NCBI GenBank assembly: GCA_951406725.2 | Contig: OX597819.1 | Span: 113,088,001 to 113,152,000, forward strand | Reading direction: 5' to 3' | Length of the DNA stretch: 64,000 nt | Source of the DNA: Octopus vulgaris | Lineage: Eukaryota | In this document: piece by piece, positions 1 through 64,000 of the stretch | Numbering within the stretch: the first letter of the stretch is position 1 | How the letters are laid out: the number at the start of each line of letters is the position of its first letter | Notes under the pieces: generated by a model | What the model saw: the letters and a program-made list of their open reading frames with translations, nothing else | Databases searched by the model: none | Told to the model about the DNA's origin: nothing | Made by a program: the position numbers and the translations under genes

Positions 1-172
1 GTCTGTTGCGATATTTTAGTAAAGTGGTTTTCTCTGAATATATAAATACACACGACAAGTGTAAAAATAGAAAAGGTATGCTGCTTCATAAGCAAATATT
101 AATATTAATGATGCTCAAATGCACATGTGCAATCCACACTGGCTATAAATAGCGAACACACGTCACTATTGA

Positions 173-248
<76 letters not shown>

Positions 249-470
249 TGTCGGAATATTTGTCGTTTATGCGCGTGTGTATGTGTGTGCATACATAGGT
301 ATGCCTGAGAATAGAGTTAAAAATATCTTTCCCCTTTACGTAAGAGCTAATTACTTTTCACATTCAATTGTTATTCTAAACTTAAATATATGATGGTGGA
401 AGTCCGTATTATTAATAGAATCATATTTATCAGGAAAGACTTCACTGGCACTCTACACTTCACCTTAGCG

Positions 471-486
471 GATAATAGACAGACAA

Positions 487-569
<83 letters not shown>

Positions 570-670
570 CAGAGAGAGACAGAGAGAGAGAGAGAGAGAG
601 CGCGCGCAGTGGTGATGGATAGATAGAAAGATAAATAGATAGGTAGACAGATAAAAATAAATAGATAGAC

Positions 671-733
<63 letters not shown>

Positions 734-795
734 GGGGTTTGATGGATAGATAGATAGAGGGGTTGATGGATAGATAGATAGACAGATAGATGATA
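471..795. repeat. (GATA)n/(GA)n microsatellite
   Basis: Tandem GATA, GACA and GA units read directly. Confidence 0.95.
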
Positions 796-865
796 CATTT
801 ATAGTTTATTATTTGTTTATATTTTTATTACTGTGTTGCTTTTTCGTTTTCTTTTATGGGGGATA

Positions 866-901
<36 letters not shown>

Positions 902-1217
902 TGTGTCTCTGTGTGTGTGCGCGCGCGCGTTATCGTTCAGTCTATTGACCCTCGTCTTTTTTGTTCTCGTCTCATCTTGTCCCTCATGTCCGCTCACTTA
1001 TACCCCAGCAGCGATTTGCTGTTGACGCTACCAAAATGAGTAATATCGTCGATAAAGCGTCGAAACTGCGAGGATTTTTGGTCGGTAGCTGATAAGGGAT
1101 GATAGTATCCACCTCCTATGTGTGTGTGTTTTCCTAATTTCCGTATGTTCCGTCATTAGACTGCAGCCATGCTGAGGCACCGCCTTGAAGATATATATAT
1201 ATATATATATATATATA

Positions 1218-2485
1218 CGAGGGACGTTCAATAAGTAATGCCCCTGACCCCCTTGCATTTGTTTGATCTAGCTGAATATATCTATAGATTAAGTGGCAAA
1301 TTATAGCTCTGAACTAATTGTGCTTTCTGATTTACAGGTGTTTGAACTGAGTCAAGTGTGAAATGGAGTTTGTTGAGTGCCGAGCAGTGATCAGGTTTTA
1401 GTATTTGAAAGGACGCACACCACGGGAGACTTTTGATGAAATGAAAGTAACTTATGGTGATGATGCCCCATCATATGACATTGTAAAACGCTGGCATCGT
1501 GAATTCAAACATGGCCGGAACTCTGTGGAAACAGCTCCCAGATCTGGTCGCCCCCCTTCTGCCATTGATGAGGCATCTGTCCGTCAAGTTGAGGCTGCCA
1601 TTTTGGAAGATCGACGCATAACTATTCGCCAAGTAGCCTATGAGGTCAAGATTAGTATCGGGTCTGTGGAAACTATCATTCATGACCATTTGCATATGCA
1701 AAAGGTGTCTGCCAGATGGATTCCCAGATTGCTCACACCTTTCCAGAAGCAAGAACGCGTCGAGTGCTCGAGGATGAATTTGGAGATGTGCCAAGAAGAT
1801 GAGTCAAAATTTTTCAAAAGACTGATTACACAGGATGAAACCTGGGTCCATCACTATGATCCAGAGACCAAAGCCCAGTGAATGCAGTGGAAGCACCGTG
1901 ATTCACCTCCTCCAAAGAAGGCAAGGGTGCAGTCCTCCGCTGGTAATGTCATGCTCACAGCCTTCTGGGACCAGGACGGAGTAGTGATGACAGATTTCCT
2001 GGCAAAGGGTACCACAATTACAGGAGCCTATTATGCTTCACTTTTGAGGAAATTAAGAGAAGCTATCAAATTCAAGAGGCGGGGCAAGATCACAAAGGCA
2101 TCCTCCTCCTGCAGGACAATGCTCCGGTCCACAACTCGCGTGTCGCCAGATCAGAAGCACAGGCATGCGGCTATGAACTCCTCCCCATCCCCCCTACTCT
2201 CCTGACCTTGCACCCTCTGATTTTCACTTCTCCCCAGCCATAAAGTTGTTTTTGAAAGGAAAGCGTTTCCCAGATGATGCATCCTTGATTTCTGAAGTCA
2301 CGTCGTGGTTGGGGGACCAAGCTGGGGTCTTCTACAAAAACGGTCTCCAGAGCTGCAGCAAACGATGGGAGAAATGCGTAAATCTGGGTGGTTCCTATGT
2401 AGAAAAAGACTAACAATTGTGCAAAGTTTCGTTGCTCTACTGCTATGGGAGGTGGGTCAGGGGCATTACTTATTGAACGCCCCTC

Positions 2486-2486
<1 letters not shown>
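1218..2486 (+). mobile_element. Mariner (DD34D) DNA transposon, full length, copy 1
   Basis: TIRs CGAGGGACGTTCAATAAGTAATGCCCCTGACCC / GGGTCAGGGGCATTACTTATTGAACGCCCCTCG, TA on both sides within (TA)n; internal transposase. Confidence 0.97.
1363..2413 (+). pseudogene. Mariner transposase pseudogene
   Basis: Motifs WIPRLL, TQDETW, QDNAPVH, YSPDLAPSDF. Stops at 1399-1401 and 1879-1881; 1-bp deletions near 2092 and 2185 relative to copy 2. Confidence 0.95.
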
Positions 2487-2561
<75 letters not shown>

Positions 2562-2577
2562 TCTAGATACATATTAT

Positions 2578-2807
2578 TTTATTCTTTTACTTGTTTCAGT
2601 CATTTGACTGCAGTCATACTGGAGCACCGCCTTAAAGGGGTTTTAATCGATAAATTAACCCCAGGACTTATTCTTTGTAAACCTAGTACTTATTTTATCG
2701 ATCTTTTGCCGAACCGCTACGTTACAGGACTTAACGACACCAAAATTGGTTGTCAAACGATGGTGGAAGGACAAGCACAGACACAAAGACACACAGACAT
2801 AAATATA

Positions 2808-2890
<83 letters not shown>

Positions 2891-2921
2891 GTATATATAT
2901 ATGTATATATATATATGTATA

Positions 2922-3004
<83 letters not shown>

Positions 3005-3016
3005 CATATGTGTATA

Positions 3017-3080
<64 letters not shown>

Positions 3081-3266
3081 TATATATATATACATATATA
3101 TATATTACGGGCTTCATTCAGTTTCTGTCCACCAAATCCACTGACAAAGGTTTGGTCGGCCCGAGGCTATAATAGAAGACACTTGCCCAAGGTACAATGC
3201 AATGCTACTGAACCTGAAACCGCGTGGTTGGGAAGCAAGCTTCTTACCACACAGCCACACCTGCGC
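2578..3266 (-). mobile_element. tRNA-derived SINE family A with expanded internal (TA)n
   Basis: Head GCGCAGGTGTGGCTGTGTGGTAAG and tail GGTGCTCCAG..CAAATGACTGAAACAAGTAAAAG; about 300 bp of TA array between the two halves. Confidence 0.9.
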
Positions 3267-3409
3267 ATATATATATTTATATATATTGTCGTATACATTC
3301 GCTAGCTTTCTTACAAAAAGTCTAATGCTCTTAGCTTAGACTTTTTGCGGGGCAACCAGATCGAACAGTCTCAAGTGTAACTGCCCGAAAATGTAAGAAC
3401 ATCTGGTAA

Positions 3410-3547
3410 ATTGACTTACTCCTTTCTGCTGAAGAGCGTAGGCTCAAAATGTAAAAGACATTATCACTTTCCCGAGTGTCAAACTAGTACACCTGCTTGT
3501 TGTTCATACACCTGTCTTCGTCTTTTACTTTTCCGTAAATTTCAATT
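3410..3547 (+). mobile_element. Penelope-like 3' tail with degenerate minimal hammerhead motif
   Basis: CTTT-CTGCTGA-A-GAGC gtag GCTC-(A)AAA-TG-TA-AAAG at 3422-3457; homologous to 54068-54292(-) and 21228-21320(-). Confidence 0.55.
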
Positions 3548-3951
3548 CTGTGTGTGTGTGTGTGCGTGTGTGTGTGTATTGTATTATACGCTGCGTCTGT
3601 ATGGAGATGTATGCTTTTGTTGGTCGTTGAATTTGTAAGGCTCTTACTGGGATTAGATTTACAGATACATCAAAGAGAAGGGCTATAAATTCCATTACTG
3701 AAGCTGCAAAGAAGACCATAAGTTGGTTCGGATTTTAAAAAAAAAAGGGTTAAAGTAGTGGTTTGCTGTTTCTAGGAGACAAGTTGGGACTTGATCAACT
3801 CCTTTTGGGTCATCTGGACGATGAGGGATAATGTTTAAATACCCTCAAACACTTGAGACCCCCAGAAATATCGCTGTTGATTCATCCATGAAATGTATCT
3901 TCAAACTAGAGCTTCATAACAACACCTGTGGAGAAACACGAACAAGAAACA

Positions 3952-4025
3952 CATACATGCCTACATACATACATACATACATACATACATACATACATAC
4001 ATACATACATACATACATACATACA

Positions 4026-4059
<34 letters not shown>

Positions 4060-4128
4060 CATACATACATACACACATACATACATACATACATACATAC
4101 ATACATACATACATACATACATACATAC
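3952..4128. repeat. (TACA)n microsatellite
   Basis: Tandem TACA units. Confidence 0.95.
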
Positions 4129-5294
4129 AGAGAGACAGACAGACATTGGGCTTTCTTGCTGTGAAATTTGGGTGATTTAAATGCTATCGTACATGTTTTA
4201 TGGTTTTAATTTGGTGGACCCCAAAATCAGGTCATTTATAGATCAACACTTGGCTTGTATGATATTGTGTATGTATATATTGTGATTGGTGTAGTAACAT
4301 CTCGTAAACCAACATGCATGCACACGTATATATATATATATATAAATGTTCGTATATGCGTGTATGTGCGAACGAGTTTAAATCTGTATGTGTGTGTGTG
4401 TGTGGTTTAAATAGATCAGCTGTACTATTAACTCAATTACTTATCCATTATACTGGTGTCTTATAAGTGGCTGAGTACTCCACAGACACTCGTAACCTTA
4501 ACATAACCTTCGTGCACAGCCATCACGACTCAGCATATGGTATTAGAAACATTAATCTCAGACCGAAAAGTATAAACAATCCTTCTGACATCTCGTTTAC
4601 TTATATTGTTTGTCAACTTTCCTTGATATTACCAAGAAGCCTCAAGGTGCCGAACGTTGAAATAAATACTTTGCGGTATTCCTTCCTTCTAGCTCTTTAC
4701 GTCCTGAGTTCAAAACTCACCGTGGTCATCTTTGCTTTTCATCCTTTCAGCGTCGTTAAAATAAAGTACTCGTCAAGTACTTTAACCATCAGCATCGATT
4801 AGCCCCTTAAAATTGCTGGCCTTGTGCCTATATTAGAAACCAATATCTTAGCGCATTATTTCTCGTCACAAGCGTCAATCAAAGTGTTATACTTAGCTTC
4901 GTTGCATATATCTTGTTAGTGTTGGTAGGATGGTCATAGTTAAATTGTTGTTCGTCCTAAGTTTTCTCTCGCTCAACACTAAACACTTTAGAAGCTAAAC
5001 AACAATAACAGCCACTGCTGGAAACATTAATCTCACCAAAAATATAATTAAGTCTAAAAACACAGACACGTCTCCAACATAATTTACTACTCACAAGTTA
5101 GCTGTTACAGGAAATTGAGTCAAGTAGGTAGTAGTTTGTGACACTGACGGGTGCGTCAGTACCTTGGTCTTTGTACGCGTGTTTGGTTATGTGTTTATGT
5201 ACATGGGTTTGTATCTTTATATACGTATGTGTATATCTGTGTATATATTCGTATATATATATATCTGTCTACACTCTGCTATTTCCTCGCCTTT

Positions 5295-5378
<84 letters not shown>

Positions 5379-5379
5379 A

Positions 5380-6147
5380 TAGGGATGAGACAGAGAAAAA
5401 AAGATGGCTGTGGATGACTAAAAGTGATTTAAAACCGGAAACGGTGGCTCTAATCTGTGCTGCCCAAGAGCAAGAAGTAAGAGAAAACTACATAAAATAC
5501 AGAATAGACAACACAGCAGAATATGTGGACAAAACGGGGAAACCGTATGGCATATTACCAGTCAATGTACGCCACTAGCCCAGAAGGAATATAAGAGACG
5601 CCACGACAATATAGCCAGGCTTGTCCATTGGACACTTTACAACAAGTATGGACTTGACAGAGCAAAAAATTGGTACGACCACAAACCTGAAGGCATCGTC
5701 GAAAAGAGAAAGGCAAAGATCCTATGGGATTTTCTGATTTAGTGCGACCGTGAGAGAGAGAATAGGAAGCCGGACATATTCTTAATTGAGAAAGAAAGCA
5801 AACGATGCTGGATCGTAGATATTGCATGTCCAGCTGACAGCAAAGTATGCGATAAGGAAGAGAGAAAAGTCGAGTGATATGACAGGTTAGCTTGGGAAGT
5901 TAAACAGTCGAGGTCGCTGAAAAAGGTAGCAGTAGTACCAATAATTGTCGGAGCCCTGGGGACAGTAAGTAAAAATCTTGAGAAGTACATGAAACAAATA
6001 GGGGCTGCAACAATGGTGGAACACTTGCAGAAAACAGTACTCGAATACTTCGGATGGTACTCGGAAAATAAAGGGCGTTACCTTAGTTCACTGGTAGTGA
6101 ACAGCTGACACTATAGTACATCTCCAGCGTTGGAAGCTGTGCAAAGC
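5380..6147 (+). mobile_element. R4/Dong-like RLE non-LTR retrotransposon, 5'-truncated
   Basis: Manual translation gives AAQEQ, partial zinc knuckle CGQNGETVWHITSQC, RHDNIA, ILWDF, RKPDI..IVDIACP and PIIVGALG. Internal stops; 3' end runs into (TAA)n and (AAT)n/(GAT)n lies upstream. Confidence 0.88.
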
Positions 6148-6227
<80 letters not shown>

Positions 6228-6280
6228 CAACAACAACAACAACGACGACGATGACGATGACGATGATGATGATCGTTTCT

Positions 6281-6462
6281 AGGGGAAAAGGCTTAGTCGA
6301 TTACAGCGACCCCAGTGCTTCACTGGTTCTCCATTTTGTGGACCCCGAAAGGATGAAAGGCGAAGCTGACCTTGTCTGCTTTTGAGCTCGGAACTTAAAG
6401 GCCGGAAGAAATGCCACTAAGTATTATTTCCGGTGTGCTAACTATTCTGCCATCTTACCGCC
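6281..6462 (-). mobile_element. SINE family B (degenerate)
   Basis: Matches the B core TTCGCCTTTCATCCTTTCGGGGTC..CTGGGGTCG on the minus strand. Confidence 0.75.
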
Positions 6463-6469
6463 TTTGTTT

Positions 6470-6592
<123 letters not shown>

Positions 6593-6669
6593 GTCGACGA
6601 CGACGACGATAATGATTTATTTGGTACGAGGGAGGGGAGGGGAATGAGATAAAAGTATACCTATTATAC

Positions 6670-7000
6670 AAAAATATATAATCACATCTATAATGCAATC
6701 TTCCTGATACAGGGGAGACCTCAACTAGGGCCAATGAAGGAGCCCCACAGATCTAGAATAACCCTTATCACCAAGAACACAAACCCTCGCCCAACTGCTG
6801 TTCTCCGATCTACATGTGCATCCTTAAAGTAAGTCCGTTCATCGTAACCATTTTTGCAACAGCCACCCACCATTTGAAGAGAGCACTTCCCTCTCCATCC
6901 TCATTTTCCTTTCCATGTGGAACTTCGAAAGTGGATGAGGACTTGAGGATTTGACTGAAGATGAAGTTATCTGTCCTCAATCCTTTCAACCTCGCCCACC
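6670..7000 (-). mobile_element. Possible L1/Tx1-like LINE 3' relic
   Basis: Minus translation WWARLKGLRTDNFIF...KFHMERKMRMEREVLS, with frameshifts, resembles a LINE ORF2 C-terminus; no diagnostic motif. Confidence 0.3.
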
Positions 7001-7290
7001 ACTCTGTCGGTTACGATGACAAGTCTTCCAGTTGATCTGGAACAGTTGATCCACGGAACAGTCCTGCTCGTGAATTTAACGTGCAAGTGGCTGAGCACTC
7101 CATAGACATGCGTACCCTTCACGTTGTTCTCAGAGAGATTCAGCATCACACAAAATGCGGCATGGTTGATCCTTTCAATCACCGGTACTACTCGATTTTG
7201 CCAGCTGAGTAGACTGGAATGGCTTTAAATTAAATGTTTTCTTCAAGGATACAACGTGCCTTATCCTGATCCGAATGCCCTAACCAGTGG
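7001..7290 (-). mobile_element. SINE family D head with tail T1
   Basis: Tail homologous to 16862-17020 and 21445-21620; CORE-like segment CTTGAAGAAAACATTTAA..CCAGTCTACTCAGCTG. Confidence 0.75.
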
Positions 7291-7307
7291 AACATCGCTA
7301 ATAGCTT

Positions 7308-7543
7308 ATTTCTTTATTGCCCACAAGGACCACACACAGAGGGGACAAACAAGAACAGACAAACGGATTAAGTCGATTATATCGACCCCAGTGCATAACT
7401 GGTACTTATTTAATCGACCCAGAATTGATGAAAGGTGAAGTCGACCTCGGCGGAATTTGAACTGAGAACGTAGTGACAGAAGAAATACCGCTCGCTAAGC
7501 ATTTTGCCTGGCGTGCTAACGTTTCTGCCAGCTCACCGCCTTC
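7308..7543 (-). mobile_element. SINE family B (tail B1) with 15-bp TSD
   Basis: Head GGCGGTGAGCTGGCAGAAACGTTAG, B-box GTTCAAATTC; TSD CATCGCTAATAGCTT at 7293-7307 and 7546-7560. Confidence 0.92.
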
Positions 7544-7899
7544 ACCATCGCTAATAGCTTCTAATAATGGTGAGAAGGTACGGTCGATTTAACCCATCGC
7601 CTGCTATGAGCTCCATTTGAGGATCTGCTAACCACTGGGCCATAGCGCCTCCACCGTTGCTGCTGTTGAGCCCGGTAGCGTTCCTGATTCAGCAGAACTT
7701 TGAGCAACGGTGTTCCAAAAGTAATCCTTACGTTTGTACGTGTGCGTGCATGTGTGCGTGTGTGCATGCGTGCGTGTGTATGTATGTATGTGTGTACCTA
7801 GGATTACATTGCCTAATGTGACCTTCCTGTACGATACCATTTGAAAGAGATCTAGCTGTTACTTCTTGATCAAACGGTTGCATAGAGGCTCATGCTTTA

Positions 7900-8870
7900 G
7901 TGACGATGATGGAGATGGTGTTGCTGGGGCTTGTGATTACAGTGGTGGTAGTGGTGGTGGTGGTGGCGGTGGTGGTGGTGGTGGTGGTGGTGGCGGTGGC
8001 GGCGGTGGTGGGGGGTGATGATGGGCGGTGGATGGCGCCACCAGTTGTACTACTGACGGTCCTGCAGGTGATGTTGGTAGCGCTATTGCTACTGATGCTA
8101 GAGGCTCTGGGGTAGCGGCGGTGGCGTGATGGGCAGTAGAGGTGCTTGCGATGGTGGTAGTAGTGGTGTGTGATAGTGGGGGTTGGGGTTTTTGATGGTG
8201 AGTTGTTCTATTGCTGGTGGTACTGATGATGATGGCAGTGTAGTTATTACTGATGATAGTGGTCATGGTACAGCGGTGATGGTGTCGGTGGCGGCGGATG
8301 TGGTGAGGATGGCAACGGGCACTGGTAGTGGTGGAGACAGTGATGTAGATGGAGATGGTAGTGATGGTGGTAGATTTGGCGGTGGTAGTTGTGGTGGTGG
8401 TAGTTATGGTGGTTGTGGTGGTGATAGGAATAGTGGTGGTAGCGCTACTGCTACTGATGACGACGATGATGATGATGATGAACACGACGATGAATGTTGC
8501 TGCTGGTGTTGCTGTCGTTGTTGCCGTTGCTTTTGATATTGTTGTCATTGTTGTTGTTTTTCTTGTTGTTGCTGCTACTGCTGGTAGTGGTGGTGGTGGT
8601 GGTGGTGGAGGTTGTAGTGGTAGTTGTGGTGGTGGTGGCGGTGGTGGTGGTGGTGGTGGTAGTGGTGGTCGTAGTGGTTGTGGTAGTGGTGGTCGTGGTG
8701 GTGGAGGAGATTGTGGTGATGGTGGTGGTGGTTGTGGTGGTGGCGGCGGCGGCGGTTGTCGTCGTCTTCGTCGTGGCGGCAGCGTTGGCGGTTGTAGTGA
8801 TGGTACTGACGATGGCTTTGGTGGTAACTGCGAGACTTAATAATGTTGTCGCCGGCATTGGTGGCAATAG
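7900..8870. repeat. Low-complexity (GGT/GAT/GTT)n trinucleotide mosaic
   Basis: Degenerate trinucleotide runs with open frames on both strands. Confidence 0.85.
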
Positions 8871-9385
8871 CGAAACTATGAGCAATTGAGGTTATTATCT
8901 TTAATGATGTGAAAGTACATATGGTTTCTCCTTTGATTCTGTAGGAGCAGAATCAGGTGAAGTGTCCAGTTTAAGAGTGAGTCAGTCACACATTTCGTTT
9001 GACTTCACTAAATTACTTCTGAGGTCAAAATACAGGGGTCAAATTGCTGCAGTGTTATTCACTTTCGTATTACATCTGTGTTGTTGATGATGTTGTTGTT
9101 GTTGGTGTCGTTTCTGGTTGTTTTGTTATACAAAGTAAATGTTTCACAACGGCATTATCCTACGTATATGTTGGCGTGTGAAAATATGGCTGCCGAAAAC
9201 TAATTTTTAAAAATTCTTTCTTTTTTTAAGAAAAAAATATGTGAATTCTTCCTACGAGGAAGGAGATGGCTTGTAATATAGAAACAAAGGTTCAGTGTTG
9301 GAATTTGGATAACAACACTGATAAATGTTACACGTCGAACTTTAGAAAAGTCTGGTGTTTGTGTGTGTGTGTATATATATATATA

Positions 9386-9577
9386 TAATGAAGAGCAAGC
9401 ACAGAAAACAACAACGCGAGGACGTGGTACGTGTAAAGTATTAGCAGACGTTCAGGGAAGGAAAGAAATATGGTTTAACATTTCGGACAGAGCTCTTTTT
9501 ACAGAAACAGAGGAAAGTCCAATAGAAAGGAAGACGGAAGAAGAAAATCACCAACGGGTCACATGTGGTTATATTTT

Positions 9578-9580
<3 letters not shown>
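9386..9580 (-). mobile_element. Penelope-like 3' tail, degenerate hammerhead
   Basis: Homologous to 49267-49468; decayed motif at 9473-9508; lies between TA arrays. Confidence 0.5.
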
Positions 9581-9648
<68 letters not shown>

Positions 9649-9658
9649 GCAGGCAGGC

Positions 9659-9774
<116 letters not shown>

Positions 9775-9863
9775 TCAGTTGAATATGGTACTTAAGTTAA
9801 AGGCACCAGAATTTAGTATGGTATTATCCATATAATTCAAAATGGGGTGATTACAATCAAAAG

Positions 9864-10017
9864 AAGCAACAAAGGTATCCAGAGGTAATGCAGTACGATC
9901 GTTTCATGCGACTCCATTTAATTGAGCGATGCAAATATCGGTGTAATCGCTTTATTCAATTAAATGGAGTCGCATGAAACGATCGTACTGCATTACCTCT
10001 GGATATCCTTGTAGCTT
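9864..10017. repeat. Foldback with perfect 50-bp arms containing a hammerhead 3' half
   Basis: 9876-9925 is the exact reverse complement of 9956-10005; each arm carries GAAA-CGATCG-TA. Confidence 0.9.
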
Positions 10018-10118
10018 ATTTTTCATCGTTGAGCATTTGGCTGATTTGTTTGACTCTGTCTTTATTGATATTGTTGTTGTTGCTGCTGCAGTTTAGAATG
10101 TAACGTCTGAGTAATACC

Positions 10119-10349
10119 CTCTTTTACTTGTTTCAGTCATTTGACTGTAGCCATGCTGGAGCACTACCTTTAGTCGAGCAAACCGACCCCAGGACTTATT
10201 CTTTGTAAGCCTAATACTTATTCTCTCGGTCTCTTTTGTCGAACCGCTAAGTTACGGGGACGTAAACACACCACCATCGGTTGTCAAGTGATGTTGGGGG
10301 GGGGGACAAACACAGACACACAAACACAGACTAACACATACATATATAC

Positions 10350-10385
<36 letters not shown>

Positions 10386-10644
10386 GACGGGCTTGTATAT
10401 CTGTGTGTTTGTATGTCTGTGTGTATGTGCGTGCACGTGTGTGTGTGTGTTTGAGTCTGTGTTTGTCCTCCATCACCCTTTGAAAACTGGTGTTGGTGTG
10501 TTTACGTCCCCATAACCTAGCGGTTCGGCCAAAGAGAACAATAGATTAAGTACTAGGCTTAAAATAAAAATAAAAAGTAGAGTCGTGTCATTCAACTAAA
10601 AATTCTTCGAGGCGATACCCCAGCATGGCCACAGTCTAATGACT
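10119..10644. mobile_element. Two SINE A 3' halves joined in inverted orientation
   Basis: Minus-strand half 10119-10394 followed by plus-strand half 10395-10644; no heads. Confidence 0.8.
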
Positions 10645-11409
10645 TTAGAAAAATGGAACGTAAAGTGTATTTCAGTAGGATTTTAAGTTAAACGTAAAAG
10701 CCATTTTTCGATGCTTTCTCGTTTCTGCCATTCACCACCCTGCTAACAACAACAACAGCAACAACATCGGCAGCAACAGCATTAGCAGTTTGTCCTTCAG
10801 GGTTGAACTTAAGGACAATAGAGGAAAGGACCATGACGTAATAACCCCAAACCCAGAGCATATCATTTCCCTTGCAGCCGTTACAATGGTGCCTGGCTTG
10901 CCTTGTATTGGCCCCGGCAGTCATCAACAAGCCTGTATCCGACGTGGAGAGCTCCCTTTATGGAATTTCGTTCGTTCACGAAGACAAACCATGATGAACA
11001 TCATCATCATCATCATCATCATCCTCAACAACAGCAACAACAACAATGACAAGCACATCGGCAATAGGAAAATTAACAACAAAATCTACAACAAATTCCT
11101 CGAAGTCATGGCGGGTACACTTGTGAAAACAAAACAGGCTGGACAAACAGACAGACTCGAATATTTGCAATTTGCGCTAATTGATTGGTGCCTGTTTTCA
11201 AGTTTAATGATATGATTATGTTACTGTTGTTGTTGTTGTTGCTGCTGCTGTGGTAAGTGATAATGGTAGTGAGAAGTGTAGGGGGAGAGGGAGAAGGAGA
11301 GGGGAAGAGATGTGGGACACCAAAGGCTTCCAGTTACTTGGAGTAGCTGTACTAAATGACTGCTTTTCTTGTGATAGTGATTTCATTATTTTACGAAAGT
11401 TTAACGAAA

Positions 11410-11747
11410 GAGGGAGGAAGAGGAGGAAAAGAAGAAGAAAAAAGAAGAAGAAGAAGAAGAAGAAGAAGAAGAAGAAGAAGGGGAAAAAGAAGAAGAAGGG
11501 GAAAAAGAAGAAGAAGAAGAAGAAGGAGAAAAAGAAGGAGAAAAATAAGAAGAAGAAGAAGAAAAAGAAGAAGAAGAAGAAGAAGAAGAAGAAGGAGAAA
11601 AAGGAGAAAAATAAGAAGAAGAAGAAGAAGAAAAAGAAGAAGAAGAAGAAGAAGAAGAAGAAGAAGAAGAAGAAGGAGAAGAAGAAGAAGAAGAAGAAGA
11701 AGAAGAAGAAGAAGAAGAAGAAGAAGAAGAAGAAGAAGAAGAAGAAG

Positions 11748-11778
<31 letters not shown>

Positions 11779-11830
11779 GGGGTGAAGAAGAAGAAGAGTG
11801 GGGTGAAGGAGGAGCATCAGGAAGAACAGG
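11410..11830. repeat. (GAA)n purine tract
   Basis: Tandem GAA with GGA/AAA variants. Confidence 0.95.
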
Positions 11831-12224
11831 AGGCGGCAGTCGTGTCTAAAAGATTGTCAAAATTAACTTGTTAAATAATGATGATTAATGTTCTTGACGT
11901 CGAGTGCCGAAGGCGCCGGGGACAGTACAAAGACGACTTAACAAAGCAAATAAGAACAAAAAAACCTGAGAGATTTACATCGACTGACATTCTTCAATAA
12001 TAATAAAGGGACATTAATAAATAAGTTACTATAAATAGTAATATCAATTATGGTAGTCTCTCGAATCCGAGAAAATCGGTTGTGCAATTTCTTGCATGAA
12101 CAACCTGCACAGATTATTCGTTTATTGTGATCAAACTATAAAATAATGATTAAAAACGCTATCACTATAAAATTGTGCTTCAAATAAGCTCATTCCGTCC
12201 ATTAAATCGACATTGCCTACATAG

Positions 12225-12379
12225 GGGCACGGTGTGCTATACGTGAGGTGCCGAAGTTATTGCAGAGCAATGTAAGATGAAATGTTTTGCTCAAGAACGC
12301 AACACACGGCTCGGGAATCGAACCCACGATCTTGAAATCATGAGTGCAACACTCTAACCACTAGGCCACGCGTCCTCAC
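12225..12379 (-). mobile_element. SINE family D (head plus different tail)
   Basis: A-box TGGCCTAGTGG, B-box GGTTCGATTCC, then CTTGAGCAAAACATTTC. Confidence 0.75.
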
Positions 12380-12523
12380 GTAATAACAATATAGAGCAAC
12401 AAAATACTCCTGTCAATAGAGAAAACAGGATAAACTAATCAGCCGTAGTCTGGAACTTTAGACAGCAGTGTGGTTGGTCAGACAATTTCGTCGTCATCGT
12501 CGACGGTATTGCAGAGACAGCAA

Positions 12524-12860
12524 GTGGAGGCGTAATGGCCCAGTGGTTAGGGCAGCGGACTCGTGGTCGGAGGATCGCGGTTTCGATTCCCAGACCGGGC
12601 GTTGTGTGTGCTTATTGAGCGAAAACACCTAAAGCTCCACGAGGCTCCGGCAGGATGGGGGGGGGGAAACCCTGTTGTACTCTTTCGCCCCAACTTTCTC
12701 TCACTCTTTCTTCCTGTTTCTTGTCCCGACTTCCTACGCAACCGCTGAGCCTGGATGCGCATTCATCCATCCGTCGATGCTCTCGGTGTCATGGGTTGAC
12801 CTGCTTTCTCTTCTGCGGGTCTTACGAATAGCAAAGGACCACGTTTCGGACCGCTCAGCA
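12524..12860 (+). mobile_element. tRNA-derived SINE family C with 13-bp TSD
   Basis: A-box TGGCCCAGTGG, B-box GTTTCGATTCC; TSD GCAGAGACAGCAA at 12511-12523 and 12861-12873. Confidence 0.9.
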
Positions 12861-13113
12861 GCAGAGACAGCAACTTAACCACCTCTGCGGTGACAAGGTT
12901 GTTTCCAAAAGCAAGTGCATAGCCCCAAGCACACTTACCACTTCTCTACTCATGAATACGACACGAAAAATAGTCAATATGTTCGTAGCATCCACTAAGG
13001 CACAGAGGATGCCAGATATTGGTTAAATGTAACTATACATATCTACTTTAGGAACCCTCACTCCGGATTTTCTGTAGGGGGTTACTTCCTCAACTTTCTT
13101 TTAAACTTTCAAT

Positions 13114-13465
13114 CAGGGCTGGCATACCTGAGGCCCGCGGGCCGCATTCGACCCGCAGACTTTTATCTTGATACTTTCTTGAAACGGGTTTATCTAAACA
13201 AACATTTAAAAATTTTAATCAAAAATTAAAGATTGCATTAAAATTTTATCAAAAATTAAAGAATGTAATAAAAAGTAAAGAAAAGGAATGTACTACTGTT
13301 TTTGCAGCGATGATATTTCATGTTGAATCAACAATCATTCATTCATTTTTGTAATAATAGCATGAGAAAGCAAAATGCTTTCAATTCTGTCAGTATACAA
13401 GCGGCCCTCAAAAAACTGTCTGTATTTAAAGTGGCCCGCAATCTAATTCGAGTTGGCCAGGCCTG
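13114..13465. mobile_element. Non-autonomous hAT (Charlie/Buster-type) MITE
   Basis: TIRs CAGGGCTGGC / GCCAGGCCTG, subterminal GGCCCGC motifs, imperfect 8-bp TSD CTTTCAAT / CTCTAAAT. Confidence 0.8.
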
Positions 13466-14327
13466 CTCTAAATAAATCACACCACAAGGCAGCAGAGTTT
13501 TATAAATCGTAGTGAGCACGGTTTGTACAAAGCTAATCCCATTCACTTCTTTCAAACATGTATTGGTCTGTGATGCAACATGTGCAACGAGACCATTAGT
13601 TATCAGGATCCATGAGCAACTAAAGAGCTGAAGAGCTTCTGCCTTTAGCCAGTTGGAGTGTGTGTGAGAGGCCTTCTTCTGGAAGCAATACCGTGACGTG
13701 ATAGTTGGGTTAGTTAGTATAATGTATTTTTAAAAGAAATCTCTCGTCTTTTATTTTTTACTTGTTTCGGGCTTTGGACTGCGGCATTGCTGGAGCACCA
13801 CCTTGAAGGGTTTAGTCGAACAAATCGTTTGCAGTACTTATGTTTTAAGCCTGGTCCTTATTCTATCGGTCTCTTTTGTTGAACAGTTAGGTTACTGGGA
13901 CGTAAAAACGCCAACACCCAAAGGATTCGTAAGACCACGAAATGGATAATCCTTCCTTGATTTATTCTACGAAACCGATTCTAACAGTAACAGAAAAGGC
14001 GGGAGAGAAAGAGAGAATGGCGGAGAAGAAGAAGAAGAAGAAGAAGAAGAAGAAGAAGAAGAAGAAGAAGAAGAAGAAGAAGAAGAAGAAGAAGAAGAAG
14101 AAGAAGAAGAAGAAGAAGAAGGAGGAGGAGGAGGAGGAGGAGGAGACACAATTGCAGGATATGGCGATTGTTTATCGACCCTGAATGGAAGAAAGACAGA
14201 ATCAGCCTAAGTAGGATTTGATCTCAGAACACAGGGAGCCGAAACAAATAGCACAAAACATTCTATCCCAATCTCTGACCACTCTACCAATACACCATTT
14301 TTACTACTGTTGCTGCTGCTGCTACTG

Positions 14328-14377
<50 letters not shown>

Positions 14378-14826
14378 GTTGTTGCTGCTGCTGTTACTGT
14401 TACGTTTGTATCATCATCGTCTCCCTCGTTATCTCCTTTTTATGTATTTCGCCTACCGCAATTCCGATTACTACTACCATTACCACCACCACTACCACCA
14501 CCACCACCACCACCACAACCACGTCCTCATCATCATCATCATCATCGTCGTCGTCGTCGTCGTCGTCGTCACCATCAGTATCTTCTTCCTCCTCTACTTA
14601 TATGTGTGTGTGTCATCATCTCTTCAACTGCTCCAAGGACGTACAATAAATAGCTTTACTCTTGTCTCCTCTCTAATGACCTCTCGAACTACAGCTAAAG
14701 GGCATGAACTTCACAAATTCCCATTTTCTTTCTCATATATGTTCATAACTGTACGCATCCGTGTACATTTTTATTTATGTATGCGTTATATATATATTTA
14801 TATATACGCATATATATATATACATA

Positions 14827-14868
<42 letters not shown>

Positions 14869-15014
14869 CATACTCTTACATATCTATATCTATATACGTA
14901 CATGCATTCATACATACATACGTATATACATACAAATAAGCATGCATGCATACATACATACATACATACATGCATAAATTGTATATTAAATAACCATATA
15001 TTTAGTAAATAAAC

Positions 15015-15814
15015 GCCGAGATCCGAAGATGCTGGCTGCCAAACCATCACCCTTTCACTTTGTATGCTGTTAGACCCTAGTAATGTTTAGGTGGCCCTAA
15101 CAGCGTGGGGCGGGAAGCGTTGTCATGCATGAATACAAGATTCCTTTGATGTGACAGCAGTATGACATCTAGTCAGGGATTCAAGACCTCCTTCAGGAGA
15201 TTGCAGTAGGCGGCTGAGGTCACGTTAACCCCTTCAGGTACCCTGACTGGGCCAACAATTCTGTCCCCAATGATACCAGCCCACAACATGACTCCTCCAC
15301 CTTGTCGTTGACGGTGTAAACGTAAGTGACACTCATCTCCAAAATAGACCCAAAAATTTGCCCAACCGTCAGGTCCGTCAAAGGTCGCCCTGGTTTCGTC
15401 AGTGAACAGAACACAACTCATGTCTATCGTCATGCATTTTGGGGCCCATTGAAGCCTCAAACTCCTGTGACTGGGCATCAAAGGGGGCAGCTTCAGGGGT
15501 TTTCGCACAGAAGCAATGGTCCCGAGGATGCGATTTCTGGTGGTTTTCGGGACATGAGGAAGTCCGGAAGCGGTAAAAATGGCTTTGCTCGTTTACTCTT
15601 TTACTCTTTTAATTGTTTCAGTCATTTGACTGCGGCCATGCTGGAGCACCGCCTTTAATCGAGTAACTCGACCCCGGGACTTATTCTTTTATAAGCCCAG
15701 TACTTATTCTATCGGTCTCTTTTGCCGAACCGCTAAGTAACGGGGACATAAACACACCAGCATCAGTTGTCAAGCAATGTTAGGGGGACAAACACAGACA
15801 CACAAGCACACACA

Positions 15815-15852
<38 letters not shown>

Positions 15853-16257
15853 TACGACGGGCTTCTTTCAGTTTCCGTCTACCAAATCCACTCACAAGGC
15901 TTTGGTCGATCCGAGGCTATAGTAGAAGACACTTGCCCAAGGTGCCACGCAGTAGGACTGAACCCGGAACCATGTGGTAGGTAAACAAGCTACTTACCAC
16001 ACAGCCACTCCTGCCAATCGTTTGTCCAAGTTTCCCACGTAACTTGCAGTCAATATTCCTTAAATCCCTAGCTGTCACAGTTTTGGGGATCTCACAATCA
16101 GATCGTTTCTTCCTTAATGAAGGGCCCTTCAGGAATTGTCTAACCGCGTCCATATGATGACGTAACATCTCCCCAATGACATGAAGAGAGGTGCCTTTAG
16201 CACTTCCTTGATGATGACAGACTTTTCTGCATCATTAAGGCCTTTTCCACGTCCCAT
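15015..16257 (-). pseudogene. Tc1/Tc3-like transposase relic interrupted by SINE A
   Basis: MGRGKGLNDAEK start at 16257; LFTDETRATFDGPDGW, GGGVMLWAGI, FMHDNA, VWQPASSDL. Truncated before the final catalytic residue. Confidence 0.88.
15595..16017 (-). mobile_element. SINE family A, full length, 6-bp TSD
   Basis: TCGTTT at 15589-15594 and 16018-16023; removing the SINE restores transposase GQTSKAIF. Confidence 0.93.
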
Positions 16258-16648
16258 TGTTCTTAGAGAGAGGAGATGCCATTAGCGTGTTTCACCCCAA
16301 AACCGAAGAATCTGAAATAAGAAAAGAAGGACATTACACAGAATAATGAAAACATAACAATTGTGTAGCCATGGTGTGCAAACCAGCTGGGAAAAGTTTT
16401 ATCAAAATCGATTCACAGAAAACCGAGAAATCCTAAATTTCACTCCTAAGCTGTTAGTGTGGCTCTAGGTGTATCAACCACTTATACTTAACGCATATGC
16501 TTCGTGTATTTGCCGGTAAGCTACTCCTGGCGTGGCGGAGAATATTCTCTCAAAGCGCCAAGTGTAAAAACACCATACAGTCATGGACAGGCGAGATAAC
16601 TCACCTTCAATCCCATCTAGGACTGATGAACATCGATGTTTCACCAAT

Positions 16649-16720
<72 letters not shown>

Positions 16721-16861
16721 TATTTCGAAATTTAACTTACTACTTCTATGCATTTTTAAAACACAGCTTAACGAAAGAGTTTACAAAAAACAAGCTCCAT
16801 AGACTCCAAGAACTGAAGAATATTTGACAAGAAATTTTTAAACCTTCAGCCAGATAACTGG

Positions 16862-17167
16862 CTCTCCGTCAGTTACTTTGACGAGGATTCCAGTTAATCC
16901 GATCAACGGAACAGCCTGCACGTGGGATTAATGTGTACTCCGCAGAAACGTATACCCTTAACGTTATCCTCAGGAAGATTCAATGTGGCACAGAATGTGA
17001 CAAGGTTGACCCTTCGAAATACAGCGGGGGGGGGGTGCCAGCTGAGTGTACTAGTGTAACGTGAAATAAAATGTCTTGCTCAAGGACATAACGCGCAGCC
17101 GGGAATCGAACTCACGACCTTACGATCGTGAGCCGAGTATCCTCACCACTCAACCACGCATCTTCAC
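16862..17167 (-). mobile_element. SINE family D head with tail T1
   Basis: tRNA head with GAGTTCGATTCCC, CORE-like CTTGAGCAAGACATTTTATTTCACG, T1 tail. Confidence 0.85.
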
Positions 17168-18263
17168 CTGTAGGGCTCAACTCTGCGGAGTTGATACAGA
17201 AGGCATTTGCACAATGTTCTATTCCACAGTTATTTCCAAGACCCGAATTACACATAACCAAAGAGAAAAATTTTCTTTAACTTATTAAAAATTAAAATTT
17301 TTAAAGAGAATTTTACTGTCGTGTCATCCTGTATACACAACCATAAATAGATATGTTTGTTTGGGTTTAGTATGAATATATGTGTATGCTTGGTTTTGTT
17401 AATGTACATACGTGAATAATTATTTATTATGGGAAATACGGCTAAGTTCCATTTGACTTTTATTAAGGATTTTGTATTTACTCCTTATTTCTTTATCACT
17501 TGTTTGGAACACTAGCTTCCCATTTATGACGACGTCTCAAGACCAATCCAGGTTTATCTTCAGTATGAAATGATTTTAGTGGCGGTGGTTATTGCAGCGT
17601 TTTATCTTTTTTTTCCTTTCTGCAGACGGCAATTATAGGAACGCTGAATGATTTGAAACAGATATATTATGTTTACTGACATTAAACAGCAATAAAATAA
17701 AATCATCAATGAAGTAGGTTGTTTTGGGAAACTGGAGGCAGGGGTTCTTTACCTGATGATAAAACTGTCTGGATCTTGAAATGTCGGTGATCTTGGGAGA
17801 TTTACTCTTCCAAACAAAATATAAAGAATTAATGAGGAAATGTGAAATATAAAATAAAAAACAGGTTATGTTGAAACTGAGTCACAATCATGCGTTTTAT
17901 TAAAAGTGGCGCCCTATAACAAATATATACGTGTTTATACACTAAAATTAACGAAACATACAAAAGATCTTCTATTCGATCGCGCGATATTTAGTACTAT
18001 ATCTACTTGTTTACTATATTTACTTAGTAGCATTTCATCTGTCCTCACGTTCTGATCCACCAGGTCGACTTTTCCTTTTATCCTTTCGGGGTCGATAAAT
18101 TAAGTGCCATCAAATAATGGGATTGATGAGATCCACTTACCGCCACCCTGCAAATTTCAGGCCTTGTTCATATAGTAGAAAGTATTATTATCATCCGCCG
18201 AGGTCGACTTCACCTTCGATACTTTCGGGGTCGGTAAATTAAGGATTATTCTTATTATTATTA

Positions 18264-18839
<576 letters not shown>

Positions 18840-19204
18840 AAATAGCACCAGTGCGTGTGTTTCTCATTGGAAACCGACTCTCCCAAAACACAACAATTGC
18901 AATCAACAGGCAAGCAAATGTAGAGAAGCAAATCCCATTGGACTGATGGTGGGTGTGGGTGATGGAAGGAGGGGAGACGATTTTGTCGGAAGTGCCTGAA
19001 GGGAGGTGACACGTGACCACCCCATGCCAGCAGAGGTCACTTATAGACGAGATACAAAAGCGAAAAAGGTAGAGAGAAATAAACAGTACAACTGCCGGCC
19101 AGACGGTGGCGTGATGGTCAGTGATTGCATTCAGCCAATATTACACACCAGACCATTACGTGCATACAGATACACAAGCACGCACAGACACACATTGATA
19201 GCAA

Positions 19205-19209
19205 TCCAT

Positions 19210-19247
<38 letters not shown>

Positions 19248-19271
19248 CCGCAAACACACTCAATCACAACC

Positions 19272-19311
<40 letters not shown>

Positions 19312-19371
19312 CACACACACAAAACACACACACTCACACACACACACACACTCACAATCACACACACACAA

Positions 19372-19419
<48 letters not shown>

Positions 19420-19485
19420 ACACACACACACAATCACACACACACACACAATCACACACACACACACACAATCACACACACACAC

Positions 19486-19556
<71 letters not shown>
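19205..19556. repeat. (CA)n microsatellite with CAAT interruptions
   Basis: Read directly. Confidence 0.95.
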
Positions 19557-19559
<3 letters not shown>

Positions 19560-20171
19560 ATTATTATCAGAATGGTTTTGCATTGACCATGAGCTAAATA
19601 GATCAGAGTTTACGTTGATAAACTAACAGAAGCGATCGATTTCCAGAAATATCTAGAAATTTGGCTTTGATTTCGATGAAAAATGACCTAATTCCATTAA
19701 GTTTCCCTCTTTACTCATATTTCAACTACTACCACCACCACCACCACAATTACCACCACCATATCCACAACCAACAGCATCACCTACAGTATCATTACCA
19801 CATGCGAGAGTTCGTGTATGCATCCACAATCTGCTAGAAATAGCAACCAAATATTACTCAAAGAACACTCAAACAAATTTAAAACATTAGATTGGTTTAT
19901 ATGGGTTATAATATTTATAAGAAAAAAACCCAATTATTCTGATATTCTAATTATTCTGTACGGATTGTCTGACTGAAAAGCTGAAACAGCGAAAAGCTCT
20001 TACATCAAAACTTCCTTCCATCAGGTCTGTGTTAAGGTATATTTTAACGATTTATAATGTGTGTGTGTGTGTGGTTGTGTAATATATCTTAATTCAAAAA
20101 CATCTTTTTTTCAAATATTACGAATTGAAACTTTGATATATATATATATAGAGAGAGAGAGGAGAGGCTAT

Positions 20172-20630
<459 letters not shown>

Positions 20631-20672
20631 TACATATATGTGTGTCTGTGTGTGAGTGTGTGTGTTTGTGTA

Positions 20673-20910
20673 TCTATATATATAAAACTGAGAATGTGTG
20701 TCTGTCTGTCTGTCTGTCTGTGTGTTTCCCTAAAACTTGAGAACTACACAACCAATTTCGTTCATATTTTACAAATGCCTTACTTAGGGGCCATGTAGTG
20801 TCATGGGCAAATTTCTAACTTCTTGCCTAGGGCGAGCCCACAGCAATATCATATCTTCTCTACTATTTCAGTCTTACGTGTTAAAAGTGAAACAAAAACA
20901 TCTCTCTATT
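20673..20910 (+). mobile_element. Non-autonomous Helitron-like 5' fragment
   Basis: A|TCTATATATATAAAACTGAGAATG followed by (GTCT)n, the same architecture as 54304-54490; 3' CTAG end not seen. Confidence 0.5.
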
Positions 20911-21155
20911 GTATGTATATGGATGTATATATATATATATATATATATATAGCTGTATATGTATACATGTATATGTATAGCTGTATATGTCATCTTTTTC
21001 GTTGTTATGTGCCTCGTAATAATTCTGATTTGATCCGAATTTTCCTTCCCTACAAAGTAAGAAACAAAATATTTCATGACCTAAATGATATCATTTATAA
21101 CTGGGAAAATTTTCAGTTATTTTCATCAAAAACTTCACATGAAATAAAGAAAAGC

Positions 21156-21177
21156 GCATTACTTTTTGACTCGCCCT

Positions 21178-21179
<2 letters not shown>
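21156..21179 (-). mobile_element. Solo mariner-type TIR of a related family
   Basis: GCATTACTTTTTGACTCGCCCTTG followed by TA; resembles the copy 1/2 TIR. Confidence 0.55.
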
Positions 21180-21230
<51 letters not shown>

Positions 21231-21372
21231 GAAAGTTTACGAAAATGAACAAAAGATGAAGGCAGGTGGAGTACAAACAAAAAGATGTATTAGTATAGCG
21301 CTCAGGAATAGAGAAAGTGGAGTGCTTAGATTCTTGCACTTTAATTTCAATTTAATTTAATTTAATTATATA

Positions 21373-21442
<70 letters not shown>

Positions 21443-21445
<3 letters not shown>

Positions 21446-21812
21446 TGGTACTCCGTCGGTTACGACGACGAGGGTTCCAGTTGATCAACGGAATAGCCTG
21501 TTCGTGAAATTAAAGTGCAAGAAACTAAGCACTCCAAAGACACGTGTACCCTTAATGCATTTCTCTGGGAGACTCAGCTTGACACAGAATGTGACGATGC
21601 TGACCCTTTGAAATATAGGTACAACAGAAACAGGAAGAAAGAGTGAAAGTTGTGGTGAAAGAGTAGAGTAGGGTTCGACACCACCCTCTGCCGGAACCTT
21701 GTGGAGCTTAACATGTTTTCGCTCAATAAACACTCACAACGCCCACCCTGGGAGTCGAAACTGCGATCGTATGATCGCGAGTCCGCTGCTCTAACCACTG
21801 GCTCATTGCGTC
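21443..21812 (-). mobile_element. SINE family C head with tail T1
   Basis: Head and body homologous to 12526-12720; tail homologous to that of the D copies at 7001 and 16862. Confidence 0.87.
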
Positions 21813-21814
21813 TC

Positions 21815-22758
<944 letters not shown>

Positions 22759-23299
22759 ACTGACTTCATTCAGTTTCCGTCCACCAAATTCACTCAAAAT
22801 GCTTTGGTCGTCTCGGGTAACAGCAGAAGACACTTGCACAAGATGCCACTAGGCGAGACTAAACCCAGAATCATATGGTAGGGAAGCAAATGTTCCTTTA
22901 TCAGCTTCAGCCCCAAAGCTGCACCCATGCTGGAGCAACACACACACATACACATATACACACATACACACACGCTTATACTCTCAAACTTACATATCTT
23001 ATTTATGAGAACAAAGAATTCTGTTTCTCCTTCTGTCTTTCGAAATCACTCTTCTCTTTCGTGTTGTTATTGTTATTGTCACTATTATTGTTGTTGTTGT
23101 TGTTGTTGTCGTTCTGTTTCTTTTGCGTTGTTGTAATTGTTGTTAGTGTTGTTAACGTTATTTGTGTCAACTGTGTCGCCTTTTGCGGTGTAGTAATGTA
23201 AGGCGGTCGTTAAAATGAATATAGTTAGCGATATCGCGTATGCCGCCAACCACTGTGGGTGGTTTTCGTGTTAAAGGTGACCGAAGTCCAATCTTCACT

Positions 23300-23384
23300 C
23301 TTACATGTTTATACATGCAAGAGTATACATACATAGCATAGTATACACACATAACATGGATACATACATACATACATACATACA

Positions 23385-23416
<32 letters not shown>

Positions 23417-23948
23417 AACATACATATACACAAACATGAATGCATACATATATACATAGATATATGCATATATGTATGTATATATGTACGAATGTATGTA
23501 TGCATGCATGTATGTATGTATGTATGTATGTATGTATGAATGTATGCATGTATGTATGTATGTATGTATGAATGTATGTATGTATGTATGTATGTATGTA
23601 TATATGTATGTATGTATATATGTATGAATGTATGTAAGTATGTATGTATGTATGTATGCATGTATGTATGTATGCATGCGTGTATGTATGTATGTATGTA
23701 TGTATGTATGTATGTATGTATGTATGTATGTATGTATGTATGTATGTATGTATGTTTGTATGTATGGACATTTAGTTATACATACATATATACAAATATT
23801 CAGACATGAGTACGTTCGTACACATATACATTCCTATACATACAGACATATATTGTTATATTTATCCTTTATCCTACATAACTGTTTTCAGTATATATAT
23901 TTATCTAACTCTGAGTGTGTGTGTGAGTGTGTAAGAGAGACAGAGAGA

Positions 23949-24047
<99 letters not shown>

Positions 24048-24069
24048 TGTGTGAGAGAGAGAGAGAGAG

Positions 24070-24155
<86 letters not shown>

Positions 24156-24178
24156 TGTGTGTGTGTGTGTGTGTGTGT
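23300..24178. repeat. (TACA)n/(TATG)n and (TG)n/(GA)n microsatellite block
   Basis: Read directly. Confidence 0.9.
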
Positions 24179-24248
24179 TGTTCCATCTCTGGTCACCCAG
24201 AATCACAATTATTTCCTCAGAGAACGAAATTAAAAAAAAAACATTATG

Positions 24249-25443
24249 GACAGGAGTGGCTGTGTGGTAAGTAGCTTGCTAACCAACCACATGGTTCCGG
24301 GTTCAGTCCCACTGCGTGGCATCTTGGGCAAGTGTCTTCTGCTATAGCCACGGGCCGACCAATGCCTTGTGAGTGGATTTGGTAGACGGAAAATTAAAAG
24401 CCTATCGTGTATATTTCCTTGGTTTGTGTCTATGTTTTTCGTCTCTCTATGTATTCGACGTCTTTTTGGTGTCCTGTACACATATATGCGTGTATATGTA
24501 CATGTAGAGGTAGGTACGTACATATATGTTTATATATATGCATATGTTCTATTTTATTAACATATTATACGACTAAACGCACGCACCCTATTAAGTAAGA
24601 TTGTTCCGTTTATCAAGTTAGCCTTGATATTAACTCTCACGCGACTCTGTATCTTTCTTTCTTTCTCTCCCATTCCCCTTTTTCGTCCTTTTCCCCTCAT
24701 TTAACTTGTCTCTTCCTCTCTCTCTCATTCTTCATTCTCTCTCTCCCCCTCACCATTCTTCATGGTCTCCTCGCACCATTCCCCTTCTTCTCTCTCTTCC
24801 TCTTGCTCCTCCTCCCCCATTCCCGTCGTCCTTCTGCGACGATACTTCCGTCGTAACTGCTATCCTGTCTTTTCTCGCCCGCCTTCTAAGGCCACTGGTC
24901 GACATTCTTTCTCTCTCGTCGTCCACTATAATCCAGCGTTTGCATTACTTTTTTTCGTCTGGCGTAAACAGCCCTTCTTATCTTGTTCTCCTTGTCCTGT
25001 CTCTCACTGTTATATATTTATTTTTCAACTGTTTATATATAATTTTTTTTTTTTTTTTTTACTGTTTATATGTTTGTACTGTCGTTACCGTTTTGCTTTT
25101 TTACCATTTTTTACCCCTCTGCGAAAAGATCTCAGAATTTTAATTGATTTGCTTTTCGCAGGAAGGAAGTTTCTTCGAAGTATACGTCTCGCTTTTATCC
25201 TTCGAAACGTAGAGTAGATGAAACCTTAGCGACTGAAGAAGGGGATTTTTCGTTGTGCTTATTGTCCTGTATCTCTTTTTTTCTTTTTTGCTTGTCCTGT
25301 TCCTTGGTTTGTGTCTATGTTTTTCGTCTCTCTATGTGTTCGACGTCTTTTTGGTGTCCTGTACACATATATGCGTGTATATGTACATGTAGAGGTAGGT
25401 ACGTACATATATGTTTATATATATGCATATGTTCTATTTTATT

Positions 25444-25514
<71 letters not shown>

Positions 25515-25740
25515 GTGTGTTTGTGTGTTTGTGTTTGTCCCCCTAGCATTGCTTGACAACCGATGCTGGTGTGTTTACGTCCCCGTCACTTAGCGGTTCG
25601 GCAAAAGAGACCGATAGAATAAGTACTGGGCTTACAAAGAATAAGTCTCGGGGTCGATTTGCTCGACTAAAGGCGGTGCTCCAGCATGGCCGCAGTCAAA
25701 TGACTGAAACAAGTAAAAGAGTAAAAGAGTAAAGAGAGTA
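24249..25740 (+). mobile_element. SINE family A split by a 1-kb insertion
   Basis: Head 24249-24410; 3' half 25451-25740. Confidence 0.88.
24415..25450 (+). mobile_element. Non-coding element with 151-bp terminal direct repeats (Penelope pLTR-like)
   Basis: 24415-24565 equals 25300-25450 with one mismatch; pyrimidine-rich interior; inserted in the SINE (TA)n; no TG..CA ends. Confidence 0.6.
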
Positions 25741-25829
25741 AAATACACAGATAAAAAACAGAATTGTGCAATTGAAAGACAAGCAGACAGTCCGAGAAGT
25801 ATAAAATGTGTATATATGGATGAATAAAG

Positions 25830-26200
25830 AAACTGAGTCCAGAATCGGAAAGGTTAGCTCCGCTTTCGGTAAGCTTTATCACAAGCTTTGGAACAGCCAC
25901 GACGTATTGTTGAAAATGAAAGTCGATGTATATAAGTCGGTGGTCTTGACAACATTGCTTTATGGTGCTGAATCTTGAACCGAAAGCACTCAACCAGTTT
26001 GACGCTTTTTATATGCGATGCTTGCGTGTTATCGCCAACATAAAACTGGCGGACCATATTCATAACAGTGTGGTACTAACAAAATGCAACATAATAGGTA
26101 TTGAAGCCATCCTCATCAAAATACAGCTTAGATGGTCAGGTCATCTCACATATGAGTGATATCAGAATCCGAAGCAACTTCTCTTTGGCCAATTTCCAAC
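25830..26200 (+). mobile_element. RTE-clade LINE fragment
   Basis: RIGKVSSAFGKL..VYKSVVLTTLLYGAES..MRCLR..QLRWSGHL; a further piece ERSTWRQSCF at 26705-26800. Confidence 0.85.
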
Positions 26201-26299
26201 AAAAAATGTCAGTCGGAATGTCACTTTTGCACTTCCAAACTAAAAAAACAGTCTGATACGTTGCAACATTCCCTTTTGTTTTCTGCAAAAACAAAGCAT

Positions 26300-26339
26300 C
26301 AGGGTGGATTTGGTAGCCGGAAACTAAAAGAATCCGGTC

Positions 26340-26375
<36 letters not shown>

Positions 26376-26987
26376 GACCGGATTTTGTAAAAGCATGAAG
26401 GCCATGTGGAGCAATGCCTTTAGTCGAACAAATCGACCTCAGGACTTATTCTTTGTAAGCCTAGTACTCATTCTATCAGTCTCGTTTGCCGAACCGTTAA
26501 GTTTCGGAGACATAAACACGCCAACATCGGTTTATTTATATTTATGTGCCATTGTGTCTGTGTTTGTCCTCACATCATTGCTTGACAACCGATGTTGGTG
26601 TGTTTATGTCCCCGACACTTAACAGTTCGGCAAAAGAGGCTGATAGAATGAGTACTAGGCTTACAAAGAATAAGTCCTGAGGTCGATTTGTTCGACTAAA
26701 GGCATCAGAACGCAGCACCTGGCGCCAGTCCTGCTTCTCCTCAGTTCAAACATTTGAGCCGATTTGACTCCAGCATCGGGACCAACTTTGTAAAAGCATG
26801 AAGGCCACGCTGGAGCAATGCCTTTAGTCGAACAAATCGACCTCAGGACTTATTCTTTGTAAGCCTAGTACTCATTCTATCAGTCTCGTTTGCCGAACCG
26901 TTAAGTTTCGGAGACATAAACACGCCAACATCGGTTGTCAAGGAATGGTGTGAGGACAAACACAGACACAAAGGCACATAAACATAA

Positions 26988-27039
<52 letters not shown>

Positions 27040-27200
27040 GACCGGATTCTTTTAGTTTCCGTCTACCAAATCCACTCAGAAGGCTTTGGTCGGCCCGCGG
27101 TTATAGTAGAAGACACTTGCGCAAGGTGCCACGCAGTAAGACTGAACCCGGAACAAAACGCAACATATTAGGTATTGAAGCCATCTTCATCAAAATACAG
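26300..27200. repeat. Scrambled SINE A/RTE region with direct and inverted duplications
   Basis: 26384-26532 matches 26787-26936; 26533-26705 is inverted to about 26817-26990; 27153-27200 matches 26079-26125. Confidence 0.85.
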
Positions 27201-27911
27201 AAGAGCGCTTCTTACTATACAGCCACGTCTGTATGTGTGTATGCGTGTTTAATCAGAAAGTCAGATATATATAAGCCTATATGTAGGCTTAATACGTGTG
27301 TTTACATGGAATACAAAACACGGAGTATGGAGTAAAAAATAGTAATTATATAAATGAGTTATGTAATATGTTTGGTAGCTCTTTCGGGTGAACCATGTCT
27401 TATGCCGTGACCACGTTCATACATAATAAAGACCCATGATATCGTAGGTGTACGAAATAACATAAGTTCCTATGCATCTGTTAGACAAAGCCAGGTCAGC
27501 CTCACTGGTAGAATAAAAATTCGTCAACAGGGATTTGTCTTTAAACGTTATTTTAAGGAAATGAAAGACGTTGTTCTGTAATAAGAAAAGTGGTCTTTTA
27601 TCCAAAATAGCATCAGGACCACATTATCTCGTAAGCTGACTCACTCGCATAAGGTAGTAATTCTTCAATTACAAGAGAATATTCTTCGTAAGGGTAGACA
27701 GCTTCCGTGTCACATGTTGAACGTAAGATAGCGTTTATGTCAATAAAGTATAAACCACAACCAAAAGTCTAGAAGCAACAAAACAACATCCTAACCCGAA
27801 TGCAATTGCACGATAGGTGCTTTTTCAATGGAAAATACGTGTCAAAAGAAATAATACGCGGAACAGATGTAGAATTGATATACTGTACTTGAACACGTAT
27901 GTGTACATTTG

Positions 27912-28154
27912 TACTCAAAACGTAAGGACAGACGAAATACCTATTTCTTTACCACCCACAAGGGGATAAACACAAAGAGGACAAACAAGGACAGACAAAC
28001 GGATTAAGTCGATTAGATCGACCCCAGTGCGTAACTGGTACTTATTTAATCGACCCCGAAAAGATGAAAGGCAAAGTCGACGTCGGCGGAATTTGAACTC
28101 AGAACGTAGCAGCAGACGAAATACCGCTAAGCATTTCGCCCGGCGTGCTAACGT
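27912..28154 (-). mobile_element. SINE B1 with start of second monomer (truncated dimer)
   Basis: Same junction CAGACGAAATAC|CTATTTCTTTA as at 61277. Confidence 0.85.
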
Positions 28155-28497
28155 TTCTGCCAGCTAGTTGCCTTCACTCTCAGAATTATTGAAGCATGGA
28201 ATAAACTACCTGTATGAGTCGTTAGCAGTCGAGACACCACATCCCATAACTTCCATGCTTCCTGAAATCCACCAACGGTACACTTGATAGGATTTTTTTT
28301 TTCTTTCTAGGCTGTAGTGCACCTGAGAACTGTATACAACAATTTCTTTCATATCATATTATGTATATACATGCACTATAAACATACATACATTCATACA
28401 AATATACGCACGTATATACAGAGCGGGAAAGAGAAAGGGATACGTACATACAGACGTAAATATGCATAAATACAAACGTGTTCACAAAGTCATACAT

Positions 28498-28528
<31 letters not shown>

Positions 28529-28902
28529 CGTATATATACATATACATATACGTTAACAGAGGAAGACAAACAGACAGGTGAATAGATAGAGAGTCAGTAC
28601 TAATGAGGTGATGCCGCCATGTAGAGGACAGAAGGTAAGAAGATACAGTTGAGGCCGCACGACACCGGCATTGGTTGTCTCCACCATTCGACCTCTGATT
28701 TCCTGTCAAGCTATGCTTCCTCATGTCGCCAATGGAGACATTCATAATAGAATAATCAAATAAATTAGCTGCTATATGTGTGTGTGTGTTGTTGTTGTAT
28801 GAGCGCGTGCGTGCATGTATGTGTCTGTTTACACACGAACATGTACAGACCCACACGTACAGACGCATATAGTTATGTGTCTCTAGCTACATATACACAC
28901 AC

Positions 28903-28951
<49 letters not shown>

Positions 28952-29305
28952 CACTCAGACACAGAGACACACGCATAGGCATACTTATACGCACATAAGC
29001 TTATGTGTATAAATATGTATATACATATATATGTAGGTATATGTGTAGGTATGTGCATGGATGACTACATACATAAATACATATTTATGAATGAATACAA
29101 GGGTATAGATATATAAATACATACACACACACACGCATGCACACACACACACTCATACAACACACACATGCACACACACGAACGTTTCTTTCCTTTACAA
29201 GTGAGTCACCTATAAAGAGGCTGGTCAAAAAACAGGCAACACTAAAACTTCAAGCAAATAAGGCGCACAAAATTGTACATAGATACGTACATGTATGCAC
29301 ACACA

Positions 29306-29373
<68 letters not shown>

Positions 29374-29464
29374 AAACATGCGCATACATATATGTGTGTG
29401 TGCATCTATGTATATGTATGTTTGTTTGTATATATGTATGTACGTGTGTATGTGCGTATATATA

Positions 29465-29520
<56 letters not shown>

Positions 29521-29524
<4 letters not shown>

Positions 29525-29626
29525 CTTGATCACCTTGACCGACCAGTCCGTCCGGCGTCCATTTGACACCGCTGGTCACAGCACGCTGTCCACTCCTCTC
29601 TGGATCGTGCCTTTCTCATCCATGTG
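29521..29626 (-). mobile_element. LINE (RTE-like) extreme 3' end
   Basis: Minus translation TWMRKARSREEWTACCDQR; ends in tandem TCAAGGTGA; sits in (TA)n. Confidence 0.55.
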
Positions 29627-29633
29627 ATCCCAA

Positions 29634-29712
<79 letters not shown>

Positions 29713-29952
29713 TGTAATTATATAATTATATAAATACAATGTACATTTAAACACTCAAGAGGCATCCATCATAGGATTCCTCGCACGCTAGAGAGGACAA
29801 TTAAATTCCAAACCAATATTAGGGATAAAATGTCGAAAAAGAATGAAAACTAAAAACATTTACCATCTAACTCCTGGACCAATGGTTTCAAACTTTTTTA
29901 GCAAATTGCTAGGCGAAGTCTTCTTCAGCAGACATACCTTATATTAAATATA

Positions 29953-31244
29953 CGAGGGGTGTTCAATAAGTAATGCCCTTGATCCACTTCCCATAGCAGT
30001 AGAGCAACGAAACTTGTCACAGTTATTAGTCTCTTTCTACATAGGAACAACCCAGAGTTACGCATTTCTCCCATTGTTTGATGCAGCTCTGGAGACCGTT
30101 TTTGTAGAAGACCCCAGCTTAGTCTTCCAACCACGACGTGACTTCAGAAATCAAGGCTGCATCATCTGGGAAACTCTTTGCTTTCAAAAACAACTTCATG
30201 GCTGGGAAGGGGTGAAAATCAGAGGGTGCAAGGTCAGGAGAGTAGGGGGGATGGGGGAGGAGTTCATAGCCGCACGCCTGTGCTTCTGATCTGGCGACAC
30301 GCGAGTTGTGGACCGGAGCGTTGTCCTGCAGGAAGAGGATGCCTTTGCTGATCTTGCCCCGCCTCTTGATTTTGATAGCTTTTCTTAATTTCCTCAAAAG
30401 GGAAGCATAATAGGCTCCTGTAATTGTGGTACCCTTTGCCAGGAAATCTGTCATCACTACACCGTCCTGGTCACAGAAGACTGTGAGCATGACCTTGCTA
30501 GCGGAGGGCTGCACCCTTGCCTTCTTTGGAGGAGGTGAGTCACGGTGCTTCCCCTGCATTGACTGTGCTTTGGTCTCTGGATCATAGTGATGAACCCAGG
30601 TTTCATCCTGTGTAATCAGTCTTTTGAAAAATTTTGACTCATCTTCTTGGCACATCTCCAAATTCATCCTCGAGCACTCGACGCGTTCTTGCTTCTGGAA
30701 AGGTGTGAGCAACCTGGGAATCCATCTGGCAGACACCTTTTGCATATGCAAATGGTCATGAATGATAGTTTCCACGGACCCGGTACTAATCTTGACCTCA
30801 TGGGCTATTTGGCGAATAGTTATGCGTCGATCTTCCAAAATGGCAGCCTCAACTTGACGGACAGATGCCTCATCAATGGCCGAATGGGAAGACCAGATCT
30901 AGGAGCCGTTTCCACAGAGTTTCGGCTATGTTTGAATTCACGATGCCAGCGTTTTACAAGGTCATATGATGGGGCATCATCACCATTAGTTACTTTCATT
31001 TCATCAAAAGTCTCCCGTGGTGTGCGTCCTTTCAAGTACAAAAACCGGATCACTGCTCGACACTCAACAGGCTCCATTTCACACTTGACTCAGTTCAAAC
31101 ACCTGTAAATCAGAAACCACAATTATTTCAGAGGTGTAATTTGCCACTTAATCTATAGAGATATAAATAATTCCACATGCAAAATTTCAGCTAGATCAAA
31201 CAACTTCAAGAGGGTCAGGGGCATTACTTATTGAACGTCCCTCG
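29953..31244 (-). mobile_element. Mariner (DD34D) DNA transposon, full length, copy 2
   Basis: Same TIRs as copy 1, TA TSD, 1292 bp. Confidence 0.97.
30026..31077 (-). pseudogene. Mariner transposase pseudogene
   Basis: 34 residues counted between the Asp of QDNA and the Asp of PSDF; frameshift near 30888 and premature TAA at 30119-30121. Confidence 0.95.
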
Positions 31245-31476
31245 TATATACACGAGGCAATCCAGTATATGCCCCGTGCTTATACATTCTAACTTTTCAA
31301 ATCTACCGCGCAAGCGTAGCTCCTTGTCGGCAGTAAATAAAATGGCGGCTTATCAAATGCACAAAAACTATCGTCCATCATGTGTCTGTTAATCTACTGC
31401 CTTTAATGCCTTGCTTCATAAATATAATTAGTGACTTTTAATTTAAGATAATCTTTTCCCAACTATTTTAGGCTTT

Positions 31477-31693
31477 TATTCTTTTACTTGTTTCAGTCAT
31501 TTAACAGTGGTCATGCTGGAGCACCGCCTTTAGTCGAACGACTCGACCCCAGGACTTACTCTTTGTACGTCCAGTACTTATTCTATCGGTCTCTGTTGCC
31601 AAAACGCTAATTTACGGGGACGGAAATACACCAACATCGGTTGTCAAACAATGGTGGGGCCACAAACACAGATGCTCAAATACATACATACCT

Positions 31694-31744
<51 letters not shown>

Positions 31745-31822
31745 CGACGGGCTTCTTTCAGTTTCCGTCTACAAAATCCACTCACAAGACATTGGTCGGG
31801 CCGAGGCTATAGTAGAAGACAC
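31477..31822 (-). mobile_element. SINE family A lacking head
   Basis: Tail and body match; ends at (AAT)n. Confidence 0.85.
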
Positions 31823-31854
31823 TAATAATAACAATAATAATAATAATAATAATA

Positions 31855-31985
31855 GGCATGCCCAGAATAATCAGGAAAGTATTAGCTGAAAAGAACGGAT
31901 AGCATGGAATCGCAGGCTGCAGGAAGCAAGCCCGCTACGCATGCAAGACTCCAGGTGCTCCAACAAAATCTGTAATAAAGAGAAA
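31855..31985 (+). mobile_element. R4/Dong-like LINE extreme 3' end
   Basis: GMPRIIRKVLAEKNG* resembles the GTARIxRKVL C-terminus of RLE elements; follows (AAT)n. Confidence 0.5.
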
Positions 31986-33301
31986 TATTAATCCTTCAAG
32001 GCCTGAAATTTTGGGGGATGGGAAACAGTCGAATACATCGACCCCAGTACTTGACTGGTACTTAATTTATCGACCCCGAAGGGATGAAAGGCAAAGTAAA
32101 CCTCGGCGGAATTTGAACTCAGAACAACAAACTCAAAATAACCGGTCAAGAAATAGGTGAATTCAAACAGAACTAAAGGGAAAATCCATGTAAAAGAAGA
32201 GATAAAGTATATATGATAACATATCTTTGTGTCTCCAGAATCGTACATCTATTAATAGATAGTGTCTTCGCTAAAGTCATTAGAGTGACTGACCGTACAA
32301 CTTCGCATCTATTTAGCAATATGATATCGCTGTCTGTTACCCAGAATTAATTGTCAAGAGTTTTACGCCACCAGTTGATTTACTGGCAGGCTGTTAGTCA
32401 AAATATTTATGATGGTTACCCACTTTCACAATCTTAAAGGCAGTCGTTTTTCTAGGCAGATAAAAACCAAGTTATTTCTTTGTTAAGATGTATGTATATT
32501 AGCGAATAATTAAAGTGATGTAGGATATTCCAAGAATAAGAAACCAATTGACGTGCCATGTATATCTTTTATCTTTTACCTTTTATTTCTTTCAGTCATT
32601 AGACTGTGGCCATGCTGGAGCACCGCATTGAAAAGGTTCTAGTCGAACTAGTCAAATCCAGTACTTTCTTTTTAAAAAAAACTTGGTACTTATTCTATCG
32701 GTCTCTTTTGTCGAACTGCCAAGTTACGAGGATGTAAACACACCAACACCGGTTGCCATGCGGTGCTGGAGGACAAACACGAAGAAGCACACACAAACAT
32801 ACATACATACATACATACATACATACATACATACATACATACATACATACATACACAAGCACACTCACGTACGTACATACGTACATGCATACATACATAC
32901 ATAAAGTTATACATAAACGTTTATATGAAGCAAATATACCAAAATTTGAAGTTCATATCTACTGTGGTCCGCTTTTTTCAAAACACAGTATCATACTACT
33001 TTTCAAATACCTACTTTAGAATAACGTATTTTAGTTATCCAAGACTGGGGTATGATAGTATTAAAAGAATTAACCGTTGTCTATTAAATATTTTTTCCCT
33101 GAAAGTTTTACCAAATCTGTGTTTACATCTCAGAATAATTTCTGAACGTTTGTTAATTAGTTCTTTCTTGGATAACCAATATACATTAGAGTCTCTTTCA
33201 AGCAAAGATTGCATAATCTGGAGTTCGCATGATTCGGATAAGCTGTTTTATTAAGGGTATATAGTGTGTTGACTCGCATTATTCTGGTAATTTATTTGCT
33301 T

Positions 33302-33717
33302 GGATCTTTTCGGTTTGAACGGCAGTTTTTCTAGCGGTGTCATATGAAATTGTCACCCATAATTATGACCCTAGTATCGATCTATTGCATTTCAATCTGT
33401 TTTAGGGTTAGGGTTAGGGGTAGGGGGAAGGATATCTTTTTTCTTCAGAAATGTAAATAAACCCAATCTGTTTCTTAAACGAGGGACATATTCATACGGC
33501 ACAGAATGTTTTCACCTCAAAAGACGTCATTGATTGGTTGAAATTGCAGAAATTGAAGAAAAAAAAACAACAAATATCTTACAAACCATAGAATTTTCTC
33601 AATAAAGCCAAGAGAAAAAAATGTTTTATAAACACATTCTACCAGTATACGAAGTTTAAAAGTGTTTAGTTACGTGGAAATTATTTTAAAAAACTGCCGT
33701 TCAAACTGAAAAGATCC
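33302..33717. mobile_element. GGATC-terminated non-autonomous DNA transposon with TTAGGG repeats
   Basis: About 28-bp TIR GGATCTTTTCGGTTTGAACGGCAGTTTT; 8-bp TSD ATTTGCTT; TTAGGG run at 33402-33426. Confidence 0.9.
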
Positions 33718-33754
33718 ATTTGCTTTTTTTTCGTCAAGTTACTATAGAAGCAGA

Positions 33755-33940
33755 ATAGCATTCAAAGTAGAAGCCACTACGTTGCACCGTCTGAAGCCAC
33801 CTTTTTGCCAGTTCTTTGATCCTACATTGATACCAGTTCTTGTCCTTCGAGGTGAAGAACTCCTTCACTGAAGCTTTCACATCTTGGATGATGAAGCATC
33901 GCGTGTGCGGGAACTGAGCAATGGATCACAAAAAGTAATG
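33755..33940 (-). pseudogene. Mariner transposase C-terminal relic (different subfamily)
   Basis: VKEFFTSKDKNWYQCRIKELAKRWLQTVQRSGFYFE. Confidence 0.75.
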
Positions 33941-33959
33941 GTAGTTGTGTTAGTGGTGG

Positions 33960-34874
33960 CAGTGGTATGGTGCTGTAAGTGGTATGGTGCTGCGAGTGGT
34001 ATGGTGCTGCGAGTAGTATGGTGCCGCGAGTGGTATGGTGCTGCGAGTGGCATGGTGCTGCGAGTGGTATGGTGTTACGAGTGGTGTGGTGCTGCGAGTG
34101 GTGTGGTGCTGCGAGTGGTGTGGTGCTGCGAGTGGTATGGTGCTGCAAGTGGCATGGTGCTGTAAGTGGTATGGTGATGCGAGTGGTATGGTGCTGCGAG
34201 TGGTATGGTGCTGCGAGTGGTATGGTGCTGTGAGTGGTATGGTGCTGCGAATGGTATGGTGCTGCGAGTAGTATGGTGCCGCGAGTGGTATGGTGCTGCG
34301 AGTGGCATGGTGCTGCGAGTGGTATGGTATTGCGAGTGGTGTGGTGCTGCGAGTGGTGTGGTGCTGCGAGTGGTATGGTGCTGCAAGTGGCATGGTGCTG
34401 TAAGTGGTATGGTGATGCGAGTAAGAAACCAATTGACGCTGCGAGTGGTATGGTTCTGCGAGTGGTATGGTGCTGTGAGTGGTATGGTGCTGCGAATGGT
34501 ATGGTGCTGCGAGTAGTATGGTGCCGCGAGTTGAATGCTGAATGGTTCTGGGTGTATGGTGCGCGAATGGTAGTCAAATCCAGTGGTATGGTGCTGTTAG
34601 TAGTATGGTGCAAAGTAATATGGTGCCGTGAGTGGTATGGTGCTGCAAGTGGTATGGTGCTGCGAATGGTATGGTGCTGCGAGTGGTATGGTGCTGCGAG
34701 TGGTATGGTGCTGCGAGTAGTATGGTGCCGCGAATGGTATGGTGCTGCAAATGGTATGGTGCTGGGTGTGGTATGGTGCTGCGAATGGTATTGTGCTGCG
34801 AGTGGTATGGTGCTGCGAGTGGTATGGTGCCGCGAGTAATATGGTGCCGCGAGTGGTATGGTGCTGCGAATGGT
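33960..34874. repeat. 17-bp minisatellite (GAGTGGTATGGTGCTGC)n
   Basis: About 50 units; variant order repeats at 255-bp spacing (34011 versus 34266). Confidence 0.95.
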
Positions 34875-35756
34875 TTTCTTGGTGGAGGAGGTGATGGTGT
34901 TGCTAGTGGTTTTGTGATACTAGTAGTTGTAACGATTTTGTCATTGGCGTCGTTGTTCTTGTTATTGTTTAGCCCCAGGTCAGTTCTGTTTGAGAAGACC
35001 TATGATCAAATGCATAACAAACAAATTCAGTCCGCCGTTTTGTATATTGCGGAGTGTACAACAAGGATCTTTGTGGTATTCGTCACTGTTTACAATTTTG
35101 CTACAATAGTTATGAACATGAAATTCATTTTTCCTATAAATCCATAATCAAAAAAATTATTAGCCTTAAAAATTTTCAAAATTTGGGTATTTTAGCCAAT
35201 CAGAAGCGAGTATTTTAGACATCACTGTGGCGAAGAAGCCTATTTCTATAGTAACCAAAGCAAAGAAGCACCACATGTTCCAGAGCTGATTGCGAAGAAC
35301 TCTGTAGTAACCAAAGATGCTGCGCATGCGCACAATTTAAGAAGGTGAAACATGATTTGATAAATTTGTGTAACTATTTCTAGCGGATCGAATAACCACG
35401 TACGGGTTTCTCAGTTTGTGATGTTAGGGGTGTTAGTGTTAATGTGTATATAAAATATATGACGTAATATATACCCAGTTTCTCTACATAAATGACAGTT
35501 TTTGTTGTGGTTTTTCGTGTATGCGATTTATCTATTTATCATTGAATTGCGGCCATACTGGAGCACCAGCTGTAAGATTTTCGTCGATCATATTGCCTCT
35601 ATTGCGTATTTTAATATGACCCTTTATTTTAGCGTTCTCTATTTGTTGAGTTGCTAGATACCGGACGTAAAGGGACACAACATAAGCAACATCGGTTTTT
35701 AGACCTGTGTAAACATAAATATAATTAGGTACACAGACACACGCAGGTACGCACAT

Positions 35757-35838
<82 letters not shown>

Positions 35839-35892
35839 GGTAACCTAATGCCTCGTCATCTATTTAGTGGTGCGCATAAATAGAACTTATCT

Positions 35893-36172
35893 GAAGAAGA
35901 AGAAGAAGAAGAAGAAGAAGAAGAAGAAGAAGAAGAAGAAAAGAAGAAGAAGAAGAAGAAGAAGAAGAAGAAGAAGAAGAAGAAGAAGAAGAAGAAGAAG
36001 AAGAATTGGCTGTATATATCTAGCGATTGTGAACTTGTTAGCATGTACCAAGTCTTCGCTAATCGTTTTTGGTGCCTATGTATTCGTGGTTATAGACACC
36101 CATTCGGTCTTCCTCGCCCATTTGGTCTTTTGGCCCAGCAAAACATCTATGATATAACTAACGGAGGTGCCG

Positions 36173-36206
<34 letters not shown>

Positions 36207-36301
36207 GAAGGAAGGAAGGAAGGAAGGAAGAAAGGAAAGAAAGAAAGAAAGAAAGAAGGAAGGACGGAAGGAAGGAAGGAAGGAAGGAAAGAAAGAAAGA
36301 T

Positions 36302-36344
<43 letters not shown>

Positions 36345-36405
36345 AAGAAAGAAAGAAAGAAAGGAAAGAAAGAAAGAATGAATGAATGAAAGAAAAAAGG
36401 AAGGA

Positions 36406-36436
<31 letters not shown>

Positions 36437-36581
36437 GAAAGAAAGAAAGAAAGAAGGAAGGAAGGAAAGAAAGAAAGAAAGAAAGAAAGAAGGAAGGACG
36501 GAAGGAAGGAAGGAAGGAAGGAAGAAAGGAAAGAAAGAAAGAAAGAAGGAAGGAAAAAGGAAGGAAGGAAGGAAGGAAGGA

Positions 36582-36665
<84 letters not shown>

Positions 36666-36666
36666 A

Positions 36667-36725
<59 letters not shown>

Positions 36726-36779
36726 GAAGAAAGAAAGAAAGAAGGAAGGAAATGGAAAGAAAGAAAGAAAGAAAGAAAG

Positions 36780-36815
<36 letters not shown>
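35893..36815. repeat. (GAA)n and (GAAA/GGAA)n purine tracts
   Basis: 35893-36004 and 36172-36815. Confidence 0.93.
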
Positions 36816-36818
<3 letters not shown>

Positions 36819-37366
36819 CAGCACGGGTTCATTTTTCAGCTGAGTGCATTGGAACAACATAAAAATTAAATGACTTGCCCAAGAATGCAACGCACCACCC
36901 CAACCGGTTATAGAACTTACGATCTTTATAGCCGCGAGTGCAAGATTCAAATCACTGCTCCACTCACAATCACTAAACATTAAATTTTAAACAGACAAAA
37001 AACAAAAACATTCGAGATAAACATACTCTCATTTCGTTGAAGATGAAATGAGAGAATAGTTATCTCGAATACGATTAAATATAGAAAAAACGTCGTTGAA
37101 ATACATCATTAATCACATTCTTCTCATTGATAAACTATGCATCATTTATTTTGATACGCCTCATTTATCTGATATGCTTATTTCTTTGTGCATCATTTAT
37201 TTAATGAATTAAGAACTTAATGGGAGTTTTTTGTAGTTTAAATCATTTATATTTAAAGGATATATAATATATAATTAAATTTTTGTTAATGCGTTTATTT
37301 CATTTTATTTTATGCACAAACTACGCCAAAATATTTTTTTTAACTTTTACTCTAAAGTGAGACATA

Positions 37367-37780
37367 GGCGCAGGAGTGGCTGTGTGGTAAGTAGCTTGCT
37401 AACCAACCACATGGTTCCGGGTTCAGTCCCACTGCGTGGCATCTTGGGCAAGTGTCTTCTGCTATAGCCCCGGGCCGACCAATGCCTTGTGAGTGGATTT
37501 GGTAGACGGAAACTGAAAGAAGCCTGTCGTATATATGTATATATATATAAGTGTGTGTGTATATGTTTGTGTGTCTGTGTTTGTCCCCCTAGCATTGCTT
37601 GACAACCGATGCTGGTGTGTTTACGTCACCGTCACTTAGCGTTTCGGCAAAAGAGCCCGATAGAATAAGTACTGGGCTTACAATAAGAATAAGTCCCGGG
37701 GTCGAGTTGCTCGATTAAAGGCGGTGCTCCAGCATGGCCGCAGTCAAATGACTGAAACAAGTAAAAGAGTAAAAGAGAGT
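37367..37780 (+). mobile_element. SINE family A, full length, near consensus
   Basis: A-box TGGCTGTGTGG, B-box-like GGTTCAGTCC, complete tail. Confidence 0.93.
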
Positions 37781-38060
37781 ATAAGTGAAAATATAAATCC
37801 AGGAATAGTTACTTAGATGAAGGCACTTGTTCACTGCCTCGCGAATCGAACCCTTAATACACGTGGTTATGAAACACACTTCTACGCTACACAAGTAGTT
37901 CAGCAGTTGTGGTCTGTGCGTTTCAGACATCTCTCTCTCTTTCTCTTTCTCTCTCTCCTTCTATCTATCTAGCTATCTATCTCTCTATCTCTCCTTCTCT
38001 CTCTCTCTCACTCTTAAACACAGTCTATCTTACTCTCAACACGATGTAAACCAGAAGAAA

Positions 38061-38291
38061 GGCAGCGAGCTGGCAGAAACGTTAGCACGCCGGGCGAAAT
38101 GCTTAGCGGCATTTCATCTGCCGTTACGTTGTGAGTTCAAATTCCGCCAAGGTCGTCTTTGCCTTTCATCCTTTCGGGGTCGATAAATTAAGTACCAGTT
38201 ACGCACTGGAGTCGATGTAATTGACTTAATCCGTTTGTCTGTCCTTGTTTGTCCCCTCTGTGTTTAGCCCCTTGTGGATAGTAAAGAAATA
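38061..38291 (+). mobile_element. SINE family B1 monomer with 17-bp TSD
   Basis: TSD GATGTAARCCAGAAGAA at 38043-38059 and 38292-38308. Confidence 0.92.
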
Positions 38292-38517
38292 GATGTAAGC
38301 CAGAAGAACTGAAATTAGTGAAGATATTACAAAGCCTCACTATGAGTGAAATAATGTAAATACATACATTCTAAGCAATAGAAGGATAGGAAAATAAAGT
38401 GAGAAATGGCGTCTCTTGACGGACCGTTTCACATTTTGTGGACCACTCCTTAGAGAAGACATATCCGGTTTCATCCTCCAATCAATAGCACAATTCTTTA
38501 ATTGCAAAACAGTTTTG

Positions 38518-40467
38518 GGATCTTTTCTTTTTGAAAGCCAGATTTTTCAGATTTTTTTGGTTAACTAGATAATTTGAAACTTCGTATACTGGTAGAATGT
38601 GTCAAAAGAAAACAATAATTTCAACTAGTTTTTTTGACAAAAATGTATTTTATAAGTTTAAACGTAGTTTAAATCTGCGAATTTTAACCAATCGTATTCT
38701 CTGTATTGAGTTGAAATTATTTGCTCCGTCTAAACATATTGTTACTGTGACGTAAACAGCTGTTTTGTGACGTTTACTTTGGAAGAATAATAAACACATA
38801 TTCAGTGTTTTTGTATAGGCTTCGGGTGTTTTCTCTATACAATGTATATATTTACTATAAACTTGTGCACACGCTTTGATTCTTCAGTTTGACACACGCC
38901 TTGAACCGGTTATTTGGCTTGTATGCGCACCCACATACACACACGTACCCATCCATACGCATACTCGCACATAATCAGGGCCCCTCTGCGTTTTCGCTCG
39001 TCGATGTGCTAGGAATAACACCCAAATCCCCTTAAAACCATATACTACTGGGTTAAAGGAAGGGTACATTGACTAATATAATCATAGATGCTATATCTGA
39101 AAAAAGAGGGGGCGCGCAAAAATACGGGTTGGTCATAGTTGGAACCCTTTGATCCTCAACCGGGTTTATCAGGATGACCTGAGTTAAATAGCAATAACAA
39201 TATATTTGTAATATTGATTATAGACACAAAGCATATATTTTGGGGTGAGTGGAGGGTATAATCATTTATATCGATCTCCAATACTTGATCGATGTATTTT
39301 CTCGACCGTGGAAGAACAGACGGCTTGTTTTGAATTCCGGTGAGGGTTGAAACCCGAACGTATAGGACCGTATCCCTAAACATTCTAACAGTCCTTTACC
39401 AAGCCCTTGTCAGCATGTAATATCATCTGATCCACATTATCTCTCTATTATTTGTCCACGCGTAAAAATATATCATCAAGGTGACATAGTTAAACTTCGA
39501 CGAAAAATATAATGTAAAGCTGGCAGAATCGGTAGTGCATCGGATAAAATGCCTAGCGTCATTTCTTACGAATCTTTACGTTCCGTGTTCGAATATTGCT
39601 GAGCTTTCCTTCTTTCGGGCGGCGGTTATAGAATAAGTACCAGTTGAATACAATCGACTAGTTCTTCCCATCAACTTCAGGCCTTGTACTTACTGGGGAA
39701 ATAAATATTATTAAGGAAGGGGGTGGGGCAAGTTGGCAGAATCGTTCGTGCGTCGGACAAAATACCTTGTGGCATTTCTTCCGACTTCTCACGTTACCGT
39801 CGTCGTCGACTTTACCTTTCATGATTGTTGGTCTTGTGCCAAAATTTTGTGCAATTTTATTTTTTATATCGAAACTAAATATATAGTTTTAGCTCTCAAG
39901 GTGAACTCCAAGCAATTACCTATGATGAAAGGTATTCTAGGTTTGAATATCCCAAGTGTGACACCTACTCCAAAGGCACGATGAAGTGGTAGGCAGTTAA
40001 AATGTTTTAAAACGTGGATTTTTCAGAAAAATAAGATTTAATGGGAATTACATGTATTTTAGAGTGACGAAAATTACCGAAACCTCTCCAAAAATTTACC
40101 ATCGAAATTTCATTTTATTCTCGACAGCTATTTCGAAAGCCTGCCGTATTTTTATTATTATTCTGTCTGTTTAGGACTTTGTTATATGGGACGGTGATGT
40201 TTACATTTTAGCTATGTTAACTACGTCACAAAATAGCTGTTTACGTCAGAGTAACAATATTTTGAGAAGCAGTAAATAATATGAGGCCGAAAGAAAGAAT
40301 ATCATTGGTTAAAATTTGAATTTTTAAACAACGTTAAACTTAGAAATTACAATTCCGTTTTCATTTTGGTTTACAATTATGTTTTCTTTTGACACATTCT
40401 ACCAGTATACGAAGTTTCAAATTGTTTAGTTAACTAGGAAAATCTGGCTTTCAAAAGGAAAAGATCC
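38518..40467. mobile_element. GGATC foldback transposon with about 255-bp arms and 1.4-kb interior
   Basis: Perfect 8-bp TSD CAGTTTTG at 38510-38517 and 40468-40475; arms share the family motif CACATTCTACCAGTATACGAAGTTT. Confidence 0.9.
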
Positions 40468-40584
40468 CAGTTTTGGAGACCACTTGATTCTATTCTTCTC
40501 ATTTTAAGTTGGTCCTATTTGCCACCGGTCGATTATTCTGCCTTCCCTTGAAGTGGAATTAATTCCAATAAATTTATCTTCATA

Positions 40585-40739
40585 AAGTAATATTAATCGC
40601 TTCGTCAGTATGGCTGTTCGATATTACTACTGTTTTAACCCCTTGCAGATCTTCCGCTTGCTGGACCAGAAGATCTGCCTGGGTTTATAAACGGTAGTAA
40701 CAACAAACAGCTATATTGATGTGGCGATTAACATTACTT
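40585..40739. repeat. Imperfect hairpin, about 70-bp arms (MITE-like)
   Basis: AAGTAATATTAATCGC..GCAGATCTTC / GAAGATCTGC..GCGATTAACATTACTT. Confidence 0.75.
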
Positions 40740-40915
40740 GTCGGTATAGTTACTACTTTTACCTGTTACTGAGATTGTCTAACTGGCTACTTGGCTTATC
40801 TTCGATAGATTTCCATATATTCTTAACGTTTTTGTGGGGGGTTTTCAAATACTTGCCACTGGACACTCGATTTTTTCACCTAGCTCCTACTCCTTAATTA
40901 AAATCATATATATAC

Positions 40916-40953
<38 letters not shown>

Positions 40954-40956
<3 letters not shown>

Positions 40957-41287
40957 GACGCATGGCTCAGTAGTTAGAGCGTCGAGCTTACGCTCGTGAG
41001 GTTGTGAGTTCGATTCCCGGACCGGGCTGCGTGTTGTGTTTTTGAGCAAGATACTTTATTTTACGTTGCTTCAGTTAACTCAGCTGTAGAAATGAGTTGC
41101 GACATTACGGGTGCCAAGCTGTATTGGCCTTTGCTTTCCCTTGCATAACATCAGTGGCATGGAGAGGGGAGGCTGGTATGCATGGGCGACTGCTGGTCTT
41201 CCATAAAACAACCTTGCCCTGACTTGTGCCTCGGAGGGTAACTTTCTAGGTGCAATCCCATGGTTATTCATGACCGAAGTGGGGTCT
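40954..41287 (+). mobile_element. SINE family D (CORE-like) with its own tail
   Basis: tRNA head with B-box GAGTTCGATTCCC; TTGAGCAAGATACTTT..CTCAGCTGTAGAAATG. Confidence 0.87.
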
Positions 41288-41304
41288 CCTCCTATATATC
41301 TATA

Positions 41305-41649
41305 CCGTATTTGATGGCCTATAAGACGCACCTTTATGTTTTACCCAAAAAACAGCTTTAAAAATACCCCTGCGTTCAATGCACTCAATGTGGACTCAAA
41401 ACTCGCTCAAAACAGTATGTATGTTTACAAAACGTGTGCTGCCATTTGTTGGTGAACAATCGCCTACGGTATGTTTATATCGAATGTGGATGCAATAAAT
41501 TGATTATAATTCCTGGTAATAGTATAAAGTTATACGGGTAAGTGGAGGAATTAAAACATTATTTTAGTGGTAATTTAATTTACAAAAGTATAGCTTAGGC
41601 TAGTGTACGTCCTATGCAACTCGTGCGTCTCACAGGCTATCAAATACGG
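41305..41649. mobile_element. Tc2/pogo-type MITE
   Basis: TIR CCGTATTTGATGGCCTATAAGACGCAC / GTGCGTCTCACAGGCTATCAAATACGG; TA TSD. Confidence 0.85.
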
Positions 41650-42111
41650 TATATATAATTTTAATTAAGAAATAGGAGCTAGGTGAAAGACCCGAGTGGC
41701 AAGTATTTGAAAAATGTTTGTACCTATATATATGTACATACATATATCTAATTAACAGATGAGAACCAGAGATTCTCAGCATAGATAACACTGTAGCGCT
41801 CAAATGATTCAAACTTAGATTCCGGTGTCTTTACGAGGGACCAATTTCGCGGGGTAAAGAATGGCTATTAGAGGAATCAAGTTGAGCAGATATGGAGGAA
41901 ATTATGCGGATAAACAAATTTGATATCACAACTTAAGTTTGATACTGTTATATTTAATTCATTTATTTGCATAATTGCCTACATATATACATACATACAT
42001 ACATACATACATACATACATACATACATACATACATACGTATATACATACATACATACATACATACATACATACATACATACATACATACATACATACAT
42101 ACATACATAAG

Positions 42112-43555
42112 GGGGGGAAACTATAAACCAGACTAGTAACATCTCCATCAATGATTTTACTGTTTCCTCTGTATCTGACGAGGAATGTTACCGGTATCTA
42201 AGGGTGGAAGAAAATATATCTTACAATGGCGCCTGTAACAAAACACGTATCCTTAAAGAATATGGACCTCAGAACTTTCTGCATTCAATGAAACAGTGGC
42301 CCACAATGTGCTTGCAGTGCCAGTACTTATACCAACATTTGGGCTGCTTGATTGGACGCTTGATGAGATCTGAGCCATTGATGTGAAAACCCGAAAAATA
42401 CTAACAAGCACACATAATTTCCACATAAACAGTGATGTAGACCGCCTCTACCTAAAACGTAAACAAGGCGGCAGAGGCTTAACATGAATCCAAAATGCCT
42501 TTGAATGTCGCATCATATCTCTTCGGCAACATCTTTTAACCACCAAGTGTCGAAGTGCATCCCTTGATCAAGTTTGCATACATGAAGCTGATAATATCAT
42601 AAGACTTGGAAGGCAGCTCCTTGAGCAACACTCTTTGTCTGAAAACCTAGAATACATGCCCAAAGAAGTCACACGACTCTACTGCAACATATCATCAAAT
42701 AAAAGGATGAGCCTATATGAGCAGAAGACTATGCATGGATATGTTACTAGAATGCTCCGTGAGTATAGTATTATTGATCATCAAAGCAATTTATCATGGA
42801 CGAATAGCCGGATTACTACCTCCCACTTTGAAGGGTATGTGTTTGCAATCTAGGAACAGGAATTATCAACCAAATACCTGATGCAAAAAAAAAGGGATAG
42901 AGATGCGGGAAAAACTGTTAAATGTGACAACTGATGCAAATTTTGTAGAGTTCACATTGAAGATATCACCCACATCATAAGCAGTTGTCCGAAAATGTAA
43001 TCACGGTAATATCTACTGATGAGACATTACGTTGTAGCTGGGACCCTCTATAATGAAATCCATCGGAAGGATAATCCCAAGGACAAAGAAATAAAAACCC
43101 ACAATGTGGTAGAAGCCATAGCCACTCATAAAAAAAGGAATACTGGTGGTATGTACCAGTGAAGACCTCAATAAAATGTAAGCACAACAGATCTGATATA
43201 CTGATTTGAGATAGAAAAGAGAAACTGTGCACAGTTGTGGAAATTAGCTACCCAGCGGATGTTAACATAAAGCTGAAGATCAATGAAAAAGAGAATACTT
43301 CTGTTGAACTATTGAGAAATCTGCAGTTACTCTATCCAGATTACAAGTTCGGGTTTATACCTGTAAATATTGGGGCGCTGGGATATGTAACACACTGCCT
43401 AAATACCAATCTTGAGAAATTAGGTTTCTCAAAACCAGAAAGGAGAAAGCTAATTCGAAGACTACAGATCCAATCCATCTGTAAAAATCTGTAAAACTTT
43501 CCAGAAGTTTATCATTTAAATATATATGAGCATGTCTAGATATGCAACTATATAC
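42112..43555 (+). mobile_element. R4/Dong-like RLE LINE, second family, 5'-truncated
   Basis: YRYL (RT7), RLYLKRKQGGRGL, MHG, zinc knuckle CKFC..HIISSC, endonuclease NRSDI..VEIS, IGALG; many stops; preceded by (TACA)n. Confidence 0.88.
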
Positions 43556-44662
43556 TGCATTAATATTTCTTGCACTCTCAGTTGTGTTGTCGTCTTTATT
43601 GAACTAATAAAGCAAAATATGTCGAATTTGCTCCTTTGTCATTACCATTATAGCTTTGAAAAAATAACTGTTAAAATCGAAAATTACTTCCTACTTTCAT
43701 AGCAAGCTGATGCAAGTAGTTTATCCCATCCCCTTCCGACTTTTAGTTCATGCAATTTGAAAAAAAAAAAAAGGCATTATTTATGGGATGACCCAATGTT
43801 TTATCCACCCTCCAACACTATATCCACCCAGGCCAACACCATAACTATTACTGCCATCGCTAACACTATTAACACAATCACTGCCAACACCGTCCCTCTC
43901 ACCACCACCACTACCATCAACACAATTAGCATCACGATTTTTCCCAACCTACATTATCCCTTTGATTCAGCTGGATTATCCAAATCATTTTGAGGGCTTG
44001 ATTTGTAACCTGGTGTAATTAAATGATAAGGTGAAAATGAATTACAGCAGCAAGTGCTGCGATAATACACACACACACACATACACATACACACTGTATA
44101 TATATATATATATATATATATATGCATATATGTGTAAGTGTGATATAAATGTAGGTAGGTACTTATGTATTTGTGTATATGTAGGCATATGTGTGTGTGT
44201 GCACACACACACACACACACAACACATGTATGTATATGTGTGTATATACGTGTATACCTTTATGCATACATGTAATTATGTGTATGTGTGTAAATAGGAA
44301 ACAGATTTCCTTTCAAATGCGTTATGTTAAAGACACGACAACGTCCCAATTTAATCTTTTAATCAGGGAGTTCTCATATATCCCCTATTAGATATTTACG
44401 CTTAATTTGGAAGAATAATGTTCCCAAATCTATTAGCCCATTAACGTATCAAGACATTCCCGGTTTCATGATCAAAGTAACGTGATAGTAATAATATGAT
44501 ATTATTTGCGCGCTTTGCATTGCATCACAAACGATCATGGGAATGTTGGTATAACTGATAAAATCGTCAACGTCAGATTTAAAAACATTTCTGTTGGCCT
44601 GCATAATGAAATCCCCTTCAGTAGTCCACAAGGTAATATATACTCACAATGGAAAGCAGTGG

Positions 44663-45313
44663 GGATCTTTTCCTTTTGAACGGCAGATGTCAACACAATT
44701 TCTAGTTAACTAAACACTTTTAAACTTCGTATACTGGTAGAATGCATTTATAAAACATCATTTTCTCTTGGTTTTATTGAGAAAATTCTATAGTTTGTAA
44801 GATATTTCGTCCGAAAATCCGAGCATTTCGGCAATTTTAACCAATCGATTACCTCCATTCAACTAAAATCATTTGCTGCGTCTAAAACTGAGACAACATC
44901 GTGTAACTAACCCTAAACCTTCCCCCTAACCCTAACCCTAACCCTATTTTTTTTTTCTTAATTGTTAAATTAATTTAATTCCATTGCTTTAGTTTTTTAC
45001 ACGCGTAACAATTAAATTAATTTAACAATTAAGAAAAAAACAATTTAGGGTTAGGGTTAGGGTTAGGGGGGAGGTTTAGGGTTAGTTACAGGATGTTGTC
45101 TCGGTTTTAGACGCAGCAAATGATTTTAGCTCAAAAGAGAGCATAGGATTGGTTAAAATTCGAAAAATTAAACTACGTTAAACAAACAAATTACAATTTT
45201 CTCAAGAAAGCCAAGAGAAAAAAATGTTTTATTTTGACACATTCTACCAGTATACGAAGTTTTAAAGTGTTTAGTTAACTAGAAATTGTCTGCCGTTCAA
45301 AAGGAAAAGATCC
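44663..45313. mobile_element. GGATC foldback transposon, fully palindromic, with telomeric repeats
   Basis: 8-bp TSD AGCAGTGG at 44655-44662 and 45314-45321; (CCCTAA)n 44908-44946 and (TTAGGG)n 45044-45085. Confidence 0.93.
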
Positions 45314-45584
45314 AGCAGTGGATATGTTTTCCCACTTGGGTCCACATTCACCACATTGTACATGGAAAACTTTATGATCCCAAATATTAACATATTATGT
45401 ACACTTTTTTTTTATCGATACTGAAAGGACGAAAGGGCAAAATTGTCCACGGCTGGATTTGAACTTAGAGCACAACGAGTAACTCTAGCCAAGACTCAAT
45501 CGATTTCACTAATTAACCACCCAAATCGATTGAATCAAGCAACTCCAATAGATTCTTGATATTGATAAATCCGAATAATCTCTT

Positions 45585-46000
45585 CTACTCTTTTACTTGT
45601 TTCAGTCATTTGACTTTGGCCATGTTGGAGCACTGCCTTTAGTCGAGCGAATCGACCCCAGGGCTTATTCTTTGTAAGCCTAGTACTTATTCTATCGGTC
45701 TCTTTTGCCGAACCACTAAGTAACGGGGATGTAAACACACCAGCACCGGTTGTTAAGCGATGTTGGTGGGGGGGGGGGGGGCAAACACAGGCACACAAAC
45801 ACACACACACACACACACACACACTTATATATATATATATACATATACATATACATATATACGACGGGCTTCTTTCAGTTTCCGCCTATCAAATCCATTC
45901 ACAAGGTTGTGGTCGGCCCCAGGCTATAGTAGAAGACACTTTGCCCAAGGTGCCACGCAGTGGGACTGAACCCGGAACCATGTGGTTGGTAGGCAAGCTA
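45585..46000 (-). mobile_element. SINE family A
   Basis: Near full length; further partial copies at 46005-46160 and 46320-46400. Confidence 0.9.
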
Positions 46001-46462
46001 TATTTTTTATCTTCTCTTTGTTTCAATCATTGAACTACAGTCATGCTAGAGCACCGCATTGAAAGGTTTAGTCGGATAAATTGACCCCAGTACTAAATTT
46101 TTTAAACTCGGGTACTTACTCTATCAGCGCTCTTTTTCCCAAACCGCTAAGTAATGGATTTACAAATTTAACTGGTGATGGACTTTGATTTGGATTACTT
46201 GGAGTGCAAGACTGGTCACATGACTTTTTAGTTAGCCTCGTGCATCTTCATCTACAGAGAATTTAAGAAGTATTTCACCTGGATTACTAACACCTTATTA
46301 ACCTCTCTTTACTTACACACACACAGACACACACTACGGGCTTTCACACTATTTCCGTCAGCCAAATTCATTCACAAGGCACCAGTCGGTCCCGAGCGAT
46401 CAAAGATGCTGCGTATTTCTGCTAGCTGTGATGAATTGTATCTAAACATGACACATATTTAG

Positions 46463-46682
46463 CCCTTTAATATTCAGATTAATCTGTCAATTGTAAAGCC
46501 TGTTTAATTACATTGTTTTAAATTAATTGTACAGCATCTTGTAACTCTGAGATTTTGATGATGTCCCTGTTTATTTTTAGAATGACTTTGTAGGGTAGGT
46601 GTGAGAGGTCAGAGCTGGCTGGTTTGAGCATAAAACAGGGAGACAATTTTGGCCTGATATGGCCGGTTTAAACACTAAAGGG
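46463..46682. mobile_element. piggyBac-like MITE
   Basis: CCCTTTA...TAAAGGG termini flanked by TTAG/TTAG (TTAA-like). Confidence 0.6.
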
Positions 46683-47124
46683 TTAGAGTTGGTTTTACTT
46701 GAAGCATTCAAGTTAAATGTAGAAACCACGACAGAAAATGGAACTCTAGATCCTCCGGCTTTTGTACTGTTTTATTGCCTATCGGCTCCGTCAGCTGCGT
46801 TTCTCCGAGTCCACAGGCCTTTGTATGTATTGTATCATCTGGTACAATACATACAAAAGAAGACGTACAGCAGGGAGTCGCGTATCAACTGAGGCCTGTC
46901 GAGGTTAGCCCCGTTATATCAACATTCCTGCTTCAGTCATGATAACTTAACCGTCATTAGTGTAATTCCGATGGAAGATAACTTAATTCGAACCAAAAGC
47001 GTGTGTCTATTGGGATAGATTCATGAATATATTTATGAATTTATGTGTGTGTGTGCGTGTATATATGTGTATACATACATACATACATACATACATGCAT
47101 ACATACATACATACATATACATAC

Positions 47125-47177
<53 letters not shown>

Positions 47178-47255
47178 CATACATACATATATACATACAT
47201 ACATACATACATTCATACATACATACATACATACATACATACATACATACATACA

Positions 47256-47287
<32 letters not shown>

Positions 47288-47288
47288 C

Positions 47289-47429
47289 AGGTATGGCTGT
47301 GGGGTAAGGAGCTTGCTTCCCAGCCACATGTTTCCGGGTTCAGTCCCACTGCATGACACCTTGTGCAGGTGTCTTCTACTATAGCCTTGTGAGCGGATTT
47401 TGTACACGTAAACTGAAAGAAGCCCATCG

Positions 47430-47495
<66 letters not shown>

Positions 47496-47700
47496 TATGT
47501 TTGTGTGTCTGTGTTTGTCCTACCACCACCATCGCTTGACAACCGATGTTAGTGTGTTTGCATCCCTGTAACTTAGCGATTCAGCAAAAGACACCGATAG
47601 AATAAGAACTAGGCTTACAAAGAATAAGTCCTGGGGTCGATTTGTTCGACTAAAGGTGGTGCACTCCAGCATGGGCGCATTCAAATGACTGAAACAAAAA
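47289..47700 (+). mobile_element. SINE family A
   Basis: Head, (TA)n and tail. Confidence 0.87.
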
Positions 47701-47741
47701 AACAATAAGACAATAAACGAAAAGAATACACACACATGCAC

Positions 47742-47802
<61 letters not shown>

Positions 47803-47927
47803 AAGAGAGAGAGAGAGAGAGAGAGGGGGGTTAGAAAGAGAGAAATGAATACATTGATATTTAGATTTGCATAGATTTCTGTGAATAGGTGTATATAGAT
47901 GTACCTATTAACACAAACAGACACATA

Positions 47928-47984
<57 letters not shown>

Positions 47985-48474
47985 CTTATACACACACACA
48001 ATTAAGCTGCGCAAAGATAATTCTATAGCCCCTATTGAGAATGATTGATGAGGGACAACAAAACAACCGCAGGGGTTGATACATAGAAAATAAATTTATA
48101 AATAAACAACCAAAATAAATGCTAAGTGGTATGTGGGTAATTGGGTGGGGTTTACCTTCATTTACCGTGGGGAACTTGTACCTGTTCTCCTTAGAAGACC
48201 AGTTAGGCGTACAGAGATGTTTCAATCTGAGATTGTATTTCTATACACCACCTAATGAATATTTTGAGTTTTATGTGTTATCTTCATTTTTAATTATCTG
48301 AGTTTTTTTTCCTTTTCCTTTAAGGAAAGAGCGGCTTTTAACAAGGGAGCAATGCTCTATCGGTGGAATTTAGGTAATAAAACTTCAAAAAACTCTTGCA
48401 TATTTTATTGTTCCTATACCTGTTTTCGTCTTTTGTTTTACTATAAATTTGAATACAATTCTATATTTACGAGA

Positions 48475-48710
48475 TGAGGAATTATGAACATTATTTACAT
48501 TATTTATATTCGATGGATATTTGTCCCCATTTTGTTTGTTGTTAACACAAAGTTTCGGCTGATATACCTTCTAGCCTTCTCCATGTTTGAAATTTCCCCA
48601 AGACACCTGAAGAAGGTTGGAGGGTATATCAGCCCAAACGTTGTGTTAACAACAAACAATTTGAGGACAAATATCCGTCGAATGTAAATAATGTAAATAA
48701 TGTATATAAA
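48475..48710. mobile_element. Foldback element with hammerhead motif in each arm
   Basis: About 100-bp inverted arms; GACAC-CTGAAGA-A-GGTTG..CAGCC-(C)AAA-CG-TT-GTGTT at 48602-48647; homologous to 62552-62873. Confidence 0.75.
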
Positions 48711-48964
48711 TTTGAACTATATATATATATAGTATTCAAAGGAATTCCAACTCTGTCTGTTTTTTATGTTTTATTCATATTCTTTATAATATTAATGTAG
48801 GATATAGAATATATAGTATAAATAGTATATATAGTAAAATGAAATGAAGTATTGATTGTCTTATTGAATAGATGAAATATTGAATATCAAATATTAAGGG
48901 ACTAGTATACCTTCTTGCATTAAAGCAGTCTTCAAGGTCCCAGGTTGTGACAGGAATGTTTCAA

Positions 48965-49029
<65 letters not shown>

Positions 49030-49098
49030 GGTCCCGGGTTGAGTCGGGGTTAACCACAGTAAATAAGGTACTCAATACACAGCAGAGTAAATTAATTT

Positions 49099-49215
49099 AT
49101 TTTATAGAAGGAGCTTTACAGGACTAGAACTGTTTCATTCAAATGAAATCATCAGGAAGCTTGCTGATGATTTCATTTGAATGAAACAGTTCTAGTCCTG
49201 TAGAAGCTCCTTCAT

Positions 49216-49220
<5 letters not shown>
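49099..49220. ncRNA. Two head-to-head type I hammerhead ribozyme motifs in a palindrome
   Basis: Both strands read CTGATGA-tTTCatttGAAt-GAAA-CAG-ttctagtc-CTG-TA, with stem I AGCTT/AAGCT; inversion centre AAGCTT near 49160. Confidence 0.65.
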
Positions 49221-49266
<46 letters not shown>

Positions 49267-49271
<5 letters not shown>

Positions 49272-49463
49272 ATCCAAACAAGAAAACACAAAAAAACACA
49301 CAAAAAAACACAACAACGCGAGGACGTGGAACAAATAAAGTATTATTGGACGCTCGGGAAAAAAGAGAAGAAGGGGGGTTTAACGTTTCGAGCGGAACTC
49401 TTCTTCGGAAACATAGGAGAAGGGAAGACAGAGGAAAAAAAATCGCCAGCGGTACTCACGAGG

Positions 49464-49468
<5 letters not shown>
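49267..49468 (-). mobile_element. Penelope-like 3' tail with minimal hammerhead motif
   Basis: GTTT-CCGAAGA-A-GAG ttccg CTC-GAAA-CG-TT-AAAC at 49378-49412(-); lies between TA/CA arrays. Confidence 0.6.
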
Positions 49469-49544
<76 letters not shown>

Positions 49545-50017
49545 CATATCAGGCTCTCTTGTATTTACACTTAGCAGAAGCTTTAATTGGAATGTTTCTC
49601 CAATATTTCTTCTCATGATATGAATTCAATAACAAGAGTATTCTGTATGTCTATCCCGTCTTACATTTACGGATGGCATTGAATATTGTTTTATCAACAA
49701 CATCATACCACATTGGAAGGTAGTACCTCATTGACATATTTGTGGCAGCTGCTTATCATACTTGTAATATCTTCCACAGAAAAATGTCAGTTTAGATTTT
49801 CGATTACATTTAAGGGGTATAAGGAAGGCCACTGTTTCTGATGTTCTTTAAGTATTTCGGAGATATCTTCAGTTCTTGGATATGAAAAGAATAAACTTCA
49901 AACTGTGACACGGTATAACAAACATGAGTTTAAAACAGGCAACGTTTTATGTTAATGTAAGCATCAGCCTCAAGTTTACGAGAGATAAACCTATGGATAA
50001 ACTATTTCTTTTATATA

Positions 50018-50172
50018 CGCTGGCGTGGTTGAGTGGTAAGAAGTTTGCTTCCCAACCACATGGTTTCGGGTTCAAAGTGTTTTCTACTGTAGCCGTGGGC
50101 CGACCAGAGCCGGGTGAATGGATTTGGTAGACGGAAGCTAAAAGAAGTCCGTCGTCTATATGTCTGAGTGTA

Positions 50173-50270
<98 letters not shown>

Positions 50271-50520
50271 TGTCTGTCTCTCTGTCTGTGTCTGTGTCTT
50301 TGAATATATGTTTGTCCACCACCACCGCTTGACAGCCGGTGTCGGTTTGTTTACGTCACCGTAACTTAACGGTTCGGCAAAGAGTCCGATAGAATAAGTA
50401 CCAGCCTTTCAAAACTAAAATAAAGAAGTACTGGGGTCGATTCATTCGACTAAAAGAGTCTTCAAGGTGGTGCCCCAGCATGGCCGCAGTCTAATGACTA
50501 AAACAAGTAAAATAGGTAAA
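50018..50520 (+). mobile_element. SINE family A (older variant)
   Basis: Head, (TG)n and tail. Confidence 0.85.
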
Positions 50521-50578
50521 AGAAAAACGATAAAAAGTAAGTGATCCTGTTCCGAGTCTTTGATGAAGTACTCTAGTC

Positions 50579-50965
50579 CAGTGTTCCGCAACCAGTACGC
50601 TGCGGCACACTGGTGTGTCACGAGACGATGCTAAGTGTGCCGCAGTGTAACCTGAATATAATTTTTTTCCCTATACTTTGAGTTATATTTTTAGTTCAGG
50701 TGTGCCGCCGAATTGACTCTGGAAGGATGACCCTTAAAGTTGATCTCAGAGTGATTTGAACTCAGAATGCACATAACCAAAATAAATATTAGTTTTGTAT
50801 TGTTATTAAACATATTTATAATAACATATATTGGTGTAGGCGCGTGGGCTAGTGTGCTGCCCTAACGATCTCTAGATCGTAGGTTCGATATCGAGCGATG
50901 AGTTTTGTTCTTGAGCAAAAAAGAATGTAAGTGTACCGCAAGAGAAAGAAGGTTGTAGAGCACTG
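50579..50965. mobile_element. hAT (Charlie/Buster-type) MITE with captured insert
   Basis: CAGTG..CACTG termini, perfect 8-bp TSD CTCTAGTC (nnnTAnnn), repeated GTGTGCCGC. Confidence 0.9.
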
Positions 50966-51339
50966 CTCTAGTCCAACCATTTTAGATTTGTGTGTGTATG
51001 TATGTATAAAAATGGAATTATACCAGTATTAAGTGTATCTTGTGTGTGTATGTGTTTCTGTGTAATCTTATAAAATTATGTAAATTCAAGGCCTTGTTAC
51101 TGAATTTTGTATTCCCATAGTAATACAGTAAGGGAATTACGGGGGCGTTGATATTAAAGAATTACCGTGTGCCTGTTTTGTGATGGAAATATTGAAGGGC
51201 AACACAGCGCAATTGAGAACGGTATTGAGGATGCATTTTGTTGCTCTTCCTTTATAACAACACTTGTATGTCTAATAATTGCTGTTTTGACAGGATCTAT
51301 GTCAAAAGTATTGATGGCTATATATATGTTTATTACCAC

Positions 51340-51568
51340 GTAATCGGCCACAATGCACTTTGCATCGTTTTAGCTTTCAGACGCTAGTAACGCGAGTAGA
51401 CCAACACTTCCGCTGGTTGCTCATTTACAGGTGCGTAGGCTGGAGCAATGTGAAAGGAAGCGCCTTGCTCAAGAACAAGAACAAAACGCGTCGCTCGATC
51501 TGGATATCGAACCCACGATCTAGAGATCATGACGGCAGCACCCTAACCACTAGCCCACGTGCCTTCAC
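51340..51568 (-). mobile_element. SINE family D head with tail T2
   Basis: Tail similar to 52780-52850. Confidence 0.7.
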
Positions 51569-51629
51569 CCATATATGCTATTATAAATATGCTTAATAAC
51601 AATACAAAACCAATATTTATTTTGGTTAC

Positions 51630-52263
51630 GTGCATTCTGAGTTCAAATCACTCTGAGGTCAACTTTGTGGGTCATCCTTCCAGAGTCAATAACATAAAAT
51701 AAAATGGGGCTGATTTAAATGACCAACCCCTGACACCAGATTTTAGACTTTGTATCTATATAAGAAATTATTATTATTAAACGTGGTGGATTGGTAAAAC
51801 CGATAAAGCATCTGCTTTTTACCCTTTCGTGGGTCGATAAAATAGCGTGCCTGCTAAATATTGGGGTTGATATGATCGATTTTTTTCATCTTCCAAAATC
51901 TGTGGCTTCGTGCCTATGTAAGAAATCCCTATTTCCGATTCTTTACGTTCTTTATGATCCAACCTAGGTCAACTTTAACTTTTAAGTACCTGTTTAGCAA
52001 GCACTAAGTACCTGTTGAACGCTGCAATCGAAGGTGACGAGCTGGCGGACTCATTAACACAAAGGACAAAATGCTTAGCGACATTTCGTACGTCTTTACG
52101 ATCTGTGTTCAAATGCCGCTGGGGTCGACTTTGCCTTTCATCCTTTCGGGGTTGATTAAATAAGTAACAGTTGAGTCGATGAAATCAACAACCCCGCTCC
52201 TCCAAACATCAGGCCTTGTGCCTATAGCAACAAGGATTATTATTATTATTATTATTATTATTA

Positions 52264-52312
<49 letters not shown>

Positions 52313-52630
52313 AAAAAATGGCGGTGAGCTTGCAGAATCGTTAGTACGCCGGGCAAAATGTTTAGCAGTATTTCATCCGACTTCACGTTCGGAGTTCAAA
52401 TTCCGCCGAGGTCGGCTTTCATCCTTTCGGGGTCGATAAATTAAATAATGTAATCGACTTAACCCATCCTCCGAATTTTAGATCTTGTGCCTATAGTAGA
52501 AAGGATTATTATTATTATTAAAAATGAGGATTGGGTAGCTGAAACAATAAACATCACACAAAATGCCTTGTGGTATTTAGTTACGTCCTTTTTTACATTA
52601 TGAGTGCAAATACCGCTCTGATTGAATTTT
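51630..52630 (+). mobile_element. Cluster of tandem degenerate SINE B (tail B2) copies
   Basis: Repeated core and CTTGTGCCTATAGTAGAAAGG(ATT)n tails; best copies at 52031-52240 and 52320-52520. Confidence 0.75.
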
Positions 52631-52729
52631 CCTTTAAGTCTTCTGTGCATCGATAATTCAAAGTAAAAGTCAGACATGGAAGTTGCATGAGAGTAACACG
52701 GAACCAGATTTATTTGTTTGTATATAATA

Positions 52730-53012
52730 TCACGTGATCACGTGACCGACCAGACCAACAGATGTTGTTGCACATCGCTGGTCACAATGCGTTCGCATTG
52801 TTTTAGCTTTCGAATGATGCCACCCCGCTGGCTAAGCGAGCAGGCCAACAGAAGAAAGAGTGAGAGAAAGAATGGTGAAAGAGTACAGCAAGGATCACCA
52901 CCCCCTGCCGGAGCCTCCTGGAGCTTTTAGGTGTTTTCGCTCAATAAACACTCACAACGCCAGGTCTGGGAATCGAAACCGCTGTCCTAACCACTGGGCC
53001 ATTGCGCCTTCA
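52730..53012 (-). mobile_element. SINE family C head with tail T2
   Basis: C head and body; tail ends in tandem TCACGTGA. Confidence 0.85.
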
Positions 53013-54067
53013 CGTATATAATATATCAACCCTATATTTGACTAGGATCTGTTTTATCTAACATTGGCAAGTGGCTTCAAATTTGAGGGAGGGTGCAATC
53101 AAATATATCAACCCCATATTTGACTAGGATCTGTTTCATCGACCCTCAGATTATACAAAGCAAAGGAGACCTCAAACAGATTTGAACACAAGTCGTAGAG
53201 GGACGTTGATTACAGTATAGTAGCCATAACGAAAATATGGTCGATTAAATATATTCTGGTATTTAACTAGAGCTGTTTTTACTGACTACGAAAGTATAAA
53301 AACAAAGGAGACCTCGGTGAGATTTGAACTAAAAACTGTCGCCACTAGCCTCTACCATCACTAATGTTCCGTCCGAATCGATGATGGTTTCACATCTTGG
53401 TACAAGGCCAGCAGTTTTGGGGGTGGGGTGGGGTTAGTTAGTCGATTAAATTGATTGCAGTACTCTACCAGTACTTATTCTATCTACCATGGAAGGGTGA
53501 AAGAGAGCCGACCACAGCGGTATTTGAACTCCGAACATAGAGAGCCGGAAAAATTAATGTTAAGTACTTTGCCCAACGTGATAATGATTCTACCAGCTGG
53601 CTTCTCTAATCTGGGTCGATAATAACTCATCACAAGAAGTTAGTCGTAAATATAAACTTTTTCTTCCTTTTCTTCTGTTGTTTACATGGGATACAATGTT
53701 GTTATTCATTACAGAAAAAACATTAAAATGCTTTTCTGTAATGCGAAAAAAAAAAAAACCTTCTCTGATCCTGGCCTGATTAAGCAATCTTGTTTATAAA
53801 TTTCTACGTAGAAATACGAAAGATGGTTATTTCCCACAAACATATATACGTATATAATCCTGTCACGAGCTACATGTGTAACGCTTTAACTGGGAAAAAG
53901 CAGGAGATATTATTAATGTTGAACATTGAAATAATTCTTGAAACAATTGACTAATAAAATATGGCACGAAATCGAAGACACAATCTACAATAGATGTGAT
54001 TTTTATTTTATTTGAAAGACAGTTTAAATTATGAATAAGTATCTGAAACTTATATATATATATATAT

Positions 54068-54292
54068 AGTGAGATTTTACGAATAAAAACAAAAGACGAA
54101 GACAGGTGGTGTACAAAACAAACAGATGCATTAGTATAACGCTCAGGAATAGAAAAAGTCTTTTAAGTTTCGAGCCTACGCTCTTCAACAGAAAGGAACA
54201 CAGAAAAAAAAAACAAGGAGAGCACAACAAGGCTAGAGCTTAAAAAAAAGGAGAGAAAAAATGTGTGTAGTGGCTAACGATCTATCATGTCG
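54068..54292 (-). mobile_element. Penelope-like 3' tail with variant hammerhead motif
   Basis: CTTT-CTGTTGA-A-GAGC gtag GCTC-GAAA-CT-TA-AAAG at 54160-54195(-); TA flanks. Confidence 0.55.
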
Positions 54293-54303
54293 ACATATAT
54301 ATA

Positions 54304-54487
54304 CTAGCAGTAAAATGATGGTAACTGGGGGAACTTTTCAAAATTTTCGCTGCGTTAGTTTTGAATTATGACATTGAGCTATGTGTGTGTCAAGTTTCAC
54401 CAGAATCGGTTGAAAGCCGTGGTCAGGGTGAGGGTACAACCAAACAGACACACAGAAACACACACAGACAAACTGCCGTTTATATAT

Positions 54488-54490
<3 letters not shown>
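54304..54490 (-). mobile_element. Non-autonomous Helitron
   Basis: Minus strand reads A|TCTATATATAAACGG...CTAG|T; 3' hairpin not evident. Confidence 0.65.
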
Positions 54491-54562
<72 letters not shown>

Positions 54563-54574
54563 CACTTGTGATTA

Positions 54575-54766
54575 GAATGTCCAGGAAAGAATCACAAGAC
54601 GGATTCTTCCGGTCGAGCCAATTGACAGGAGACCAAGGAACAGATCAAGGACGAGATATTTGGTCACGCTTGGAATCCAACCGAAAAATTTAATGACGGT
54701 TGTTTCTAATGGAACATATGGAGGGAGATGCCTGAGGATTCTACCGCCACGGCTCTCCCAGGAATA
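54575..54766 (+). mobile_element. RTE-like LINE 3' relic
   Basis: RMSQERITRRIL..RRPR..RLGI..LRILPPRLSQE*. Confidence 0.55.
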
Positions 54767-55927
54767 ATAGTTTCAAATTTTTCCACAAGGCCAACGATTT
54801 CGGAAATTGGGGTACGTCGAATACCTCGACCCCAGTGCTCAACTGATAGTTATTTTATCGACCCCTGAGTGTATGAAAGGCAAAGACGACCTCGATACAA
54901 TTTGAACTCAGAGCGCAAAGACGGGCGAAATGCTGCAAAACAATATTACCCTGCATGATAACGATTCTCACAGCTCGCTGCTTTAAACTTTCCCAAGAAT
55001 AATGAGCAGAGAAGATGGATATGAGTGGCTAGGGTGCATTAAATGTTCTGCTAAATGGGCAACGACTGTATTTCAATAACTTGGACAATAGGTTCAATCC
55101 CAGCTATATGTACTGTTTTCTGATATAAAAATAAAGATGTACTTGAAGAGTATTAAGCTTTCTTAAAGCTTTACCAACGTAGTCATATGGATTTCGGTTC
55201 GGAATGAAACTACGCAGGATCAGATATATTCAGAAGCAAAAAACGGCAATTACAAGAGGTCCCTCCCCAGAGACATGCTACGACCCTCTTAATAAATTCT
55301 CTGTTAAAGCTCTGTCGTTAGCTATAATTAAAGCATTTAATATTAAAGCTAACAGAAACGTTATCCTTTACGTTCTGAGTTCAATTTCCGCCGAGGTCGA
55401 CTTTGCCTTTCATCTTTTCGGGATCGATGAATTAATTATTAACAGTTGCGTACTGGGGTCAATCTAATCGATTGCCCCCCCCTCCCCCAAAATTTCGGGC
55501 CTTGTACTTTGAGTAGAAAGAATATTAAAGTATAGTCTTTAGTATTCATTTATTTATATTTATATTTACGTTTATGTACAACTGGTCTGTTTGTACAATT
55601 AACTGTATGTATAATTCATTAGTTCCAGTTACCTGCCATGAACGGACCTCCTTGTATAAATTTCTATGATTTACAGTGTATTTGCATTTTTGTGCATGAA
55701 ATGGTGGGGAGACACCAAACCAGAAGTACCTCGAACTTCCAAGTTCAAAATCTGACAGTACTCACAATAAAGGCGTTTCTCTATAAATGTCTGAGTTCTC
55801 TTTTTCGTTAAAGGTATACGAACTTAGTACATACACATAAACTTTATAGTTATGCGTGTGTATGCAGATGCAAATATGATAAATATAATATATAGATATG
55901 ATATATAAATATATATAAAATATGTTA

Positions 55928-56378
<451 letters not shown>

Positions 56379-56782
56379 AAAAAAAAAACAAGAAAACAAC
56401 ATTAGTAATAAATAAATCGACAATTTGAAAGAGGTTTCTACTCTGAGGAACTGGAAAAGTTGATGAGAAGAGAGGGTGGTGGGCACATAAACGGCTCTGT
56501 AATTGGCTTAAACTAATAACAGGCCTAGACTATCTGTAAATATGTAGGCCCCAATTCAAACGACCAGCTCAACCATTGTGAATACAACAACAATTCGCAC
56601 CACAACAACCACCACCAACCCAACCGTCATCAACACAGTTAATAACACGCATCACTGTCTCAAATTCTTTTAAAAACAAATCTAAATTTTGTGAAAATAA
56701 AATTTCGGAAAACAGCAGAGAAATTTGAAGTTCAAAATAAACATACGACACTGACAAAACACGCACCTTACATACATGTATA

Positions 56783-56824
<42 letters not shown>

Positions 56825-58020
56825 TATATATATATATATATTAGAAGCAAAATAGCAGACAAGAGAGAGAAATGGAGGAGCGTTCCTTGCAATTCTATAT
56901 CTGTATATAGAGACAAATCATGCACAGAAGCGTCATCAGCAGCAGCAACAGTAGCAGTAGTAGTAGCAGCAGCAGCAGCAGTAGCAGCAGCAGCGTGATT
57001 GCAGTGGAAAAGGTCAAAGATTTGTAACTGTTTGTCAAACATACTTCGAAATATCAGCTGTTATTTTTAAAGCAAGACACACAAGCCTACATATATAAAC
57101 AAATACAACAATTTGCCCCTTCACAAACACATATATTCACACACACACGCACACACACACACACACAGAGGAACGCTCAAAGGCACGCATACGCGTGCAC
57201 ACACATACATATATACAAATATACACACAAGCACATACACAAAGATACACCAAGAAACTTGTGACGACTGGCAGAATGTGGAGTGGCTTCTAATGACCTC
57301 TTTGTATGCATCTTGTGATGAATACAATGTCTTTTTTTGTGAGTCGATTGGGCGCTGTTTTATCTGCGGAACGAACGACCAATAATTCGCATCCTGTCGG
57401 CGAAAAATTGTAGCTGCTGCACGGTCGGTTCCAGTTGATGGCAACTTGATAGTCATTGATTTAAACTGGTGATGATTTGGTTCAGTCTTCGACTGATTGT
57501 TACACGTATGAAGAGGCATATACACACACCACAGATACACAGATACCCGCGCACATAGGCTCATAGACACACACATACACACACGCACACACGCACATTC
57601 ACACACATACAAACATATATATGTTCCGAATTTGTGTGAATGTGTATAGAATTATATATCTGAATAAAATTGAAACATGGTATGGTTTTCACGTTTTTAT
57701 TATGGTATTTTTAACATTAAAAAAGATTTTGTAATGTTCATAAAGTGAAGTTAGCGCTTTCATACGTTCGTAGTAATCATCAGATTCTTGACAACTGTAC
57801 TACCTCTTAGAATGCTCCAACAAGCTGAATTTTTGGAATATGATTTTGACCAATCAGCATGCAGCTTAAACTTCACGGTTTGCCGATATTCTGTAATTTG
57901 TTTATATTCATATCCTTAAATCCTTAAAAATGTTTTAGCCCGAAGGCCGCGGCCATGCTGGGGCACCAATCCACATTATTAAGGAGATTGAATACAACAG
58001 TTGGACTCCTATGTCTTAAA

Positions 58021-58054
<34 letters not shown>

Positions 58055-58113
58055 GTATGCATGTATGTATGTATTTATGTATGTGTGTATGTATGTATGT
58101 ATGTATGTATATG

Positions 58114-58528
58114 TATGTATATAAATTAGAGAAGAACCACCATATAGCAATTCAACAATGATATAATTAAATCATACCATATAGAAAAGATTAAAGAAAT
58201 GATAAAACATTTACCTAGAACTGAATAAAGTACGAAATAATAAATAAATAATATATAATTATTATTATTATATACTAATATAATTATACTAATAGTATAA
58301 TTATAACTATAATTATATATATATACTATATATACTATTATATAGTATAATTATATACTATATAATAGTATATAAGTACTAATTATATACTATTTATTTA
58401 TTATTTCGTACTTTATTTAGTTCTAGGTAAATGTTTTATCGCATCTTTAATTTTTTTTTATATGGTATGATTTAATTATATCATTGTTGAATTGCTACAT
58501 GGTGGTTCTTCACTAATTTATATACATA
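58114..58528. repeat. AT-rich foldback with about 135-bp arms
   Basis: 58114-58250 is inverted to about 58391-58528. Confidence 0.85.
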
Positions 58529-58601
58529 TATTATATATTGTGAAATTTGATTTAGTATAACTAAATTGAATTTTTCCCTGTAAGTTTGGAATCATATTCC
58601 C

Positions 58602-58664
<63 letters not shown>

Positions 58665-58983
58665 GGTGAATTTTATAAGTGGAAATTGTGCAAAAACCCG
58701 TCCTACATGTATGGGTGTGTGTGATGGTTGTGTGAGTATATGGGTCTTGAGGAACCCTTAAAACTCACGTTTCATATATAGAACAACACTAATATTAATT
58801 TATTATACATTTATTTGTATATATATATATATATATACAATAGCTAATGTATATTTTTTTTATTTCATGTAGTAAAACAATGGAAAACTACAATTGAAGC
58901 AGAGCCTGCAATGCAGCATTATTACAAAATAAATGCATTAATTTGATAAATAATGACCACACCTTTATATATACATATATGTA

Positions 58984-59038
<55 letters not shown>

Positions 59039-59788
59039 TTATGGAAATTGAGGAAATGAAGGAGATTCTTGGAATGTACATCTCAGTGTTGGCGGTAGGG
59101 GGTGTTGCTTTTAAGTGGAATGTCGTTAAGGAAGTTGTTCGGTCTAGTGCATACATTCTTTCTATCTGTGCTTTCATCTAGTTAAGCACTTCCAGTTTTA
59201 TCAGTTAACACTCGCACAACGACAGACGCATGTCATACATCCATTCATACATACATACATATACAAAAAAAATACATGCATGCATATATACATACATACA
59301 TACAAAACATACATACTTGTATACGTACATATATACGAACGTACCTACAAGTAGACATACATTCACCCACATACGCCCCTACATATGGAGAGAGACAGAT
59401 AAGCAAATGGTTACCCCACACACACACATATACATACATACGTACATACATACATACATACATACACACTCACAAATGGTTAACGAGTGGAGGGTGGGGA
59501 GATTTTGTAAGAGAGTATTCCGCATACAGCTGCAGGCATAGCTGAGAGAATAAGAAGTTTGGTCACAAACAGGTCTTTTGGAATTCAATCCTACAGCACA
59601 TAACCTTAAGCAACTGTTTTCTATTATTGATTTGGGTTGTGCGGTGCCTTGTCGGTGAATTTTATAAGTGGAAATTGTGCAAAAACCAGTCCTACATGTA
59701 TGGGTGCGAGTGATTGTTGTGTGAGTATATGGGTCTTGAGGAACCCTTAAAACTCACGTTTCATATATAGGACAACACTAATATTAAT
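58665..59788 (+). repeat. 135-bp dispersed direct duplication
   Basis: 58665-58799 versus 59654-59788, about 5 substitutions. Confidence 0.92.
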
Positions 59789-60199
59789 AAATCCAAAAAT
59801 AAGAAATATTATTATACTATGTAATCTTGCGTATAGTTTAAATTTTCGTTCCAGTGTTGCCAGGATTTTCCCTATCCACGTTGATAAAGATTTCCTTCTA
59901 GATCATCAATATCATTAGCCCTATAATAAAGCTAGTGTTAAATGTTGCAGTAAAAACTTCACTGCTTCTAGCGCGAATATTAAAACCTCTTCTATATGCG
60001 ATTGTAACAAACCTAATGTCCGTCTCCCTCCTACCAGCGGCGTCTTTATAAGCCATTAGTATATCATCGATAAGAGTAAATCAGACGTCCATATAAGTCT
60101 TTCTGAAAATCTCTTTAATAAACATTTAGATACCCAGAAAGCCACTTTACCACTTGATACTCCAAACATAACTGAAAATGAAACGATGGCAATATAAAC

Positions 60200-60248
<49 letters not shown>

Positions 60249-60357
60249 TGTATGTATAATAATTAGGCTTCAGCAAAGATTTGCTTTACCACATACCGAA
60301 GTTTAGAAATAGCAGCCTTGATTACTTCTTAATTAATTAATTTTACCCTTTGTTATT

Positions 60358-60417
<60 letters not shown>

Positions 60418-60419
<2 letters not shown>

Positions 60420-60792
60420 TCTTTACTCTTTTACTCTTTTATTTGTTTCAGTCATTTGACTGCGGCCATGCTGGAGCACCGCCTTTAGTCGAGCAAATCG
60501 ACCCCAGGACTTATTCTTTGTAAGCCTAGTACTTATTCTATCGGTCTCTTTTGCCGAACCGCTATGTTACACGCCAGCATCGGTTGTCAAGCGATGTTGG
60601 GGGGGATAAACACAGACACACACATACATATATACGACGGGCTTCTTTCAGTTTCCGTCTATCAAATCCATTCACAAGGCTTTGGTCGACCCGAGGCTAT
60701 AGTACAAGACACTTCCCCAGAGTGCCACGCAGTGAGACTGAACCCGGAACTATGTGGTTCGTAAGCAAGCTACTTACCGCGCAGTCACTCCT
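60418..60792 (-). mobile_element. SINE family A
   Basis: Near full length with a minimal microsatellite. Confidence 0.92.
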
Positions 60793-61112
60793 ATATATAT
60801 ATAACTTTTGTAGGGGCAATGACAACGTTTTCAACACATCCCTGAAACTTTTTCTCCAGAACTAACGGGCGTAGAACCTTCTTGGACTGATTTGAAAAGT
60901 CGTTTTTCTTTTACTGGATTTATCCGATTTGATTGATGTACAATTATTATTGTTGTTGCTGCTGCTGCTGTTGTGATAGTTTTGATATAAAGATTGAAAT
61001 AATCGGCCTTGTTTGTAAATCAATTTGGGCCTGGGTTTGCACCCACGAAGCAAGTTTCGTCTCCGCACTTATGAAACCATGCGAATTCTTATCGATATTT
61101 CCATCGCTATAT

Positions 61113-61510
61113 TTTCTTTTCTACTCCAAGCACAAGGCCCAAAATTTTGGGAGAGAGTGCCAGTCGATTAGATCGACCCCAGCACGCAACTGGTATTTAA
61201 TTTATTCACCCCGAAAGGACGAAAGACAGTCGACGTCGGCGGAATTTGAACTCAGAACGTAGTGGCAGACGAAATACCTATTTCTTTATTACCCACTAGG
61301 GGCTAAACACAGAGGGGACAAACAAGGACAGACATAAGGATTAAGTCGATTACATCGACCCCAGTGCGTAACTGGTACTTAATTTATCGACCCCGAAAGG
61401 ATGAAAGACAAAGTCGACCTCGGCGGAATTTGAACTCACAACGTAACGCAGACGAAATACCGCTAAGCCTTTCTCCCAGCGTGCTAACGTTTCTGCCAGC
61501 TCGCCGCCTT
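61113..61510 (-). mobile_element. Dimeric SINE B (B1 plus headless B2) with TSD
   Basis: TSD CCATCGCTATAT at 61101-61112 and 61512-61523 flanks both monomers. Confidence 0.9.
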
Positions 61511-62249
61511 CCCATCGCTATATATTAAGGAATAAATTCATTGTTGCCACTGCTATTTGGTCTTCAGTCTGATCTGAAAGTTTTTCGGCCATCATCACCC
61601 CGTCTTGCTTTTCAAGAATATTTTATCGTGGACAATATTATTCAATGTGTCCTTCCTTTTTTTCTTCATAAGATGGATGATTTGAGGGAAGGATTTGGAT
61701 GCTATTTCTAACAGATCGAAAGACCATATTATATAGTCTTATTCGTTAGCTTTACATGAAGGCAGCAGAGAGAAGGTCTCGATTTTACGTAAAACTTGGT
61801 TCTCAGATTACTACGTATATATGTTTACACACCTACACATCACAACGTCACCACATAACGGATGAAGTATGTAAGCGACATCAATTACCTATGTCTTAGT
61901 AAGCAACGAAGAAGAGACTAACTAACAAACTACTTTGACTAAGTTGATGGTTTTAACCCCTCCACCTATTTCAACCCATACAAGTCATTAAAATACCCTC
62001 ATACCACACACACTTAAACCGCTGACACCTGCAGCACACAAAAAACTTACTTGTTCTAAGGAGAAAGAATTGTTACTACCTCGTCCACTTCACCACTTTC
62101 CACCACCATCAACACTTATCACGACTACTACTGCTATTACTATTACTATTCCTCACATTGTTGTTTGTTGTTCGTTATTTCACTCGAATCTTGTTTTGAA
62201 GACATTTCTTTGTCTAAAGTGAGATAATTAAGAATTTCTGTTGTTGTTG

Positions 62250-62287
<38 letters not shown>

Positions 62288-62340
62288 ATTGTTGTTGTTG
62301 TTGTTGCTGCTGCTGCTGTTGTTGCTGCTGCTGCTGCTGC

Positions 62341-62371
<31 letters not shown>

Positions 62372-62551
62372 GGTGGTGGTGATGGTGGTGTTAATGATGC
62401 GGTTGTTTTATCCATAGGTCAGGCCTAATTGAGCAGATAGAATTTTGTGGCTTTCGTCACTGTTCACAATTATCTTTAAAAAGAAATTTTAATGTATATA
62501 GATGTAATTTTTGACGGTGAATCCGACTTTCTTCAGTTCTATATTTAAGAT

Positions 62552-62873
62552 ATGAGGAATTATGTACATTATTTACATTATTTACATTCGACGGATATTT
62601 GTCCTCCTCTTGTTTGTTGTTAACACAACGCTTCGGTTGATATACCCTCCAGCCTTCTTCAGGTGTCTTGGGGAAATTTCCGAACCTAGGTTCTCATTCC
62701 TAAGGAATTTTTAGGATAATAATAACATCGAAAAATACCATAGGAATGATAACCCAGGTTCGAAATTTCCCCCAAGACACCTAATGAACACAGCCAAAAC
62801 GTTGTGTTAACAACAAACAGAATGAGAACAAATATCCGTCAAATGTAAATAATGTATATAATGTAAATAATGT
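62552..62873. mobile_element. Foldback element with hammerhead motif (same family as 48475)
   Basis: About 150-bp inverted arms; minus-strand motif at 62622-62667 has intact CTGAAGA and a GAAG variant. Confidence 0.75.
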
Positions 62874-63485
62874 CTGAATTTATGCAAAAATGTTAAAGGT
62901 ATTAAAAATGTTGATACTTTTCAGAATTTTCAGCCAATCAGAAAACTGCACGTTCGCTGCCTCTTCTATCATCGGTGGTGGGGAGGGCATCTTATATTCC
63001 ATCACTATACATAAAATCCCCTCGCTAAGCAAGTGTTTCGAAACTTGCTTTTATCTGTACATATATATTCCCCTCCCATTACCGAAAGCTGAACAGTTAT
63101 CTCCCTTACCCACAACAATAACAATAATAACGATAACCAATTGCCTCCCCTTATTTTGCTACTTGTGAAGTCATTCACTCGTAAATATCATCACACACAG
63201 CATGGACAAAATTTCTTCTTAAGAAAAAATACATATTCAAATAAGTAAAATAAAATATCATGAACAGCGATAGCGAAACCGGTCGATATATTAAAAATTA
63301 TATAAAAACTATGTAAGTGTGCGTATTTTCCTTTTTTAATTTCTTACATATATATATATATATGAGAGAGGTTTTGGTATCCAGAGGACAGAAAAGGTAG
63401 GTAAGGCTATGTAAGTGCTGCTGTTAGACTCCCGGTTTGATTATAATAAGAGTGAGGAGTCTAACGCGAGTCGCGTGTGAGCATG

Positions 63486-63872
63486 TATATGATGAATAAA
63501 ATGAGACAACAAAGCCAAGGCAGTGTGAAAATTCTAGGACGTTTATAAAGAGAAATGTAATCTTACAGCTGTTTCGGGGATATAAAAGTTAACTCATCAT
63601 CAGAAATTACATGAGGGAGTTAAATAGAAGGAAATAGCAGAGCTCAATATAAGAAGTTATTTTGGAAAGGGAGGGATATAGGAAGTATAAAGGAAAATAT
63701 GAGGATAAAAATAAATATATATTTTCTACTATTTCTTTCTGTTTAACTCTCTCATATCGTCTCTGATTATGGGATATCCTTTATATCCCTGCAAGACTAC
63801 CTCTCTCTTTATAAATGTCCTAGAAGTTTCAAACTGACTTGGCTTTCTCGTTTTATTTTATTCAATATATAT
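63486..63872. mobile_element. Foldback element with type I hammerhead motif
   Basis: Minus 63557-63610 reads GTAATTT-CTGATGA-stem II-GAAA-CAGCTG-TA-AGATTAC; decayed inverted arm at 63728-63872. Confidence 0.7.
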
Positions 63873-64000
63873 ATTCCATCTTTCCTGAGCGCCTATTAAT
63901 AATAATACTGTAATTGTTCCACGTGTTGTTGTTTTTTCTGTTTTCCCGTTTGGATTAAAATTATATATATATATATATATGTATTAAGGAATATAATTCC

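What the first reader, a model, noticed from the sequence alone, without database searches (positions are those of the whole stretch)
49027..49220. Bidirectional twin hammerhead ribozyme palindrome
Seen: a near-perfect palindrome of about 120 bp, embedded between (TA)n arrays. Each strand has an intact CUGAUGA and GAAA core, a stem III (A-CAG/CUG-U, 8-nt loop) and a GUA cleavage triplet. The two motifs share the central AAGCTT as their stem I 5' strand; stem II is short and closed by U-U. Known: type I hammerheads mark Penelope-like elements (PLEs) and retrozymes, and PLEs often carry an inverted, truncated 5' repeat. Inference: this is a roughly 200-bp PLE-derived unit whose inversion point lies inside the ribozyme, so transcripts from either strand could self-cleave or fold into a long dsRNA hairpin.
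Basis: partly seen in the sequence, partly recalled or inferred. Interest (0 to 1): 0.75.

Follow-up and report, generated by a model that had tools for sequence, protein, structure and literature searches.

The report
Head-to-head Penelope retroelement stump
This mirror-image stretch is one of hundreds of near-identical short leftovers of a Penelope-like jumping gene, likely built afresh at each landing from two short DNA copies of the start of its RNA; its two ribozyme motifs are predicted to be locked in a long hairpin rather than to cut, so it is a mostly ordinary by-product that hints at how these elements insert.

Summary
The 120-bp palindrome and both hammerhead motifs are real. The unit is the pLTR end of an autonomous Penelope-like element (713-aa RT plus C-terminal GIY-YIG-type ORF with Hydra-clade motifs): a tailed direct arm joined head to head to a tail-less inverted arm, in (TA)n. 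G000 holds 666 exact copies of this junction, but junctions vary and arise in several subfamilies, so the palindrome is a recurrent insertion product, not a mobile unit. Arms stop at the 5' edge of ribozyme stem I (47 of 90 copies; 31 of 70 in a sister family), 29 nt below a TATA-like box: likely the RNA start. The hairpin beats the ribozyme fold by about 70 kcal/mol, and both arms of this copy lack the first stem-I pair, so self-cleavage is unlikely; clustered A>G/T>C changes in probable RNA runs hint at editing of such hairpins. Unexplained: 530 of 8,835 arms carry small deletions right after the predicted cut (none of 95 sister arms). The architecture is published, and this scan noted it before in at least 28 genomes.

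The parts
48968..49026 (.). (TA)n target array, tail side
   Evidence: 30 of 30 best copies are preceded by (TA)n on this side
49027..49099 (-). One-sided PLE tail; in full-length copies it runs on into the 5' leader and the ORF start about 46 nt further on; inferred outer RT start site at 49027
   Evidence: 2081 exact matches of a 26-nt piece
49100..49159 (-). Direct arm: type-I hammerhead motif in element sense (core 49155-49149, triplet 49119-49117); first G after the predicted cut is missing
49157..49162 (.). Head-to-head junction AAGCTT = 5' strand of stem I on both strands; inferred RNA start and annealing site of the two cDNAs
49160..49219 (+). Inverted tail-less arm: second hammerhead motif (core 49164-49170, GAAA 49183-49186, predicted cut after 49202); C>G change at 49163 breaks the first stem-I pair; ends at the inferred inner RT start site
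49219..49267 (.). (TA)n target array, inverted-arm side

Best explanation
This is a short insertion of a Penelope-like retroelement with Hydra-clade protein motifs, made of two copies of its ribozyme-bearing end joined head to head, likely built at insertion by two separate reverse-transcription events and predicted to fold as an inert RNA hairpin rather than to self-cleave. Shown: family size, parent ORF, one-sided tail, variable junctions, pile-up of arm ends at the 5' edge of stem I, TATA-like box 29 nt upstream in full pLTRs. Inferred: the endonuclease nicks both strands of (TA)n; each DNA end primes cDNA at one of two internal RNA sites (about +23 and +91 from the scissile bond); on RNA started at the pLTR promoter both cDNAs run off at about -45, both end in the self-complementary AGCT, anneal there and are repaired into a palindrome with a tail on one side. 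The ribozyme is functional, if at all, in the parent RNA; in read-through transcripts of the stump it is zipped into a 55-60-bp duplex that is a likely ADAR substrate.
For: Parent: long copies carry RT and endonuclease frames upstream of the same end; 25 of 30 full-ORF loci show the ribozyme just before the ORF start, all 25 with an intact cut site (3 lacked the start motif, 2 were truncated). Recurrent making: 666 exact junction sites in both the TGATGA and TGAAGA subfamilies, arms concordant in 49 of 50 listed sites; junctions vary from +62 to kilobases. Two independent cDNAs: in 17 of 75 two-armed copies the inverted arm reaches more than 5 nt further upstream than the tailed arm, and cut-site lesions were in one arm only in 16 of 59 copies, different in both in 1, identical in 0. 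Wall: furthest arm end at -41..-50 in 47 of 90 copies, beyond in 18; sister family -41..-52 in 31 of 70, beyond in 9, again at the start of its extended stem I. TATA-like box 29 nt before the A of AGCT in 67 of 70 distinct contexts matched. In vitro a PLE nicks and extends both strands and starts at two internal sites that bound the tail (PMC11167929). Hairpin versus ribozyme fold: 68 and 74 kcal/mol for this copy, 75 for an undamaged palindrome, 1.8 for an isolated intact pLTR arm. Clusters of 3-6 A>G or T>C changes in contigs of three probable RNA runs from three studies; two such strings have 0 matches in G000; 0 of 133 genomic arms have 3 or more such changes.
Against: No RNA start was mapped; contigs cannot show ends. 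The sister family has no conserved TATA box at matching spacing, and the count is conditional on a pattern that demands the box. Both walls coincide with short palindromes (AGCT, CTAG), so annealing bias could add to the pile-up. Asymmetric junctions could come from later deletions at palindrome centres. One hand-picked copy has the same lesion in both arms. The RNA label of the runs is a guess, the individuals differ from G000, 24 loose-end rows were hidden, and no contig ties editing to this window's copy. 10 of the 100 listed tail matches were left out of the 90, at least 4 of them long copies, so long copies are under-counted. Clade assignment rests on motifs, not on a tree; Pfam did not recognise the RT or endonuclease fragments of this family.
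Confidence: 0.78

Rival explanations
1. Fold-back self-priming: one cDNA stops at AGCT, folds on itself and copies itself, giving the inverted arm (the reading given for Adineta Penelope palindromes).
For: Subfamily and private variants are mostly shared by both arms; junctions sit at short palindromes in both families; proposed in PMC3846280 (passages); one copy has the same lesion in both arms.
Against: The inverted arm often holds sequence absent from the tailed arm (17 of 75); lesions confined to the tailed arm occur (5 of 59, and this window's copy); one of 50 listed junctions joins two subfamily variants.
Confidence: 0.12
2. The 193-bp palindrome is itself a non-autonomous mobile unit (retrozyme- or MITE-like) copied whole.
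For: 682 candidates and 40 of 40 scored copies at 91-100% over nearly the full length; 666 identical centres.
Against: The same centre occurs in different subfamilies with matching arms; junctions and arm ends vary; no tandem arrays and no inverted repeat at the tail end. The best-hit set is biased towards the query.
Confidence: 0.05
3. The palindrome is a working twin ribozyme: an internal promoter fires outward from the centre, so each transcript begins with one free arm that self-cleaves.
For: D. virilis Penelope has an internal promoter (PMC2377424, passages); an isolated intact arm is only 1.8 kcal/mol from the ribozyme fold.
Against: The stump lacks the upstream TATA-like box; both arms of this copy have a broken first stem-I pair (5.5 and 13.2 kcal/mol from the fold; the second value is for the unshifted register); metazoan PLE hammerheads cleave poorly alone (PMC4209133) or need the PLE protein.
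Confidence: 0.05

Closest known systems
EN+ PLE insertions with an inverted 5'-truncated pLTR and a one-sided tail (Craig et al. 2021, PMC8557442; Arkhipova et al. 2013, PMC3846280)
   Same: Head-to-head inverted end, palindrome at the junction, tail on one side only, partial tandems before the ORF, microsatellite target.
   Different: Here the tail is about 65-70 nt instead of 30-40, and ORF-less stumps are the majority product with a sharp preferred junction.
Hydra clade of PLEs, including Hydra-1_Obim (2507 bp, (TA)n; PMC8557442 section 11 and supplement row)
   Same: RWR for RWK, DKT, CxCx5C linker, CxxC and CxH around the conserved E and N, no CX2-5CxxC, (TA)n target, hammerhead present.
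   Different: This family has a 2-3.4 kb microsatellite-rich 3' UTR and exceeds the usual <3 kb; no sequence comparison with Hydra-1_Obim was made.
[quoted passage not shown] 2024, PMC11167929)
   Same: Type-I topology in the pLTR just before the ORF; opposite-strand pairs 100-700 bp apart already noted in S. mansoni; two internal RT start sites bound the tail.
   Different: Longer stem III (4 bp, 8-nt near-palindromic loop) and a weak U-U-closed stem II without the usual G10.1-C11.1; PAc RNA reads showed no ends at the cut, whereas this family shows lesions there.
Non-LTR retrozymes (bioRxiv 10.64898/2026.07.22.740005, first fifth read)
   Same: ORF-less, pLTR-derived, type-I hammerhead.
   Different: Retrozymes are head-to-tail tandem repeats; these are dispersed head-to-head pairs.

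Membership tests
Type I hammerhead ribozyme | Core CUGANGA, GAAA and NUH triplet in type-I order | tested here: met
   across 90 copies subfamily differences fall on N7 and loop II, core positions vary in 0-5 of about 60-76 arms each
Type I hammerhead ribozyme | Three helices with compensatory changes | tested here: met
   Sister family (42% ORF identity) keeps the core at the same place with different, still paired stems I, II and III (read by eye; MAFFT mis-registered the two families)
Type I hammerhead ribozyme | Intact stem I next to the core in this copy | tested here: not met
   Both arms lack the first pair
Type I hammerhead ribozyme | Match to an Rfam hammerhead model | tested here: not met
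   No hammerhead family at E<=10
Type I hammerhead ribozyme | Self-cleavage after the triplet | not testable with these tools
   Needs a cleavage assay
EN+ Penelope-like element (parent) | Single ORF with RT and C-terminal GIY-YIG endonuclease | tested here: met
   713-aa ORF with YRDD and YIG motifs; 1116 homologs at E<=1e-20, a few carrying PF01541 or PF00078; Pfam did not hit this family's fragments
EN+ Penelope-like element (parent) | Partial tandems forming pLTRs, inverted 5' copy, one-sided tail | tested here: met
   tail longer than the published 30-40 bp
Hydra clade | RWK-like, DKT, CxCX5C linker, CxxC and CxH, no CX2-5CxxC | tested here: met
   against the description; the sister ORF has one linker Cys changed
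Hydra clade | (TA)n insertion preference | tested here: met
Hydra clade | Generally under 3 kb | tested here: not met
   ORF plus 2-3.4 kb 3' UTR; a typical trait, not a strict one
Hydra clade | RT phylogeny groups with Hydra references | not tested
Neptune or Nematis clade | CX2-5CxxC linker | tested here: not met
   my first label 'Neptune' was recalled and is withdrawn
Non-LTR retrozyme | Head-to-tail tandem units each with a hammerhead | tested here: not met
   Copies are dispersed and inverted
MITE | Terminal inverted repeats at both ends and a fixed internal sequence | tested here: not met
   One-sided tail, variable centre, linked RT ORF

The most novel reading that the evidence does not exclude
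The small deletions right after the scissile bond (530 of 8,835 arms; loss of the first G, the fourth G or both, made independently in each arm) are scars left when the reverse transcriptase jumped across ribozyme-cut RNA held together by stem I. That would be genomic evidence that a PLE hammerhead sits at the very 5' end of the element's RNA, cuts in vivo and that cut RNA still serves as template; the resulting thousands of head-to-head stumps would in turn be a genome-wide source of edited double-stranded RNA.
Probability: 0.25. Interest if true: 0.65.

Novelty: new member of a known kind. Interest (0 to 1): 0.38.

Why it matters
How PLEs make their inverted ends and what their hammerhead does are open questions in the papers read. 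A young family with thousands of near-identical insertions gives a natural read-out: a sharp stop at the ribozyme's first base, two start sites, and arm-private lesions at the cut are all directly testable by 5'-end mapping and an in vitro RT assay. The stumps are also a plentiful class of perfect 55-60-bp RNA hairpins. The single locus has no sign of a function of its own.

Tried and rejected
Rfam: only sub-threshold miRNA-type hairpin matches, nothing relevant on an intact pLTR. Pfam missed this family's ORF pieces; the RT and GIY-YIG hits in L098 belong to another, nested element. 'Neptune' label (recalled) dropped. No RNA holder was listed on record; contigs cannot show RNA starts or ends, and one search showed no A>G excess at 5%. 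Run-off at the cut site was looked for and not seen: inverted arms ending within 4 nt of the cut (4 of 72) are no more common than in neighbouring stretches. The lesion hot spot did not reproduce in the sister family (0 of 95 arms, p about 0.001 against 14 of 141). A 60-nt tandem with the lesion in all three units looked like a mini-circle product but is a local duplication. Assembly artefact rejected: the same ends, and one junction end, appear in runs of several coded organisms. No PLE ORF remnant and no host exon were recognised in the window by a crude ORF listing, so it is unknown whether the copy lies in an intron. A target-site duplication cannot be read in (TA)n. Search of earlier findings by sequence was blank. 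Paper searches found no report of this family's stumps, of a stop at stem I or of cut-site lesions; the library is partial and Repbase and Dfam were not seen.

Full report
Observation. The region 49100-49219 is a near-perfect palindrome of two 60-nt arms centred in AAGCTT, between two (TA)n arrays. Each strand reads as a type-I hammerhead: stem-I 5' strand, CTGATGA, a three-pair stem II closed by T-T, GAAA, a four-pair stem III with an 8-nt loop, GTA, stem-I 3' strand. A paired descriptor found these two sites and two others in the window, against 2 hits in 20 shuffled windows together. In this copy the stem-I pair next to the core is broken in both arms. Rfam has no hammerhead match here or on an intact copy.

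Family. The 193-bp unit is a dispersed repeat: 682 candidates, 2081 exact matches to a tail piece, 2499 to one core variant, 8305 to the intact cut-site region. I oriented 90 of the first 100 listed tail matches on contig C1 (10 left out, at least 4 of them long copies). Their usual form is (TA)n, an inverted arm without tail, a junction, a direct arm with a tail of about 65-70 nt, (TA)n. An inverted arm was found in 72 of 90. Junctions vary; the commonest is the one in the window, present 666 times as an exact palindrome and in more than one subfamily, with matching arms in 49 of 50 listed sites.

Parent. Copies with arms kilobases apart enclose a microsatellite-rich 3' UTR and an RT-endonuclease frame on the ribozyme's sense strand, which is the window's minus strand. 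Partial tandems show the ribozyme and tail directly before the ORF start; 25 of 30 such loci show the cut site and all 25 are intact. The 713-aa ORF has RWR, DKT, YRDD, a CxCx5C linker, YIG, CxxC and CxH, and no CX2-5CxxC, the features given for the Hydra clade (PMC8557442 section 11), which lists Hydra-1_Obim with (TA)n targets (supplement row). No tree was built. The host looks like an octopus (recalled; earlier notes say the same).

Is the ribozyme real? In the family, subfamily differences fall on N7, loop II, loop III and the upstream spacer, not on the core or stems. A sister family found by protein search (42% identity, many intact frames, 5597 exact tail matches) has a hammerhead at the same place with different but paired stems. 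This supports a selected ribozyme in the parent RNA. Cleavage was not tested.

How the palindrome forms. Counting from the scissile bond, inverted arms begin at about +21..+31 (70 of 72) and tailed arms at +88..+91; the furthest arm end lies at -41..-50 in 47 of 90 copies, further upstream in 18, short of it in 25 (the -50 values are alignment overrun at perfect centres). The sister family repeats this: -41..-52 in 31 of 70, further in 9, shorter in 30 (70 of its first 100 listed matches), again at the start of its stem I. A TATA-like box lies 29 nt before the A of AGCT in 67 of 70 contexts that a box-demanding pattern matched, although the spacer differs between subfamilies; the sister family lacks a conserved box at that spacing. 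Frangieh et al. showed that a PLE protein nicks and extends both target strands and starts at two internal RNA sites that bound the tail. I infer twin priming, run-off at the RNA start and annealing through AGCT. Against plain fold-back: the inverted arm reaches further than the tailed arm in 17 of 75 copies, and cut-site lesions are arm-private (11 inverted only, 5 tailed only, 1 different in both, 0 identical, 42 none, of 59). One hand-picked copy has the same lesion in both arms and two have different ones, in line with independent events. Later deletions at palindrome centres remain a possible confound.

What the stump does. For read-through RNA the hairpin is favoured over the ribozyme fold by 68 (plus) and 74 (minus) kcal/mol, and each motif is transcribed after its own antisense. 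Contigs of three probable RNA runs from three studies carry arm sequences with 3-6 clustered A>G or T>C changes; two of these strings are absent from G000 and 0 of 133 genomic arms have three such changes. This hints at A-to-I editing of family hairpins; the RNA label is a guess, no matched DNA was available, 24 table rows were hidden, and nothing ties it to this copy.

Unexplained lesion hot spot. 14 of 141 arms have an indel in the four bases after the triplet, against 11 in 1650 arm-windows elsewhere with a T-run window (8 of 125) left out (p 4e-10). Genome-wide there are 530 shortened against 8305 intact sites. Of the 100 listed, 46 lack the fourth G, 32 lack both the first and the fourth G, 17 lack the first G, and only 1 is the simple loss of one A. 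The frequent double loss points to one junction-type event. RT crossing cut RNA would explain it; so would pausing at stem I or at a hairpin that spans the cut in this family. Against the cleavage reading: 0 of 95 sister arms show it, the commonest form keeps the base at the cut, arms do not pile up at the cut, and PAc RNA reads showed no ends there.

Comparison and verdict. Inverted pLTRs with junction palindromes, one-sided tails and opposite-strand hammerhead pairs are published. The scan holds 137 similar findings in at least 28 genomes, some with the twin-priming and RNA-start readings; I reached mine before that look-up and count it as no support. Papers seen: PMC11167929 abstract, main text and start of methods (2 of 4 parts); PMC4209133 abstract, results, discussion (2 of 4 parts); PMC8557442 passages, section 11 and supplement rows; PMC3846280, PMC2377424 and PMC13282606 passages; bioRxiv 2026.07.22.740005 first of 5 parts (its supplements are closed); the rest as search listings only. 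The Hydra ribozyme file of PMC8557442 was not read and may already show this motif. Verdict: real, a new member of a known kind; interest 0.38.

Noticed in passing
window 48482-48709 and 62549-62871: A second head-to-head palindrome (105-nt arms) of another repeat family whose arms carry a CTGAAGA...GAAAC-GT hammerhead-like core, damaged in the 48482 copy; a related inverted pair lies at 62.5-62.9 kb.
   Followed up: partly
window 49268-49465 (minus), related piece at 9405-9557: The repeat abutting the right (TA)n array carries its own minimal hammerhead-like motif (core at 49408); it flanks several other copies too, so this spot is a nest of (TA)n-targeting elements.
   Followed up: partly
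window 63603 (minus): Another type-I minimal hammerhead-like motif with a short palindromic stem III.
   Followed up: no
L233-L322 (G000, sister family): A younger Hydra-like family with many intact 727-codon frames and 5597 exact tail matches makes the same twin-ribozyme palindromes centred on GCTAGC; both families share a small TACTC/GAGTA hairpin in the tail, a candidate protein-binding site.
   Followed up: partly
L123-L142: The parent's 3' UTR is 2-3.4 kb of (TA)/(TG)/(TATG) microsatellite carried along in every long copy, so the element may spread microsatellites that resemble its own target.
   Followed up: no
L098:2701-5024 (minus): A different RT plus GIY-YIG element nested between the arms of a long copy.
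   Followed up: no
L323:280-470: A 60-nt local triplication of the cut-site region inside one stump.
   Followed up: yes
window 44907-45085: Short facing arrays of CTAACC and TTAGGG units, telomere-like by recall.
   Followed up: no
window 1402-1878 (+) and 30122-30898 (-): Two related frames that look like mariner-type transposase remnants (label recalled, not tested).
   Followed up: no
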